A DNA stretch of 64,000 nt, taken from contig JAZRCW010000010.1 in assembly GCA_045659945.1 (NCBI GenBank), positions 60,884-124,883 on the forward strand, read 5' to 3'. The translations under genes and the position numbers were made by a program. Position 1 is the first letter of the stretch. Each line of letters begins with the position of its first letter. The stretch is from Ruminococcus sp. (GTDB taxonomy: Bacteria; Bacillota; Clostridia; Oscillospirales; Ruminococcaceae). The notes beneath the pieces are model-generated. The model saw nothing but the letters and a program-made list of their open reading frames with translations. It searched no databases and was not told where the DNA came from. This document shows positions 1-64,000 of this stretch, one piece after another.

Positions 1-355
1 TTCTCTGATAGAGGGCTTCAAGATGTACGTTGAGGAAGATTCACTTGCCCACAGATACGCAAAGGACTGCGGAATTGAAGTTGTACTCGATACAGTTTAT
101 GTCGGCGGAAAAAACGTGGATAAAGGCTTTATCGGCGTAGTTCTCGGTGCCGTTGCCGCTGTTATCCTTCTTATCGTCGGCATATTCACAGGCAAGAAAA
201 TCAAGGCAGGCAAAAAGGAAAAGGCTGCCGAAAAACGCAAGGCTGCCGCTGCAGAAAAAATAAAGGCTAAAAAGGAAGCCGAGGAAAAAGCTGAAAACTC
301 CGAAGAATATGAAAGCATAATCGAAAAGGAGGAAGCTTCCGATGAAAATGAATAA
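1..355 (+). CDS. C-terminal fragment of a BspA-type leucine-rich-repeat surface protein (5' end outside window)
   Basis: Frame is open from base 2. The tail has a TM helix (GVVLGAVAAVILLIVGIF), a Lys-rich stretch and ...EEYESIIEKE, and is paralogous to the C-terminus of the next ORF. Confidence 0.6.
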   Translation, partial: SLIEGFKMYVEEDSLAHRYAKDCGIEVVLDTVYVGGKNVDKGFIGVVLGAVAAVILLIVGIFTGKKIKAGKKEKAAEKRKAAAAEKIKAKKEAEEKAENSEEYESIIEKEEASDENE

Positions 356-1685
356 GCTTTTTTCCGCTGTAATGGCAGGCATATCGCTTCTTTCCATTAC
401 GGCAATGAACGGCTCCGCCTATTCAGGCAATCAGGTCAACGAGCCTCTTTCCGACGGTACTTTCGGTTACGAGCTCCGTGACGGCTCATATACTATTATA
501 AGCTGCTATGCTGACGCTATTGTTGAGGAAATCCCCGAACTCCGCAACGGCTATGCAGTTACCGCCATTGACGACAGAGCGTTGGCAAGCTGTACCAACA
601 TCAAAACCCTGTATATCCCCGATACTATTACTTCTATCGGTGATAACGCTTTTGCAGGCTGTGAATCGCTCAAAGAAATCCGACTCCCCAAAAAAATCAA
701 AAACATCGGCGACGGATTATTCATGGGCTGTACAAGACTTGAAAAAGTTGAAATCCCCGACGCAGTAAATACAATCGGCTCATACGCTTTCTATAATTGT
801 TCAAAGCTCACCGAAGTAGTTCTCCCCGGGGAACTTTCCACAATTGAACCCATGGCTTTTTCGGAGTGCAGCTCTATTGAAAATATTGACGCTTCAAAGT
901 GCAGCAGCTACGTTTTTGAGGACGGACTGCTTATGAACAAAAGCAAGACGAATATTGCCCGTGCCTCTGTTAAGCTTACAGGAGATGTTTACATCCCCGA
1001 CGGCATAACGACTATTGAGGCAGGCTCTTTCTCCGTCTGTGCAGGAATTGAAAATCTTTTCATTCCTTCCTCCGTTACTTATATCGGCGACGACGCTTTC
1101 GGCTACTGTGTAAATCTTAAAAATATTGACTTCTCCGAGGGATTACAAACAATCGCCCCTGTAGCTTTCAAAAACTGTACCTCCTTGCAGGCTCTTGATT
1201 TCCCCACAACATTACAGGAAATCGGCGACGGTGCTTTCTATAACTGTATATCACTCACCAGAGCAATTATCCCCGAGGGTACGCTGAAAGTGGGCGTGGG
1301 TGCATTTGTTGACTGTGCTGCTCTCAAAAATATGAGCATACCGAAAAGCGTTGCTGAAATCGGTGCTAACGCATTCGGATTCAAGCTTGACGAAACAGGC
1401 AACTACGTTAAAAAGGATGATTTCACTTTAAGCGTATTTTCAGGCACAGCAGGTGCTGACTATGCCAAGGACAGCAAGCTTGAATATTCCTACGTTGACA
1501 GGAATATCAAATCCACAGCCTTTATTATAGTTGCTGTCGGACTTATACTTGCGGCTGTTGTATTTGCCTTTGTACTTATGGCAAGAGGCAAAAAAAGTGC
1601 TTCTCTTTCCGCTAAAAAAGCCGATAAAAAGGCAAAGGCAAAGGAAGCGGAAGAAAATTACGAATCTATTATCGACAAAGAATAA
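342..1685 (+). CDS. BspA-like leucine-rich-repeat surface protein with signal peptide and C-terminal TM anchor
   Basis: N-terminal signal-like segment. Many ~23-aa repeats of the form IPDxITSIGDxAFxGCxSLKxI. C-terminal TM helix followed by a Lys-rich tail ending ENYESIIDKE. Confidence 0.8.
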   Translation: MKMNKLFSAVMAGISLLSITAMNGSAYSGNQVNEPLSDGTFGYELRDGSYTIISCYADAIVEEIPELRNGYAVTAIDDRALASCTNIKTLYIPDTITSIGDNAFAGCESLKEIRLPKKIKNIGDGLFMGCTRLEKVEIPDAVNTIGSYAFYNCSKLTEVVLPGELSTIEPMAFSECSSIENIDASKCSSYVFEDGLLMNKSKTNIARASVKLTGDVYIPDGITTIEAGSFSVCAGIENLFIPSSVTYIGDDAFGYCVNLKNIDFSEGLQTIAPVAFKNCTSLQALDFPTTLQEIGDGAFYNCISLTRAIIPEGTLKVGVGAFVDCAALKNMSIPKSVAEIGANAFGFKLDETGNYVKKDDFTLSVFSGTAGADYAKDSKLEYSYVDRNIKSTAFIIVAVGLILAAVVFAFVLMARGKKSASLSAKKADKKAKAKEAEENYESIIDKE

Positions 1686-1703
1686 CGGATTGGAGGAACA
1701 GAT

Positions 1704-2648
1704 ATGCAGGTAAAATTTCATCTCCCCGATTTTGCAAGCCAGTTCAAATTCAATCTTGTTTTTGCAACTATGCTGAAAAACTGCCCCCATTTTTTCCGTG
1801 AGGGCGTTGAAATAGCGTCGATATACGGCACTTTCCCACAGTCAATATGGAACGGCGGAAGAACTGTCCCAGGAAAATGCGGCACAGACTTTGCAGAAAT
1901 AGTTATGAGAACGCTCAACAAGCACGGTATCCCTTTGCGTTTTACCTTTACAAATCCCATGATTGAGGAAAAGCATCTCGGGGATAAATTCTGCAATGAT
2001 ATTCTGAAACTTGCAGATAACGGCATGAACGAGGTTATTGTAAACTCCGCTCTCCTTGAAGATTATATCAGAACGACATATCCGAATTATAAAATTACAA
2101 GCTCCACCTGCAAGCGTATAACAGAGCCAGACAAGCTTATTGAGGAAATCGAAAAGGATTACAGCATTGTTGTACTTGACTACGATTTCAACAACAAGTT
2201 CGATTTTCTCGAAACTCTCCCACACAAGGAGAAAATGGAAATCCTCATCAATGCCTGCTGTGATCCTGCCTGCCCGAGAAGAACGGAGCACTATCGTATT
2301 CTTGGAATGCAGCAGATTGCCGTATGTGAACACATGGCAAAAAAGAATGCGGAAAGATTTAATTTAAGGGATTACGGCGTTCCTGATATGCAGTGCAAAT
2401 GTGCCGACAGAACTATTTTCGACGTAACAAAATTAAGCACATACGTTTCACCCGAGGATATCTGGGAAAAGTACGTGCCTATGGGATTCAATCAGTTCAA
2501 GATTGAGGGCAGGACAACTCCCCGACTCAATCTCCTTGAAACATATCTCCACTATATGATAAAACCCGAACACAGGGACGAGGTGCGTTTTATGCTTCTC
2601 TATAACCTTGAAAAAAATGGGGTTGTACGTATTGAGGGAAATAACTGA
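1704..2648 (+). CDS. Conserved hypothetical protein, possibly peptidase-U32-like TIM-barrel family
   Basis: 314-aa ORF starting 18 nt after the previous stop. FKIEGR motif near the C-terminus resembles the U32 (PrtC-like) signature, and there is a Cys cluster CCDPACP. Function is uncertain. Confidence 0.55.
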   Translation: MQVKFHLPDFASQFKFNLVFATMLKNCPHFFREGVEIASIYGTFPQSIWNGGRTVPGKCGTDFAEIVMRTLNKHGIPLRFTFTNPMIEEKHLGDKFCNDILKLADNGMNEVIVNSALLEDYIRTTYPNYKITSSTCKRITEPDKLIEEIEKDYSIVVLDYDFNNKFDFLETLPHKEKMEILINACCDPACPRRTEHYRILGMQQIAVCEHMAKKNAERFNLRDYGVPDMQCKCADRTIFDVTKLSTYVSPEDIWEKYVPMGFNQFKIEGRTTPRLNLLETYLHYMIKPEHRDEVRFMLLYNLEKNGVVRIEGNN

Positions 2649-2652
2649 CAAT

Positions 2653-2681
2653 AAAGGGTATCGCAACCTGCGATACCCTTT
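2653..2681. terminator. Bidirectional intrinsic terminator between convergent genes
   Basis: 12-bp stem aaagggtatcgc / gcgatacccttt with a 5-nt loop, flanked by a T run on the plus strand. Lies between the stop at 2648 (+) and the stop at 2688 (-). Confidence 0.7.
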
Positions 2682-2687
2682 AATTTT

Positions 2688-4547
2688 TTATTCTGTTACT
2701 TCGGGAAGCTTTGTTATAAGCTTTGCATCAAATTTCTGAACTGCAAGAGCGTCAGCGGCTGTAATGCCGTCGCCAGGATTGCAGCAGTCAGCGTTTGCTG
2801 CTCCCTTTTCTGTAAGAGAATATTTGTCTGCGTTGCCTATAGTCTGATAAATTGCCGCAGCATCTGCAATTGTTACAGCACCGTCACAGTTAGCGTCACC
2901 AATCAATGTATTTGGAGCTGTTGTAGTAACAGGCTTTGCTGCTGTTGTAGTCTTAACAGGCTCCGTTGTGGAAGCTGTAGTAGGCTTAGCTGTTGTTGTA
3001 ACAGGCTTTGTTGCAGGAGTTCCGGGATTTTCACCCTTTGAACCGCCGTCAATGTTACTTCCCTCGCTTGCAGCGTAATTTGTATAATAATCATTGAGGG
3101 AGATACCATTAACACCAAGTGCAACTTCATGGTCAAGTCCGATATACTTTCCGCTTGTCTGTGTCTGCCACAGCGAAGGCTCGAAAAGTCCGTACTTTTC
3201 ATCGTCCCATGTCTTGAAGTCAACGCCGATAAGTCCGCCTGTATCGCCCGAGTTGGGGTTAAGGCACCAGAATGTATGGCTGATGTGGTTGTCAATCATA
3301 TAATCACGAAGCAGCTCCATCCACTTCTGATTCTTGCCGCCGTCCATATGTCCGCCCCATTCACCAATAAGCAGGGGTGCAATATCTTCCTCTACAATAT
3401 ATGCCCATGTGTCATACCAGTAATCGTCAAGGAGAGTCTGTGTTGTGAAGTCCTTGTCAAACCATGTCTGTGCGTAAACTGACGGACCGTAATCGTGGGG
3501 AGAGTAGACAATCTGGCTTGTACCGCTGTCGGGGATTACAGGATAATCTCTTACACCACGGAGATTTCCGCCCCACCATGCACCGTACCAAGGGGATTTA
3601 TCAGCAGGAGCGTCCCAGATATCGGGGGTATCATATGTATAGCCTGCCTCTGTTTTTGGATACTGCTCAACGCCCTCGATGAAAATGAGTGCATTGGGAT
3701 TTACATCAAGAATAGCATTTGCACATTTTGTAGCTGCATGTGCCCAGTTGTTTTCGTCTGTAGAGCCGTCCCATTTTGCAATATTATCGGGACAGGAATC
3801 GCCTGTATATCCACGCTTTCCGTGAGGCTCATTTTTAAGGTCGTAGCCAATAAGTGTATCATCATTCTTGTATTTGTCAGCAAGCCATACAAGTGACTCA
3901 ATCCACACATCTGTGGTAACACCAGCAAGACCGTACCAGATTTCATAGTTATGACCGGAGTTGTTTGCGTCGGGGCTGTGAATATCAATAAATGCCTTGA
4001 TACCGTACTTTTTGCACTTCTGCATAATGATATCGAAGATTTCCATTGAGTTTTTCAGAGTCTTTCCGTCCTCAAGAACAAAATCTCTGTTGATATCGCC
4101 GTACTTACCTGCTGGAGTGATAGTGCCGTCCTCGCCTACAACATCCTGCGGAGGATTGTAGGAAGCCTGTACAGAGCTTACAGGATTAGGTGAGCCCTCC
4201 ATCCATGAAACAAGAAGCTCCGAGGAAATGGGGAAGCGGATTACGTTTATACCGTGGTCAGCAACGCCCTTGAGGAAGTCGTCAACGTCACAGGCATAAA
4301 GACCGTGTGCACAGTTTTCAGAGCAGTTGAAGCCGAACCAGTTTGCACCTGTAAGCCATACCTCATTGCCGTTCATGTCGTAAAGGCGGCTGCCCTCTGC
4401 GTGGAGCCAGTCGTCGTTATTTGTATCTACGGCTTGGGCTGTATCTTTTGGTGCGGTGAGAAGTGTATTCACGGCTGATGATGTTCCTGTAAGGGTTATA
4501 GCTGCCGCCGAAGCCATAGCCGCAAGGACTCTTGTAAATTTCTTCAT
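2688..4547 (-). CDS. Glycoside hydrolase family 5 endoglucanase (cellulase) with Pro/Thr linker and C-terminal dockerin
   Basis: Signal peptide. GH5 catalytic motifs LKNEPHG and IGEWGG. TTTAKPTTASTTEPVKTTTAAKPVTTT linker. Two dockerin Ca-binding repeats: GDANCDGAVTIADAAAIYQ and NADCCNPGDGITAADALAVQKF. Confidence 0.9.
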   Translation of the reverse strand: MKKFTRVLAAMASAAAITLTGTSSAVNTLLTAPKDTAQAVDTNNDDWLHAEGSRLYDMNGNEVWLTGANWFGFNCSENCAHGLYACDVDDFLKGVADHGINVIRFPISSELLVSWMEGSPNPVSSVQASYNPPQDVVGEDGTITPAGKYGDINRDFVLEDGKTLKNSMEIFDIIMQKCKKYGIKAFIDIHSPDANNSGHNYEIWYGLAGVTTDVWIESLVWLADKYKNDDTLIGYDLKNEPHGKRGYTGDSCPDNIAKWDGSTDENNWAHAATKCANAILDVNPNALIFIEGVEQYPKTEAGYTYDTPDIWDAPADKSPWYGAWWGGNLRGVRDYPVIPDSGTSQIVYSPHDYGPSVYAQTWFDKDFTTQTLLDDYWYDTWAYIVEEDIAPLLIGEWGGHMDGGKNQKWMELLRDYMIDNHISHTFWCLNPNSGDTGGLIGVDFKTWDDEKYGLFEPSLWQTQTSGKYIGLDHEVALGVNGISLNDYYTNYAASEGSNIDGGSKGENPGTPATKPVTTTAKPTTASTTEPVKTTTAAKPVTTTAPNTLIGDANCDGAVTIADAAAIYQTIGNADKYSLTEKGAANADCCNPGDGITAADALAVQKFDAKLITKLPEVTE

Positions 4548-4623
4548 AAGTTTTTCCCTCTCTCAGATGTATGATTTGCTCAAATTATTATTATCCCTTT
4601 AAGAGCACACATCTGTTAATTAC

Positions 4624-4652
4624 ATACTAACATTTTTTTGCGATTTTGTCAA
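4624..4652 (-). promoter_or_regulatory. Putative sigma-70-type promoter of the GH5 gene
   Basis: On the minus strand: TTGACA, 17-nt spacer, TAGTAT with a TGn extended -10. Lies about 75 nt upstream of the start codon. Confidence 0.5.
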
Positions 4653-4755
4653 CACTAACAGCCATTTTTTGCTGTTTTTGCAGATATTTTATTTTTATAT
4701 ACAGTATTGGTAATAGCAGAAACAAAAGAAGACGGAAAATATTCATCTGAAAAAA

Positions 4756-6177
4756 TCACTCACCTAAAATATACACCTTGTTTATACGGCTTATATCTTT
4801 TCCGATGTAATACGTTTCATTTGGTATATTGTCTGAAATTTCTCCGCCGAAAAAGTATACATCGTTTACAGTACAGTTTTCTAAAATGGCAATTTTTCCA
4901 TTGGCTTTGCTGATACTATGGAAAATATACTCCTCACCGCTGAGATAATCCATGCCCGGCTCAAAATCGGCTCTGAAAATCTCAAATGCCGCACCAAGCT
5001 CGGGGATAATATACATTCCGCTTTTACCCGTTGGCTGATGAATAAGAATGTTATCTCCTGCCGCATAACAGGCATAGTTACTTCCGTATGAAGTAAGGTC
5101 GATTATATAACGCTCCATTTTTTCAAAATCATAGGTGTAAAGTATGGTGGACAGGCTGTCCTGCATCATATATGTCGCCCTCTTGTCTGATACAGCCTCA
5201 AGGCTTGCAGAACGCAGTCCCGTATCAAGAGTAAAACGGCTGCACTCTGTGAAAAGCGTCTTGTTCTTTTCATAGCTTGTCACAAACTCGCCATTATAAG
5301 GTATAAAACTGCCGTATTTCGGCGGCTCCTTTTCCTCCCAGTTACCGCCGTTATATTCGTAAAAATGCAGTTCGGAACCTATTTCTGTATAGGATATATA
5401 TGCTGTAATCAGTCTGTTGTCACCTGTCTGATAAAATCCCTGTATATACCAGCTGTCATCATGTGGCTCAAACGATAATTCAAGTGTATTTGTTTCCGTA
5501 TCTGCCCTGAATATGCCATTTGAAGATTCATATACATAACCTTCTAAAAGGCTGTAATTGCCGATAACCCATAATTCACCGTCATAGTACGCCATATCAT
5601 TTACCATAAAACTCTCATCGGTATTGGAATAAGTGAATATGCACTCATTTTCCTTTGTTTCGGGATTACAGCGGTATATTTCAAAGTCGTGAATACTGTA
5701 TTTACAGCATTTGTCATATTTCGCCACATAGTAAATATTTTCGCCGTCAGTAGCCGTACACTCTATGGAGGGGTAAACAGGCTTATCAAGCAGCGGCTCG
5801 TACAGCTTCATATATTCTTCTGCATATTCCTCGGGAGTCATATCAAAATTTTTTGCGTCGCTTTCATAATATGGCAGAATTTTTTCTATGCTTCTGTTTT
5901 CGGGCAAGGCACATACTGAAACTTTCGGCTCAAATTCAATCCACGACAGGTCGTACTCATTCAACTCAACAGGCGGTGCTGTCTGCTGTTTATTCAGATT
6001 TACTTTGATATCCGTAAAATCCTCCGCTTTGTAGTCTCTGAACGGAATTTCAGCCTCTGTTACTTCCTCGGATTGGATAACGTCTGTGTTGCCTTTGCTG
6101 TCGTTTTTATTTTCCTCGCAGGAAATAAGGCTGCATAAAGCTGCAAGTGATGTTAAAAATACAATCGTCTTTTTCAT
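4756..6177 (-). CDS. Hypothetical lipoprotein
   Basis: Lipobox-type N-terminus MKKTIVFLTSLAALCSLISC. 473 aa, rich in Tyr/Asp/Glu (beta-rich repeat-like). No recognisable catalytic motif. Confidence 0.7.
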   Translation of the reverse strand: MKKTIVFLTSLAALCSLISCEENKNDSKGNTDVIQSEEVTEAEIPFRDYKAEDFTDIKVNLNKQQTAPPVELNEYDLSWIEFEPKVSVCALPENRSIEKILPYYESDAKNFDMTPEEYAEEYMKLYEPLLDKPVYPSIECTATDGENIYYVAKYDKCCKYSIHDFEIYRCNPETKENECIFTYSNTDESFMVNDMAYYDGELWVIGNYSLLEGYVYESSNGIFRADTETNTLELSFEPHDDSWYIQGFYQTGDNRLITAYISYTEIGSELHFYEYNGGNWEEKEPPKYGSFIPYNGEFVTSYEKNKTLFTECSRFTLDTGLRSASLEAVSDKRATYMMQDSLSTILYTYDFEKMERYIIDLTSYGSNYACYAAGDNILIHQPTGKSGMYIIPELGAAFEIFRADFEPGMDYLSGEEYIFHSISKANGKIAILENCTVNDVYFFGGEISDNIPNETYYIGKDISRINKVYILGE

Positions 6178-6393
6178 TGTAAGTCCTCCTTTTTTGCGTT
6201 GTCAATCTGCATAAAAATATCCGCAGATTTTAGACATAATCAACAATTAAAAGGCTGTAGTTATACCCTTCTATATATAAGTGATTTTAAAGGGCAAAAA
6301 AGTCAAAGTTTTTCAAGTTAAAAAATAAAAATTTATCAGAATTAAGAATCCTGTTGTTATTTTTATTATACCCCTAATATTATATGATGTCAA

Positions 6394-6439
6394 TACAGCG
6401 TATCGTATGAAAAAAATACAGCGTATCGTATGAAAAAAA
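6394..6439. repeat. Perfect tandem duplication, 2 x 23 bp (tacagcgtatcgtatgaaaaaaa)
   Basis: Two identical adjacent 23-mers read directly from the sequence. They end 7 nt upstream of the -35 box of the tagF-like operon promoter. Confidence 0.95.
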
Positions 6440-6446
6440 CCGAATA

Positions 6447-6475
6447 TTGACATCCACCCACATATATGCTATAAT
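6447..6475 (+). promoter_or_regulatory. Consensus sigma-70-type promoter of the tagF-tagG-tagH-like operon
   Basis: TTGACA (6447-6452), exact 17-nt spacer, TGcTATAAT extended -10 (6467-6475). The start codon is about 55 nt downstream. Confidence 0.75.
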
Positions 6476-6529
6476 ATTGAGGATAATAAAGGAAGAAGAT
6501 AAACCGATTGAGAGAAAGGAAATGACATA

Positions 6530-8230
6530 ATGATAAGTAAAGTAACAGACAGCATTTTCAGACGCTTCATCGCTCACGATTACGCAATGGCAATGCAGCT
6601 TGATACCGAAAGAAACAAGGTTATCTGCTGTGATTTCATTGTTGAAGCTGACACCTCTCCGCAGGACGAATTTGAGCTTTTCAAATACCTCTACAAAAAC
6701 GGCAGAGAGCATTTCGAGCCTTATTATATAATCAACGAAAAATGTGCCGCTTACGCTGAAATAAAGGCGGAATACGGTGATAATATCATAGAATATTCAC
6801 CCGAAAAAATAAGGGAATTTGCCCTTAAACTGAAAGAACTTTTCAAAACGGTGAAATTTATCTGCGGCGGATTTCAGGTGCTTCACTCCCTCCGCCTTGG
6901 AATAACCGAAGCTGTAAAACGCAGCCCCTATGTCTATTCAATCTTCACACAGCACGGCATTACTTTCTTCAAGGACGATTTCATTTCACAGGAGTCATAC
7001 AGTTCATTTCTTTTCGACAAGCTTATGATAAGCAACGATTTTGAAAAGGAAATCTTCATGAATCGTGGCTGCTATGCAGAGGAAAATCTCATAAAAAACG
7101 GACTTTTCCGCTGGGATTTACTCAGTGCTGACAATGCCGTTTCCGAAAAGTCAATTTTCATATACTTTACTCACCGCCGATATCTCAAAAATATCGAGGA
7201 ATCGGAGCTTAAAGATACTGTATATATAAAGACTATTCTCGGACTTCTTGAAAATCCCCGATTTAAAAAATTCGTGGAGGATAACGGCTATACCCTTAAA
7301 GTTGCACTCCACCACAGCGTATTGAAATCCTGCGGCAGTGGTCTTCTTGACGGGGTAAAAATTCTTGTTGATGATGAAATTGCAGACGCTAAAAAAAGCT
7401 CGGCTATACTCATCACCGACTATTCCTCAATGTGCTTTGAGATGTGGTTCCAGCACAAGCCCTCTATATTCCTCAATATTCCCGACGGTGAGGACTGCAT
7501 AAAATACGGTCACAAAACCGACCTTGCAGACCCATATGGTCCAAAGAGGGAATATATCTTCAACATCGTTGATACCGTTGAAGAATGTATGGATAAGTTA
7601 GAGGACTACCACAATACTGGCTTTAAACTTAAACCCGACGAAAAGAAAAAGCGTGACGCATTTTTCTATTACAACGGCGATTTCCGCAAGCGTTTTTACG
7701 AGTACCTCGTATCTATGAAAAAAAGCGTTAAAAAGCTTTATCAGATGCCTGTGAATACTACCGTAAGCCTTGCAAGATATCCCGAAATAGAGATATACAG
7801 CGTAGAAATGCCCACGGCAGAGGGACGCTGGATTGTCCGCAAAAAAGCTTTTCTTCGCTTCTTTGTACCCAAGTGGGACAAAGGGCTTTCAATACAGCTT
7901 TCATATGAACCCTTACTTGTCGGCAAACAGAATAACATCGGTGTAAAAGTGTTTGCAAATGGCAATATAGTATGCGAAAAAACTGTCGCAAAGCAGGAAA
8001 TCGGACATCTTACCTTTGACGTTCCTGCGGAATATATCGGCTCCGACGGCAAGCTTGAAATAGGCTTCAGAATATCCGGAGTATACCCCCATAACAAGCT
8101 TGACGAAAACTTCCCCCATGACCCACATTGCCGTTCTCTGCGTCTTAAAGATATGGATATATATGAAAAATCAGACAAAACAGCTGATACACTGAAATCT
8201 CTGCGTAATGCAAGAGAAAACAAATCGTAA
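6530..8230 (+). CDS. CDP-glycerol glycerophosphotransferase family protein (TagB/TagF-like) with extra C-terminal domain
   Basis: Family-typical ILITDYSSMCFEMWF motif and surrounding GT-B-like region. About 150 extra C-terminal residues of unknown function. Confidence 0.75.
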   Translation: MISKVTDSIFRRFIAHDYAMAMQLDTERNKVICCDFIVEADTSPQDEFELFKYLYKNGREHFEPYYIINEKCAAYAEIKAEYGDNIIEYSPEKIREFALKLKELFKTVKFICGGFQVLHSLRLGITEAVKRSPYVYSIFTQHGITFFKDDFISQESYSSFLFDKLMISNDFEKEIFMNRGCYAEENLIKNGLFRWDLLSADNAVSEKSIFIYFTHRRYLKNIEESELKDTVYIKTILGLLENPRFKKFVEDNGYTLKVALHHSVLKSCGSGLLDGVKILVDDEIADAKKSSAILITDYSSMCFEMWFQHKPSIFLNIPDGEDCIKYGHKTDLADPYGPKREYIFNIVDTVEECMDKLEDYHNTGFKLKPDEKKKRDAFFYYNGDFRKRFYEYLVSMKKSVKKLYQMPVNTTVSLARYPEIEIYSVEMPTAEGRWIVRKKAFLRFFVPKWDKGLSIQLSYEPLLVGKQNNIGVKVFANGNIVCEKTVAKQEIGHLTFDVPAEYIGSDGKLEIGFRISGVYPHNKLDENFPHDPHCRSLRLKDMDIYEKSDKTADTLKSLRNARENKS

Positions 8231-8243
8231 TAGGGAGTCGGGA

Positions 8244-9032
8244 ATGATAAATAGTATAAAAGAACAGATTAATAAGATAAAGAAATATCAGTTCCTGTTT
8301 TCGGAGCTTGTAAAGCGTGATTTCAAGAAAAAATACAAGCGTACCGTTCTCGGTATGCTGTGGAGTGTTCTCTCGCCCCTCATGCAGCTTGCTGTTATGG
8401 CGATAGTATTCACTAAATTTTTCGGACACAATACGGAGCATTATATCATATACCTCTTTTCGGGAAATCTTGTATTTTCATTCTTTAAGGAAGCTACAAA
8501 CGGTGGTATGCACGCACTTATGCAAAATGCCAACATCATAAAGAACATCAACGTACCCAAATATCTGTTTATGATATCAAAGGAAGTATCGGCGTGTATA
8601 AATTTCGGGCTTACGCTGATAATCTACTTCCTTTTCGTGGCAATTGACGGCATACCATTTTCGTTTAAATTCCTCACTCTGCTGTATCCTATAGCCTGTC
8701 TGCTCATATTCAACATCGGTGTGGGATTTATTTTATCAGCAATGTTTGTGGTTTTCAAGGACGTACAGTATCTCTACGAGATATTCACACAGCTTCTTAT
8801 GTACGTATCCGCAATATTCTATAATATAAATGTATATCCCGAAAAAATACAGATGATATTCTTTGCAAACCCTGTATACAGCTATATTGCGTATTTCCGA
8901 AGTGTTGTCCTCAACGGCGTTATTCCGCCGCTGTGGCATCATCTGCTCTGTTTAGGCTATGCGTTTACTATGCTTATAATCGGCATGGTAATATACAAGA
9001 AGAACAACTACAAGTTTATGTACTATATCTGA
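8244..9032 (+). CDS. ABC-2 type polysaccharide/teichoic-acid export permease (TagG-like)
   Basis: Six predicted TM helices. N-terminal LVKRDFKKKYKRTVLGMLWSVLSPL is typical of ABC-2 exporters. The ATG at 8244 follows a GGGAG RBS and lies after the tagF-like stop (the track start at 8208 overlaps it). Confidence 0.85.
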   Translation: MINSIKEQINKIKKYQFLFSELVKRDFKKKYKRTVLGMLWSVLSPLMQLAVMAIVFTKFFGHNTEHYIIYLFSGNLVFSFFKEATNGGMHALMQNANIIKNINVPKYLFMISKEVSACINFGLTLIIYFLFVAIDGIPFSFKFLTLLYPIACLLIFNIGVGFILSAMFVVFKDVQYLYEIFTQLLMYVSAIFYNINVYPEKIQMIFFANPVYSYIAYFRSVVLNGVIPPLWHHLLCLGYAFTMLIIGMVIYKKNNYKFMYYI

Positions 9033-9045
9033 TACGGAGGAGAAA

Positions 9046-9801
9046 ATGAAGAAAATTGAGCTTAATAACATCTCCGTATCGTATATAACAGGAGATTTTT
9101 CCACTACAGGGCTTAAAGATGTAATAATCCAGAAGCTTAAAAGAACATATGTTAAAAAGGAATTTCTCGCTTTGCAGGGCATAACTTTTTCCCTTGAACA
9201 GGGTGAGCTGCTTGGAATTATCGGCACAAACGGTGCAGGAAAATCCACTCTCTGCAAGGTAATATCAGGTATTATGCGTCCTACAGAGGGCACTATGTCG
9301 GTAAAGGGAAGTATCGCTTCACTCCTTGAACTTGGCACAGGCTTCGACCCCGACCTTACGGTAAAGGAAAATGCTTTTCTCCGTGGTGCGTTGCTTGGAT
9401 ATACCAGAGAGTTCATGAACAAGACCTATGAAAGCATAATTGAATTTGCGGAGCTTAAAGAATTTGAGGACAGAAAATTCAGCCACCTTTCCTCGGGTAT
9501 GAAATCAAGGCTTGCTTTTTCCATAGCCTGTCTTGTAAATCCCGAAATACTCATACTTGACGAGGTGCTTTCTGTAGGCGACGGAGCATTCCGCAAAAAG
9601 AGCGAAGCAAAAATGCTTGAAGTAATTCAGGGCGGTGCAACAACTATTCTCGTTTCCCACAGCCTTGCACAGATAAGACGAATGGCAACAAAAGTGCTGT
9701 GGATTGAAAAGGGAAAACAGATTGATTTCGGTGAAACGGAAGAAATCTGCGATAAGTACGAAGAATTTTTAAACAACAGAGACTCAAAGAAAAGGAAGTA
9801 G
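9046..9801 (+). CDS. ABC transporter ATP-binding protein (TagH-like)
   Basis: Walker A GTNGAGKST, signature LSSGMKSRL, Walker B ILILDE. Follows the permease gene. Confidence 0.9.
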   Translation: MKKIELNNISVSYITGDFSTTGLKDVIIQKLKRTYVKKEFLALQGITFSLEQGELLGIIGTNGAGKSTLCKVISGIMRPTEGTMSVKGSIASLLELGTGFDPDLTVKENAFLRGALLGYTREFMNKTYESIIEFAELKEFEDRKFSHLSSGMKSRLAFSIACLVNPEILILDEVLSVGDGAFRKKSEAKMLEVIQGGATTILVSHSLAQIRRMATKVLWIEKGKQIDFGETEEICDKYEEFLNNRDSKKRK

Positions 9802-9803
9802 GT

Positions 9804-10070
9804 GTGGAAATGGATTTGGAAATTACAGAGAAGTTTATATGTCCCTGCTGCGGAAATCGTACTCTCGGTGAGGAGGGCAGCTATGACATATGCCCCGTTT
9901 GTTTCTGGGAGGATGATAAGGCTATGTATCGTGACCACGATTTAGCAGACGGTGCAAATAAGGTATCTCTCAATGAAGCAAGAGAAAATTATAAAAATTT
10001 TGGTGCTTGCATGGAAGAATTTCTTCCCTTTGTACGTGAGCCTTATGCCGAGGAAATTGTTTCTGAATAA
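9804..10070 (+). CDS. Cysteine-rich CPCC-domain protein
   Basis: CPCCGNRTL...YDICPVCFWEDD motif. The start may be the GTG at 9804 or the ATG at 9810. Confidence 0.7.
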   Translation: MEMDLEITEKFICPCCGNRTLGEEGSYDICPVCFWEDDKAMYRDHDLADGANKVSLNEARENYKNFGACMEEFLPFVREPYAEEIVSE

Positions 10071-10073
10071 ATG

Positions 10074-10100
10074 CAGGCGTATGCGTAAAGCATACGCCTG
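10074..10100. terminator. Bidirectional terminator hairpin between the CPCC gene (+) and feoA-like gene (-)
   Basis: 11-bp stem caggcgtatgc / gcatacgcctg with a 5-nt loop, followed by ttgttt. Confidence 0.7.
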
Positions 10101-10110
10101 TTGTTTATAT

Positions 10111-10341
10111 TCAAGTGACTACGCTTATTGCCGCCGCATCATCTTTACGCAGGGCAATTACTGTGCCTTTCACATAATAAGCCGCAGGGTCGCCTGAAAA
10201 GCTTTTACAACGGCATACAACAGGTGTACCTGCCGTAAAGCCAAGCTCTTTCAGCCTTTCAGATATATCCGAGGGCTTTACAGCCGATATAATACAGCGT
10301 TCGCCCTCTTTTAAATCGCTGAGATTTTTTTCGGATTTCAT
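10111..10341 (-). CDS. feoA: FeoA-domain (SH3-like) protein, orphan (no feoB nearby)
   Basis: LSDLKEGERCIISAV...LKELGFTAGTPVVCRCKS...GDPAAYYVKGTVIALRKDDAAAI matches the FeoA fold pattern. The ATG at 10341 is preceded by a GGAGG RBS. Confidence 0.7.
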   Translation of the reverse strand: MKSEKNLSDLKEGERCIISAVKPSDISERLKELGFTAGTPVVCRCKSFSGDPAAYYVKGTVIALRKDDAAAISVVT

Positions 10342-10382
10342 AATATCCTCCGTATAATATACTGCGGTTATACCGCTATACA

Positions 10383-11306
10383 TTATATTCCTGCAATGGC
10401 TATATTGTCATATACGCTTATTTCCGTGAAAACTCCGTTTCTGCCCCCTTTCACCTTTACTGCGTTTATCCTCCTTTTTCCCAGTTCATCAAGCACCGCA
10501 ATGTCGTTTAAATCCTGCCCCTGAAATCCCACGAACGTGAAGAAATGCCGCTTATACCCCCTCTCCGACATCATCATTTTGTATTGACAAGCCATGTCGG
10601 GATTGTTCAGAAATCTTCTGTCAAGCTCAAAATGGCGGTGACGGATAATATTTCTTGCCTCCGCTTCCGCCGACACTGCAGAAAAAGCTCCGTATTCTCC
10701 CGAAATATCAGCCATACTGTAACTGCTGACCATTCTCCTTGTCATGATTTCTGTGCCATAAGCATACATATTTTCCTTATCGCAGATTATTTCTCTCGTT
10801 TCATTCGGCATACTCATCATAACGGTATTGCTTTCAGCTACATATGGATATACCCCTGCAACTTTATATGAAAGATTAGCTATGCCGTCCCATATTGAAG
10901 CCCCTTTGTTGACATAGATATAACTGCTCTGCATATTGCTTTCGTGCTCAATATACGGGAATGAAATATAATCGTCAAACAGCTTGTCCAGAGTCATATC
11001 GGTGTACATTCCAGGGGGCAGCTGATTTTCCGTAAGCAGTGCTGTAAAGCCTCTTGAAGTCAGCACTCCCTGATTTATGCCGTTTCGCCTTGTTACCCTG
11101 TAGCTGTCAACAAAGCCGTGATGTATATGATAACCGTCAATATTAAACTTGACTTCGGTTATATCATCGGGCAGATTATCGCCGTATACCACGGCTTTCA
11201 GCAATGTATAAGGCGTATACGCTTCTTTTTCAAACGCAAATGACACACAGTTCTGCAAACTGCCCTCTGTGCCGTCTTTTGTTTTGTAATCAAGCCAGTA
11301 AATCAT
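10383..11306 (-). CDS. Phage structural protein, possibly gpD/XkdQ-like baseplate hub
   Basis: 307 aa with an ATGA overlap to the upstream ORF. Overall pattern (N-terminal beta domain, GFVDSY...LTSRGFTALL, C-terminal INAVKVKGGRNGVFTEISVY) resembles the late-control-D/XkdQ family. The assignment is tentative. Confidence 0.5.
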   Translation of the reverse strand: MIYWLDYKTKDGTEGSLQNCVSFAFEKEAYTPYTLLKAVVYGDNLPDDITEVKFNIDGYHIHHGFVDSYRVTRRNGINQGVLTSRGFTALLTENQLPPGMYTDMTLDKLFDDYISFPYIEHESNMQSSYIYVNKGASIWDGIANLSYKVAGVYPYVAESNTVMMSMPNETREIICDKENMYAYGTEIMTRRMVSSYSMADISGEYGAFSAVSAEAEARNIIRHRHFELDRRFLNNPDMACQYKMMMSERGYKRHFFTFVGFQGQDLNDIAVLDELGKRRINAVKVKGGRNGVFTEISVYDNIAIAGI

Positions 11307-11689
11307 TCTGTCACCCCGTCAAGAAAATATGCAATTGACCTTGTTGAAGCTTCCACCGTAAGCTCAATATAATCCTCTCCGCCGTCAACGGCTTTTACAC
11401 CTGTTATTATACATCTGATAAAACGCAAATCCTTGTATATGATTTCAACGCCTTCATTTCCGTTGAGGTTATTGGCAAAACCTGCATAAAACAGGGGTTT
11501 CTCCTTGTTGTACACCCTGCCTGTAAAAGACAGCCTTGTCACTTTTTTACATTTGTTTGTCACCACGGACGAGCCTGTAATCGTGGGATTTACAGTGACC
11601 GCCGTATCTGCCGATAACGTCATTTTTTCGCAGTACAGCGTCATTGTTCCTATTTTCACAGGGAAAGCTTTTTTGCCGCTTATCTCCAT
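11303..11689 (-). CDS. Phage-module hypothetical protein (128 aa)
   Basis: Start is directly adjacent to the upstream stop (11690/11689). No recognisable motif. Confidence 0.5.
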   Translation of the reverse strand: MEISGKKAFPVKIGTMTLYCEKMTLSADTAVTVNPTITGSSVVTNKCKKVTRLSFTGRVYNKEKPLFYAGFANNLNGNEGVEIIYKDLRFIRCIITGVKAVDGGEDYIELTVEASTRSIAYFLDGVTE

Positions 11690-12097
11690 TTACACCACCT
11701 CTTGCTGTTCGATAGTTTTCATGCAGCTTATCTTCATAACCGCTGTAAGAGTAAGCCTGTTCAGCTTACTGTCGGGACTTACCTTGACACTTTTCAAACG
11801 GCTGCAAATTCCGCACATACTGTCAATCACAGCTTCAAGATTATAGCGGTAGTAGCCGTAAAGCTGCTCCTGCGTTGTATTCATGGGGGCATATACTGTG
11901 AATGTCACATCACACTTAACAGGCATATATATCTTTTCTGCCGTGCGTATGGGATTAAGTGCTTCGTACTCCCCTGCTCCCACAACAACAAAATAATTCC
12001 CTTTGTCACGCACAGGCACAGCGTCATAGGCGGCACACACGTTTACAACGCCCTTATCCTCCAGTGCTTTTCTTATCTGCGAAAGTATCTCAACCAT
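11690..12097 (-). CDS. Phage head-tail joining/neck-like protein (135 aa)
   Basis: Position after a connector-like gene. Size and pattern are similar to DUF3168-type neck proteins. Tentative. Confidence 0.45.
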   Translation of the reverse strand: MVEILSQIRKALEDKGVVNVCAAYDAVPVRDKGNYFVVVGAGEYEALNPIRTAEKIYMPVKCDVTFTVYAPMNTTQEQLYGYYRYNLEAVIDSMCGICSRLKSVKVSPDSKLNRLTLTAVMKISCMKTIEQQEVV

Positions 12098-12109
12098 AAT
12101 GACACTCCT

Positions 12110-12460
12110 TTACACAGCTCCGATGAATACAAAATCGGAGCCTTTTATTATATCGCCGCAAAGTCGGAAATAACCCTTTAAAAGTCCCTCTGCAAATGAA
12201 AGTATTTTTCCGTCACTGTCGTTGAGCACCTTTCCGCCGTATGTAAATTCGGAACGCTCCTGTGCTGACAATGCCTGATAATAGCGGAAATTTGCAATTG
12301 CTGCACAGAGAAAATCAAGTCTTGGATCGTCCTTGTCGGCAGTTTCAAGAAGCATTCCCTCAATCTCAATTACTGCCGCTTCAATTATAGACTCGTGTTC
12401 CTCGCTGCAGGTATCTCCCGAAAAAAGCTTGAAAAGCGATTTTATTTTAGCTGTATTCAT
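12110..12460 (-). CDS. Phage head-tail connector-like protein (gp6-like)
   Basis: About 116 aa helical protein immediately after the protease gene. The ATG at 12460 has a GGAG RBS at 9-nt spacing. Confidence 0.5.
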   Translation of the reverse strand: MNTAKIKSLFKLFSGDTCSEEHESIIEAAVIEIEGMLLETADKDDPRLDFLCAAIANFRYYQALSAQERSEFTYGGKVLNDSDGKILSFAEGLLKGYFRLCGDIIKGSDFVFIGAV

Positions 12461-12472
12461 AAAATTCATCTC

Positions 12473-13297
12473 CTATATTCTGAAACGTGACATATCCTCT
12501 TTATTAATATCTCCCGAAAGCTGAATTTCTGTCTCTCTTTGCCTTGATATCGCTTCGTACCCCTTTTTGATAGCTTCAAGCTCCGTGATACTCTTTCCCT
12601 TTACGGTTTCTTCGGCTTTTTCAGCCGCCTTGACTCCGCCGCTGAAAAATGCAAGCTGTCTTATCTCACGGCAAAGCTTTTCTGTATCTGGAACATCTGA
12701 ATATACAGGAATTTTTTCATCGGCATTGTCGCTGTATTTCTTTGTAACTCCTGCATTTACCTGTGCAGGGACTGCCACAAAGCTCCATTCATAAGCGTCA
12801 GATATGCCGTCAAGAATTGTATGGCAGATACGTCCGCCGTAGCTTTTGCCGCTGATATGACCGCAGCTGCCCTGCGATTTATCCCTGCCGCATACGGAGC
12901 ATACTCTCTTTGCCGCAGAGCAGGAAATGCTGACTTCCTTTTTAATGCCGCCGTCAATTTCGGCTATGAGGTTTTTGTTATCATCGGTACGCACCATATA
13001 TGCGGAGGCTTTCAGATATTTGTAAGGCTCCCCGTTTTTCGTTGTGCGGCTTTCGTCGATTATAAGCTCTGTGTCGAATATTCTCGCCGTCTGGTTGGAT
13101 GTGCTGGGTTTGTGGTCTAATATCCCTGTCTTGCCTATGAACATATCTTTCAGCGTTTCAAGTGCCTTATCAGAAAAGCGTTCACAGTCACGGTCTATCT
13201 CGTTATCGCAGAGGATAACGGAAAATGTGTAGACCTCCGCTTCCGTCAACTCCCTGCGTGTGAATTTATTGATTTTTTCAAGAGTGTTTTTATCCAT
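12473..13297 (-). CDS. Prohead serine protease (S78/HK97-like) with Cys-rich insertion and scaffold-like C-terminal tail
   Basis: GKTGILDHKP (His) and KKEVSISCS (Ser) are spaced like S78 proteases, with ...EWSFVAVPAQVNAGV at the domain end. CSVCGRDKSQGSCGH insertion. Charged helical C-terminus. Confidence 0.65.
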   Translation of the reverse strand: MDKNTLEKINKFTRRELTEAEVYTFSVILCDNEIDRDCERFSDKALETLKDMFIGKTGILDHKPSTSNQTARIFDTELIIDESRTTKNGEPYKYLKASAYMVRTDDNKNLIAEIDGGIKKEVSISCSAAKRVCSVCGRDKSQGSCGHISGKSYGGRICHTILDGISDAYEWSFVAVPAQVNAGVTKKYSDNADEKIPVYSDVPDTEKLCREIRQLAFFSGGVKAAEKAEETVKGKSITELEAIKKGYEAISRQRETEIQLSGDINKEDMSRFRI

Positions 13298-13346
13298 GTT
13301 TTTTCCTTTCTTAAAGTTTGAGATTGTCGAAAAAGTCAAAATAAAT

Positions 13347-13553
13347 CAAATTAAAGGGACGCTCTCTCTTGCAGAGCGTCCCCTCTTTCAAAACAGTCCA
13401 CTGGACTGTTTTGAAATTCACCCCTTGCAGAGCGCTTGAATGCATCGCAGAGCTTTGCTCTGCGATGGGACTCTGTCCCATACCCTGGCAGAGGCTCTGC
13501 CTCTGGACTCCGCCAAAGGACAGTGTCCTTTGGAAACCCCGTTTTTGAAAACG
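13347..13553. repeat. Array of at least six consecutive short perfect hairpins (REP/BIME-like cluster)
   Basis: Stems: gggacgctct/agagcgtccc, caaaacagtcca/tggactgttttg, catcgcagagc/gctctgcgatg, gggac/gtccc, cagaggc/gcctctg, ccaaaggac/gtcctttgg, cgtttt/aaaacg. Confidence 0.9.
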
Positions 13554-13631
13554 ATAGTTTTTCGACAGACTGTAGCTAATTGCTAACGACTAAAAGCTTA
13601 TAAATAATTACGCATTATTATCGCCTTTCTG

Positions 13632-14588
13632 TCACGCAATTACAATTTTCTTTACCGCTTCGGGCATTATCTTTCTGAATCCGCAGGTGATTGATACGGT
13701 TATGCTGTCTAGCTGTCTGTCGATAAGCTTGTCCGTTTCCATTACAAGTCCCGAGCTTGTGATAAATTCAAGGGCAAAGTTCTTGTCAATGCCAAGAATT
13801 GTATTCTGCTCCATTGCCGAAGTTTTTACAAGTTCAGAGCCGAATGGGAGCATCATTTTTCCGTCGGCTGATACCTTTGTATCGGAAAGCTGTTCCATTG
13901 CCGCTATCTTTGAAGCGTCCGCTGGGTTTGCTATAACCGTTGTCATATCGAAGCAGTCAAAGCTGCCGTAAAGCTCCGCAAGGGAAGCATAGTTGAGTGA
14001 AGCCGCAGAAATTTCAGCCGCCGACTCCGCAAGAACTGACATAGCCTTTTTAACCACCGATATCGCAAGCTTAACGCCGATACCACGGAGCATTACACCG
14101 AATACATCAAGTCGCTGCTTTCTCACAGCCTCATATGAAGCGTTGATGAGTCTGCCGTATTTTTCAAGTACTACCGCTGTATCGCCCTCTGTAACAACAG
14201 ATTCGGGCAGCTTTACCGTCTGTGCCGTAGGGGAATATTCAGCCGTATCGTCAAGGACACAGCCTAAATACTGACCGCTTTCGCATACCGTCTTTACCGC
14301 TGTTACCGATGAAAGCACAGTGCCGTCAAAGCCCTTTGCAATACATCTCTTGACGTATTCAGGGAAGAGTACTGCCGTTTCTCCCGATGTGAAAAACTTC
14401 TCCACACAGTCGCATTCCGTGCCGCTTACTCTGATGTTAAAGCGTTTCAGCTGTCTTTCAAATGCGTCGAGAGATTCAAGCTCCGTACCGATATATGCAG
14501 CGGAGGGGTCAAGCTCCTCTAAAGCCGCTGTAAAGCTCTTGCCGCTGAAATTGTACATACCCTTTTCAAGTCTTACATCATTATACAT
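13632..14588 (-). CDS. Phage major capsid protein (HK97 fold)
   Basis: About 318 aa. Pattern typical of HK97-family capsids, including the C-terminal ...GIDKNFALEFITSSGLVMETDKLIDRQLDSITVSITCGF. The ATG at 14588 is 8 nt after GGAGG. Confidence 0.7.
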   Translation of the reverse strand: MYNDVRLEKGMYNFSGKSFTAALEELDPSAAYIGTELESLDAFERQLKRFNIRVSGTECDCVEKFFTSGETAVLFPEYVKRCIAKGFDGTVLSSVTAVKTVCESGQYLGCVLDDTAEYSPTAQTVKLPESVVTEGDTAVVLEKYGRLINASYEAVRKQRLDVFGVMLRGIGVKLAISVVKKAMSVLAESAAEISAASLNYASLAELYGSFDCFDMTTVIANPADASKIAAMEQLSDTKVSADGKMMLPFGSELVKTSAMEQNTILGIDKNFALEFITSSGLVMETDKLIDRQLDSITVSITCGFRKIMPEAVKKIVIA

Positions 14589-14605
14589 ATAAATTTCCTC
14601 CACAA

Positions 14606-15733
14606 TCAATTATTGTTTAATCTCATTTCAATTTCCGCCGCCCTTGCGTTGTTTAACCTTGTTTCCGCAAGGACGGATTCATCCTGTAAATTTATATTGT
14701 CCCATTCAACGGAACATTTTCCGCTGTAACCCCGTGATTTCAGATAAGCGTTGCCTATGTCGCATAAAACCGGGGTAAGCAGGCGGCGGTAATATTCCAG
14801 TTCAGAGGTGAGAATATCCGCCTGCTGTGACGACATACGCTCCGTTGAGCTCCACGTAAGTCCCAGAAGGAAGGGCGGTATTGACAGCTTTGCAACTATC
14901 TGCTCCAACAGCTGTCGGACGGGGATTTCTGTGTCAATTAGCTGATTTTCAGCACCGATAACCTTTATATCCACATCGCCCACAGCGATAAAATCCTTTA
15001 CCTGCCCGTATTTTGCGGAGTTCATACCGTCCGCCCACTCCCTTGCTATCTGCATTGCACGTTCTCTTGAGTGAATAAACTCCCCCGAGCCCTCTGTGGG
15101 TTTATATGTAACCGCATAGCGGACATTGCCCACACGGTCGTAATTCTGCCCGATACACTGATATATCCGCAGGAGTATACTGCTCATTGCAGGTAGCCCT
15201 CTCAAAAGAGAGTTGCCGCCTGTTAATGCGGCGTATACTATACGCTCGGGATGTTTTACTGCCTTAACACTGTTGTCGGCACATCTTACGGCATACCGCC
15301 TGTCAAATGGTGTCACGCCCTGACTTACCACAATTCTTGTGCTGTCGCCGTTCCACAAGCCTGCTATCTCTCTTTCTCTCTCGTTGAGGACGATTTCACC
15401 TACTGCATTGCCATAGGTGAGCAGGCTGTCTAAAAAGGTATCGGCAAAGCAATTCAACGATTTTCCATGAAGTCCTACGGGGACAGTTTCGCAGAAGCTG
15501 TCAAGCTCCTCCTGATACCTCTTTTCGGAGCTGATAAGTCTGAAGCCCCCTGTAAGTCGGACGATTTTCATTATTGCCGCATCAATGACGGGTACGGCAT
15601 ATCTCAATCTGTCGAACAGCTCTTTTTCAAAGGGTGAAGCATTGTTTGGCAGGGTGAAAATCGAGTCATTTTCCCTTGCCGCCTGATATAATTCGGGAGC
15701 TGCTCTTGGTGTTTTTTTCTTGAATAGTTTCAT
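14606..15733 (-). CDS. Phage portal protein
   Basis: 375 aa. SIPPFLLGLTWSSTERMS... and overall portal-family pattern. Lies between terL and the capsid gene. AGGAGG RBS. Confidence 0.8.
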   Translation of the reverse strand: MKLFKKKTPRAAPELYQAARENDSIFTLPNNASPFEKELFDRLRYAVPVIDAAIMKIVRLTGGFRLISSEKRYQEELDSFCETVPVGLHGKSLNCFADTFLDSLLTYGNAVGEIVLNEREREIAGLWNGDSTRIVVSQGVTPFDRRYAVRCADNSVKAVKHPERIVYAALTGGNSLLRGLPAMSSILLRIYQCIGQNYDRVGNVRYAVTYKPTEGSGEFIHSRERAMQIAREWADGMNSAKYGQVKDFIAVGDVDIKVIGAENQLIDTEIPVRQLLEQIVAKLSIPPFLLGLTWSSTERMSSQQADILTSELEYYRRLLTPVLCDIGNAYLKSRGYSGKCSVEWDNINLQDESVLAETRLNNARAAEIEMRLNNN

Positions 15734-15745
15734 TTTTCCTCCTTT

Positions 15746-16987
15746 TCATCGTGTAACAGACATTGCAAAGAAACTGTCTGTATTCTCTTTCATCACCTCC
15801 GATACAAAATATCGCATATCGTCCATTGCGTGGTCGTTTTCCTTAATGGGAGCGTCCGCACCTGCTTTGGCTGACCAGCGGTACAGGGAAAATTCACGTA
15901 TTATATCCGTGCAGGATTCGTGGAATTTCAGCCTGCCCTCTTTAAGTGCCGCCGCTACCCTGCGTATACCTGCAATTACATCGTTATCTGCCCTTACTAC
16001 GTGAAATTTTCCGTGTCGTCTGATACATTCAATAAAGCTTGCCGCAGAGGGATCTATAATCACTTTTTCAATTTTATACCCCTTTGCAAGCTTTTTCAGA
16101 GCCTTGTAATGCTCCTCATCTGTACGTGACTGCCCCTCCTTACGTGAATCGTAGTAGTACTCCCGTATTCGGTACCATATGCCGTGCTGATATCCCCATA
16201 AGCCGAATGAAGATGGATTGACCGTACCGTAATCGCAGGATATTATGTATCTTTCACATTCGGGTATGATTGAAATGATGTGTTTTTCCTGCGAGAACAT
16301 GGGGTATACAGTTCCCTCGGATACCGTCCATTTTCCCAGTACATAGCGGTCGTAGAATGCCCCTGAATACAGTCTTTTATAGCGGTCTTTTAACTTCTCC
16401 GACAACGACGGGTTATCGTCCATTGTGAAATGGATATACAATGCATTTTTGCTTTCCGTCTTTCTGATCCATTCATTGTAGAACCAGTGGGAGGGATTGT
16501 CGGGATTGCAGTTGAACCACATTTTTGAGCCGTTCACGGAGCATCGTGCCAACGCCTGTTCCACAAAGGAACGGGGCATAAGTGCCACTTCATCGAGAAA
16601 TACTCCCGAAAGAGTTATACCTTGTATGAGTGCCGCAGAGCTTTCGTCACGTCCGCCGAAGTAATAGAAACGATTTTTTCTGCCGCCAAAACTGATATCA
16701 ACGTAACTGCGGCTTACTTTTTCCTCGCAGACCATGCCTATATCACGGAGCATAGGCAATAACGGAGTTATGACATTTCTACGCAGAGAAGTCACGGTCT
16801 TACCGCAAACCGCAAAAGCTCCTCCGCTGAAACTGTTCATCGCCCACATTGCAAAGCCTAGCGACATTGACATTGTCTTTCCGCTTCGCACTGCACCGTC
16901 GCAGATTATTGCATCATACTGCGAATACCTCTTATCAAGCCACCAGTTCATTGTAAGCCGCTGTTTCGGGGAAATTTCAGTTATCAT
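15746..16987 (-). CDS. terL: Terminase large subunit (PBSX-type)
   Basis: Walker A CDGAVRSGKT, Walker B-like GVFLDE, C-terminal nuclease region with DPSAASF...HAMDDMRY. The ATG at 16987 follows GGGGAGG and overlaps the terS end. Confidence 0.9.
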   Translation of the reverse strand: MITEISPKQRLTMNWWLDKRYSQYDAIICDGAVRSGKTMSMSLGFAMWAMNSFSGGAFAVCGKTVTSLRRNVITPLLPMLRDIGMVCEEKVSRSYVDISFGGRKNRFYYFGGRDESSAALIQGITLSGVFLDEVALMPRSFVEQALARCSVNGSKMWFNCNPDNPSHWFYNEWIRKTESKNALYIHFTMDDNPSLSEKLKDRYKRLYSGAFYDRYVLGKWTVSEGTVYPMFSQEKHIISIIPECERYIISCDYGTVNPSSFGLWGYQHGIWYRIREYYYDSRKEGQSRTDEEHYKALKKLAKGYKIEKVIIDPSAASFIECIRRHGKFHVVRADNDVIAGIRRVAAALKEGRLKFHESCTDIIREFSLYRWSAKAGADAPIKENDHAMDDMRYFVSEVMKENTDSFFAMSVTR

Positions 16988-17351
16988 TATTACCTCCCCT
17001 TTCTGCTGACGCTGACAGTGCCTCAATCAGACCTGCCGCTGAATTTTTGTTTTCCTGTTTTGTTTCAAGCTCGTAAAGCTTTTCAAGTGCCTTTAAACGG
17101 TCGAAAAATTTGATTTCCACACCGCCGCCCTTTACACGTTTAATCTCGGACACGTTGAATAAGTCCATTTCTTCGATAACATTAGGCGGCGGAAGCTCCT
17201 CTGCAAAGGCAAGTGCAACAGCGTCACCGCATCCGCCGAATGCAAGTCGTCTTAATCCTGATTTCACGGCGGATTCTTCGGGATTATCCGTCATTAAACA
17301 CTGACAGCAGAAATCGTACTTCCTTTTATTATTTTTTTCAGCCATTGGCAT
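16977..17351 (-). CDS. terS: Terminase small subunit (short form)
   Basis: C-terminal ...IKRVKGGGVEIKFFDRLKALEKLYEL matches the Terminase_2-type oligomerisation core. Lies immediately upstream of terL. Confidence 0.65.
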   Translation of the reverse strand: MPMAEKNNKRKYDFCCQCLMTDNPEESAVKSGLRRLAFGGCGDAVALAFAEELPPPNVIEEMDLFNVSEIKRVKGGGVEIKFFDRLKALEKLYELETKQENKNSAAGLIEALSASAERGGNNDN

Positions 17352-17511
17352 AACACCTCCTCTCACTAAAGGGCAAAAACGGGGCTTTTTTCAACCAAAA
17401 ATGGTTGAATATTGAAAAATAATTTTTATTTTCTGCGTTTTCACTAATTATCAACAGCATTTAATATTTATAAACCACAAAAAGATTGATATATTTTTAA
17501 CGAGATGTAAT

Positions 17512-17540
17512 AAAAAAAGGACGGGAAAACCCGTCCTTTT
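17512..17540 (-). terminator. Intrinsic terminator after the 248-aa membrane protein gene
   Basis: Minus strand reads GGACGGG-tttt-CCCGTCC followed by a run of seven T. Confidence 0.8.
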
Positions 17541-17547
17541 AATTTTA

Positions 17548-18294
17548 CTAAAAATCTATTTTTTTACCTTTAGCCTTTAATTTTTCATACTCTGCAAGAG
17601 CTTCTGCTTCTTCCTTTGCAAGTTCTGCTTTCACTCTTTCCGTATCATCCTGCGTGAATACTTCTTCAACCTCGTTAAAAAGGGTACTGCCGCTGAATAC
17701 AGCCTCGGTTGCCCTATCACCGTAACAGTCAATTTCAATCTGCTCACGGTCACGGAAGAATTTCATTGCTCCAAAAAGAAGCGAAAATCCAACTGCATTT
17801 GTAATGATACTGAAATATATTCGTATACCCAGTATATTGCCAAGCATACCTGCAACTATAAGCGTAAAGCAGGCACCTATGGCAACTTCCCATTTTACAT
17901 TGTCGGGATCAAGCTGTAAAAACGCAAATGCCGCAAGTCCCGATACAACGGCATGAGCCATTGCAAGGGGAAGTGAATACGGCTCATAGGCTTCAATTCT
18001 GTAAGAATTAAGCTCCAGAATCATCATCACGACTTCAAGGAAAATATATATCGTAAAACTTACTTTAAGAAGCCGCCTTAAACGTATGCTCTTTATAAGA
18101 AGCCAGTCTGAATAAAGCAGAAGTCCGAACCCTGCAAATTCTACGCAATAAGCAATGGTTTCAATCAGTCTTGAGCCAAAGCTTTCAGGTTTATATGTGT
18201 AATAGTACAACAGACATATCAGACCAAAGGCAACAAAAAGCAGATTACCTATAAGTCCGAAAAATATGCCTTTAGTCAGTTTTTCCTGCTGCAT
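17548..18294 (-). CDS. Multi-pass membrane protein with acidic coiled-coil C-terminus
   Basis: About six hydrophobic helices, then ...ERVKAELAKEEAEALAEYEKLKAKGKK. No known motif. Confidence 0.65.
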   Translation of the reverse strand: MQQEKLTKGIFFGLIGNLLFVAFGLICLLYYYTYKPESFGSRLIETIAYCVEFAGFGLLLYSDWLLIKSIRLRRLLKVSFTIYIFLEVVMMILELNSYRIEAYEPYSLPLAMAHAVVSGLAAFAFLQLDPDNVKWEVAIGACFTLIVAGMLGNILGIRIYFSIITNAVGFSLLFGAMKFFRDREQIEIDCYGDRATEAVFSGSTLFNEVEEVFTQDDTERVKAELAKEEAEALAEYEKLKAKGKKIDF

Positions 18295-18306
18295 ACGCCC
18301 TCCGTT

Positions 18307-19587
18307 TTAGCTGTTGAGAGCTTTCTGTCCGATGTCCTTACGGTAGTGTGCACCCTCAAAGCTGATACCCTCAACGCCCTTATAAGCGATATCAAGAGCC
18401 TGTCGGAGGTCGTCACCCTTTGCAGTTACACCAATAACTCTGCCGCCGTTGGTGAGAAATTCGCCATTGTCGGAAAGCTTAGTTCCTGCGTGATATACAA
18501 AGCAGTTTTCAACCTGTCCCATATCGTCAAAGCCGTTCATTACGATGCCCTTGGGGTAGCTTTCGGGATAGCCGCCGCTTGCCATAACTACGCAGGCACA
18601 AGCACCGTCGTGCCACTTTACATCAACCTTGTCAAGCTCGTGGTTGTAGATAGCCTCGAAAATCTCGTAAAGGTCAGCGTCAAGCATAGGAAGTACTACC
18701 TGTGTTTCGGGATCGCCAAAACGGCAGTTGTACTCGATTACCTTTGGCCCCTTGGGAGTTATCATAAGTCCGAAGTAGAGACAGCCCTCGAATGTACGTC
18801 CCTCGGAGTTCATTGCATTCATTGTGGGAATGAAAATCTTCTCCATGCACTCCTTTGCAAGCTCCTCGGTATAACAGGGATTGGGGGAAATTGTACCCAT
18901 ACCGCCTGTATTGAGTCCCATATCGCCGTCAAGAGCACGCTTGTGATCCATTGATGAAATCATAGGAATCATTGTCTTGCCGTCTGTGAAAGAAAGTACA
19001 GACACCTCGGGGCCTGTGAGGTATTCCTCAATAACTATTCTTGCGGAACTCTTGCCGAATTTCAGATCGTCAATCATATCGTGGACAGCCTGTACAGCTT
19101 CCTCCTCGTTCTGTGCAATAATAACGCCCTTTCCGAGAGCAAGACCGTCAGCCTTGATAACTGCGGGGTAGCTGTTCTGCTCTTTGAGATATGCTATAGC
19201 CTTATCAGACTCTGTGAATACCTCGTAGAAAGCTGTGGGAATGTTGTACTTTTTCATAAGCTCCTTTGAGAATACCTTTGAGCCCTCGATAATTGCCGCA
19301 TTTGCCTTTGGACCAAATGTCATAAAGCCCTCAGCCTGCAATGCGTCTACCATTCCGAGAACAAGGGGATCATCGGGAGCAACTACTACCATATCGGGTT
19401 TAAGCTCCTTAGCAAGAGCAACTACGCCCTCAATATCGGTTGCACCTACGTTGAAGCACTCCGCATATTTAGATATACCGCCATTGCCTGGGGTACAGTA
19501 AATCTTGTCTACCTGCTTGCTCTCTGCAAGCTTCATAATAATTGCGTGTTCACGGCCACCGCCGCCAATTACAAGTACGTTTTTCAT
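18307..19587 (-). CDS. purD: Phosphoribosylamine-glycine ligase
   Basis: MKNVLVIGGGGREHAI N-terminus, ATP-grasp region, 426 aa. Confidence 0.95.
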   Translation of the reverse strand: MKNVLVIGGGGREHAIIMKLAESKQVDKIYCTPGNGGISKYAECFNVGATDIEGVVALAKELKPDMVVVAPDDPLVLGMVDALQAEGFMTFGPKANAAIIEGSKVFSKELMKKYNIPTAFYEVFTESDKAIAYLKEQNSYPAVIKADGLALGKGVIIAQNEEEAVQAVHDMIDDLKFGKSSARIVIEEYLTGPEVSVLSFTDGKTMIPMISSMDHKRALDGDMGLNTGGMGTISPNPCYTEELAKECMEKIFIPTMNAMNSEGRTFEGCLYFGLMITPKGPKVIEYNCRFGDPETQVVLPMLDADLYEIFEAIYNHELDKVDVKWHDGACACVVMASGGYPESYPKGIVMNGFDDMGQVENCFVYHAGTKLSDNGEFLTNGGRVIGVTAKGDDLRQALDIAYKGVEGISFEGAHYRKDIGQKALNS

Positions 19588-19617
19588 TGGTTTTTCCTCC
19601 TTTTTATGGGGGTTATT

Positions 19618-20592
19618 TTATTTTATAACAATATTTTCTATCAGCTTTTCAAAATCGGCTTTTACCTGTTCGTGACCGTTAGTATCGCTGTTATAAATTT
19701 CAAAGCTGTAAATCACATCATTTTTTTCAAATGCATATATTGTTGTTCTTCTCCAGCTATCATTATCATAATACATAACACTATAGCCATCAAATCCAAG
19801 AATTTCTGTTTCAGATATATCTTCAACAAAATCAAAATCTTCTGTTGAATCAAAGTATATTTCTCTGATATATTCCTCTGCTGAATTGTATTCTGAATTT
19901 GTTATGGCTTCTAACGTCAGTGTGGCAATTTCTTCTGCTAAAGTATCAACATCAAAATATATTATGTGTGCCGCATTATCATTTTCAGTTGCAACTGAAG
20001 AAAATATTGTATACTCATCGGGAATGTTAATTGAAAAATAGTCACACTCAAATTCTGTTTTCGGTCGTTTAATATTGCCATAAGTTCTGGCACTTTCAAT
20101 TATTTCAAATGCAAGCTGACGTATGAGGTTTTCATCTTTGTCTTTGGGATAAGTCACTTCTACTCCAAAGCCGTTGAGAACATAATCTTTTCCATTTGTT
20201 TCATATATTGTGTATCTTTCATTTTCATCTGTATCAAAAGAATAAGCAATAACATCATACCTTCCGCATTCTATAATTTCATATGAACAATTTTGCTTGT
20301 CCGCATATATCCGGTTATAATGTTCTATAAGAACTTCGTTAGTTATGCTTCCATAAAAATCATAATTGCCGAAAACTCTAAAGACCGTATCATTATCATA
20401 ATGATAATTGTCGAGTAACTCGCCCTTTTTGAAATCACTTCTCACATCATATTCTACCCATTTAACCATTTCAACCGTTTCATAGCTTGAAGCCTCTTTC
20501 AGATTGCCGCTTTCGTCAAGGTCTGAACAGCCTGTAAATGTACATACGGACATAGCCATAGCGGTAAATACTGATAAAAATTTTTTGTTCAT
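19618..20592 (-). CDS. Hypothetical lipoprotein
   Basis: Lipobox FTAMAMSVCTFTGC. 324 aa acidic protein with no recognisable domain. Confidence 0.65.
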   Translation of the reverse strand: MNKKFLSVFTAMAMSVCTFTGCSDLDESGNLKEASSYETVEMVKWVEYDVRSDFKKGELLDNYHYDNDTVFRVFGNYDFYGSITNEVLIEHYNRIYADKQNCSYEIIECGRYDVIAYSFDTDENERYTIYETNGKDYVLNGFGVEVTYPKDKDENLIRQLAFEIIESARTYGNIKRPKTEFECDYFSINIPDEYTIFSSVATENDNAAHIIYFDVDTLAEEIATLTLEAITNSEYNSAEEYIREIYFDSTEDFDFVEDISETEILGFDGYSVMYYDNDSWRRTTIYAFEKNDVIYSFEIYNSDTNGHEQVKADFEKLIENIVIK

Positions 20593-20653
20593 AATAATTC
20601 CCCTTATATCATTAATAATTTGTGCCTGTAGTGTTTTTACATCCCTTATTTTG

Positions 20654-20678
20654 CGGGCGGATAATATCCGCCCCTACA
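20654..20678. repeat. 25-nt palindrome-containing element CGGGCGGATAATATCCGCCCCTACA (copy 1)
   Basis: Exact reverse complement of 21996-22020. The core GGGCGGATA(A)TATCCGCCC is a 9-bp-stem hairpin. Confidence 0.95.
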
Positions 20679-20742
20679 TAAATAATACACCACAGGACAC
20701 GAAAAAGTTGCATTTATTCTAAAAATTGAGAGATTCCCTTTA

Positions 20743-21924
20743 TTAGTGGTGGAAAAGTCTGATTCCTGTAAATGCCATTGCTATATTGTACTTGTTGCAA
20801 GTATCAATAACATTGTCATCACGGATAGAGCCGCCTGGCTCTGCAATATACTCAACGCCTGACTTATTTGCACGCTCGATATTGTCGCCGAATGGGAAGA
20901 ATGCGTCAGAACCAAGGCATACACCTGTATTCTTTGCAAGCCATGCCTTTTTCTCCTCAACAGTAAATACCTCGGGCTTAACCTTGAAGATATTCTGCCA
21001 TGTACCCTCTGCAAGTACATCCTCATACTCATCGCCAATGTATACATCAATTGCGTTGTCACGGTCAGCACGGCGGATATCGTCAACAAACTGGAGTCCC
21101 ATAACCTGTGGTGACTGTCTTAACCACCAGTTATCAGCTTTCTGTCCTGCAAGGCGTGTGCAGTGAATTCTTGACTGCTGACCTGCTCCGATACCGATTG
21201 CCTGTCCGTCCTTTACGTAGCATACAGAGTTGGACTGTGTGTATTTGAGAGTGATAAGAGAGATAAGGAGGTCATCTTTCTTATCCTCGGGAATTTCCTT
21301 GTTATCTGTTACGATATTTGCAAGGAGGTCACGGTTGATGTCAAGCTCGTTTCTGCCCTGCTCGAAAGATACGCCGTATACCTGTTTTGTTTCGATTGGT
21401 GCAGGCTTGTAGTTCTCGTCAATTTTAAGAACGCAGTATGTGCCCTTTCTCTTTGACTTGAGAATTTCAAGTGCCTCATCGTCATAATCGGGAGCGATTA
21501 CACCGTCAGAAACTTCACGCTGAATCATCTTTGCTGTGCATACGTCAACCTTATCTGAAAGAGCGATAAAGTCGCCGTATGAGGACATTCTGTCTGCACC
21601 TCTTGCTCTTGCGTATGCTGATGCAAGGGGTGTAAGCTCGCCTAAATCGTCTACCCAGTAAATCTTCTTTAAATCGTCAGAAAGAGGTCTGCCTATTGCT
21701 GCACCTGCAGGAGAAACGTGCTTGAAAGATGTTGCTGCACATACGCCTGTAGCTGCTTTAAGCTCCTTTACAAGCTGCCAGCCGTTGAGTGCGTCAAGAA
21801 GATTGATATAGCCCGGACGTCCGCAAAGCACCTCGATAGGAAGCTCGCTGCCGTCAGCCATGTATACTCTTGAGGGCTTCTGATTGGGGTTGCAACCATA
21901 TTTTAACTGCATTTCATTTGACAT
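20743..21924 (-). CDS. purH: AICAR formyltransferase (PurH, formyltransferase domain only)
   Basis: Starts MSNEMQLKYGCNPNQK, typical of stand-alone AICARFT. About 393 aa. No MGS-like IMP cyclohydrolase domain. Confidence 0.9.
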   Translation of the reverse strand: MSNEMQLKYGCNPNQKPSRVYMADGSELPIEVLCGRPGYINLLDALNGWQLVKELKAATGVCAATSFKHVSPAGAAIGRPLSDDLKKIYWVDDLGELTPLASAYARARGADRMSSYGDFIALSDKVDVCTAKMIQREVSDGVIAPDYDDEALEILKSKRKGTYCVLKIDENYKPAPIETKQVYGVSFEQGRNELDINRDLLANIVTDNKEIPEDKKDDLLISLITLKYTQSNSVCYVKDGQAIGIGAGQQSRIHCTRLAGQKADNWWLRQSPQVMGLQFVDDIRRADRDNAIDVYIGDEYEDVLAEGTWQNIFKVKPEVFTVEEKKAWLAKNTGVCLGSDAFFPFGDNIERANKSGVEYIAEPGGSIRDDNVIDTCNKYNIAMAFTGIRLFHH

Positions 21925-21995
21925 AATAATGTCCTCCTTTTTAAATTTGTAATTCTTAATGCGTAATGCGTAATTACACACCTGAGATTTTGTTT

Positions 21996-22020
21996 TGTAG
22001 GGGCGGATATTATCCGCCCG
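21996..22020. repeat. 25-nt palindrome-containing element (copy 2, inverted)
   Basis: tgtaggggcggatattatccgcccg is the reverse complement of 20654-20678. Confidence 0.95.
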
Positions 22021-22026
22021 ATAACA

Positions 22027-22914
22027 TCAATAATCTTCGTATTCGTATCTTATTTCGGAAGAATCGTCAACTTCGAGTATCTTGCGGTTTTTATCATCAT
22101 ACTCATAGTTTATCACAACATGCTGTTCAGAACCGTAGACATCCGAGGTCTTCTTGATAAGGTTGCTGTGGTCATCGTACTCGTACACATACGTAAAATC
22201 CTTGAACGTTTCTTTTTTATTTCCGAATTTATCCTTTGTACGTTCTCGGGTTTCTGTAAGCATATTTCCGGCATCGTCATAGGTATATGTATGCTCTGCA
22301 ATTTCATCCTTATGAGCAGAATCATTAACAGTTTTCTTTGTGATATTACCATTTTCGTCATATTCGTACGTATACTTGTATACCCTTTCTATGCCTTCAT
22401 CGACATCGGCACTGAACCATTCAGTCTCATTGCCATGCTCGTCATACTTTGTTTCGTAGTATGACGATTTTTTGAGTTCGCCGTTGTTATTGTAATAGAT
22501 CGTTGTACTTGTCTGATTTCCTGCTTCATCATAGGTATTGATAAATACAGCTCCTATATCGTTTTTATCATTGCTGTACCATATATCTTTCAAAAGATTT
22601 CCGTTTTCATCGTACACTAAGCCATACTCTGTGTCCAAAGAAGAATGTATTACTTCGCCTGTATTGATATCCAACTTATTCTTTTTGATAGTATGATCAT
22701 GCTCATCGTAAAGAATTTCATACTTCTCTTTAAGCTCGCCATTATCATAATGCGATTCTATGCATTTATAAGCTGGTTCATTTTCGGGAATTGTCAGTTC
22801 TTCTTCAGAAAGAGTATCGGGCATAGCTTCGAATTTTTCAGGCATTTCATTCTTGCAAGCGACAAGCGAGAAAAGCATTGCCGTAGCAATTAATATAGCA
22901 TATATTCTTTTCAT
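22027..22914 (-). CDS. Lipoprotein built of YD-like repeats
   Basis: Lipobox LFSLVAC. Repeated Y(x)YDxxGN(x)xK units: YDENGNLLK, TYDEAGNQTS, KYDEHGNETE, YEYDENGNITKK, YTYDDAGNMLTE, YEYDDHSNLIKK, YEYDDKNRKILE. The ATG at 22914 avoids overlap with purO. Confidence 0.75.
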   Translation of the reverse strand: MKRIYAILIATAMLFSLVACKNEMPEKFEAMPDTLSEEELTIPENEPAYKCIESHYDNGELKEKYEILYDEHDHTIKKNKLDINTGEVIHSSLDTEYGLVYDENGNLLKDIWYSNDKNDIGAVFINTYDEAGNQTSTTIYYNNNGELKKSSYYETKYDEHGNETEWFSADVDEGIERVYKYTYEYDENGNITKKTVNDSAHKDEIAEHTYTYDDAGNMLTETRERTKDKFGNKKETFKDFTYVYEYDDHSNLIKKTSDVYGSEQHVVINYEYDDKNRKILEVDDSSEIRYEYEDY

Positions 22915-22924
22915 CGGAAAAGCC

Positions 22925-23638
22925 TTATTTATTCTTATTAATAATTCTTGTTTCAACAGAACCGTCCTCAAGATTTACAAAGCGAACAAAGAGAGATACC
23001 TTGTTATCCTCGTTGAGATTGTTCCAGAGCATATCTGTAAATTCGTCGATATTTCCGCTGATTTCTACAAGCTTAGGCTCGCCCTCGAAGCTTGGGAGAG
23101 GATTGCCGTCGCCCATATATGTGTGAATAAAGCGTCCCTCGCCGTTGATTGGGTCATTGTAGCTGAATGTGTATCTCTGGCAGGAATCGGGGTTGCCGTT
23201 TGCACTTTTGAGAATTGACATTGCATAGTTGAAGCCGTCCTCGTCAAAACGGAGAATACCTGAAATACGAGGTGTGTAGTTGGGAGCGTCGTCCTCAAAT
23301 TCACGTGTACGGAGAGCCTGCTCAAATGTGAACTGCTTATCCATAAGCTCGTAAATTGTATCAGTCTGATCGCCGTTTGTAACAATAAGCTTATTTCCAA
23401 GAACTCTTACAGGTGCGTAAATAATAAGGTGGGGATCAGTAAGCTTTGAGGGATCAAATGCCTGTGTGCGGATGCCCTCGCCGTCCTCAACGAATACACG
23501 GTTACGACTGTTTTCGCTTCTGCCCATAATGAAATAGCCTGTTACAGCATATTTGCCGTCCTCTGACTTACCGATAACGATACCTCTGCCGGGGTATGCG
23601 TTTGAACTTAATTCCTTTGCTAAATCCAGTTTAATCAT
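22925..23638 (-). CDS. purO: IMP cyclohydrolase, PurO (archaeal) type
   Basis: NAYPGRGIVIGKSEDGKYAVTGYFIMGRSENSRNRVF is characteristic of the PurO-type IMP cyclohydrolase family. Confidence 0.8.
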   Translation of the reverse strand: MIKLDLAKELSSNAYPGRGIVIGKSEDGKYAVTGYFIMGRSENSRNRVFVEDGEGIRTQAFDPSKLTDPHLIIYAPVRVLGNKLIVTNGDQTDTIYELMDKQFTFEQALRTREFEDDAPNYTPRISGILRFDEDGFNYAMSILKSANGNPDSCQRYTFSYNDPINGEGRFIHTYMGDGNPLPSFEGEPKLVEISGNIDEFTDMLWNNLNEDNKVSLFVRFVNLEDGSVETRIINKNK

Positions 23639-23651
23639 AATAATTTACTCC

Positions 23652-24212
23652 TCACTTGATAATAAAAGTATATATACAGTCCGCAAGGACTATTAATGCA
23701 ACGAACGCTGTAATGATATTCAGCGTTTTTTCCTTTGGCTTTGCAAGCAGCCAGTCGTAAAACGGCTGTACTATGTAGAGGAAAAGCAATCCGCCCAATC
23801 CGAAACGTATTGACGGGCTCAACGCTATTCTCGCCTGAAAGTTTATGTCATAATCCGCATATGTCTGCCAGGGCCATGCACCTGTGAAAAATTCCAGTAT
23901 GTAGCTTGCCGCAAGCTCCACCGCTGTGGCTATCGCCATACAGCCGAGGAATATAATAAACGGTTTGACATATACGAGCCATTCAGGCTCTTTTTTCTTC
24001 ATAAGCGGTCGGAATGCTCCGAGGAAAAGTATGGCTCCCACTCCGTAAACGGGGCAATATGGGCCAAATAATACTCCCCTGTCGGAATATCCCCAACGGT
24101 AAACCACGACTTCAAGAAAAACCTCATAAAACCAGCCGAGAAAGGCATACATCATAAAGCACAGAAAAAGCTTCTGTATACGCTGATTTTCCGTAATAAC
24201 CGAAAGCTTCAT
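23652..24212 (-). CDS. Small multi-pass membrane protein (putative ABC-transporter type IV / PF06541-like)
   Basis: FMMYAFLGWFYEVFLEVVVY motif and 5-6 TM helices. Confidence 0.6.
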   Translation of the reverse strand: MKLSVITENQRIQKLFLCFMMYAFLGWFYEVFLEVVVYRWGYSDRGVLFGPYCPVYGVGAILFLGAFRPLMKKKEPEWLVYVKPFIIFLGCMAIATAVELAASYILEFFTGAWPWQTYADYDINFQARIALSPSIRFGLGGLLFLYIVQPFYDWLLAKPKEKTLNIITAFVALIVLADCIYTFIIK

Positions 24213-24216
24213 AGGC

Positions 24217-24843
24217 TTATCCCTTTACATACGCCTTGCCGTCGATGATTTCGATTTTATCCTGACAGAAAAGTGATACAGCCTTTGGAAGCAGCTTCCA
24301 CTCCACATTCTCCATAATACGCTTCTGGAGAATTTCGGGGGTATCGTCCTTTTCAACAGCTACAACGCCCTGCAGGATAATTGCACCCGCGTCGGCTTCT
24401 TCATTTACGAAATGAATTGTAGCACCGCTTACCTTTACTCCGTAAGCAAGAGCCGCTTCGTGGACTTTAAGCCCGTAATAACCCTCTCCGCAGAATGAGG
24501 GAATAAGTGCAGGGTGAACGTTAATTATCTTATATGCGTACTTGCTTGTAACGCATTCATCAAGAATTGTCATAAAGCCTGCAAGTACAACTAAATCAGC
24601 CTGCTCCTCGTCAAGGGCATTGAGTACAGCCATACTGTAAGACTTTGAATCTGAATAATCCTTTCTGGGGATTACTCTTGTGGATATACCGTTATTTTTT
24701 GCTCTTTCGAGAGCATATGCGGAAGAATTTGAAGATATAACGCAGGTAATTTTACCGCCGATAATATCTCCTGCCTTTTCAGCGTCAATAAGTGCCTGTA
24801 AATTCGTACCGCCGCCCGAAACGAGAACAACTATATTTTTCAT
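24217..24843 (-). CDS. purN: Phosphoribosylglycinamide formyltransferase
   Basis: MKNIVVLVSGGGTNLQALID, ...INVHPALIPSF. Confidence 0.9.
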   Translation of the reverse strand: MKNIVVLVSGGGTNLQALIDAEKAGDIIGGKITCVISSNSSAYALERAKNNGISTRVIPRKDYSDSKSYSMAVLNALDEEQADLVVLAGFMTILDECVTSKYAYKIINVHPALIPSFCGEGYYGLKVHEAALAYGVKVSGATIHFVNEEADAGAIILQGVVAVEKDDTPEILQKRIMENVEWKLLPKAVSLFCQDKIEIIDGKAYVKG

Positions 24844-24860
24844 CTGTATCGCTCCTTATA

Positions 24861-25334
24861 CTATAAACTCAAAGCTATAATAGCTATAATAACAACTGCC
24901 GCAGCTATGCCGCCTACTATTATGCTCCTGTAGTAAATTTCCGTAAGCTCTTTTTCACGGTTTGCAAAGTAGAAAAACATGGAATCATCGGGAGTATAGC
25001 GTATAAGCTCCTCGTCGCCGATTTCATATCTTTTCTTCTTATCGGGATAGGCATAAACGGAACTTATGAGCTCACCCTCTGCCGTTTCATACTCAACCAC
25101 AGGATAATAATATTCTCCGACAGTCTTTTCCGTGTGATATTCCGTTATTTTACCATATGCGGCTTCTGTGTTTTCAATGCGTTTATTTATTTTTCTGATA
25201 TGATACAGAAAAAGCATCACCATTGCTGCGTATATACCCAGCAAGCCATAAAGGAGATACCCGAAATGATATGTAACTCCCACGGCTATGAACGATAATA
25301 CTGCCCATACATAATCGGCTTTTTCAACTTTCAT
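24861..25334 (-). CDS. Membrane protein, DUF3592-like
   Basis: Two N-terminal TM helices, a beta-rich middle (YYPVVEYETAEGELISSVYAY...IRYTPDD) and a C-terminal TM. The ATG at 25334 follows a GAGGAG RBS. Confidence 0.55.
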   Translation of the reverse strand: MKVEKADYVWAVLSFIAVGVTYHFGYLLYGLLGIYAAMVMLFLYHIRKINKRIENTEAAYGKITEYHTEKTVGEYYYPVVEYETAEGELISSVYAYPDKKKRYEIGDEELIRYTPDDSMFFYFANREKELTEIYYRSIIVGGIAAAVVIIAIIALSL

Positions 25335-25344
25335 AAGCTGCTCC

Positions 25345-26229
25345 TCACTTCGGGAACTGAACATGTCCCGGTATTATTTCTGTATCATCGGTAGACAAAG
25401 GAATGTTTTCGTCTATTATAACCTGTCCATAGATATCGGTAATTCTGAATGTAAAGGGCCCCTTTCCCATTTCCATAGACTCAAAATAATTGTACGGACG
25501 GCGTTGTATTTCCACAAATTCGCCGTTTTTGTTGAGATATTCAAGCTTTGTAATGGGATAGCGATGATTACGCACCTGCACTCCACACCAGTATTCCGTT
25601 GTACCCTCTTTCCACTTGTAGCACACAGGGGCATTTTCCGCTGTATCAAGGGGTACTATCTTCCATGACACGGGAACTCTGCCCTTTTCTTTCGGTGCAA
25701 TAAGCGGAAATGCGTCAACGTACAGGTCAAGGTCTCCTTTTTTGCCCTCGGGGAGCAAGTCCGTTACAAGCATATTTATAGTGCCAAGCTCGCCTGTAAC
25801 TTCAAGATATGCACCTGCAAGCTGCCCGTCGTTGTAGTCCGCAAGATTCATTGCCACTATCCAGTAATCCGTAGAAACAGGGTCAAGCATTGCACAGCCG
25901 CCAACATATCCGCCGCCGTAATATGTACCCTCGCCTGTGTGTATCGTACCTTTCGGTTCAAGAATACAGCTTTCGTCAATGGTGAAATCGTTGGGGATAT
26001 CCCCGATTTCTTCATCTCTGTAGCCGTCACCAACACCAAGGAGAAAATCAGCCATAAGCTGGAGTTTTTCAGCTTCAAGTCCGCTTTTTCTTGCAAGAAT
26101 AAGGTCGAAAACATCCACACGTTCATCACCTGTGAAATCCATAGATACACCTGCTGAAAATGCAGGCACAGAAGAAATGCCTATAGCTACCACAACTGCC
26201 GCTGCCGATGCTGTCAGAAATCTTTTCAT
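25345..26229 (-). CDS. Secreted expansin-like protein (DPBB + CBM63-like domains) with N-terminal single dockerin-like Ca-loop
   Basis: Signal peptide. DFTGDERVDVFDLILARK EF-hand/dockerin-like segment. HTGEGTYYGGGYVGGCAMLD (DPBB). C-terminal aromatic-rich domain YKWKEGTTEYWCGVQVRNHRYPI. The ATG at 26229 is 9 nt after GGAG. Confidence 0.65.
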   Translation of the reverse strand: MKRFLTASAAAVVVAIGISSVPAFSAGVSMDFTGDERVDVFDLILARKSGLEAEKLQLMADFLLGVGDGYRDEEIGDIPNDFTIDESCILEPKGTIHTGEGTYYGGGYVGGCAMLDPVSTDYWIVAMNLADYNDGQLAGAYLEVTGELGTINMLVTDLLPEGKKGDLDLYVDAFPLIAPKEKGRVPVSWKIVPLDTAENAPVCYKWKEGTTEYWCGVQVRNHRYPITKLEYLNKNGEFVEIQRRPYNYFESMEMGKGPFTFRITDIYGQVIIDENIPLSTDDTEIIPGHVQFPK

Positions 26230-26268
26230 ATGCCTGCACTCCAATCTTTATATTTTGGATTAGCTTAT

Positions 26269-26432
26269 GGGCATCTCTAAAAACCGGAACACGAGCGAAA
26301 TTTCGTATATGACAAATATCAGTTACAAGGCGACAAACCGCAGTAATACTTGATGTATTACAAGGTTTTTCAACGCGGTAAATGATATTTGTCATAGAAA
26401 GTTCACCGTGAGGGAGGTTTTTAGAGGTGCCC
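26269..26432. mobile_element. MITE-like 164-bp element with 17-bp terminal inverted repeats and TTAT flanks
   Basis: GGGCATCTCTAAAAACC (26269-26285) and GGTTTTTAGAGGTGCCC (26416-26432) match 16/17. Nested 13-bp (26309-21 / 26383-95) and 7-bp (26343-49 / 26355-61) inverted repeats. TTAT on both sides. Confidence 0.5.
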
Positions 26433-26435
26433 TTA

Positions 26436-27473
26436 TTAACAAATAATTACGCCCTCTGTTGACTCAACAAGCTCACCGAGAACATATGCGTCCTCGCCTG
26501 CTGCCTTGAGAGCTGCAATTGCCTTATCTGCGTCGTTCTTGTCAACGCAGGCAATCATACCAACACCCATGTTGAATGTGTTGAACATATCACGCTCTGG
26601 AATATTTCCGCTGCGTGCAATAAGGTCGAAAATAGGAAGAACCTGTACTGCGTTACGCTCAATCTTTGCCGCAAGATTCTTGGGAAGTGAACGTGGAATA
26701 TTCTCATAGAAGCCGCCGCCTGTGATATGGGAAACAGACTTCACGTTTACTGTATCAATAAGATTCATAATAGCCTTTACGTAAATACGTGTAGGTGTAA
26801 GGAGAGTTTCGCCAAGAGTTGCACCTAAATCATCAAAATGCATAGCGAGATTCTGCTCGTTTACATCGAATACGCGTCTTACGAGGGAGAAACCGTTGGA
26901 GTGTACACCGCTTGACTTGATAGCGATAAGAACATCCCCTGCCTTCTGTGTATCGGGCTTTAAGATCTTGTCCTTATCAACAACACCTACAGAGAAGCCT
27001 GCAAGGTCGTATTCCTCCTCGGGCATAAGTCCGGGATGCTCTGCTGTTTCACCGCCAATAAGAGCACAGCCAGCCTGTACACAGCCCTCTGCAACGCCTG
27101 ATACGATTTCAGCAATCTTCTCGGGAATATTCTTTCCGCAAGCGATATAATCAAGGAAGAACTGGGGCTTTGCACCACAGCAGATAATATCATTTACACA
27201 CATAGCAACGCAGTCGATACCAACTGTATCGTGCTTGTCCATGATGAATGCAATTTTAATCTTTGTACCAACACCGTCTGTACCTGATACAAGTACGGGC
27301 TTGGAAATACCTGTCATATCAAGCTCGAAAAGGCCGCCGAAGCCGCCGATTCCGGAGATACATCCGGGGAGAGTTGTTCTTACAATGTGCTGTTTCATAA
27401 GCTCAACAGCCTTGTAACCGGCAGTAACGTCAACGCCTGCCTTCTTGTAGCTTTCGGAAAAACTGTTATTCAT
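26436..27473 (-). CDS. purM: Phosphoribosylformylglycinamidine cyclo-ligase
   Basis: [21 protein letters not shown], 345 aa. Confidence 0.95.
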
Positions 27474-27495
27474 AAAATAATCCTCCAGTTATATA

Positions 27496-28920
27496 TTATT
27501 CCTTACCGCTCCAGCAGTAAGTGCAAAGGTTACATTCGGGAAGTCCCACGGCATTTATCTTGCCCGGGAGTGTCTGAAATTCGAGAGATGTAAGCTTTAA
27601 TCTGCGGCATATCTCGTCACGGAGTTTTCCGCCTCTCTCGGTTGATGAATCGCTGTATTCTGCAAGATACTTAACGCCCTCCTCGCCCTCAAACTCGTGA
27701 ATTATCTGACGTGCGATAAGCTCAAGTTCTGAATGGCTTCTTGAGAAGTTAAGGTACTTACAGCTGTACATAATAGGCGGACAGGCTGAACGCATATGAA
27801 CTTCCTTTGCTCCGTTTGCATAGAGAAATTCAACTGTTTCACGCATCTGTGTACCTCTTACGATACTGTCGTCAACAAAAAGAAGTTTTTTACCCTCGAT
27901 AAGTTCATGAACGGGGATAAGCTTCATTTTTGCGACTTTATTTCTCATACTCTGGCTTGACGGCATAAAGCTTCTTGGCCATGTAGGAGTATACTTGATA
28001 AACGGGCGGGCAAATGGTATGCCGCTTTTGTTGGCATAGCCTATAGCGTGGGGAGTACCTGAATCAGGAACTCCGCAGATATAATCAACATCAGGAAGTC
28101 TGCCTGCCGCCATATCATTTTCTGCCATAATCTCGCCGTTGCGTGTACGCATAACCTCTACATTCACACCCTCATAGCAGGCTGTGGGATAGCCGTAATA
28201 TGTCCAGAGGAATGTACACATCTTCATCTGTGAGGGATCGCCCTCGGCAATTGTTTCAATGCCGTCGGAGGTCATTTTTATAATTTCTCCTGCGGCAAGC
28301 TCCTTATATGTTTCATACCCCAGCTTCTGTGAAGCAAAGGACTCTGTAGAAAGACAGTAGCCGTCCCATCTCTTGCCAATTACAATGGGGAGTCTGCCGA
28401 ACTTGTCACGGGCGGCAATAATACAGTCCTTTGTAAGTATAATAAGAGAAACAGTTCCCTCAATTTTTTCCTGTGCATAGCGGATACCATCAACAAAGTT
28501 ATCCTTCTGTGCAATAAGTGCACCGATAAGGTCGCCTGAATTGATATTTCCGCTGCTCATTGTTTCAAAGTTTGCACAGCCGTTCTGTAAGAGCTCATCT
28601 GTAAGCTCCTCGGCATTTCTTATAACGCCCACTGAACATATAGCATAGAGTCCAAGCTTTGAACGAACCATAATAGGCTGGGGATCTGTATCGCTGATAC
28701 AGCCGATACAAAGCTTTCCCCTCATATTTACAACATCGTCCTCGAACTTTGTTCTGAAAGGTGAGTTTTCAATGCTGTGAATTGCACGCTGAAAGCCGTT
28801 ATCCTCGGAATAAACAGTCATACCGCCACGGCGTGTGCCGAGATGTGAATGATAATCAGTGCCGAAGAATACATCGGTTACGCAGTCGTTTTTAGATGCT
28901 GCTCCAAAAAATCCACCCAT
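27496..28920 (-). CDS. purF: Amidophosphoribosyltransferase homologue (PurF-like; N-terminus MGGFFG lacks the canonical Cys nucleophile)
   Basis: PRPP motif LLFVDDSIVRGTQ. Ntn-type N-domain, but it begins MGGFFGAASK. The start is fixed by a TGATG overlap with the purE stop. Confidence 0.85.
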   Translation of the reverse strand: MGGFFGAASKNDCVTDVFFGTDYHSHLGTRRGGMTVYSEDNGFQRAIHSIENSPFRTKFEDDVVNMRGKLCIGCISDTDPQPIMVRSKLGLYAICSVGVIRNAEELTDELLQNGCANFETMSSGNINSGDLIGALIAQKDNFVDGIRYAQEKIEGTVSLIILTKDCIIAARDKFGRLPIVIGKRWDGYCLSTESFASQKLGYETYKELAAGEIIKMTSDGIETIAEGDPSQMKMCTFLWTYYGYPTACYEGVNVEVMRTRNGEIMAENDMAAGRLPDVDYICGVPDSGTPHAIGYANKSGIPFARPFIKYTPTWPRSFMPSSQSMRNKVAKMKLIPVHELIEGKKLLFVDDSIVRGTQMRETVEFLYANGAKEVHMRSACPPIMYSCKYLNFSRSHSELELIARQIIHEFEGEEGVKYLAEYSDSSTERGGKLRDEICRRLKLTSLEFQTLPGKINAVGLPECNLCTYCWSGKE

Positions 28921-29435
28921 CAGCAGTCACCCTTGATTATATTGTCAATTTCGCTCTGCAAAGCCTTATCCTTGGCAATAACACCCTCTGCCATAGCCTT
29001 TTTCTCTGCGGCAAGCTTTTCAGCAAGAGCCTCATCGGAAATTGCAAGCATCTGAACAGCAAGAACTGCCGCATTCTTTGCACAGTTAATACCAACTGTT
29101 GCAACGGGCACTCCGGGGGGCATCATTACTGTAGCAAGAAGTGCGTCCATACCCTCAAGAGCAGCTGACTTCATAGGAATACCGATAACAGGAAGTGTTG
29201 TATGACCTGCAACAACACCTGCAAGGTGAGCAGCCATACCTGCGGCACAGATAATAGCTCCGAAGCCGTTTGCCTTTGCATTTGAAGCAAACTCGCAAGC
29301 CTCGGCAGGTGTGCGGTGTGCACTCATAACACGGCACTCAAATTCAACGCCGTATTTTTTCAGCTCTGTAAGAGCAGACTTCACAACAGGAAAATCGCTG
29401 TCGCTGCCCATGATAACTGCAACTTTTTTAGACAT
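28920..29435 (-). CDS. purE: 5-(carboxyamino)imidazole ribonucleotide mutase
   Basis: VAVIMGSDSDFPV, AGMAAHLAGVVAGHTTLPVIGIP. Confidence 0.95.
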   Translation of the reverse strand: MSKKVAVIMGSDSDFPVVKSALTELKKYGVEFECRVMSAHRTPAEACEFASNAKANGFGAIICAAGMAAHLAGVVAGHTTLPVIGIPMKSAALEGMDALLATVMMPPGVPVATVGINCAKNAAVLAVQMLAISDEALAEKLAAEKKAMAEGVIAKDKALQSEIDNIIKGDC

Positions 29436-29461
29436 AATATCTATTCTCCATTCTGATTTAT

Positions 29462-30502
29462 TTACTCCGCAATTGTTTCCTCATGCGGATATTCAGGAGC
29501 CTGCGGCTCGAACGAACCTGATACAGCCTCCAGATCTGTTTCGTAATTTCCACGGAATCTTACATAAGCCTTGACCGCTTCGTCATATTCCTTTGTCACA
29601 TCTTCTTCCGTGGCATATGATATTTTTACATCGGCTGAAACGGCCACATCGAAAACAGATGTTCCGTCGTCGGAGCCTACGTTGTAAATGTGTATTTCGG
29701 GAACGGCTATAAGTTCCTTGCTGAAAATTTCTTTGGAATTGGGAAAAAGCTTTTTTAACTGCCACAAATCCAATCCTGCTTCTTTCATGAAAACTTCATC
29801 ATCTTTTAAAGCATATGAAATATAGCGTTCTGTGAACTCCGTCATCTGCTCAATCATAACAGGTGTAAGCTTTGAAAGAAGCACACGGCTATAAATGTTG
29901 AGCTCATAGGGCTTATCCGCTATTTTTCCCGAGAGATTGGCACTTCTGAAAAAAAGTCCGTTTTCACTCACCTCATAGAGATAACTGCCCATTTCATCAA
30001 CAAGCTGAATTTCATTTTCGCTGAAAGTGCAGCTTTTCCAGACATTGCTGAAACAGGGGACGAAATTGCCGTCATATAAAACAATATCACTGTCATTTTT
30101 TACCGAAGCACAGTAAAAAACTTTCCCTGCAGCAGTTCTTTTCTCAATTCTGCTGTAAATGAGGGGAACTGTAACATTTCCGTCAAAATCAATACAGCCG
30201 TATTTCAGACCGCCGCTTGTTTTCTTCGAGGCGATACAGATATTTTCCCCTGCAAATTCAAGGCTGTTCCACTCGGAAACGGCAAGAATACGCCCCGACT
30301 CCGAAATTCCATACAAGCCGTTTTCAGCGGAAAATATTGAATACCCCTGGTCATTGACATCAGTTATTTTTTCGGAACCTGCATTTCCGCCGTTTATATC
30401 TGGATTATTGTCGCCGTTGAGATAAAATCTCGTAATCGCAACAGCCAGAATTATAAGAACGATGAAAAGCAGTGATACAATAAGCTTTGTCCGATTATTC
30501 AT
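29462..30502 (-). CDS. Membrane-anchored WG/KWG-repeat-like protein
   Basis: N-terminal TM helix. Repeats of the type NGLYGISESGRILAVSEWNSLEF and LKYGCIDFDGNVTVPLIYSRIE. Confidence 0.6.
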   Translation of the reverse strand: MNNRTKLIVSLLFIVLIILAVAITRFYLNGDNNPDINGGNAGSEKITDVNDQGYSIFSAENGLYGISESGRILAVSEWNSLEFAGENICIASKKTSGGLKYGCIDFDGNVTVPLIYSRIEKRTAAGKVFYCASVKNDSDIVLYDGNFVPCFSNVWKSCTFSENEIQLVDEMGSYLYEVSENGLFFRSANLSGKIADKPYELNIYSRVLLSKLTPVMIEQMTEFTERYISYALKDDEVFMKEAGLDLWQLKKLFPNSKEIFSKELIAVPEIHIYNVGSDDGTSVFDVAVSADVKISYATEEDVTKEYDEAVKAYVRFRGNYETDLEAVSGSFEPQAPEYPHEETIAE

Positions 30503-31478
30503 TATTCTTTACTTCGGCAGTTTTTTTTCTGCTGCGGTAATCCTCGTCTGTTTCGCCTGTTATATATATAGGACGTTTCTTGACTTCAAGATAAGTTTTT
30601 GCAAGATACTGTCCCATAATTCCGATACAACCCAGCTGAACTCCGCCTATTCCGAAAATTGCAGAAAGGATATAAAAAGTTGAACCCGAGTAATATGTTG
30701 CAATTGTAACAATCAGACCAATCACGAAAAGGATAAAGCCAATTATAAGACTGATAATTCCGCAGAAAACCGACAGAGCAAGCGGGAATGTCGAAAATGC
30801 CATGATGCCCTCAAGAGAATATCTGAACAAGCCCCAGAACGACCATGAGGAAGTACCGGCAGGACGCTCAACATTTTCATAGGGCATATACTGGGTTTTA
30901 AAGCCCACCCAGCTGAAAATACCCTTTGAGAAGCGGTTGTATTCCGACATATCAAGAATAGCGTCAACCATTTGTCTTGTCATAAAGCGGAAATCCTGTG
31001 CACCGTCAACAATTTCGGTGTCGGATATCTTGTTCATTATCTTGTAGAACTGTCTTGCAAACCATGACCTTACGGGAGATTCTCCAGTGCGGCTTACTCT
31101 GCGTGTTGTAGCACAGTCAAACTCGCCGTCCTTGACATAGTTGTACATCTGCGGCAGAAAAGCAGGCGGATGCTGCAAATCAGCGTCCATGACAACAACA
31201 TAGTCACCCTTACAGTTTTTCAGACCTGCATACATACCCGATTCTTTTCCGAAATTGCGTGAAAAGGAAATATATCTCACACGCTTGTCCTTATCGGCAA
31301 GCTCACGGAATATTTCAAGGGTTCTGTCTTTAGAACCGTCATTTATAAAGAGAAATTCAAAGTCAATATCGTTATGCTCTTTTTTCATAGCATCACTGAC
31401 TTTAATTATTTCATCGTAAAACATCGGAAGCACTTCCTGCTCATTATAGCAGGGTACAACCACAGAAATGAGTTTCAT
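30495..31478 (-). CDS. Family 2 glycosyltransferase, polyprenyl-phosphate sugar transferase type (GtrB/CsbB-like)
   Basis: SVVVPCYNEQEVL, VVMDADLQHPP, two C-terminal TM helices. Confidence 0.85.
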   Translation of the reverse strand: MKLISVVVPCYNEQEVLPMFYDEIIKVSDAMKKEHNDIDFEFLFINDGSKDRTLEIFRELADKDKRVRYISFSRNFGKESGMYAGLKNCKGDYVVVMDADLQHPPAFLPQMYNYVKDGEFDCATTRRVSRTGESPVRSWFARQFYKIMNKISDTEIVDGAQDFRFMTRQMVDAILDMSEYNRFSKGIFSWVGFKTQYMPYENVERPAGTSSWSFWGLFRYSLEGIMAFSTFPLALSVFCGIISLIIGFILFVIGLIVTIATYYSGSTFYILSAIFGIGGVQLGCIGIMGQYLAKTYLEVKKRPIYITGETDEDYRSRKKTAEVKNNE

Positions 31479-31514
31479 AACACCCCTCCGTTGTAAAAAA
31501 TAAATACACTATTA

Positions 31515-31543
31515 ATTATACTACATTATAAAGAGAAATGCAA
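31515..31543 (-). promoter_or_regulatory. Putative promoter of the GT2-pur co-directional array
   Basis: Minus strand: TTGCAT, 17-nt spacer, TATAAT. Lies about 35 nt upstream of the GT2 start. Confidence 0.5.
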
Positions 31544-31747
31544 TAGCTTTGAGAAAATTTTCACATATATTTTCCCCATACGACAACAATCCCGTTTGTG
31601 ACGATTATCAAATTCAAGTTGTTGAAATATCTCACAAATTTTGTAACATTCCATGAAATTATGGACAAAAAAATCAATAACAATTTGTTATTTCCGCTGA
31701 AAATTTAATTTTTAGTATATTTTTACCACTTAATTATAAAAAAACTG

Positions 31748-31776
31748 TTGATTTTTTTTGTGAAATGAGGTATAAT
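31748..31776 (+). promoter_or_regulatory. Promoter of the 800-aa repeat-protein gene
   Basis: TTGATT, 17-nt spacer, TATAAT. Leaves a leader of about 190 nt. Confidence 0.6.
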
Positions 31777-31805
31777 AGAACATGATAAAATGGAAAGTAT
31801 GCGTA

Positions 31806-31890
31806 AAGGCAACACCGTACAGAGGTTGTGCGAAATATGCAATCAGATTTCTCACAAGCCGTCAAATGAGCTTTGTGTTGTGTTGCTTAA
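31806..31890 (+). ncRNA. Candidate cis-regulatory structured leader (copy A of an 85-nt motif shared with 58274-58358)
   Basis: The 37-nt core is 32/37 identical to the minus-strand leader at 58322-58358. The P1 and P2 helices are preserved with compensatory changes. It starts 29 nt after the -10 box. Confidence 0.45.
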
Positions 31891-31972
31891 GCATTTCTAA
31901 AGAACGGCTCCCCCGCTGCCGTAAAGCGAAGGCTGCTTCTCCTTTTAGAGGAATGCAGGATTGGAGAAGGTT

Positions 31973-34375
31973 ATGAATATTACCCTTGTAACAACTTCAT
32001 TTAACGACGAGGTTCACGGAACTTTCAATGACAAAAGAACAGGCTGCGGCATCAACCTGATGAAGACTGAATACGGATCCCGCTACCGCCGCGGCGGAAG
32101 TATGACAGATTTAGGCGAAATTACCTGCGAAAGATGCAAGACAAGAATCGCCAAGGAAATGATTAAATCAGACCAGAAGGAAATGAAGGCAATTCTCAAA
32201 GAGGAACGCCTGAAAGCAAAAAAAGGTCTTGGAGATGAGGGTATTGTTCCTCTCGGCAATACAACAGCAAAGATTACATCCGCACAGAACGTACAGCCGC
32301 AGCAGCCTGTACAGGCACAGTCGCCTGCACCTGCTCCCGCTCCCGTTCAGGAACAGCCAAAGCCTGCTTATCAGCCTAATGGTGCTCCTGCTCTCAACGA
32401 TGACCTTGCACAGTTTGCAATTCAGAAGCCTGTTGAGCAGGAAGAAAAAGCAAATAATTACTTCGAGGCAGAACGTCCTGTGCTTTTCGATAATGAGCCG
32501 TCACCAGCACCTGCTCCCGTGGAAGAAGCACCTCCTGTTGACGACTTCCTTGCACAGTTTGCTATCCAAAAACCAGATGAGCCACAGCATGATACAACCG
32601 ACAGCGAAACTGACTTCCTTGCACAGTTTGCAGTTTCTGACACCGTAAAGGAAGAAGCACAGCCTGCTCCGTCAGCAGAGCCAGCAGCACCTCCTGTTAT
32701 TGATGATATTTCCGCAGCACTTGCGGCTATGGAAAATAATTCATACATATCTTCTGCCAAGACAGAAGAACCTGCCCCCGTACAGCCAGCACAGGCCGCA
32801 GACAAATCCCGTGATTACATGGACGACTGGGATACACTTGCAAATCAGCTTTTCTCTGACGACTCCGAAATTTCCGATATGATAAATGAGGAAGTAAAGG
32901 CTGTTGACGAGATATTGACTGCTCCTGTTCTTGATGATATCGGTGATAATCTTCCCGAAACTACTCCTGTACAGCCCGTCGCTGCCGCAGAGGAAATAAA
33001 AGCTCCCGTTCTTGAAGATATCGGAAGTGACATTCCCCAAGCACCAGCTCCTGTACAAACCGCTCCTGTTGAAGAAATCAAGCCCGTGCCTGTTGAGGAA
33101 ATCAAGGCTGCTCCTGCTGAGGAAATCAAGCCTGCAGCTGCTCCCGAGCCCATGCCTGTTATTGACGATATTTCTGCAGCTATTTCAGCAATGAACATTC
33201 CTGCTGCACCCAAGGCACCTATAAACGATGACCTTATCCTTGAAGATATTTCCGAGGACGACGATGACGACTCATTCGACCTCATCTCACCTGAACTTGA
33301 GCCCAAGGAAGAGAAAGCACCTGTTCTCGATGATATTTCAGACGCTATTTCCGCAATAAGCAGCCCTGCTGTATCAGCACCTGCACCTGCTTCTGTTCAG
33401 CCTGCTCCTGCACCTGTTCAGGCTCCGCCTGTTATTGATGATATTTCAGCCGCACTGAACGCTCTGAACACACAGCCCACTCCTGCAGGTGCTGTTCCCA
33501 CACAGAATGCACCTGTTCAGCCTGCACCTGTGCCTGTTCAGCCCGTTGCAACTCCCGTTCAGCCTGCTCCTGCTCCCGTTCAGCCTGCTCCTGTGCCTGT
33601 TCGACCTGTTGTTACTCCTGTTCAGCCAGCCGCTGTTCCGAATACTGCTGCTCCTGTAGGTCAGATTCTTTCCGTGCCGCAGATTACAGGCTATGACAGC
33701 CTCAATCAGCCTATATACTCATATATTCAGATGCAGATTCAGAGCTACGACCAGAACGGTCAGCCTGTTCTTGCACCTCTGCCGGGACAGAATATCCCCG
33801 ATCCTACAGCTGCAACATTCAGTCAGAGATTCAATCAGAATACACGACTCCGTGACGCTATTGCCGCAGCAAAGGAAATTCCTACTTCCACAAAGGATAT
33901 GACTCCCGGACAGAAAATTGCCGCAGCAAATGCAGCAAAGGGAGATCCCGTAACTGCAAATGTATCGAAAATCGCAACAAATCCCCATTCAAAGGCTACA
34001 TCACAGGCGTTTATTTCTGCTATTTCCGAGTCAAAGGAATACGCAAACCAGAGCCTTACAGAAACACAGGGATTACAGCAGAGAACAAGCGTCCTCAACT
34101 CCGTTGAAGATGTTCTTTCCCAGCTTGGAGATAATTCACTTAAAGAAAAGAAACTGGCAGAAGCAAAGGTTCAGACAAATATCCCTGCATATCAGGAATA
34201 CAAGGCTCCCACACAGAGAAGCACATATTCCCCCAGGCCTGCAGCACCTGCAGCACCTGCACCCAGACCTGTTCAGCCCGATGAGAGATTCCTTTCCAAA
34301 TCAGAGCTGAAAGCAAAAAAGAAGCAGGACAAAATAGACGCTAAATTCCAGAAGGAAATGGCAAAGAGAAAATAA
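31973..34375 (+). CDS. Large low-complexity Pro/Ala/Gln-rich protein with repeated short motifs; no signal peptide or TM
   Basis: The ATG at 31973 follows GGAGAAGG. N-terminal Cys-containing domain (C...CERC). Three copies of D(D/F)LAQFA(I/V), six copies of P(V/I)(L/I)(D/E)DI(S/G)xA(L/I), a PVQPA tandem tract and a Lys-rich C-terminus. Confidence 0.8.
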   Translation: MNITLVTTSFNDEVHGTFNDKRTGCGINLMKTEYGSRYRRGGSMTDLGEITCERCKTRIAKEMIKSDQKEMKAILKEERLKAKKGLGDEGIVPLGNTTAKITSAQNVQPQQPVQAQSPAPAPAPVQEQPKPAYQPNGAPALNDDLAQFAIQKPVEQEEKANNYFEAERPVLFDNEPSPAPAPVEEAPPVDDFLAQFAIQKPDEPQHDTTDSETDFLAQFAVSDTVKEEAQPAPSAEPAAPPVIDDISAALAAMENNSYISSAKTEEPAPVQPAQAADKSRDYMDDWDTLANQLFSDDSEISDMINEEVKAVDEILTAPVLDDIGDNLPETTPVQPVAAAEEIKAPVLEDIGSDIPQAPAPVQTAPVEEIKPVPVEEIKAAPAEEIKPAAAPEPMPVIDDISAAISAMNIPAAPKAPINDDLILEDISEDDDDDSFDLISPELEPKEEKAPVLDDISDAISAISSPAVSAPAPASVQPAPAPVQAPPVIDDISAALNALNTQPTPAGAVPTQNAPVQPAPVPVQPVATPVQPAPAPVQPAPVPVRPVVTPVQPAAVPNTAAPVGQILSVPQITGYDSLNQPIYSYIQMQIQSYDQNGQPVLAPLPGQNIPDPTAATFSQRFNQNTRLRDAIAAAKEIPTSTKDMTPGQKIAAANAAKGDPVTANVSKIATNPHSKATSQAFISAISESKEYANQSLTETQGLQQRTSVLNSVEDVLSQLGDNSLKEKKLAEAKVQTNIPAYQEYKAPTQRSTYSPRPAAPAAPAPRPVQPDERFLSKSELKAKKKQDKIDAKFQKEMAKRK

Positions 34376-34430
34376 AAAAAGTGTTATCCTGCCGAAATGG
34401 CAGGATAACTTCAAAAATGAGGTTGAAAAT

Positions 34431-35513
34431 ATGGATAGAAATGATATTATCAAAGAACTCCGTGCAAAACTTGGAGATTCACTTGAAGAAAATGAAAAAA
34501 TGCTCAAAGCTGCAGGAGAAAAATATGCCGAAGAAGGCAATCTCGACGGTGTTAACGCTGTAGGCGAACTTCTTCTTGAGATTATGCCCGAAGACAGAAA
34601 GAAAGAAATTGAACGTCTTACACACATTGACGGCATGAGACTTGACGAGTACCACCAGAAAATCGTTGACCTTATCGAGGAAAAGAAAGCTGTACAGGCA
34701 CTTCCTCTTGCTGAAAAGCTGTACAACAAAATCACTCTTGAGTATGCACCTACAGAAACAGCAAAATTTGTTTCACTCCGCAATCCTTTTGAGGATAATC
34801 TCTGTCAGATTCTTTTCAAGGATGACAAGATATTAAATCGTACTCCTTTCGATTTTTCATCTTTCATCACCACATACGCTTATCTTCTTGTAGAAACAGG
34901 CTCTAATATTGACGCTATACCTGTTCTTGAAACAGCTATCGAGTACAACCCTGTAGACGTTGCACCAAGATTTGAGCTTTGTGAAGTATATAAGCTTATC
35001 CGCAACAAGAGAATGGTTATTGAAGTTTCAAGAGATACCCTTAAAGTTGCTTCTTCTCCCGTTGCAATTGCAAGATGTTACGCAAATATCGGCTACATTC
35101 TCACATCTTTTGCTGATTTTGAGGATGCAGGCGTATTCTATACTGCAAGCGTTATGTTCGCACCAAACTCTGCTGTTCCACTTGAAATGAAGCACCTTTC
35201 AGACCTTAAGGGCTCGCCTATTATGCGTCCCACACAGCAGCAGCTTATCAACACTATGAAGAAGTATGACATTGACTTCGGTCCTGATAAGACAGTTATC
35301 GAAGTTTGTGCACAGCTTTCTTCACATTTCCTTGCAAAGAAGGATTACCCCAACGCTTTACAGGCTCTTAAGATGACATATAATCTCACAAGAGACGAAC
35401 ACGTCAAGGAGCTTATTCTCAAAATTGATCCTAATTCTCCTATGCTTCGTCCCCAGCAGGGTGCATCACCCGATCAGGCGGCTGCAAACAGAGGAAATAT
35501 AACTAAAAATTAG
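34431..35513 (+). CDS. TPR-like helical repeat protein
   Basis: 360 aa all-helical pattern with TPR-like A/Y/L spacing (e.g. AIPVLETAIEYNP, ALQALKMTYNL). Follows the repeat-protein gene. Confidence 0.65.
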   Translation: MDRNDIIKELRAKLGDSLEENEKMLKAAGEKYAEEGNLDGVNAVGELLLEIMPEDRKKEIERLTHIDGMRLDEYHQKIVDLIEEKKAVQALPLAEKLYNKITLEYAPTETAKFVSLRNPFEDNLCQILFKDDKILNRTPFDFSSFITTYAYLLVETGSNIDAIPVLETAIEYNPVDVAPRFELCEVYKLIRNKRMVIEVSRDTLKVASSPVAIARCYANIGYILTSFADFEDAGVFYTASVMFAPNSAVPLEMKHLSDLKGSPIMRPTQQQLINTMKKYDIDFGPDKTVIEVCAQLSSHFLAKKDYPNALQALKMTYNLTRDEHVKELILKIDPNSPMLRPQQGASPDQAAANRGNITKN

Positions 35514-35520
35514 CAGAAAA

Positions 35521-35546
35521 GCCGAGGAAAAATCCTCGGCTTTTTT
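35521..35546 (+). terminator. Intrinsic terminator after the TPR gene
   Basis: gccgagga-aaaa-tcctcggc followed by tttttt. Confidence 0.85.
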
Positions 35547-35607
35547 CTCTGTGTAACGCTCTATTCAAATTATGTTCAATTTCTCATAATATTTTTTCGG
35601 AAATCAA

Positions 35608-35636
35608 TTGACTTTTTTGTTATTTTGCGGTATAAT
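35608..35636 (+). promoter_or_regulatory. Promoter of the two-component/htrA operon
   Basis: TTGACT, 17-nt spacer, TATAAT. Confidence 0.6.
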
Positions 35637-35719
35637 AGAATATATTATAAGAAAATATAGTCGGATATTCTCACCGACATACTTAAAGATATTCCACTAC
35701 AAGAAAGAAGGTCTGTAAA

Positions 35720-36427
35720 ATGGCAAATGAAAAAAGTCTGAAAATTTTAATCGTTGACGATGATAAGAATATATGCGACTTGCTTCGACTCTATCTGGAA
35801 AAAGACGGCTACAGCGTTATTCTCTCCCACGACGGCGAGGAGGCTGTTGTAAAATTCAACGCCCTCAAACCTGATATGGTTCTTCTCGATATCATGCTCC
35901 CCGGAATCGACGGCTGGCAGGTTTGCCGTGAAATCCGCAAAAAGTCAAATGTGCCAATTATCATGATTACCGCAAAGGGCGAAACTATCGACAAGGTTAT
36001 CGGTCTTGAACTTGGTGCGGATGATTACATCGTTAAGCCTTTCGACGCAAAGGAAGTTATCGCACGTATTAACGCAGTTACACGCCGTGTCGGCAATATA
36101 AATGTTGAGCCCGAGGTCAAGGAAGTGCGTTATGAAAAGCTTTCTGTTAATATGACACGCTATGAGCTCAAAGTCAACGGAAAAATCATAGATACTCCCC
36201 CGAAGGAGCTTGAACTTCTCTATTATCTCGCTGCAAATCCCAACAGAGTATACACAAGAGATCAGCTTCTTGACGAAGTATGGGGATTTGAATACTACGG
36301 CGACTCCAGAACAATTGATGTTCATATCAAAAGACTCCGTGAAAAGCTTGAAGGCATTTCCGAAAAATGGGCATTAAAAACCGTTTGGGGCGTAGGATAT
36401 AAATTCGAGGCAGAAGAGGAAGAATAA
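35720..36427 (+). CDS. OmpR-family response regulator
   Basis: Receiver domain (ILIVDDD, DMVLLDIMLPGIDG, MITAKG) and winged helix (RTIDVHIKRLREKL...VWGVGYKF). Confidence 0.9.
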   Translation: MANEKSLKILIVDDDKNICDLLRLYLEKDGYSVILSHDGEEAVVKFNALKPDMVLLDIMLPGIDGWQVCREIRKKSNVPIIMITAKGETIDKVIGLELGADDYIVKPFDAKEVIARINAVTRRVGNINVEPEVKEVRYEKLSVNMTRYELKVNGKIIDTPPKELELLYYLAANPNRVYTRDQLLDEVWGFEYYGDSRTIDVHIKRLREKLEGISEKWALKTVWGVGYKFEAEEEE

Positions 36428-36499
36428 TTCCCTGCTTCTTATCAAGGGGGCAGCACAGCTGTCCCCTGATTTATTCATTACTTATAATTTGAATCTAAA

Positions 36500-37963
36500 A
36501 TGAAAGAAGTGATTGCCTTGAAAGCCAGAAACAGCTCCTACTTTCAGATGTTCAGACTTACTATAATTATAATTGCGTCTGTATTGATTTTGATTGGTGC
36601 TGTTATTATTAATATCAGTTCAAAACTGGTCCGCAAGGGACAGCTTGATAAGGTAAAATCAGCAGGTGATTTGTTTATAAGCTGCGTTACCGATGAATAC
36701 GCACGGGATAAAAACAGCTATATCCGCAGTGCAGAATATCTGTGCGGCAAATTCACACGTGAACAGGAAGTGCGTATTTACCTTTTCAACGGCGACGGCG
36801 TATGTCTTGCCTCCCCTGACGGAAACCTGTCAAGAAAGCTTACAAAATCAACTATATCAGAATTAGAAAAAGGCGATGTACTCGGGTTGAGTTCAAAATA
36901 CCTCTCGCAGAATATCCCCTCTTTCAACTACATCACAAAGGTCTTTTTACGTGAAAGCGACGGTAAATATACACCTATGTATGTCCTTGCCGCAGGTACA
37001 ACTGAACAGGCTGAAATCTGCACAATGATTATCGTTGCTTCGTATGCTTCAATTTCTCTCCTCTTTTTCATCGGCTGCTTTTTTGTGTTCAGACGCAAAA
37101 TCAAAGCCAATCTGCAATTTGAGGAGGAGTTCCTCCGCATTGTGGAGGAATACTCAAAGGATAACTTCACAGAAAAGCTCTCCACGGATATTTCGCCCAA
37201 TTTCAAGCGTATATGCGACCTTGTCAACACTCTTGCGTCAAATGTTGAAAAAAGCGAGGAAACAAGCAGCACTTTTATTTCCAATGTTTCCCATGAGCTT
37301 CGTACACCTATGACGACAATAGGCGGTTTTGTTGACGGTATCCTTGACGGCACCATAAAGAAAAGCCGCCAGCAGGAATATCTTATACTCGTGTCACAGG
37401 AAATACAGCGTTTGCGTATACTCATAAGCTCAATGCTCAATATGAGCCGATTTGAGTCGGGCACAATGCGTCCTAACTTCAAGGAAACAAACCTTACAGA
37501 GCTTGTCATCAAGGTTGTTCTCATGTTTGAAAAGCGTATTGAGGAGAAAAATCTGGAAGTTGAAGAACTGGACAGCCGCCGCCTTTATGCAGTTGTTGAC
37601 GCTGACCTCATTCAGCAGGTTATATACAACCTTGTTGAAAATGCTGTAAAATTTGTAAACGAAAATGGTACCCTTTCCTTTACCTTTGACGAAAAAGATG
37701 AAGAATGTATCATCGGCGTAAAAAATACGGGTGAAGGTCTTAAAGATACCGAAATCGAGCAGGTTTTCAACCGTTTCTACAAAACTGATTCCTCCCGTGG
37801 AAAAGATACCACAGGACTTGGACTGGGATTGTCAATATCCCGAAAAATTGTTCACCTGCACAACGGTCATATCGTTGTAAAGAGCGTTGAGGGTGAATAT
37901 ACAGAATTTTTGGTGCATATCCCCAAAGACTGTACCAAAACAGAAAAAGAAAAACAGAATTAA
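36500..37963 (+). CDS. Sensor histidine kinase
   Basis: Two TM segments. H-box FISNVSHELRTPMTTI, N-box YNLVENAVKF, G-boxes KNTGEGL and GLGLGLSI. Confidence 0.9.
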   Translation: MKEVIALKARNSSYFQMFRLTIIIIASVLILIGAVIINISSKLVRKGQLDKVKSAGDLFISCVTDEYARDKNSYIRSAEYLCGKFTREQEVRIYLFNGDGVCLASPDGNLSRKLTKSTISELEKGDVLGLSSKYLSQNIPSFNYITKVFLRESDGKYTPMYVLAAGTTEQAEICTMIIVASYASISLLFFIGCFFVFRRKIKANLQFEEEFLRIVEEYSKDNFTEKLSTDISPNFKRICDLVNTLASNVEKSEETSSTFISNVSHELRTPMTTIGGFVDGILDGTIKKSRQQEYLILVSQEIQRLRILISSMLNMSRFESGTMRPNFKETNLTELVIKVVLMFEKRIEEKNLEVEELDSRRLYAVVDADLIQQVIYNLVENAVKFVNENGTLSFTFDEKDEECIIGVKNTGEGLKDTEIEQVFNRFYKTDSSRGKDTTGLGLGLSISRKIVHLHNGHIVVKSVEGEYTEFLVHIPKDCTKTEKEKQN

Positions 37964-37972
37964 GGAGCAAAT

Positions 37973-39460
37973 ATGGACCGCAGAGATAACGTATTCAATG
38001 AACTCCAGAGGGAACAGACAACTCCCTCAACGGGACAGCAGCCACAGGGATATCGCCCTGATATACAGCAGCATAATCCGAACGGAGGGCAATATAATCC
38101 TAATCAACCTCGTTACAATGGATATCCACAGCAATATAATCCAAATAGACAGCAATACAATCCTAATCAGCAGTATAATCCCAATCAAAGACCACAGTAT
38201 TACCAGAATTCTCCACAACCCACACCATATCCCCCTGTAATGACTCCCGAACAAAAAGCGGCAGCAGAGGCTAAAGAGTCAAAACTCCGCAGCCGCCGTG
38301 AAAAGACAATTGTTGTACTTTTCTTTGTGCTTGTAATTATTGCCGCACTTATTGGAATTTTCGGCATTGTATACGATATTATCACAAGCAAGGACAGAAT
38401 TGCCAACGTACACACTTCGGATAAGGTAGTTATTTTTCAGAATTCTAAACCTGTAGAAGCCAATCAGATAACTGAACAGCTTGATGAATACGGCAGATAT
38501 TCCACCGAGGGCGTAGCCGCCGCCGTAAGAGAGTCAATCGTTGAAATTTACACATATTCCGATGCATTCCACAATAATCTCAGCGGAACAGGCTCGGGCG
38601 TTGTCCTCAACAAAGACGGATATATCGTAACAAATGCCCACGTTCTCAAGGCTGACGGATATCACGATGTACACACGGCTGACGGAAAAGTTCATTCTGC
38701 ATCAATTGTAGGCAGAGATTCAAAAACTGACATAGCCGTGCTGAAAATCAACGCTTCTGACCTTGTACCAGCAGTTCTCGGCGACTCTGATGAAGTCGTT
38801 GTGGGCGAACAGGTCATAGCTATCGGCAATCCTGCAGGCCTTACAGGAACTGTTACAAATGGTATTGTTTCCGCTGTAAACCGTGAAATCAGAAGCGATT
38901 CAACAGGCTTTGAGATGAACTGCATACAGACAAACGCTGCAATTTCCCCTGGAAATTCGGGCGGTGCACTTGTAAATATGTACGGTCAGGTTATAGGTAT
39001 CACTTCTTCAAAGTATATAAGCGGATTTTACGAGGGGCTTGGTTTTGCAATTACTATCAACGAAGCGAAGCCGATTATTGAGGAGCTTATCAGCAACGGA
39101 TTTGTTGGCGGACGTTTCAGAATTGGTATTACACTTATTGATATGAGCAGTGAGGGAAATATTCTCACTATTGAGCAGGAACTTGGATATGAGCTTCCCG
39201 ATGACTTCAAGGGTATTTATATCAACGACATAAATCAGGATTGCGACATTGCGAATACAGCTCTTGAAATAGGCGATTTCATTACAAAGATTGACGGCAA
39301 GCACGTTGAAACATATGACGAGCTTTATGATACAATTAGTGCAAGCTATGGTGCAGGCGATACCGTTCCTGCAACTTGTGCAAAGGTTGACAAAGACGGA
39401 AATATCGAGGAATACGAGATAGAATTCATGCTTATGGAAGATACAAGCGGTGACTATTAA
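37973..39460 (+). CDS. htrA: HtrA/DegP-family serine protease with Q/N/P/Y-rich N-terminal region, TM anchor and PDZ domain
   Basis: Catalytic triad contexts TNAHV, DIAVLKI, GNSGGALVN. PDZ-like C-terminus. N-terminal QYNPNQ-type repeats. Confidence 0.9.
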   Translation: MDRRDNVFNELQREQTTPSTGQQPQGYRPDIQQHNPNGGQYNPNQPRYNGYPQQYNPNRQQYNPNQQYNPNQRPQYYQNSPQPTPYPPVMTPEQKAAAEAKESKLRSRREKTIVVLFFVLVIIAALIGIFGIVYDIITSKDRIANVHTSDKVVIFQNSKPVEANQITEQLDEYGRYSTEGVAAAVRESIVEIYTYSDAFHNNLSGTGSGVVLNKDGYIVTNAHVLKADGYHDVHTADGKVHSASIVGRDSKTDIAVLKINASDLVPAVLGDSDEVVVGEQVIAIGNPAGLTGTVTNGIVSAVNREIRSDSTGFEMNCIQTNAAISPGNSGGALVNMYGQVIGITSSKYISGFYEGLGFAITINEAKPIIEELISNGFVGGRFRIGITLIDMSSEGNILTIEQELGYELPDDFKGIYINDINQDCDIANTALEIGDFITKIDGKHVETYDELYDTISASYGAGDTVPATCAKVDKDGNIEEYEIEFMLMEDTSGDY

Positions 39461-39473
39461 ATTTCAGATAATC

Positions 39474-39512
39474 CAAATTAAGGGGACGCTCTGCAAGTGA
39501 GAGCGTCCCCTT
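39474..39512. repeat. REP-like hairpin sharing stem and left flank with the first hairpin of the 13.35-kb array; likely bidirectional terminator
   Basis: caaattaaGGGGACGCTCTgcaagtgAGAGCGTCCCC. At 13347-13384 the stem and flank are the same, and the loop is the reverse complement with one mismatch. Confidence 0.85.
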
Positions 39513-39553
39513 AAATACATCAAATTATTGTTATTTATAATTTTTATTAAAAC

Positions 39554-39946
39554 CTACATCAACTCCCTCGGTCTGACAGTGTTAACCCCTGCAACTCCGC
39601 CAAATGCCCCCGATACCGCAAGAATTATCAGCTTTGCAGGAGAGGTAATCCCCCCGAATTGAAGCGATATAACAAGCAAAAGAAGATATATTATCCCTCC
39701 GCAAATTGCTCCCTCATACATACCATATCTTCGACGGTATTTTCCGCAGAGATATCCGCTGAAATATCCGCTGACAAACAGGCATATAACCGTAAATATC
39801 CCCGTAAACATCATGGCATTGAATACAAAATAAGAAACCGCCGTGCATATTACACAGCAGAAAAATCCGCACAGCAAGCCAAATCCCACGGATAAAGCAA
39901 AGCCCATAAATGTGCTGTCCCACAGCTTTTTTCTGTAACGTCCCAT
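39554..39946 (-). CDS. Small membrane protein (TIGR04086-like)
   Basis: Four hydrophobic helices rich in G/F/C. The ATG at 39946 is 6 nt after GGAGG. Confidence 0.55.
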   Translation of the reverse strand: MGRYRKKLWDSTFMGFALSVGFGLLCGFFCCVICTAVSYFVFNAMMFTGIFTVICLFVSGYFSGYLCGKYRRRYGMYEGAICGGIIYLLLLVISLQFGGITSPAKLIILAVSGAFGGVAGVNTVRPRELM

Positions 39947-39995
39947 AAAAAACCTCCGCACAGTATTACTTAATACTATGCGGAGTATTTCTTTT

Positions 39996-40523
39996 TTATT
40001 CCTCTGTATCTTCAGACTTCTTATTCTTCTTGGACTTCTTCTTGCTGTCCTTGTCGTCCTCTTCGCTTACGCCTGCAGCTGCAAGCTTTGTTTTAGCCTT
40101 TGCCTGTGCTTCCTTAATACGCTCTGATGCGGAAACATTTTCAGCAATTGCCCACTTCTTGATGCGGAGTTTATTACGCTCGCCGCCTGTTTCGATAACA
40201 ACTGTATCGTCGCCGATACGCACAACCATACCAACGATACCGCCGCTTGTGATAATCTCATCGCCAACCTGTAAGCTGTTCTGCATTTCCTTTGCTTCCT
40301 GCTCACGCTTCTTCTGTGGTCTGATTGCCATGAAGTAGAGGAGAACGAACATAATAACAAGGGAAATCATAAGCTGCATAAAGCCGCTATTACCTGCAGT
40401 AGGCTGCTGTCCGTTTGCAGCACCTGCTGCTTCACCCTCTGCAAATGCGTTCATTGCCATTGCACTTGCTGACATAACTGTAATTACAGCTGTTACAAAT
40501 GCATACGCTAACTTTCTTTTCAT
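39996..40523 (-). CDS. yajC: Preprotein translocase subunit YajC with extended N- and C-termini
   Basis: LLYFMAIRPQKKREQEAKEMQNSLQVGDEIITSGGIVGMVV core. Lys/Asp-rich C-terminal tail. Confidence 0.8.
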   Translation of the reverse strand: MKRKLAYAFVTAVITVMSASAMAMNAFAEGEAAGAANGQQPTAGNSGFMQLMISLVIMFVLLYFMAIRPQKKREQEAKEMQNSLQVGDEIITSGGIVGMVVRIGDDTVVIETGGERNKLRIKKWAIAENVSASERIKEAQAKAKTKLAAAGVSEEDDKDSKKKSKKNKKSEDTEE

Positions 40524-40618
40524 AATTATATACTCCTTTCGTCTGTATAGACTTGCTATCTTTAATTATACCATATATAGCGAAAAATTGCAATAGTTTT
40601 CAGAAAAAAATTCGTAAA

Positions 40619-40646
40619 AAAGCCGCCCATACGGACGGCTTCTGTT
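40619..40646 (-). terminator. Intrinsic terminator ending the alpha operon
   Basis: Minus strand: agccgtccgtatgggcggct followed by tttttt, just after the rplQ stop. Confidence 0.8.
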
Positions 40647-40654
40647 TATATTAA

Positions 40655-41008
40655 TTAGTCAGCAAGCTTGATGATAGCCATCTCAGCAGCGTCGCCACGA
40701 CGGGGGCCGATCTTGATGATCTGTGTGTAACCACCGTTCTTTTCAGCATACTTGGGAGCAATCTCATCGAAAAGCTTCTTAGCAACAGCTTCCTTAGTAA
40801 CATAAGCCATTACCTGACGCTTGGAGTGCAGATCGTTGTTCTTACCGATAGTAATCATCTTCTCTGCAACAGCACGAACTTCCTTAGCTCTTGTAACGGT
40901 AGTCTCAATCTGACCGTTCTCGAGAAGGAAAGTTACCATGCCTCTGAGCATTGCCTTTCTGTGGTCAGATGTTCTGCCCAGCTTTCTTGTACCCGGCATG
41001 TATTTCAC
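40655..41008 (-). CDS. rplQ: 50S ribosomal protein L17
   Basis: [18 protein letters not shown]-terminus. Follows rpoA. Confidence 0.95.
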
Positions 41009-41059
41009 TCCTTTTCATTATAAGTGATAGTAATCCTGCCCTGCGGACAGGTTCGTTTA

Positions 41060-42025
41060 TTATTCTTCCTCTGAGGAGAGGTCAAAGCCCAGTGACTGGA
41101 GCTTCTCCTTGACCTCGTCGAAGGACTTCTTTCCAAGGTTTCTTACCTTCATCATTTCTTCCTCAGACTTGTTGATGAGGTCATCTACTGTATTAATTCC
41201 CGCACGCTTCAGACAGTTGAATGAACGAACTGAAAGGTCAAGATCTTCAATAGTCATCTCAAGGATTTTCTCCTTGCCCTTTTCGTCCTTTTCAACGAGG
41301 ATTTCAGCAAGACCAGCTTCCTCTGAAAGGTCGATAAAGAGCTTAAGATGCTCATTGAGCAGATTTGCAGCCTGTGAAAGAGCTTCCTTTGCGGAGATTG
41401 TACCATCTGTCCAAACCTCCATAGTAAGCTTGTCATAGTCAGTTACCTGTCCAAGACGTGTGTCCTCTACTGTGTAGTTCACCTTTAATACAGGGGTGTA
41501 GATGCTGTCAACAGCGATAACGTCAACAGGAAGATTTACCTGCTTCTTGTTTCTCTCTGCTGAAACGTAGCCTCTGCCTCTGTCAATAGTGATTTCCATG
41601 TAGAGCTTTGCGTCCTTGCCAAGAGTAGCAATATGCATACCCGGATCAAGAATGTTCACCTCGGAGTCAGCCTTTATGTCCCCGGCAGTGATCTCACATT
41701 CGCCCTCTGCTTCAATGTAAACAGTCTTTGGACCGTCACCGTAAAGCTTGGCTGTAAGACCTTTTATACTGAGGATAATTTCCGTAACGTCTTCTTTAAC
41801 GCCGGGAATTGTTGACAACTCATGGTGTACGGTGCCATCCTTGCCCGAAAGCTTAACAGATGTAACCGCAACACCCGGAAGTGAGGAGAGCAGCACACGT
41901 CTGAGGCTGTTTCCAAGAGTTATACCATATCCACGCTCAAGCGGTGCTAAAACGAATTTGCCGTATTTGCCGTCACTTTTAAGCTCGACAATGTCGATAT
42001 CCGGCTTGTTGATTTTTTCCAGCAT
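41060..42025 (-). CDS. rpoA: DNA-directed RNA polymerase alpha subunit
   Basis: [24 protein letters not shown]-terminal domain [16 protein letters not shown]. Start taken at MLEKINKPD. Confidence 0.95.
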
Positions 42026-42084
42026 AAAAACCCTCCTGTTTCGCAATTAAATTTACGAGTCTTTTTATCTCAGCAATCAGCCGA

Positions 42085-42684
42085 TTACTTAGAATAGAGC
42101 TCGACGATGAGGTGTGTAGCTACCTCGTAGTCAATGTCCTCAGCTGAAGGAAGACGAGTTACAGTTGCACTGAAATCGTCCTTCTTAGCGTCAAGCCATG
42201 TAGGAACGATTCTGTCCTTTGTTTCCTCAACTGTAGCCTTGAACTTCTCTGATGTTCTGTCCTTCTCCTTAAGAGCGATTACATCGCCAACCTTAACTCT
42301 GTAGGAGGGGATATTTACCTTTTTGCCGTTTACTGTGTAGTGGCTGTGAACAACGAGCTGTCTTGCCTCACGTCTTGTGAGAGCGAGACCCATTCTGAAA
42401 ACTACGCTGTCCAGTCTGGATTCGAGACAAGTGATAAGGTTGTCACCAGCCTTACCCTCCATCTTTGAAGCGATCTCAAAGTAGTGATAGAACTGCTTTT
42501 CGAGTACGCCGTAGATAAACTTCAGCTTCTGCTTTTCCTTAAGCTGAAGACCATATTCGGATATCTTCTTTCTGTTGTTAGCATTCTTGAAACGGATAGA
42601 CTCCTTCTTGGAAACGCCGAGAACAGCGGGGCTGATGCCCAGATATCTGCACTTTTTAAGAATTGGTTCCTTCTGTACTGCCAT
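42085..42684 (-). CDS. rpsD: 30S ribosomal protein S4
   Basis: Typical S4 N-terminus and S4 RNA-binding domain (LESRLDSVVFRMGLALTRREARQLV). Confidence 0.95.
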   Translation of the reverse strand: MAVQKEPILKKCRYLGISPAVLGVSKKESIRFKNANNRKKISEYGLQLKEKQKLKFIYGVLEKQFYHYFEIASKMEGKAGDNLITCLESRLDSVVFRMGLALTRREARQLVVHSHYTVNGKKVNIPSYRVKVGDVIALKEKDRTSEKFKATVEETKDRIVPTWLDAKKDDFSATVTRLPSAEDIDYEVATHLIVELYSK

Positions 42685-42703
42685 TTAAAACACCTCCATT
42701 TGA

Positions 42704-43108
42704 TTAGACACGTCTTCTTTTGGGAGGACGGCATCCGTTGTGGGGAATAGGAGTTACGTCCTTAATCATTCTAACTTCAAGACCAACTGTCTGAAGTGCT
42801 CTGATTGCTGCCTCACGACCTGCGCCGGGTCCCTTTACGTAAACTTCTACGTACTTAAGACCGTGCTCCATAGCTGCCTTTGCAGCTGTTTCAGCAGCTG
42901 TCTGAGCTGCGAAAGGAGTGGACTTCTTGGAGCCTCTGAAACCAAGCTCACCAGCACTTGCCCATGAAATTGCGTTACCCTGTGTATCAGTGATAGTAAC
43001 GATTGTATTGTTGAAAGTGGACTGAATATGAACTGCGCCGCTTTCGATATTCTTACGCTCTCTACGTCTTCTGATTGTAGAAACCTTTTTACCCTTCTGC
43101 TGTGCCAA
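42704..43108 (-). CDS. rpsK: 30S ribosomal protein S11
   Basis: [18 protein letters not shown]...[14 protein letters not shown]. Confidence 0.95.
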
Positions 43109-43121
43109 AGCTCATACCTCC

Positions 43122-43490
43122 TTACTTCTTCTTGTTAGCGATTGTCTTTACAGGACCCTTACGAGTTCTTGCGTTTGTCTTTGTTCTCTGACCTCTTACG
43201 GGGAGACCCTTTCTGTGACGAACGCCTCTGTAGCACTGAATCTCAACAAGTCTCTTGATGTTAAGAGCAACTTCACGACGAAGGTCACCCTCAACAGTGT
43301 AATTTGCATCGATATAGTCACGAAGCTTTGCTAAGTCCTCCTCAGCGAGATCCTTAACTCTTACGTCAGGATTTACGCCTGTATTGTTGAGGATATCTGT
43401 AGCAGTCTGACGACCGATTCCGTAGATATAAGTGAGACCGATTTCGATTCTCTTATTCTTCGGAAGATCAACACCGGCTATTCTTGCCAT
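43122..43490 (-). CDS. rpsM: 30S ribosomal protein S13
   Basis: [26 protein letters not shown]. Confidence 0.95.
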
Positions 43491-43519
43491 ATAATTACCT
43501 CCATTACTTAGCGCAGAGA

Positions 43520-43633
43520 TTAACCCTGACGCTGCTTATGCTTCGGATTTTCGCAGATAACCATGATTCTGCCTTTACGTTTGATAACCTTGCACTTTTC
43601 GCAAATAGGTTTTACTGAAGGTCTGACTTTCAT
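43520..43633 (-). CDS. rpmJ: 50S ribosomal protein L36 (Zn-binding form); below the ORF-track size cutoff
   Basis: Hand translation of the minus strand gives [37 protein letters not shown]. Lies between infA and rpsM. Confidence 0.9.
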
Positions 43634-43652
43634 TGAAAATACCTCCTCTTTC

Positions 43653-43871
43653 TTACTTGACACGCCATGTTATACGACCTTTTGAGAGATCGTAGGGTGA
43701 CATTTCAAGTTTTACCTTGTCACCCGGCACTATTCTGATATAATTCATTCTGAGTTTGCCGGAAACGTGTGCGAGAACCTCGTGACCGTTTTCCAGCTGT
43801 ACCTTGAACATTGCATTGGGGAGAGCGTCTGTAACGACACCTTCAACCTCGATTACATCTTCCTTGGACAT
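43653..43871 (-). CDS. infA: Translation initiation factor IF-1
   Basis: [47 protein letters not shown]. Confidence 0.95.
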
Positions 43872-43884
43872 AGGATAACCTCCT

Positions 43885-44127
43885 TTACTCCTCACCGCCG
43901 AAGTCTTTCAGCAGTGTTCTGAGCTTTTTATCAGTTATATCTTTAATATCAATCATACTGTTTGTAAGGGATATATGCTTTACGTTTTTACGTTTCGGGG
44001 TTTCAAGCTTTCTGCTCTTACCGTCCGCTATAAAGCAGTATTCCTTTTCGATTGCCGTCACAACAAAGAATGTGTCCTTGTCACGACCGGCCTTAGCCCT
44101 TACAACCGAGCCAATTTTAAGCTCCAC
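43885..44127 (-). CDS. KOW-domain small RNA-binding-like protein
   Basis: [23 protein letters not shown]-like motif. Conserved position between map and infA in Clostridia. Confidence 0.7.
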
Positions 44128-44145
44128 AATAAATTCCCCCTATCG

Positions 44146-44898
44146 TCAGGGTGTGGTCAGTATCACAGGACCATCAGGAGTTATTGCGATTGTATGCTCA
44201 AAATGAGCCGACAGCGAACCATTTTTCGTAACCACGGTCCATCCGTCATTGAGAGTTTTAACATCGTCGCCTCTGACATTAATCATAGGCTCGATACATA
44301 TTGTCATACCCGATACCAGTCTCGGGCCCCTTCCGGGCTTGCCCCAGTTTGATACCTCGGGTGATTCGTGTACCTCTCTGCCGATGCCGTGGCCGCAGTA
44401 ATTTCTTACGATCCCGTAGCCGCGTGAAGCGCAATACTCTTCAACAGCATGAGAAATATCTCCGACTCTTGCCCCTGCCTTGGCCTGTGCAATTCCCTCA
44501 TAGAGAGCTGCTTCAGTAACCTCCAGCAATGCTTTAGCTTCATCAGAAATTTTACCCACAGGGAAGGTCCAGCAACTATCACCATTGAAGCCCTTGTACG
44601 CTGCTCCGGTGTCGATGCTTACGATATCCCCTTCCTTTATTCTGCGGTTAGCCTTCGGGATTCCGTGAATTACCTCATCATTTATTGAGATGCAGGCATT
44701 TGCAGGAAATCCGTACAAGCCTTTAAAGCAGGATTTACAGCCGTGTTTTGCGTAATACTCGCCAACCAGCTTATCTATGTCAAGAGTTGACATACCCGGC
44801 TTTAATCTTTCGCCCGCATACCATATTGCGCCGCAGGTAATCCTACCTGCTTCACGCATTATGGCTAATTCGGACTGTGATTTTATAGTAATGCTCAT
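44146..44898 (-). CDS. map: Methionine aminopeptidase type I
   Basis: GDIVSIDTGA, CGHGIGREVHE, 250 aa. Confidence 0.95.
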   Translation of the reverse strand: MSITIKSQSELAIMREAGRITCGAIWYAGERLKPGMSTLDIDKLVGEYYAKHGCKSCFKGLYGFPANACISINDEVIHGIPKANRRIKEGDIVSIDTGAAYKGFNGDSCWTFPVGKISDEAKALLEVTEAALYEGIAQAKAGARVGDISHAVEEYCASRGYGIVRNYCGHGIGREVHESPEVSNWGKPGRGPRLVSGMTICIEPMINVRGDDVKTLNDGWTVVTKNGSLSAHFEHTIAITPDGPVILTTP

Positions 44899-45533
44899 TA
44901 CTCAACTCCTACAGCAGCAAGAGTGAGCTTTGAAGTATCAGCAACTTCCTCCTGACCTTCTACAGTAACAAGTTTACCCTGATTAGCGTAGTAGTCCTTA
45001 AGAGGAGCTGTCTTTTCGTGATATGTTGCAAGACGGTCGAGAACAACCTCGGGCTGGTCATCCTTACGGATTACAGTAGCGTCGCCGCACTTATCACAAA
45101 CGCCCTCAACCTTTGAAGGCTTATATTCTACGTGGTATGAAGCACCGCAGCCCTGACAAACTCGTCTGCCTGAAACTCTCTGCTTGATTGTTTCATCAGC
45201 TACGTTGATTTCAACCACCTTGTCAATTTTAACGCCCATTGCGTCGAGAGCCTCTGCCTGGGGAACTGTTCTGGGGAAGCCGTCGAGAATGAAGCCTTCC
45301 TTACAGTCGTCCTCAGCAATACGCTCTTTAAGGATTCCGATAACGATGTCGTCGGAAACCAGTGCGCCTGCGTCCATAGCAGCCTTTGCCTTGAGTCCGT
45401 ACTCTGTGCCGTTCTTTGCGGCTTCACGAAGAATATTTCCTGTAGAAATCTGGGGAATGTTAAGAGCCTCGGAAACTACCTCAGCCTGTGTTCCCTTACC
45501 TGCGCCGGGTGCGCCTAAAAAGATAAGATTCAT
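44898..45533 (-). CDS. adk: Adenylate kinase (Zn-lid type)
   Basis: P-loop GAPGAGKGTQA. Lid CQGCGASYH...CDKCG. Confidence 0.95.
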   Translation of the reverse strand: MNLIFLGAPGAGKGTQAEVVSEALNIPQISTGNILREAAKNGTEYGLKAKAAMDAGALVSDDIVIGILKERIAEDDCKEGFILDGFPRTVPQAEALDAMGVKIDKVVEINVADETIKQRVSGRRVCQGCGASYHVEYKPSKVEGVCDKCGDATVIRKDDQPEVVLDRLATYHEKTAPLKDYYANQGKLVTVEGQEEVADTSKLTLAAVGVE

Positions 45534-45551
45534 TTTATATCCTCCTTAATC

Positions 45552-46877
45552 TTATGAAAGGAATCCCTTATGGTGTCTCATCATAAGATGTGATTCAAGT
45601 GTACGAGTTGTTTCAAGAGCAACACTTACAGCGATAAGAAGTGTTGTACCTCCCATTGAGAGAGAAGCAAGCTTCTGATCGGCAATTCCGAAGAAAATCG
45701 GGATAACAGCTATAATTCCGAGGAATATAGCACCTACCAGAGCAATCTTGGAAAGAATTCTCTGGATATAGTCAGCTGTGGGCTTACCAGGTCTAATACC
45801 GGGGATACCGCCGTTTGACTGACGAAGATTGTTTGCAATTTCAGTAGGATTGTACTGAAGTGAAACATAGAAATAGTTGAATGCAATTATCAGTATGAAG
45901 TACAGAACTGCATATGTCCAGCTCTGTGTACTGAAGAACTGACAGAACTTGATGTAGAACTGTGAAGACTCTGCATCAATAGGATTGAAAAGCTGAATTG
46001 TCTGGGGAAGTGACATAAACGACATAGCGAAGATGATAGGCATAACACCGCTCATCATAATCTTTATCGGAATATGTGTCTTCTGTCCGCCGTACTGTTT
46101 TCTACCTACAACACGCTTTGCGTACTGGATAGGAATACGTCTTTCAGCCTCATTCATCAGAACGATGAATGTGAATTCAAGTATAATAAATACCACGTAG
46201 CCGAGTGCTACAAAGAGGTATTTTGCAGGCTGTTCCTTAACGAGACCGATAAGTGTACCTGCGTCGGTGGGGAATCTTGCAGCGATACCTGCGAAAAGTA
46301 TCATAGATACGCCGTTTCCGAGTCCCTTTTCGCTTATTCTGTTACCCATCCATACAACGAATGACGCACCAGCAACGAAGCATGCTACGATTACGATTCC
46401 GGAGAACCACATCTCCCAGCCGCTTGTGTACTTGACAGCTGTTTCACCAGCGTCGTTAGTCATCTTTGTAAGTGTGAGATAATAAGCGTAACCCATAAAT
46501 ATGGAGAGAGCAAGTGCAACACCTGCTGTAATCTTATTAATCTTTTTACGTCCTTCTTCACCCTCGTCCTTGAGTCTTTCAAGTGGAGGAAGTGCATATG
46601 TCAGCAGCTGAATGATGATTGACGCATTGATATAAGGTGTAATTGAAAGTGAGAACAGTGTTGCCTTTGATAAAGCACCACCGGTGATTGTGTTCAGATA
46701 CTCAAGGAAGTTACCGCCTGAAGCGTTGCTGTCCATCCATGTTGCTACAACTGATGTATCAAGGAAAGGAACGGCAATTGCACTTCCTAATCTGAAAATC
46801 ACTATCATGAGTAATGTATAAAGAAGCTTTTTACGGATTTCCGGTACGCTCCATGCACGTTTCAGAGTCTGAAACAC
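45552..46877 (-). CDS. secY: Preprotein translocase subunit SecY
   Basis: 441-aa, 10-TM protein with typical SecY sequence. Lies between rplO and adk. Confidence 0.95.
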   Translation of the reverse strand: MFQTLKRAWSVPEIRKKLLYTLLMIVIFRLGSAIAVPFLDTSVVATWMDSNASGGNFLEYLNTITGGALSKATLFSLSITPYINASIIIQLLTYALPPLERLKDEGEEGRKKINKITAGVALALSIFMGYAYYLTLTKMTNDAGETAVKYTSGWEMWFSGIVIVACFVAGASFVVWMGNRISEKGLGNGVSMILFAGIAARFPTDAGTLIGLVKEQPAKYLFVALGYVVFIILEFTFIVLMNEAERRIPIQYAKRVVGRKQYGGQKTHIPIKIMMSGVMPIIFAMSFMSLPQTIQLFNPIDAESSQFYIKFCQFFSTQSWTYAVLYFILIIAFNYFYVSLQYNPTEIANNLRQSNGGIPGIRPGKPTADYIQRILSKIALVGAIFLGIIAVIPIFFGIADQKLASLSMGGTTLLIAVSVALETTRTLESHLMMRHHKGFLS

Positions 46878-46878
46878 A

Positions 46879-47319
46879 TTACATCACCTCAGTCTTTCCG
46901 CCTGCCTTTTCAATTTTCTCTACAGCACTCTGAGAGAATTTTGCAGCTTTAACAGTAAGCTGAGCTGTAAGCTCTCCGTTTCCGAGAACCTTAACGCCAT
47001 CAAGCTCCTTCTTGATAAGGCCTGTAGCCTTGAGAAGCTCTGCGTCTACAACTGTACCGTTCTCGAACTTGTTAAGATCGGATACATTAATGATAGCATA
47101 CTTTGTAGCGAAGATGTTGTTGAAACCTCTCTTAGGAATACGTCTTGCGAGAGGCATCTGTCCGCCTTCAAAGCCAATTCTTACGCCGCCGCCTGAACGA
47201 GCGTTCTGTCCCTTGTGGCCCTTTCCAGCAGTCTTACCGCTGCCTGAACCGTGACCTCTACCTACACGCTTTACAGCCTTGTTGGAATCGGGTGCGGGAG
47301 TTAATTCGTGAATTCTCAT
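46879..47319 (-). CDS. rplO: 50S ribosomal protein L15
   Basis: [25 protein letters not shown]. The ATG at 47319 follows AAGGAGG. Confidence 0.95.
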
Positions 47320-47336
47320 GGTTTGCACCTCCTTGT

Positions 47337-47513
47337 TTACGCTTCAGTAACCTCGATGAGGTGTGAAATCTTCTTGATTTTGCCCTGTGTCTGAGCATTG
47401 TCGGGCTGAACTGTCACATCGCCGATCTTCTTAAGACCGAGTGCCTTAGCAGTAGCGATCTGATCCTTCTTGCAGCTGATGAGGCTCTTAACGAGCTTGA
47501 TATTCTTAGCCAT
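47337..47513 (-). CDS. rpmD: 50S ribosomal protein L30
   Basis: [27 protein letters not shown]. The ATG is 8 nt after AAGGAGG. Confidence 0.9.
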
Positions 47514-47526
47514 TGTCAATGCCTCC

Positions 47527-48027
47527 TTAACCTAAAATTTCCTTAACGGACTTGCCTCTCTTAGCAGCGATCTCCTTAGCAGAAGTACAAGCCTTAAGAC
47601 CGTTGATTGTAGCTCTTACTACATTACAGGGATTGTTGGAACGGAGAGATTTTGTTCTGATGTCCTTGATACCTGCAACTTCGATTACCGCACGAACAGG
47701 ACCGCCTGCGATAACACCTGTACCAGGTGCAGCGGGCTTCATAAGAACTCTGCCTGCACCAAATGCACCAACGATTTCGTGGGGAATTGTTGTACCCTTA
47801 AGAGAAACCTTGCAGAGGTTCTTCTTTGCGTCCTCGATACCCTTACGGATAGCGTCGGGAACTTCGCCTGACTTACCAAGGCCAAAGCCTACAGTACCGT
47901 TTCCGTCACCAACAACTACGAGAGCTGAGAACTTCATGATACGACCGCCCTTAACTGTCTTGGAAACTCTGTTGATAGCAACAACCTTTTCCACCAGCTC
48001 GGGAGCCTGTGTTTCAATATTAGCCAT
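47527..48027 (-). CDS. rpsE: 30S ribosomal protein S5
   Basis: [27 protein letters not shown]. Confidence 0.95.
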
Positions 48028-48042
48028 TGTTTTACCTCCCTC

Positions 48043-48402
48043 TTAGAACTGTAATCCGTTTTCACGGGCACCCTCGGCGAGTTCCTTAACTCTTCCGTGG
48101 TAGAGGTAGCCGCCTCTGTCAAATACAACTTCTGTAATACCCTTTGCAGCAGCGTTCTTTGCGATCATTTCGCCAACCTTGCGAGCACCATCAATGTTGC
48201 CGCCGTTGCCCTCAAAGCCCTTATCCATGCTGGATGCAGAAGCAAGAGTAACTCCGTTTACGTCGTCGATAATCTGAGCATAGATGTGCTTAGAAGAACG
48301 GAATACATTGAGACGGGGACACTCAGGAGTACCGGAAATCTTATAACGAACTCTGCGGTGTCTCTTTAATCTTGCCTTATTGCTGTCAAATTTCTTTATC
48401 AT
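48043..48402 (-). CDS. rplR: 50S ribosomal protein L18
   Basis: [33 protein letters not shown]. Confidence 0.95.
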
Positions 48403-48421
48403 AGCAATTTGCTCCTTTTAA

Positions 48422-48967
48422 TTACTTCTTGCCCTTACCGGCCTTACCTTCCTTGCGGATGATACGCTCGCCGGCATATCTGATGCCCTTGCCCTTGTAA
48501 GGCTCAGGTGGACGCTTCTCACGGATTTCAGCTGCAATCTGACCTACAGCCTGCTTATCGATACCGCTAACAATAATTCTGTTAGGTGCAGGAACGTCAA
48601 GCTTGATTGTATCTGTTTCCTCAAATACTACGGGATGTGAGAATCCGAGGTTGAGATTTACCTGATTGCCTGTCTTTGCGGCACGGTAGCCGACACCCTC
48701 AATTTCGAGTGTCTTGGAATATCCGTTTGTTACACCCTCAACCATGTTAGCGATGAGAGTTCTTGTAAGACCGTGAAGTGAACGATTTTCCTTCTCGTCG
48801 TTAGGTCTTGTTACTGTGATAACACCGGGCTCAACGTTGATTGTGAGCACTGTGCTGAACTGTTTTGTAAGTTCGCCCTTGGGTCCCTTTACAGTAATGC
48901 AGTTATTGTCGTTCTTAACCTCTACACCTGCAGGAACAACGATAGGCATTTTGCCGATTCTTGACAT
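48422..48967 (-). CDS. rplF: 50S ribosomal protein L6
   Basis: MSRIGKMPIVVPAGVEV... Confidence 0.95.
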   Translation of the reverse strand: MSRIGKMPIVVPAGVEVKNDNNCITVKGPKGELTKQFSTVLTINVEPGVITVTRPNDEKENRSLHGLTRTLIANMVEGVTNGYSKTLEIEGVGYRAAKTGNQVNLNLGFSHPVVFEETDTIKLDVPAPNRIIVSGIDKQAVGQIAAEIREKRPPEPYKGKGIRYAGERIIRKEGKAGKGKK

Positions 48968-48981
48968 AACCTTGCTCCTCC

Positions 48982-49380
48982 TTACCAGATGTATGCGAGT
49001 ACTTCGCCGCCGACATTGAGCTCACGAGCCTTCTTGTCTGTAACGATACCCTTTGATGTAGAAACGATTGCAATACCAAGTCCCTTTCTTACCTTGGGCA
49101 TATCTGCGCAGCTTGAGTAAATACGCAGACCGGGCTTGGAAACTCTTCTGAGTCCTGTGATAACAGGTGATCTGTTGTCACCGTATTTAAGCGTGATTCT
49201 GATAACACCCTGCTTACCGTCCTCAATTACCTGAAAGCTCTTTACATAACCCTCGTCAACGAGAATCTGTGTGATAGCCTTCTTAACATTTGAAGCGGGA
49301 ACGTCAACTGTGGCGTGCTTTGCAGTATTCGCATTACGAATTCTTGTTAAAAGATCAGCGATTGTATCTGTGATTTGCAT
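48982..49380 (-). CDS. rpsH: 30S ribosomal protein S8
   Basis: [18 protein letters not shown]. Confidence 0.95.
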
Positions 49381-49403
49381 TCAGATGACCTCCTTTTCGT
49401 ATT

Positions 49404-49589
49404 TTACCAGCTTGCCTTCTTTACGCCGGGAATCTGTCCGTCGTGTGCAAGCTCTCTGAAGCATACACGGCAAATGCCGAATTTTCTGAGATAAGCGTGT
49501 GGTCTACCACAAATCTTACATCTGTTGTATGCTCTTGTGGAATACTTGGGAGTCTTCTGCTGCTTATTGATCATTGCCTTTTTAGCCAT
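49404..49589 (-). CDS. rpsN: 30S ribosomal protein S14, short Zn-ribbon (type Z) form
   Basis: 61 aa with [23 protein letters not shown]. Confidence 0.95.
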
Positions 49590-49605
49590 TTTTATTCCTC
49601 CCTGA

Positions 49606-50145
49606 TTACTTGATGAACGGAGCTCCGAGGAGTGAGAGAAGCTCTCTACCCTCTTCGTCGGTATTAGCTGTAGTGATAAAGTTGATATCCATACCTCTTA
49701 CCTTGTCGATCTTGTCATACTCGATCTCAGGGAAAATGAGCTGCTCCTTGATACCTGTAGAGTAGTTGCCTCTACCGTCGAAAGAGTTACCGTTGATACC
49801 TCTGAAGTCACGTACACGGGGGAACGCAACGTTGAAGAGCTTGTCAACAAACTCATACATCTTCTCGCCTCTGAGAGTTACCTTTACACCGATAGGCATA
49901 CCCTCACGGAGCTTGAAGTTAGCTACGGATTTCTTAGCTCTGCATACTACGGGCTTCTGACCTGTAATAGCAGCGATATCTGTCATGATAGCGTCGATAA
50001 CCTTTGCGTTATCCTTTGCCTCGCCTGCACCAACGTTGATAACAACCTTGTCAAGCTTGGGAATCTGCATAACGCTCTTGTATCCGAACTTCTTCATAAG
50101 TGCGGGAGCAACGTCGCTAACATAAAAATCTTTTAATCTTGCCAT
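49606..50145 (-). CDS. rplE: 50S ribosomal protein L5
   Basis: [39 protein letters not shown]. Confidence 0.95.
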
Positions 50146-50163
50146 TGTCGTTTCTCCTTTACA

Positions 50164-50505
50164 TTATTCAAAAGACTTGCCGCACTTCTTGCAGACACGG
50201 AACTTCTTTCCGTTCTCGTCAAAAGTGTGACCAACTCTTGTGGGCTTGCCGCACTTGGGGCATACCAGCTGTACCTTTGAAGCGTACACAGGTGCCTCTG
50301 TCTTTACGATGCCGCCCTGCTGACCCATTCTTGTGGGTTTTACGTGCTTTGTGATAACGTTGATACCCTCAACGATTACCTTGCCCTCCTTGGGGCTTAC
50401 TTCTGCAACTTTACCGGTCTTTCTGTCGCCGTTCTTATCGTACTTATCCTCGTACTTACCTGTAAGCAGGATAACGGTGTCACCGGTTTTTACGTGAACT
50501 TTACT
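50164..50505 (-). CDS. rplX: 50S ribosomal protein L24 with CxxC...CxxC C-terminal segment
   Basis: [19 protein letters not shown] region. C-terminus [32 protein letters not shown]. Confidence 0.9.
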
Positions 50506-50526
50506 CATATCTTGTGACACCTCCGA

Positions 50527-50895
50527 TTAAAGAACCTCGGGAGCGAGGCTGAGGATCTTTGTGTATTCCTTTTCACGAAGCTCCTTAGCAACAGGTCCGA
50601 AAATACGGGTACCCTTGGGGTTCTTGTCTTCCTTAATAATAACAGCAGCGTTCTCATCGAAACGGATATATGTTCCGTCCTCTCTTCTGAGACCCTTTGC
50701 TGAACGAACGATAACTGCCTTAACAACGTCGCCCTTCTTTACAACGCCTCCGGGTGTTGCTTTCTTTACGGAAGCAACTACAACGTCACCGATATTTGCA
50801 TATCTGCGGCGTGTACCACCCAGAACTCTGATACACATAAGCTCCTTAGCGCCAGTGTTATCAGCGACTTTAAGATAAGTCTGCATCTGAATCAC
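50527..50895 (-). CDS. rplN: 50S ribosomal protein L14
   Basis: [27 protein letters not shown]. Confidence 0.95.
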
Positions 50896-50933
50896 AGCGA
50901 GTTCCTCCTTTCAAGCTTAAAGCTTATAACAAA

Positions 50934-51194
50934 TTACTTAGCCTTTTCAATGATGTTGGTTACACGCCATCTCTTATCCTTGGAAAGCGGACGTGTTTCC
51001 ATGATCTCAACTCTGTCACCAATTCTGCACTCGTTGTTCTCGTCGTGTGCCTTGAACTTAACAGTGTTCTTGATGATTTTCTTATAAAGCGGGTGTTTAA
51101 CGTTATCAACGATAGCAACTACGACGGTCTTATCCATCTTATCGCTTACAACCTTACCTACTCTTGTTTTTCTAAGGTTTCTCTCAGTAGACAT
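50934..51194 (-). CDS. rpsQ: 30S ribosomal protein S17
   Basis: [21 protein letters not shown]. Confidence 0.95.
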
Positions 51195-51213
51195 TAGCTA
51201 AATCCTCCCTTTC

Positions 51214-51411
51214 TTACTGCTCTGCAAGCTCTGCAGCACGCAGAGATGTCTTGATACGAGCAATATCCTTCTTTACAGCCTTAATGCGAGCTGTGTTTTC
51301 GAGCTGATTTACAGCAAGCTGGAAACGAAGATTGAAGAGCTCTTCCTTAAGGCTTGTAAGCTGCTCGTTCATTTCGTTAACGGACATTTCTCTGATTTCA
51401 GATGCCTTCAT
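51214..51411 (-). CDS. rpmC: 50S ribosomal protein L29
   Basis: [20 protein letters not shown]. Confidence 0.95.
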
Positions 51412-51833
51412 TACTGCTCTCCTCCTTCTTCCTTAGTTACGAACTTACACTTGATGGGGAGCTTGTGCATAGCAAGACGCATAGCCTCACGTGCAACCTC
51501 CTCGGATACTCCCTTGATCTCAAAGAGAACTCTGCCGGGCTTAACTACTGCAACCCAGTACTCGGGAGAACCCTTACCTGAACCCATTCGTGTTTCAGCG
51601 GGCTTTTCTGTGATGGGCTTGTCAGGGAAAATCTTGATCCAAACCTGACCGCCTCTCTTGATGTAACGTGTCATAGCGATACGGGCAGCCTCGATCTGGT
51701 TGGATGTGATCCATGATGGCTCAAGTGCCTGAAGACCGAAATCACCGTATGTTACCTTGTTACCTCTGTATGCCTTACCCTTAAGACGTCCTCTGTGGAC
51801 TCTGCGGTATTTAACTCTCTTTGGAAGCAGCAT
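51411..51833 (-). CDS. rplP: 50S ribosomal protein L16
   Basis: [19 protein letters not shown]. Confidence 0.95.
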
Positions 51834-52621
51834 TACTGGTTACCTCCTTCTCTTTTTGCGTCACGGTTGAAGTTTCTTCCGCCACGTCTGTTACCGTCAC
51901 GCTTGTCATCACGGCGACGACGGTCGTCACGACGATTGCCGTTAGCCTTCTTCTCAGCCTTTTCTCTCTGAGCAGCAGCCTTTGCAGCGTCGCCCTTAAG
52001 AACTTCACCCTTGTAGATCCATACCTTAACACCGAGCTTACCGTATGTTGTGTTAGCCTCTGCGAAGCCGTAGTCGATGTCTGCACGGATTGTCTGAAGC
52101 GGAATTGTACCCTCGTGGTAGCTCTCGCTTCTTGCGATTTCAGCACCGGCAAGTCTGCCTGATACCTTAACCTTGATACCCTTTGCACCAAGTCTCATTG
52201 TTCTGCCGATAGACTGCTTCATTGCACGTCTGAAAGATACTCTGTTCTCGAGGTCGAGAGCAATCTTCTCAGCAACGAGCTGTGAGTCCATATCAGGCTG
52301 CTTAACTTCGATGATGTTAACGAATACCTGCTTGTTCATCATCTTTTCAAGCTGAACTCTGAGCTTCTCTATTTCAGCGCCCTGTCTGCCGATAACGATA
52401 CCGGGCTTAGCGCAGTGAATGTGGATTCTTACCTTATCGGCAAAACGCTCGATTTCGATTCTGGGAACACCTGCTGCATACAAGCTCTTCTTAATGAAGT
52501 TACGAACGTTGTAGTCCTCAACAAGAGTGTCGCCGAAATCTGCCTTGTTGGCATACCAGCGTGAATCCCAATCTTTAATAACGCCGACACGAAGACCGTG
52601 CGGATTAACCTTCTGTCCCAT
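51833..52621 (-). CDS. rpsC: 30S ribosomal protein S3 with Arg/Asp-rich C-terminal extension
   Basis: [25 protein letters not shown]-terminal ...[28 protein letters not shown]. Confidence 0.95.
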
Positions 52622-52640
52622 TAATCAGACCTCCTTGGGA

Positions 52641-52976
52641 TTATTCTTTTTCTTTAAGAACAACTGTGATGTGTGATGTTCTCTTGAATACTCTAAATGC
52701 TCTGCCCTGTGCTCTGGGTCTTATTCTCTTCATGATAGGGCCGGGTGTTACGAAACACTCAGCAACGTAGAGATTGTCGCCATCCATGCTGAAATTGTTA
52801 ACAGCATTAGCCTGAGCGGATTTTACAAGCTTTGAAACGATAGGACTTGCAGCCTTAGGAGTAAGATCTAAAGCAGCTAAAGCCAGGTCAACAGGCTTGT
52901 TTCTGATGAGATCGAGAACGATCTGCACCTTTCTGGGTGATATACGAGCATTTCTTAAATAAGCTCTCGCTTCCAT
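52641..52976 (-). CDS. rplV: 50S ribosomal protein L22
   Basis: [20 protein letters not shown]. Confidence 0.95.
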
Positions 52977-52995
52977 CTATAGCTCCTCCTTCCGC

Positions 52996-53280
52996 TTATT
53001 TCTTACCGTTGTTAGATGTCTTGGAGCCTGCATGGCCCTTGTATGTTCTTGTAGGTGCGAACTCGCCGAGCTTGTGACCTACCATATCCTCTGTAACATA
53101 TACCGGAACGTGCTTGCGACCGTCGTGTACAGCGAATGTGTGACCAACGAAGTCAGGGAAAATTGTGGAAGAACGGCTCCATGTCTTGAGAACCTTCTTC
53201 TCGCCTGCCTCATTCATAGCAACGACCCTCTTCAGGAGAACTTCCTGGACATAAGGTCCCTTTTTGATACTTCTACTCAT
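52996..53280 (-). CDS. rpsS: 30S ribosomal protein S19
   Basis: [11 protein letters not shown]...[17 protein letters not shown]. Confidence 0.95.
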
Positions 53281-53302
53281 TTATCAAGTTCCTCCTTTCA
53301 GA

Positions 53303-54136
53303 TTACTTGCCGTTGCGGCGCTTAACGATGAACTTATCAGTTCTGTGGTTCTTCTTACGTGTCTTGTAACCAAGAGCAGGCTTGCCCCAAGGTGTAACAG
53401 GGCCGGGTCTTCCGATAGGTGACTTACCTTCACCACCACCGTGAGGGTGATCGCAGGGGTTCATAACAGAACCACGAACAGTAGGTCTCCAACCCATATT
53501 TCTTACACGACCAGCCTTACCGTAGTTAACGTTCTCGTGATCGATGTTTGAAACCTGACCAACTGTAGCCTTACAGTTTACAGGAACCTTTCTCATCTCG
53601 CCGGAAGGAAGTCTTACGAGAGCGTACTTGTCTTCCTTACCCATAAGCTGAGCCTGGTTACCAGCGCTTCTTACGAGCTGAGCACCCTTGCCAGGATAAA
53701 GCTCGATAGCGTGGATAAATGTACCAACGGGGATATCAGCAAGCTTGAGAGCGTTACCGGGCTTGATATCAGCCTCTGCACCAGACTCAATCTTATCGCC
53801 AACCTTAAGACCGTTGGGAGCGATGATATATCTCTTCTCGCCGTCCTCGTACTGAACGAGAGCGATGAAAGCTGATCTGTTAGGATCGTACTCAAGTGTG
53901 AGAACAGTAGCAACCATGTTGTCCTTGTCACGCTTGAAATCTATGATACGGTACTTTCTTCTGTTACCGCCGCCTCTGTGGCGAACTGTAATACGGCCGT
54001 AGCTGTTTCTTCCCGACTTCTTCTTCATGGGTTCGAGAAGGCTCTTTTCCGGCTCAACCTTTGACAGTACAGAATAATCTGTAACAGTCATCTGACGTCT
54101 GGAAGGCGTCGTAGGCTTGTAGGTTTTAATAGCCAT
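53303..54136 (-). CDS. rplB: 50S ribosomal protein L2
   Basis: [14 protein letters not shown]...[13 protein letters not shown]. Confidence 0.95.
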
Positions 54137-54205
54137 TTATTTCACTCCTTATTATAATGCGTTTTTGCGGGAGCATTACTCCCATACTGTAATCAGCAAA
54201 TCTGA

Positions 54206-54499
54206 TTAATACATACCCTCGAAGAATTCAATTGTCTTGGAATCGGGTGTAAGAGTAACGATAGCCTTCTTCCAGGAAGAAGTCATACCCTCATATCTGC
54301 CGAGGCGCTTCATCTTGCCCTTAACGTTCATAGTAGTAACCTTGTCTACCTCAACGCCGAAGAGCTTTTCGATAGCCTTCTTGATTTCGGGCTTTGTAGC
54401 GTCCTTAGCCACTTTAAAAGTGTACTTGCCTGCCTGAAGTCCGTCCATAGACTTTTCAGTGATAACGGGCTTGATAATAATATCCTGAGCAGTTTTCAT
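54206..54499 (-). CDS. rplW: 50S ribosomal protein L23
   Basis: [11 protein letters not shown]...[19 protein letters not shown]. Confidence 0.95.
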
Positions 54500-55122
54500 T
54501 ATGCGTACACCTCCTCAATTTTTCCAACGGCATTCTTAACAACGATGAACTTATCGTAGTTGAGAATATCGTATACGTTGAGTGTGTTAACAGCAGCGGT
54601 CTTGATTCCGGGGATGTTAGCTGCACTCTTGATAACCTTTGTATCAGCCTCAGCAGTAACGATGAGTGCCTTACCCTCAACATTGAGAGCCTTGAGCATC
54701 TCAACGATTGTCTTTGTCTTGAATGTTTCAAGCTCAAGAGCGTCGAGAACGATCATGTTATTGTCGAGAACCTTTGTGGAAAGAGCAGACTTCATAGCGA
54801 GTCTTCTTACCTTTTTATTGAGAGCATATCTGTAATCTCTGGGCTTTGGTCCGAGAGCAACACCACCGTGTACCCACTGAGGAGCACGTGTGGATCCCTG
54901 TCTTGCGTGACCTGTACCCTTCTGTCTCCAGGGCTTTCTTCCGCCGCCGCTTACTTCTGTTCTTGTAAGTGTTGACTGTGTACCCTGTCTCTGGTTAGCG
55001 AGGTAATTTACTACCATAGCGTGCATAACGCCTTCGTTGGGAGTAATTCCGAATACAGCGTCATTAAGCTCTGTTTCGGAAACCTGATTTCCAGCCATAT
55101 CAAATACTGAAATTGTAGACAT
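54499..55122 (-). CDS. rplD: 50S ribosomal protein L4
   Basis: [33 protein letters not shown]. Confidence 0.95.
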
Positions 55123-55139
55123 ATACGTTTCCTCCTTCC

Positions 55140-55772
55140 TTAAGCCTTAACGCTGTCAACGATATAAACGATTCCGCCCTTAGGACCGGGAACCGCACCC
55201 TTAATAGCGATGAGATTGTTTTCTGCGTCTATCTTAACTACTTCAAGATTCTGAACAGTTACCTGCTCAGCACCCATGTGACCTGCCATGCCCTTACCCT
55301 TGTAGATTCTGGAAGGTGAGGAGCAAGCACCCATGGAACCTGCCTGTCTGTGAACAGGGCCTGTACCGTGAGTTTCCTTAAGTCTGTGCTGATTGTGACG
55401 CTTGATAGCACCCTGGAAGCCCTTACCCTTGCTTGTGCCGATTACATCAATAGAATCGCCAACTGCAAAAGTATCAGCCTTTACGATGTCACCAACATTG
55501 AGAGCGTCGCAGTCATCAAGTCTGAACTCTTTAAGAGTTTTCTTGCAAGCCACGTCAGCCTTGTCGAAGTGACCCTTCATAGGCTTATTAACTCTCTGAA
55601 CCTTTACGTCGCCGTAGCCGAGCTGAAGTGCAGCGTAACCGTCGTTTTCAACAGTCTTCTTCTGAACAACAACACAGGGGCCGGCTTCGATTACTGTTAC
55701 AGGAATAACTTTTCCTGCTTCGTCGAAGATCTGTGTCATACCGATCTTCTTGCCGATAATGCCTTTCTGCAT
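55140..55772 (-). CDS. rplC: 50S ribosomal protein L3
   Basis: [29 protein letters not shown]. The second ATG is preferred on RBS spacing. Confidence 0.95.
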
Positions 55773-55882
55773 TTTCATTTCCTCCTATTAGGTTATTGGT
55801 TGATAAAAGTCTTACCAACATGACCGGCGGACTACCGCCATTCCGTTTCCCGAACGGTAATTTCAAGCGTAAATGGTACCAA

Positions 55883-56197
55883 TTACTTGATTTCCATTAC
55901 AACGTCTACGCCTGCGGGGATTTCAAGCTTATCAAAAGCAGCAGTTGTCTTCTCTGTAGGACGAAGAACATCGATGAGTCTCTTGTGAGTTCTCATTTCA
56001 AACTGCTCACGGCTATCCTTGTACTTGTGAGTAGCACGGAGGATAGTAACGATCTCCTTGTTTGTAGGGAGCGGAATAGGTCCTGAAACTCTAGCACCGC
56101 TTCTCTTAGCTGCCTCAACAATCTTTGCAGCAGCAATATCTACTGTAGCGTGATCGTAACCCTTGATCTTGAATCTGATTTTCTCGTTGACTGCCAT
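55883..56197 (-). CDS. rpsJ: 30S ribosomal protein S10
   Basis: [15 protein letters not shown]...SGPIPLPT. The ATG at 56197 follows AAGGAGG. Confidence 0.95.
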
Positions 56198-56276
56198 TAT
56201 TTTCGCCTCCTTGAAAAATTTTGAGGACGTTTTGAGGGATATCACACGTCGCCGCGTGTTTCATACCCTGTCTGAT

Positions 56277-56308
56277 AAAAAAACTCGAAAATTTCATGTA
56301 TTTTCGAG
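56277..56308 (-). terminator. Intrinsic terminator (attenuator) inside the S10 operon leader
   Basis: Minus strand: CTCGAAAAT-acatgaa-ATTTTCGAG followed by TTTTTTT. It lies about 80 nt upstream of the rpsJ start and downstream of the promoter at 56519-56547. Confidence 0.7.
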
Positions 56309-56518
56309 CAGACATAGTTTCACGGACACAAAAATAGCCTATAAGTACACTCGCAAGCTGTACCGTAAGCAATCACACATACTGTGTCCATTATCCCTTT
56401 CGCCCGGTTTGAAATCGGACATACTCCACGGAAATTACCTGACACACCGTCAGCAACCTTTCGCTTCAACGCATATCTTCTTGGCAAGGTGTTTTTTACA
56501 CCATACTCAACGATATTT

Positions 56519-56547
56519 ATTATACCATATTTATGTAACAATTGCAA
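56519..56547 (-). promoter_or_regulatory. Promoter of the S10-spc-alpha supercluster
   Basis: Minus strand: TTGCAA, 17-nt spacer, TATAAT. Confidence 0.65.
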
Positions 56548-56633
56548 GCTTTACCGAAAAATTCATTGTAGAACTTTAACGGCAACGACTGGAAATTTAT
56601 GTGCATTTTGACAACAGTGTGAGCTTTTAGCTG

Positions 56634-56834
56634 TTAGCTGATAGGCTTTAGCTTTATATTATTTGACAAATCACAGATTTCGCCTATATTATGCAAAAAA
56701 GAACATGGCAAACCGTGTCCTTCAGTCTGTCCAAAAACAAAATACGGCATTTTTTGTATTTCCGATATAGTTAAGGTATCTCGTTTGCAAACTTCATCTA
56801 TGAATTTATTCAACCTTAAATCCTTGTCAGTCAT
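56634..56834 (-). CDS. Hypothetical small protein (66 aa)
   Basis: ORF 21 nt downstream of the lipoprotein gene, same strand. Weak RBS and no recognisable motif. Confidence 0.35.
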   Translation of the reverse strand: MTDKDLRLNKFIDEVCKRDTLTISEIQKMPYFVFGQTEGHGLPCSFLHNIGEICDLSNNIKLKPIS

Positions 56835-56855
56835 GGCTTTTCTTTTCCTTGAAAA

Positions 56856-58253
56856 CTATGATTTTTCGCTTACATACGTTTCAAGGCGGTCATTGAGAAT
56901 ACGAGTTGTATCATCAGCCGTTCTGCTGTTGTTCACCGCATATTCAACTTCCTCATCAATGATATTCTGCAATTTTTCACTATAAAAATAGGGGTTTGCA
57001 GGAACGCTTAAAATGTAGTCATAGAGTATATCCTTGTATCCCTGCGTGATATAAACCTCATCTGAAATATGATTACAGTCACCCATATTTTGGTTATTTA
57101 TGGAATTGACGTAATCGGCAGGGCGATCATAGTCAAGCTGCAGTTGTTCCTTTAAAACGGGAACTCCACGTGAACTGTCACCCATATTTTTTTCAAGTTT
57201 TTTCTGATGTTTTAAGGCAGCTGACACAACCTCCCAAGCGGCTTCCTTGTTGCCGCATTGCTCGGTTATGGCGAAAAGCGGATTTATAGACCGTATATAC
57301 GTACCTATGCCGTTTTCTGAGGGGTAGCCCACAAAAGTTATATCCTCTTTATTGAAAAATCCGTATGTATTCTGTCCGTAAAAAGCATTAAATCCATCAA
57401 TAACAAGATCGAAAACAAGCTGTGTATCGTTCAATCCTGCGGTCATCTGGTCCTTATAATATTCTTCCCTTGTCAGAGCATCGGAATTTAACATATCAAT
57501 CGGATGTATAACATCCACAGGATTATCAACGCAGAATTGCAGGGATTTTCTGAATATATCGCTGAAATTACAGGTCAGATTTTTCTGATCAATTGAAGCT
57601 AATCCCTCAACTTTAAGCATAAAATTCGTAAGGGATATATTTTCCGTTCGGTAGTAAAAATCCATTTGTCCGCTATATTTTACGTAAAACTCCATAGCCT
57701 CATCGGCAGTCCAGTTTTCGTACTCCTTTGGAATAAATTTCGTCTTTGCCATAGCCGTATAAATTCGGTAACTCTCCATAAGTGCAGGCATTTTTCCGTC
57801 AATTTCAAGTCCTTCCAGAACGCAGGGCAGGAAATCCTCACGTTTTACGAAATCGCAGTTATCCATAAGAGGATAAAGGTCGGTGAGAATACCTTTTCTG
57901 TTATAATTCAGCATATCACTTGCATTCATATAGATAATGTCGGGGGCATTTCCTGAAAGCATGGCCATATTCAGTGCATTGTTCTTGGCGGCAATATATT
58001 CGCTTTCTTCGTCGTAATCAATACCGTCGGCGTAATTTACAATGTTCACCTCTATATTTTTCAGTTTTTTGAGATTGTCATTGAACAGCGGATCAATATA
58101 CTCGAAAGTACCCACGGTTACAACTGCCTTTCCGTCCTCGTTGTAGACAGCCTCATTCATTGGAAGTGATGGTTCCGTTGGCTTGTCGGAATTGCAGGAA
58201 ACCATGGAACATATGGCAATAATGGCTATTAAAAAAGAAAATGCTTTTTTCAT
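56856..58253 (-). CDS. Extracellular solute-binding lipoprotein (ABC SBP family 1-like), orphan
   Basis: Lipobox AICSMVSC. MLSGNAPDIIY motif typical of family-1 SBPs. No permease or ATPase genes adjacent. Confidence 0.75.
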   Translation of the reverse strand: MKKAFSFLIAIIAICSMVSCNSDKPTEPSLPMNEAVYNEDGKAVVTVGTFEYIDPLFNDNLKKLKNIEVNIVNYADGIDYDEESEYIAAKNNALNMAMLSGNAPDIIYMNASDMLNYNRKGILTDLYPLMDNCDFVKREDFLPCVLEGLEIDGKMPALMESYRIYTAMAKTKFIPKEYENWTADEAMEFYVKYSGQMDFYYRTENISLTNFMLKVEGLASIDQKNLTCNFSDIFRKSLQFCVDNPVDVIHPIDMLNSDALTREEYYKDQMTAGLNDTQLVFDLVIDGFNAFYGQNTYGFFNKEDITFVGYPSENGIGTYIRSINPLFAITEQCGNKEAAWEVVSAALKHQKKLEKNMGDSSRGVPVLKEQLQLDYDRPADYVNSINNQNMGDCNHISDEVYITQGYKDILYDYILSVPANPYFYSEKLQNIIDEEVEYAVNNSRTADDTTRILNDRLETYVSEKS

Positions 58254-58273
58254 AAAAATCTCTCCTTTAAATC

Positions 58274-58358
58274 AAGGCAATGCCGCACAAAACACGTCTG
58301 ACGACTTTGCACGTCATAAACTTGTATCTTTCGCACAAGTTCTGTGCGGTGTTGCCTT
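58274..58358 (-). ncRNA. Candidate cis-regulatory structured leader (copy B of the 85-nt motif)
   Basis: Minus strand AAGGCAACACCGCACAGAACTTGTGCGAAAGATACAAGTT...TGTGCGGCATTGCCTT. P1 is 7+7 bp, P2 is 7 bp, P3 is TGACG/CGTCA. It starts 30 nt after the -10 box. Confidence 0.45.
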
Positions 58359-58388
58359 AAAATTTACCATTCTATTTAACCTTGCCTT

Positions 58389-58417
58389 ATTATACCACAG
58401 ATTTGCAGAATTGTAAA
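58389..58417 (-). promoter_or_regulatory. Promoter of the SBP lipoprotein gene
   Basis: Minus strand: TTTACA, 17-nt spacer, TGgTATAAT. Confidence 0.6.
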
Positions 58418-58450
58418 TAGGGCTTTTCGGAAGGGTTCCTCTATCCAAAT

Positions 58451-58479
58451 TTGACAACCCTTTACATATATGTTATAAT
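58451..58479 (+). promoter_or_regulatory. Perfect consensus promoter pointing into the 3' end of the convergent XRE gene
   Basis: TTGACA, exact 17-nt spacer, TGtTATAAT. No plus-strand ORF downstream. Confidence 0.5.
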
Positions 58480-58505
58480 AAAAAACAGGCGGACTAATCC
58501 GCCTG
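58480..58505 (-). terminator. Intrinsic terminator after the XRE regulator gene
   Basis: Minus strand: CAGGCGGA-ttag-TCCGCCTG followed by TTTTTT. Confidence 0.8.
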
Positions 58506-58517
58506 TGATTGACAATA

Positions 58518-59246
58518 TCAATAACCACGATCGTTTTCGGTAGCGTGGTATTTTGCACGTGTTCTTGCAATACTCTCCTCGCTTCTCTTGATAAGATTGA
58601 GCAGAGATGAGGAATACTGGGAATAATCCTTCTGCAATGTAGCTGTTGTTATGTACAGCGTATCAAAATTATTAACACAGTCGTTACCATCAAGGGCGAT
58701 ACCGCTTGAAGCAGCCTTGATATCAGCTTCACTCATTGAAATAATGGCGTTGGAGCTGTCATTTGCAATAACCTTTGGTATACGGAAAAGCTTCTGGTCG
58801 TTGTTGGGATTTGCGTTATATACGATACGGAAAAGCTTGTACACCGACAACATGAGATAGGATGAAACCTCTTTAATCAGCGTAATGCTTCCCGCTTTCT
58901 GTGCAAGGCTGAAAAGCAGACTGATTGAGTTATTGATAATTCTTCTGTTGAAGTTGATTATCTCGGGTGAGGGCATTTTGAGATTGTTGTTTCCGTCGTC
59001 GTCAGGAATATCCTCAATAGTAATGATTTTTCCCTCCGGCTCGGGAGTTCTGCCGAGAAGATAGTCGCAGGAAACGTTATAATAATCGGCAATTCTCACA
59101 AGAAAGTTAAGACCGCATTCACGGATACCCTTTTCATAATGTGAGAGCAGTGCCTGAGAAATACCAAGATCTGCGGCAGCCTGTTTCTGGCTGATGTGAC
59201 GTTCTTTTCTCTGTAATGTAATAATACGTGCAAAATCAGAATTCAT
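58518..59246 (-). CDS. XRE-family HTH transcriptional regulator with C-terminal sensor-like domain
   Basis: HTH ISQKQAAADLGISQALLSHYEKGIRECGLNFLVRIADYYNVSCDYLLGRT. Start taken at MNSDFARI. Confidence 0.85.
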   Translation of the reverse strand: MNSDFARIITLQRKERHISQKQAAADLGISQALLSHYEKGIRECGLNFLVRIADYYNVSCDYLLGRTPEPEGKIITIEDIPDDDGNNNLKMPSPEIINFNRRIINNSISLLFSLAQKAGSITLIKEVSSYLMLSVYKLFRIVYNANPNNDQKLFRIPKVIANDSSNAIISMSEADIKAASSGIALDGNDCVNNFDTLYITTATLQKDYSQYSSSLLNLIKRSEESIARTRAKYHATENDRGY

Positions 59247-59271
59247 CGGAAAGTCCTCCTGTATAATCGAT

Positions 59272-59308
59272 ATAAATAGATACATCTTGTATAATGTTTT
59301 CTATTTAT
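59272..59308. promoter_or_regulatory. 9-bp inverted repeat (ATAAATAGA-N19-TCTATTTAT) overlapping the XRE gene promoter; probable operator
   Basis: Perfect inverted repeat read from the sequence. The right half abuts the minus-strand -10 box (TATAAT, 59309-59314). Confidence 0.45.
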
Positions 59309-59416
59309 ATTATAATACAAAATGTATAACAAGTAAATAGGAAAATTGAATAAAAATTTAAGTGTTTTTTTGTATATTTTTATCAAATACCCCTTTATAG
59401 AAAGGAAAATACCGTT

Positions 59417-60034
59417 ATGAAAGGCTACAGAATAAGCATAATCCGCCACGGCATGACCGATGCCAACGAAAAGGGTATATATATCGGATCCACAAATATG
59501 CCCCTTTCTGATAAGGGCTGTGCGGAGCTTGCCGCTAAAATGGACGAATTCGACTACCCCAGAGTTCACAGGGTATACTCCTCCCCTCTCAAAAGATGTA
59601 CCGAAACGGCGGAAATCCTTTTCCCCGATACGGAAATTGTACTTGCCGACGATATGCGTGAGCTGAACTTCGGCGAATTTGAGGGAAAATCTGTCGATGA
59701 ACTTGTAAATCGTGAAGACTACAAGGCCTGGCTTGGCGGCGGTAGAGATGCACGCCCACCAAAAGGTGAAAGCCTTGAGGAAATGACTGCCCGTACTTTT
59801 TCGGCACTCCACAACATCATAATCGACATGATGAACACGGGTTATACCCATTGTGCACTGGTTACCCACGGCGGTATAATTTCCAACCTGCTGACAGGCT
59901 TCGGACTGCCGAAATATGATCCCAAATATCTCAACGCCCCCTGCGGCGAGGGCTTTGACCTTATGGTAACTGCACAGATGTGGCTCAACTCACAGGCTTT
60001 TGAAATACTGGGCTATTGTCCTTATAATAAATAA
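59417..60034 (+). CDS. Histidine phosphatase family protein (phosphoglycerate-mutase-like)
   Basis: IIRHGMTDANEKG (RHG motif), ...LVTHGGII. Confidence 0.85.
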   Translation: MKGYRISIIRHGMTDANEKGIYIGSTNMPLSDKGCAELAAKMDEFDYPRVHRVYSSPLKRCTETAEILFPDTEIVLADDMRELNFGEFEGKSVDELVNREDYKAWLGGGRDARPPKGESLEEMTARTFSALHNIIIDMMNTGYTHCALVTHGGIISNLLTGFGLPKYDPKYLNAPCGEGFDLMVTAQMWLNSQAFEILGYCPYNK

Positions 60035-60185
60035 TCCGCTCTGGCTTCAATAAACGGACACGGCACGCCATATCCTTACAGCTTTAGGTGACCTCTGGAA
60101 AAACGTTTGATCAAAGGGCACCTCTAAAGGAAATGTATAATTCCCCATAAAAAGATCATAATATACCAAAAGGAATGGTGATATT

Positions 60186-60998
60186 ATGAAGATACGGGAG
60201 CTTACAGGCTATTCAGGGAAAATGATAAAGGGCAGACGGTGGGAGATTTTTCTCATATGCCTGCTGCCAATCGGCACGGAGCTATTCCTCCGCACCGCAG
60301 AGGGAGCACTATACAGCCTTATGCTCTATTTTGGCAATATCCGCCCATTTGACCTTTTTACGGGTAGAAATGCAGAACAGACTGTTTTGTCCATTCTTTT
60401 CTCCCTGCTGCGTTTTCTCATAATGCCGCCGCTGTGGTGCGGTCTTGGTGCAAGGCTTATGATGTTCGCCGAGGGAAAAAATGAGCCCCCTGCCTTTTAC
60501 GAATTGCTTTTAAGCGGAAAGTTCATTCTCCGTTCCATTTCCGCCGCCTTTTTTGTAAGGCTTATATCAGCTCTGCTCCTTATACCTGTAGTTGTATCAA
60601 TGGTTTCTGCCGTAAATATGCTTTCTGACGGTGCAGAGGGCGGTGAGCTGTTTGCCGCCGTAAATCTTATTGCATTGAGTATCGCCCTTGGTCTGTACTG
60701 GATTTCGGTGCGTATCGGTCTTACAGCTGTTCCGCTTCTTCTATGGCGGAAAAAGGAGCTTTCAGCTTTCAGCACAGTTATATTTGCCCTGAAATTCATG
60801 CGACACAGACACGGACTTCCGTTCAAGCTGATACTGACCTATCTTCCCCTTGTGCTTACCGTTGTGGGTGCACCTTATTTTATACCGAATTGGGCAGCGT
60901 CATATGCTGTCGGCATATCAATATTCTTCAAGGAGGACGAAACCGCCCATGAGCGAGCTTGTATTCACGGTGGATACGGAAAATCCACGGCAGCTTAA
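60186..60998 (+). CDS. Multi-pass membrane protein (DUF975-like)
   Basis: Six or more hydrophobic helices. No catalytic motif. Confidence 0.6.
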   Translation: MKIRELTGYSGKMIKGRRWEIFLICLLPIGTELFLRTAEGALYSLMLYFGNIRPFDLFTGRNAEQTVLSILFSLLRFLIMPPLWCGLGARLMMFAEGKNEPPAFYELLLSGKFILRSISAAFFVRLISALLLIPVVVSMVSAVNMLSDGAEGGELFAAVNLIALSIALGLYWISVRIGLTAVPLLLWRKKELSAFSTVIFALKFMRHRHGLPFKLILTYLPLVLTVVGAPYFIPNWAASYAVGISIFFKEDETAHERACIHGGYGKSTAA

Positions 60999-61806
60999 AA
61001 ATTATCTCCGTGACAGCTGCGGAGTTTCCGCAGGGCTTATCAGACGGCTGAAAAATGAGGGCGGAATCTTCGTAAACGACAAAACCGCAAGAACTGTTGA
61101 TATAGTTGAAAACGGCAATATCATCACACTGCGGCAAAGCGAAAACAGCGAAATTGAGGCTAATCCTGACCTTGATGTTCCCATTGTATTTGAAAATGAC
61201 TCCGTTGTTGTTTTTGATAAGCCTGCAGGTATGCCTGTTCATCCCTCGACAAGACACAGAAGCGATACTCTCGGAAATTTCTTTGCGGCAAGATACGGTA
61301 AGCTTACCTTTCGCCCTGTAAACCGCCTTGACAAGGATACATCGGGATTGTGCCTTGTGGCAAAAAATTCTCACAGTGCGAATATTCTGCAAGGCTCTAC
61401 GCATAAGATATACTATGCGGCAGTCGAGGGCATTACAGAGGAATCGGGAACAATTAACGCTCCCATTGCTAGAATGGCCGACAGTATTATTACACGCTGT
61501 GTCCGTGAGGACGGTAGGAATGCTGTCACACACTACAGAAAAATCAGAGAGGGAAACGGTTGCTCCCTCCTTGAAATACTGCTTGAAACGGGACGCACAC
61601 ATCAGATTCGTGTCCATTTCAGCCACATGGGATATCCCCTTGCAGGTGACGACCTGTATGGCGGCAGCCGTAAAAAAATAGCAAGACAAGCTCTCCACTG
61701 CGGAAAAATGAGCTTTGTCTGTCCGATAATCAACGAGAAAATAACAGTTGAAGCTCCGCTTCCGCAGGATATTTCGGAGCTTTTCAAAGGAAAGGAAATA
61801 CTATGA
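60949..61806 (+). CDS. RluA-family pseudouridine synthase
   Basis: VNRLDKDTSGLCLVAK (catalytic Asp motif), GRTHQIRVHFSHMGYPLAGDDLYG. Start taken at MSELVFTV. Confidence 0.85.
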   Translation: MSELVFTVDTENPRQLKNYLRDSCGVSAGLIRRLKNEGGIFVNDKTARTVDIVENGNIITLRQSENSEIEANPDLDVPIVFENDSVVVFDKPAGMPVHPSTRHRSDTLGNFFAARYGKLTFRPVNRLDKDTSGLCLVAKNSHSANILQGSTHKIYYAAVEGITEESGTINAPIARMADSIITRCVREDGRNAVTHYRKIREGNGCSLLEILLETGRTHQIRVHFSHMGYPLAGDDLYGGSRKKIARQALHCGKMSFVCPIINEKITVEAPLPQDISELFKGKEIL

Positions 61807-62270
61807 AAAAGATAGCAAGCTTTCAGGTTGACCACACAAAATTCGGTGTTGGTATGTACATATCAAGAATTGACGGCGATGTTATAACCTATGATGTACG
61901 TATGGTCAAGCCTAACGGTGGGAATTATATATCAAATCCCTCGCTCCATACAATTGAGCACCTCTTTGCAACATATGCAAGAAACAGCGAATACAGCGAC
62001 AGTATTGTATATGTAGGCCCTATGGGATGCCGCACAGGTTTTTATCTGCTGACAAGAAATGATATGACAGGCGAGCAGGCAATTGCTCTCGTCAAGGCGG
62101 CCTATGCCTTTATAGCGGAGTTTGACGGCGTTATCCCCGGACTTTCCGAGGTTGAATGCGGCAACTATCTTGAACACGACCTTGAATCCGCTAAAAAAGA
62201 CGTTCTGCCGCTTCTTGAACGACTTGAAAATTATACAGAGGAAATGTTGAATTACGAATACCATTTTTAA
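61803..62270 (+). CDS. luxS: S-ribosylhomocysteine lyase
   Basis: HTIEHLFATY, GPMGCRTGFY, 155 aa. Confidence 0.9.
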   Translation: MKKIASFQVDHTKFGVGMYISRIDGDVITYDVRMVKPNGGNYISNPSLHTIEHLFATYARNSEYSDSIVYVGPMGCRTGFYLLTRNDMTGEQAIALVKAAYAFIAEFDGVIPGLSEVECGNYLEHDLESAKKDVLPLLERLENYTEEMLNYEYHF

Positions 62271-62302
62271 TCAATTCTTAATTTAATAAAGGGTGTGTTA
62301 TT

Positions 62303-64000
62303 TTGAATTTTCTGCGAAATATAGGCAGATTTATAACGGGACTGTTTGTAAGAAGCGGTCTTTGTACATTCAAATTCATTGCGGCTGTTCTCCTTGGATT
62401 AATCGGAACTATTCGCTTTATCTTCTCTGAAATTACAGGACTTTTCAAAGCTCTGGGCAGAGGATTTATGCTGATTTTCCGCAGCTTTACCGAGTCATTC
62501 CGCAGCAGAGTAAAACTTTCAAACGAGCTTACAAGAAATATACGCCGTGCAAAAAAAGAGGGCGGAAAGGCATATGCCGAATCCGTGATGAAATTTATCG
62601 GCTCGTTTATATTCGGCGAGGACGGCGTTGTCTATACCGCTTTCAACTATATTCTCCCCATTGTCTGCATTGCTTTCACCGTGGGAATAATCACAAGCGG
62701 CTCGGGGCAGGAATATGGCATAGCCGTGGACTTCAACGGCAAGCGACTTGGTATCATATCCGCTGAAGCAGACTTTACAAGAGCTGAACACGACTTCCAA
62801 CAGAGAATATCCTACTCTGATACAGATGAAATAATCGATCTTTCAACGGAACTTTCAGTCTGTGCCATATCCGCAGGCGATAAAGTCATGACCGCTTCGG
62901 AGCTTGCCAATGAAATGCTTGAAGCCTCCGACGAGGAGCTTGTTGAGGCTTATGGTATCTACATTGACGGAAAATTTGCAGGTGCGGTAAACAATAAAAA
63001 AACCGTCCAGACGGCACTTGACAAAGCACTTCTTGACTATAAACCTGACGGTATGGTTAAAGAGGTTTCATATGCAAATAAAATCGAATATACCAAGGGA
63101 ATATACCTTTTAAGCAGTCTTAAAACTGAAAAAGAAGCTATAAAACAGCTCACATCCACAAAAGAACGCCAAAGGGTATATGTCGTTCAGAAAGATGAAA
63201 CTGTTCTTGACATCGTAAAGAAATTCGGAATGAAAATTGAGGATTTCAACAAGCTTAATCCGAATACATCCGAAGGGACATTTATGGGACAAATTCTCAA
63301 CGTAACGGAAACAGAACGCTTTCTCCCTATACAGTATATCTGCGAGCATGAAACGCTGACCTTCCTCGATTACGAAACTGTTGAGGTTGAAACAAGCTCA
63401 CTTAATGTGGGTATACGTGCTGTTCTTACCAAGGGCGAACGCGGTGAAAAAATCAGTAAATATGAGGTTACCTACATCGACGGAATTGAACAGTCCAGAA
63501 CTGTTATAAGCAATACAGTTACAAAAGCTCCTGTAGTTGAAACAATAGGTATAGGAACATATTCCGCCATGCCCGACGATCCGCAGACGGTATATTTCGG
63601 CTCTCCAATGACTGGTACGGGCGAAATGGGCTGGCCTCTTGACGGCGGCTGGGTAAGCGACAGCTTTATAAGCGACCGTAACCACAAGGGACTTGATATC
63701 GCTGCCCCCGAGGGTACGGAAATATATGCCGCTGATGAAGGTCAGGTTGTAACCGCAGGCTGGAACTGGGGCGGTTACGGCAATGTCGTTATGATTGAGC
63801 ATCCCGATGGCTACGCTACGGTTTATGCACATATGATTATGGTATATGCCGTTGAGGGACAGTATGTCACAAAGGGACAGCTTATCGGCTTTGTCGGCAA
63901 CACAGGCAACTCGTTCGGCAACCACCTCCACTTTGAAGTAAGATATCAGGGAGTATGCCTCGACCCCGCAGGCTTCCTCAATACCGCAAGTATGACTCTT
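62303..64000 (+). CDS. Membrane-anchored LysM-G5-M23 peptidase (3' end outside window; absent from the ORF track because there is no stop)
   Basis: Hand translation from the TTG at 62303. TM segments. LysM YVVQKDETVLDIVKKFGMKIEDFNKLNP. G5-like TLTFLDYETVEVETSS...TKAPVVETIGIGT. M23 motifs NHKGLDIAAP and GNHLHFEV. Confidence 0.8.
   Translation, partial: MNFLRNIGRFITGLFVRSGLCTFKFIAAVLLGLIGTIRFIFSEITGLFKALGRGFMLIFRSFTESFRSRVKLSNELTRNIRRAKKEGGKAYAESVMKFIGSFIFGEDGVVYTAFNYILPIVCIAFTVGIITSGSGQEYGIAVDFNGKRLGIISAEADFTRAEHDFQQRISYSDTDEIIDLSTELSVCAISAGDKVMTASELANEMLEASDEELVEAYGIYIDGKFAGAVNNKKTVQTALDKALLDYKPDGMVKEVSYANKIEYTKGIYLLSSLKTEKEAIKQLTSTKERQRVYVVQKDETVLDIVKKFGMKIEDFNKLNPNTSEGTFMGQILNVTETERFLPIQYICEHETLTFLDYETVEVETSSLNVGIRAVLTKGERGEKISKYEVTYIDGIEQSRTVISNTVTKAPVVETIGIGTYSAMPDDPQTVYFGSPMTGTGEMGWPLDGGWVSDSFISDRNHKGLDIAAPEGTEIYAADEGQVVTAGWNWGGYGNVVMIEHPDGYATVYAHMIMVYAVEGQYVTKGQLIGFVGNTGNSFGNHLHFEVRYQGVCLDPAGFLNTASMTL

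Follow-up and report, generated by a model that had tools for sequence, protein, structure and literature searches.

The nine-gene cluster described here is probably a domesticated, vertically inherited phage-derived operon of Ruminococcus that encodes the core of a GTA-like particle. It occupies positions 10383-17351 on the minus strand of the window, a 64,000-nt stretch of Ruminococcus sp. DNA, and consists of nine consecutive ORFs, all intact and with no internal stops, as the original prediction had claimed (Table 1). The locus is a strong candidate for a new kind of GTA-like particle in major fibre-degrading gut bacteria.

Table 1. Features of the operon and its immediate surroundings.
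Feature	Position	Strand	Description
Upstream element M	17352-17458	-	conserved, ahead of TerS
TerS	16977-17351	-	124 aa, small terminase, Terminase_2 type
TerL	15746-16987	-	413 aa, large terminase, PBSX family; 11-nt overlap with TerS
Portal protein	14606-15733	-	375 aa
Major capsid protein	13632-14588	-	318 aa
Structured spacer	13298-13631	-	334 nt, 3' of the capsid gene, stem-loops and terminator-like hairpin
Prohead protease, XkdF type	12473-13297	-	274 aa, C-terminal scaffold-like helical tail
119-aa protein	12110-12469	-	putative head-tail adaptor (position and size)
135-aa protein	11690-12097	-	putative neck protein, stopper or terminator-like (position)
128-aa tube-fold protein	11303-11689	-	tube-initiator or Dit-like ring, predicted fold
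307-aa baseplate hub	10383-11306	-	last gene of the operon; Mu gp44/P2 gpD/T4 gp27/VgrG-N fold
FeoA-domain protein	10111-10341	-	76 aa, FeoA match 2.7e-16
Terminator-like hairpin	10074-10100	-	3' of feoA, bidirectional with convergent CPCC gene

The genes are joined by junctions of -11, +12, +17, +3, +12, 0 and -4 nt with GGAGG-type ribosome-binding sites, and the coupled junctions at 16977/16987, 14606/14588 and 11690/11689, together with the ATGA at 11303-11306, are as originally described. Gaps of 0-17 nt had been proposed throughout; this holds at most junctions but overlooks the 334-nt spacer that follows the capsid gene. The outer limits of 10111 and 17366 are revised at both ends. The lower one takes in feoA, which has its own start (10341), ribosome-binding site and promoter-like site (10411-10382), and the upper one is a mechanically assigned GTG for TerS, where the ATG at 17351 follows a ribosome-binding site. 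The capsid gene does stand ahead of the protease-like gene, as first read. This order is a derived rearrangement; relatives with portal identities of 57% or less show the canonical portal-protease-capsid order, and their cluster still ends at the hub.

The packaging and head proteins are largely those expected. TerL matches TIGR01547 of the PBSX family (1e-69), the Pfam families Terminase_6N/3/6C and phrog_2 (9e-53), and its translation contains Walker A (GAVRSGKT), Walker B (VFLDE) and the acidic motifs of the nuclease. The portal matches phrog_30703 (7e-126), with Phage_portal sub-threshold, and has relatives in at least 8000 clusters at 90% identity. The capsid protein matches Phage_capsid_4 (1.6e-8) and phrog_3922, a major head protein family (4e-61); no match to the N4-gp56 NCBIfam family was found. 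The earlier identification of these three proteins is thus supported by Pfam, PHROG and NCBIfam matches. That of TerS holds by homology: the window protein itself matches Terminase_2 only below threshold (E 0.005), but it is clearly homologous to Terminase_2-positive orthologues, one of which is annotated as such. A 41-aa in-frame deletion in the N-terminal HTH region of TerS occurs only in the window and in locus L081, and most aligned orthologues retain the full HTH domain. An S78-like protease had been proposed for the 274-aa protein, and this is weakly supported by Peptidase_S78_2/XkdF matches in 6 of 45 orthologues (best E 4.6e-5), a phrog_18299 (head maturation protease) match of the L082 homologue (7e-5) and invariant H62 and S123. 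The window protein matches phrog_16951 (5e-92), and a conserved Cys-rich insert carries an invariant C133/C136/C145/H147 cluster.

Downstream of the protease, the 119-aa and 135-aa proteins are conserved in 74 loci (dN/dS 0.09-0.36 and 0.07-0.3, respectively), and neither has a family or PDB match in profile and structure-database searches. The former, once labelled connector-like, is a putative head-tail adaptor from its position and size, and the latter a putative neck protein (stopper or terminator-like) from its position. The two last proteins of the operon have recognizable folds. The AF2 model of the 128-aa protein (pLDDT 84) is matched by Foldseek to the Bas63 and E217 baseplate tube proteins, the phage 812 and PVC tubes, SPP1 and TP901-1 Dit, RcGTA and the Mu baseplate (as a set, E 3e-5 to 1e-3, TM 0.6-0.68), and its predicted fold is that of a tail tube/Dit protein. 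The hub-like character assigned to the 307-aa protein is confirmed by its AF2 model (pLDDT 89, pTM 0.85), for which the best PDB match is Mu gp44 (1wru, E 3e-18, TM 0.72), followed by 3cdd, VgrG, gp27 and Tal; the BFVD matches are Mu gpP, 43-kDa tail protein and protein D. The model thus identifies a baseplate hub of the Mu gp44/gp27 type. The family is compact, with 185 clusters at 50% identity (E<=1e-10), nearly all of 300-320 aa. The description of a head-and-packaging-only operon devoid of a tube is therefore wrong, and the encoded particle is predicted to consist of capsid, portal, neck, one tube-fold ring and hub.

Relatives of the portal were found in 226 species genomes, scanned with one genome per species, and the best 80 of the 226 are all from Ruminococcus (66-94% identity). 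Among these 80, the full set of nine intact ORFs, with lengths that hardly vary, recurs in one and the same order in 71-80 loci, while between species the capsid, portal and TerL proteins share only about 70% identity. Pairwise dN/dS is approximately 0.04-0.2 across genes (maximum 0.36, 119-aa protein), also at low dS against L081. Values for the capsid and TerS are 0.04-0.16 and 0.08-0.2, and TerS, TerL and portal, given jointly as 0.04-0.09, are the most strongly constrained. Distances for portal, TerL or capsid correlate with those for purD in 15 genomes (Mantel r 0.71-0.81, p = 5e-4). The operon is therefore inherited vertically in Ruminococcus under purifying selection, and the proposal that the intact, coupled state reflects a retained function is strongly supported. 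For the operon, and for its neck and hub genes in particular, dS reaches 2-4 times the value for the flanking purD/tagH, and identities between close relatives are mosaic, which suggests that a degree of recombination or gene flow has been added to vertical descent.

The flanks of the window locus are housekeeping genes (purD, a membrane protein, feoA, CPCC, tagGH), as previously stated. Those of the orthologous loci vary by lineage and are always of this kind (purD, AzlCD, FakA, Asp23, GH94, esterase, epimerase), with no recurring mobility or phage genes around them; the single integrase seen (L140) is part of an element inserted at tRNA genes upstream. The reported absences likewise hold: integrase, replication, lysis, sheath and tape-measure genes were not found among the window ORFs scanned, nor were att-like repeats or a second copy of element M flanking the cluster. 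Lysis, fibre and receptor-binding genes are also missing from the 64-kb window and from 10 kb on either side of the 80 orthologous loci, and an integrase, excisionase, regulator or primase is linked to the operon in none of 80 species.

Element M (approximately 110 bp) was defined from a cross-species alignment of upstream regions. It contains a candidate sigma70-like promoter, an A/T tract, a palindrome (TTCAACCATTTTTGGTTGAA, 17390-17409), a C-rich box and the ribosome-binding site. By nhmmer it is found ahead of TerS in 67 of 75 species loci, with the match at 17358-17416 in the window, where the exact pattern is present a single time, an occurrence that chance alone would not predict. It matches no Rfam family. 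Metagenome contigs carry further copies at about 33 intergenic sites, including prophage early regions, positions ahead of primase or ATPase genes, and a cos-type prophage in which M separates the integrase from the replication module (L149, L189, L195). Copies that share a contig resemble each other more closely than do those from different contigs, and 22 of the 33 non-TerS copies face the 3' end of convergent housekeeping genes. As M is shared with prophage early regions, expression of the operon might depend on a resident phage. The capsid spacer is a second conserved non-coding feature. It folds into about seven tandem stem-loops (MFE -129.9 kcal/mol, z = -7.46) and includes a terminator-like hairpin at its end (13353-13385); nearly every orthologous locus likewise has a structured spacer at this place, with a length of 13-410 nt (median 89 nt). 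The spacer probably acts as an attenuator or mRNA stabilizer and would thereby fix how much capsid protein is made relative to the products of the downstream genes.

In the proposed mechanism, transcription would start from element M, and the hairpin array would keep capsid output high and that of the neck and hub low. Small procapsids built from portal, HK97-type capsid protein and the XkdF-type protease-scaffold would mature through the protease and be filled with DNA by a headful mechanism driven by the TerS/TerL motor. The two neck proteins, the tube-fold ring and the capping, trimeric gp27/gp44-type hub would then close the capsids to give stubby particles of podovirus appearance. Genes for replication, integration, lysogeny, lysis and receptor binding are lacking, so that the particles would be unable to propagate the locus, and release and adsorption would have to be provided by unlinked host or prophage genes. 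The life style would be that of a GTA or of PBSX. Most TerS orthologues keep the full HTH, unlike TerS of the RcGTA type, and packaging may therefore be site-specific rather than random.

In Ruminococcaceae, DNA fragments of 4.6-8.9 kb are reported to be packaged in a GTA-like manner, including 4.6 kb fragments in R. callidus, for which the encoding locus was not identified there (PMC12946183). FpGTA of Faecalibacterium prausnitzii (Nat Commun 2026, PMC12946183) likewise belongs to a Ruminococcaceae genus, in which this phage-derived operon is chromosomal and almost ubiquitous; it comprises TerS, TerL, portal, protease/scaffold, capsid and a few hypotheticals and is without integrase or replication genes. 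Lysis and fibres of FpGTA are encoded by a separate, unlinked operon (PMC12946183), of which no counterpart was found for the window locus. The FpGTA particles have a short tail or apparently none, and the DNA fragments inside them are small. FpGTA differs in its N4-gp56-family capsid, Prp-type cysteine protease and podovirus tail nozzle, and in size (10.5 kb and 10 genes, compared with 7 kb and nine genes). The window locus instead has a Phage_capsid_4/phrog_3922 capsid with no N4 match, an XkdF-type serine protease, a PBSX-family TerL, and a tube-fold ring with a gp44-type hub; on this comparison it is a different lineage.

RcGTA of the Alphaproteobacteria is also a vertically inherited head-to-hub operon under purifying selection that lacks replication and integration genes, has accessory genes elsewhere in the genome, and is among the structural matches of the 128-aa model (virion structure 6tba). 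It is of independent origin, and its TerS has no DNA-binding domain. The RcGTA particle (PDB 6tba) comprises a tape measure, tube, distal tail protein, hub and megatron.

In gene type the operon resembles the PBSX-like defective prophage of Bacillus subtilis and Mu-like myovirus morphogenesis modules, with which it shares a PBSX-family TerL (TIGR01547), the XkdF-type protease and, after a tube-fold protein, a hub of the Mu gp44/XkdQ type. In more distant relatives Baseplate_J (XkdT-like) still comes after the hub; in L132 and L134 the order is hub, 120 aa, 77 aa and Baseplate_J, which leaves no room for a sheath, tube or tape measure. The ancestor looks like a contractile-tailed PBSX/Mu-like phage, in which the sheath-tube-tape-measure block would have been lost and, in the branch of the window, the baseplate wedge genes as well.

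PBSX is domesticated and packages host DNA without propagating itself (PMC12946183), a behaviour also proposed for the window locus. A particle of this kind could serve a function other than transfer, as a PBSX-like killer or defence particle or in DNA release or disposal during lysis, with the packaged DNA incidental. The PBSX-family TerL and XkdF-type protease would fit, as would the lack of linked receptor-binding genes and the fast, mosaic evolution of the neck and hub genes, as in arms-race loci; moreover, PBSX packages host DNA yet acts as a bacteriocin (PMC12946183). However, PBSX kills through a contractile tail, and the locus, at about 7 kb compared with about 28 kb, encodes neither a sheath nor a tube polymer, tape measure, wedge, fibres or lysis proteins; a contractile killer particle is ruled out. 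The strongest constraint falls on TerS, TerL and portal, so that packaging itself appears to be selected, and a non-transfer function is considered improbable. Dependence on a helper is also unlikely, though slightly less so. The operon would then be a chromosomally fixed, satellite-like capsid island that is switched on by a resident or infecting phage through element M, uses phage lysis and perhaps fibres for release, and may package DNA bearing a cognate site. The recurrence of M elsewhere in these genomes, the cos-type prophage and primase/ATPase genes included, the similarity of its copies within a contig, the lack of linked lysis genes and the HTH kept by most TerS orthologues are consistent with this. 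Against it, linked mobility genes and flanking repeats are missing, the cluster co-diverges with purD and, with its own ring and hub, has no need of a borrowed tail, and most of the non-TerS M copies face convergent housekeeping 3' ends, unlike a phage-specific promoter. Of the two options offered originally, a GTA-like particle with genes elsewhere fits best and a satellite borrowing helper tails is disfavoured, because no lineage has a linked integrase, excisionase, regulator or primase, no flanking repeat is present, and the operon's own ring and hub would terminate a tail and not dock onto a borrowed one.

The compact module of TerS, TerL, portal, capsid, protease and putative connectors also recalls cfPICIs (PMC10085698), small islands with these genes of their own, perhaps head-tail adaptors too, and no lysis genes. 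A strict capsid-forming PICI, or an autonomous minimal podovirus-like prophage, is nevertheless very unlikely. The locus lacks the core genes of a cfPICI (integrase, AlpA/MerR/Stl regulator, primase-replicase), it is not mobile, as indicated by vertical descent and the lack of att repeats, and the hub and tube-fold protein are tail components that the cfPICI model forbids; an autonomous virus would need a replication gene, and there is none. Least credible is a recent prophage deletion remnant, intact for lack of time. Its phage origin is beyond doubt, and fragments of such loci are entered as viral in IMG/VR and GenBank; yet none of the retrieved orthologous loci is a complete prophage or pseudogenized. 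A decaying or recently deleted prophage is excluded by the intactness of the nine genes across such divergent species and by their dN/dS of 0.04-0.2.

Outside the operon proper, 39 of 67 loci have a feoA gene no more than 400 nt beyond the hub and on its strand, also where the remaining flanking genes are different. It is thus frequently linked to the operon but is not counted among the particle genes, and it is probably transcribed from its own promoter.

The operon comprises nine genes in 7 kb, and is bounded by feoA and by the gene of a membrane protein (17548-18294), which is followed by a terminator of its own. Together the nine genes encode a head, a neck, one tube-fold ring and a hub. 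The junctions between them, in order, are -11, +12, +17, +334, +3, +12, 0 and -4 nt, and a GGAGG-type ribosome-binding site is found before nearly all of the starts. The values listed in the original prediction were correct, but the 334-nt spacer had been left out. The range given there, starting at 10111, also took in feoA (10111-10341, minus strand), whose true start at 10341 has its own ribosome-binding site and promoter-like site, and the start that it gave for TerS, at 17366, is a purely mechanical GTG. The surrounding DNA is chromosomal, with a ribosomal-protein operon, pur genes, tagGH-like transporters and cellulases, and the ORFs of unknown function in the window gave no phage match in PHROG or Pfam. 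A 314-aa ORF with an RHS-repeat match (22027-22971, minus strand) lies within the otherwise purine-biosynthesis gene array, and a 324-aa ORF without any family (19618-20592) is located between purD and purH.

Coordinates of the operon genes and of the non-coding features associated with them
Feature	Position in window	Strand	Remarks
Element M	17352-17458	-	sigma70-like pair TTGTGC-17-AAWTAT, A/T tract, palindrome, C-rich box
Palindrome of element M	17390-17409	-	from upstream alignment
TerS	16977-17351	-	ORF without internal stop
TerL	15746-16987	-	ORF without internal stop
Portal	14606-15733	-	ORF without internal stop
Capsid	13632-14588	-	ORF without internal stop
Capsid-distal spacer	13298-13631	-	about 7 tandem perfect stem-loops, z = -7.5
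274-aa protein	12473-13297	-	ORF without internal stop
119-, 135- and 128-aa proteins	between the 274-aa and 307-aa genes	-	ORFs without internal stops
307-aa protein	ends at 10383	-	ORF without internal stop, last of nine

The head proteins were assigned from profile matches. TerL is a large terminase of the PBSX family (TIGR01547, 1e-69, in NCBIfam), which also has Pfam and PHROG matches and contains the Walker A, Walker B and nuclease motifs in its translation. The portal matches phrog_30703 (7e-126) and the capsid matches both phrog_3922 (4e-61) and Pfam Phage_capsid_4. TerS is a Terminase_2-type protein; the match is weak in the window and clear in the orthologues. The TerS of the window and that of a 96%-identical close relative, L081, share a 41-aa in-frame deletion in the N-terminal HTH region, a region kept in every other orthologue aligned. 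This deletion might relax the DNA-site specificity of packaging in the window/L081 lineage. The 274-aa protein matches phrog_16951; 6 of its 45 orthologues reach Peptidase_S78_2 (XkdF), one relative matches a head-maturation-protease PHROG, and residues His62 and Ser123 are invariant. It is probably a prohead protease with a scaffold-like tail, an assignment held with moderate confidence.

The distal proteins are less readily placed by profiles. No useful match to PDB sequences was obtained for the capsid or the protease-like protein, nor for the 119-aa, 135-aa, tube-like and hub proteins, and the hub and tube-like folds were recognized by structure comparison only. For the 307-aa protein no family was found at the sequence level; its model (pLDDT 89) superposes on Mu gp44, the MuSo2 43-kDa protein, VgrG, T4 gp27 and siphophage Tal, with E-values down to 3e-18 and a TM-score of 0.72, and on this modelled fold the protein is a baseplate hub. 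The model of the 128-aa protein (pLDDT 84) has a tail-tube fold that matches baseplate tube-initiator proteins, the N-domains of Dit, the tubes of PVC/AFP and RcGTA. Profile searches gave no assignment for the 119- and 135-aa proteins, nor did a Pfam scan of 86 neck-protein orthologues reveal a consistent family; by position, they are putative neck proteins. The neck genes and the hub lie too close together to accommodate ORFs for a sheath, tube chaperones, a tape measure, a wedge or fibres. The original prediction was largely right in what it observed and wrong in its title, which had described the operon as head-only: a tube-fold protein and a hub are encoded besides the head and neck.

A portal scan in which each species was represented by a single genome detected relatives in 226 genomes; the top 80 all belong to Ruminococcus (the R. 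flavefaciens group and unnamed species) with 66-94% identity. All nine genes are present in the same order, intact and of near-constant ORF length, in every locus long enough to judge (71-80 species loci). Cultured strains with the operon include FD-1, 007c, ATCC 19208, YAD2003 and others. TerL, portal and capsid have a median identity of about 70%, the protease has one of 63%, and values for the genes of neck, tube and hub are 33-44%. Every one of the nine genes has a pairwise dN/dS of 0.04-0.2, in the unsaturated comparison with L081 as well. Distances between purD proteins are mirrored by those of portal, TerL and capsid (Mantel r 0.71-0.81, p = 5e-4, 15 genomes). The flanks vary by lineage and always consist of housekeeping genes: the 15 nearest loci have purD and the membrane-protein gene there, and other lineages AzlCD, FakA, Asp23, GH94, esterases or an epimerase. 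Intact synteny, selection, co-divergence with purD and these flanks rule out a decaying or recently truncated prophage, and the conservation, vertical signal and housekeeping flanks likewise make a mobile satellite unlikely. The retained function that had been proposed originally is thus upheld by nine intact, syntenic genes that are under purifying selection and have co-diverged with purD, and a retained-function, GTA-like interpretation is the best supported. Among the flanking genes, feoA is a FeoA-domain gene standing alone, with no feoB nearby; 39 of 67 loci have a FeoA gene in the same orientation after the hub, and this linkage persists where nothing else in the flanks is shared.

Vertical descent appears to be overlaid by some exchange in the distal module. 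Identities of this module (window 10383-12469) to the close relatives L001, L003 and L004 are mosaic: the 135-aa protein is 82% identical to that of L004 and 60% to that of L001, and the 128-aa protein 72% identical to that of L001 and 58% to that of L004. For the genes of neck, tube and hub, dS exceeds that of the flanking purD, purH and tagH by a factor of 2-4. This pattern suggests allelic exchange of the distal module superimposed on vertical descent. Immediately upstream of the operon lies a hotspot for insertions, which holds two LRR_5 genes in L081 (1307-3292) and, at two tRNA genes in the locus L140 (1-7703), an MmeI/HEPN/Mob_Pre/integrase element. The L140 integrase, the sole one seen beside any of the clusters, was rejected as a part of the operon; it lies beyond the two tRNA genes, inside this restriction-modification/Mob element.

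The history of the operon can be followed in its more distant relatives. Among 57 related loci in IMG/VR, those with a portal identity of at least 55% have the capsid before the protease, and those of at most 57%, together with the GenBank 'Bacteriophage sp.' record MT835508, have the canonical portal-protease-capsid order; the hub is the last gene in both types. As the canonical order is found in the more distant relatives, the capsid-before-protease order is a derived swap, the junction of which is marked by the structured spacer. In two distant relatives, L132 (12306-15478) and L134 (7046-10728), with portal identities of 44-48%, the hub is followed by genes for 120-aa, 77-aa and Baseplate_J proteins and further genes, again with no room for a sheath, tube or tape measure. 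This arrangement amounts to a 'baseplate-on-neck' architecture, and Baseplate_J is confined to these two loci. Both adjoin bacterial amylopullulanase genes, at L132 with MucBP and CBM26 domains. A search of viral contigs with the Baseplate_J of L134 and L132 for an unlinked wedge/lysis operon returned self matches only. The gene order of L132 and L134, the PBSX-type TerL and the XkdF-type protease together suggest a stepwise reduction from a PBSX/Mu-like myovirus, in which the sheath-to-tape-measure block would have been lost first and the wedge afterwards. The hub family is compact: of 1.84 billion representatives searched, 185 clusters match at E<=1e-10, and their proteins are almost without exception 300-320 aa long. 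The portal family is very large, with at least 8000 clusters at 90% identity, the best 120 of which are all Ruminococcus. Members of clusters of the relatives bore only the names 'Ruminococcus sp.' and 'Oscillospiraceae', so that R. callidus could not be picked out among them.

The approximately 110 bp ahead of TerS, termed element M, are conserved across species far above the level of neutral DNA. An HMM of the element matches upstream of TerS in 67 of 75 loci, with one copy per locus, and most species have a second hairpin before the ribosome-binding site. RNAalifold gives a stem of only 5-6 bp with weak covariation and many broken pairs, and no Rfam family was found; because of this short, weakly covarying stem and the empty Rfam result, a riboswitch or sRNA is not claimed. 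An att site of the operon was rejected on the single copy per locus. An exact-pattern scan of metagenome contigs (L142-L197) identified 56 sites. About 22 of them stand at the start of TerS operons, and about 33 are intergenic sites elsewhere, sharing flanks that the pattern did not impose. These extra copies are on rumen and gut metagenome contigs, two of which hold a TerS copy plus another. In a cos-type prophage, some copies are found after the integrase and ahead of the replication module; others precede primase or ATPase genes, and most non-TerS copies face the 3' ends of housekeeping genes. Element M thus occurs in multiple copies and may be a promoter/operator, a site related to packaging (pac-like) or a REP-like repeat.

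The stem-loops of the capsid-distal spacer have a common GCAGAGC/GCTCTGC motif, and a terminator-like hairpin is formed at the spacer end. A structured spacer follows the capsid in nearly all species, with a median length of 89 nt (13-410 nt) and 0-10 hairpins, and this spread among orthologues indicates that the hairpin array expands and contracts between species. The array, expanded in the window, fits an attenuation that would hold the capsid in excess over the downstream proteins.

The locus is established as a domesticated operon for a particle, found across the genus and remarkable for its minimal tail. Comparison with known systems narrows its class. Capsid-forming PICIs (cfPICIs) are defined by an integrase, an AlpA/MerR/Stl-type regulator and a primase-replicase at the left end (PMC10085698). 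The operon shares TerS, TerL, portal, protease and capsid with these satellites, and its adaptor and connector are positional guesses; the integrase, regulator and primase-replicase are absent from the window and from the recurrent flank families. Furthermore, cfPICIs exclude tail and holin genes and take their tails from a helper, whereas the operon encodes a tail hub and a tube-fold protein, and it is not a member of this class. PBSX/Mu-like phages have the same PBSX-family TerL, XkdF-type protease (by 6 of 45 orthologues) and gp44/XkdQ-type hub, but their sheath, tube polymer and chaperones, tape measure, wedge W/J/I, fibres and lysis cassette are not in the operon, in which no Pfam or PHROG match to sheath, tape-measure, wedge, fibre or lysis genes was found. 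In GTAs generally, the particles carry essentially random host DNA without favouring their own genes, in pieces too short to hold the full gene set, and deliver it to recipient cells. Two defining features of GTAs are seen here: chromosomal genes of phage type for structure and packaging, with none for replication, integration or lysogeny in the window and the flanks of the 80 species, and maintenance in the host lineage, as given by the synteny of 71-80 loci, the dN/dS values and the Mantel correlation with purD. No receptor-binding or fibre gene linked to the operon was found.

A 2026 study reports that bacterial DNA most often enters the virus-like particles of the gut through GTA-like packaging, chiefly in Ruminococcaceae and Oscillospiraceae (PMC12946183). 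In the GTA of Faecalibacterium prausnitzii (FpGTA), operon I encodes TerS, TerL, portal, scaffold and capsid, and operon II, 125 kb away, encodes baseplate, fibre, RBP, holin and endolysin; the particles are 40 nm, appear tail-less and contain DNA of approximately 8.5-9 kb (PMC12946183). The parts were compared through the proteomics table of that study and NCBIfam. The FpGTA capsid is of the N4-gp56 type, whereas that of the window has no NCBIfam match at E<=0.1 and matches Pfam Phage_capsid_4 instead. FpGTA operon I also has a podovirus tail nozzle and a Prp-type protease, in contrast to the gp44-fold hub, tube-fold protein and XkdF/S78_2-like protease found here. On these comparisons the two are of different lineages, and no FpGTA-like second operon was found in the window or within 10 kb either side of the 80 loci. 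In R. callidus, a different species, packaged fragments of 4.6 kb were described, against about 7 kb for the operon alone, the locus for which was not identified there (PMC12946183). It is a tentative and rather doubtful proposal, taken as a whole, that the operon represents a new GTA family, genus-wide in Ruminococcus and with a new particle architecture: a small capsid on whose neck one tube-fold ring and a gp44-type hub sit directly as a cap, the whole having arisen by stepwise loss from a PBSX/Mu-like myovirus. As part of the same proposal, the operon would be the missing locus behind the ~4.6-kb capsid-packaged Ruminococcus DNA of gut viromes, and element M, found also at dispersed chromosomal sites and in prophages, a shared control or packaging-initiation site. 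If so, element M would link the formation of particles with the induction of prophages or steer the choice of mobilized DNA.

Members of the R. flavefaciens group have a keystone role in fibre degradation in the rumen and hindgut, and gene exchange among them, for example of cellulosome components, is poorly known. FpGTA is the sole defined locus for gut GTA-like packaging, and none has been defined in Ruminococcus; no earlier account of the operon was found in the searchable literature, subscription-only work being outside its scope. The operon offers a concrete candidate, small enough for deletion or heterologous expression. The natural reduction series, from contractile tail through baseplate-on-neck to hub-only, also bears on the minimal phage particle that can deliver DNA. 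Finally, the operon should correct database annotation in portal names, 'Bacteriophage sp.' records and viral-genome counts. Many portal homologues (P0067, P0072, P0079, P0087 and others) are labelled 'serine/threonine protein phosphatase' by NCBI. Fragments of the bacterial locus with ABC-transporter neighbours have been deposited from faecal virus-like particles as 'Bacteriophage sp.' (MT835508, MT836604 and others), and IMG/VR counts such fragments, many of just 4-6 kb, as viral genomes.
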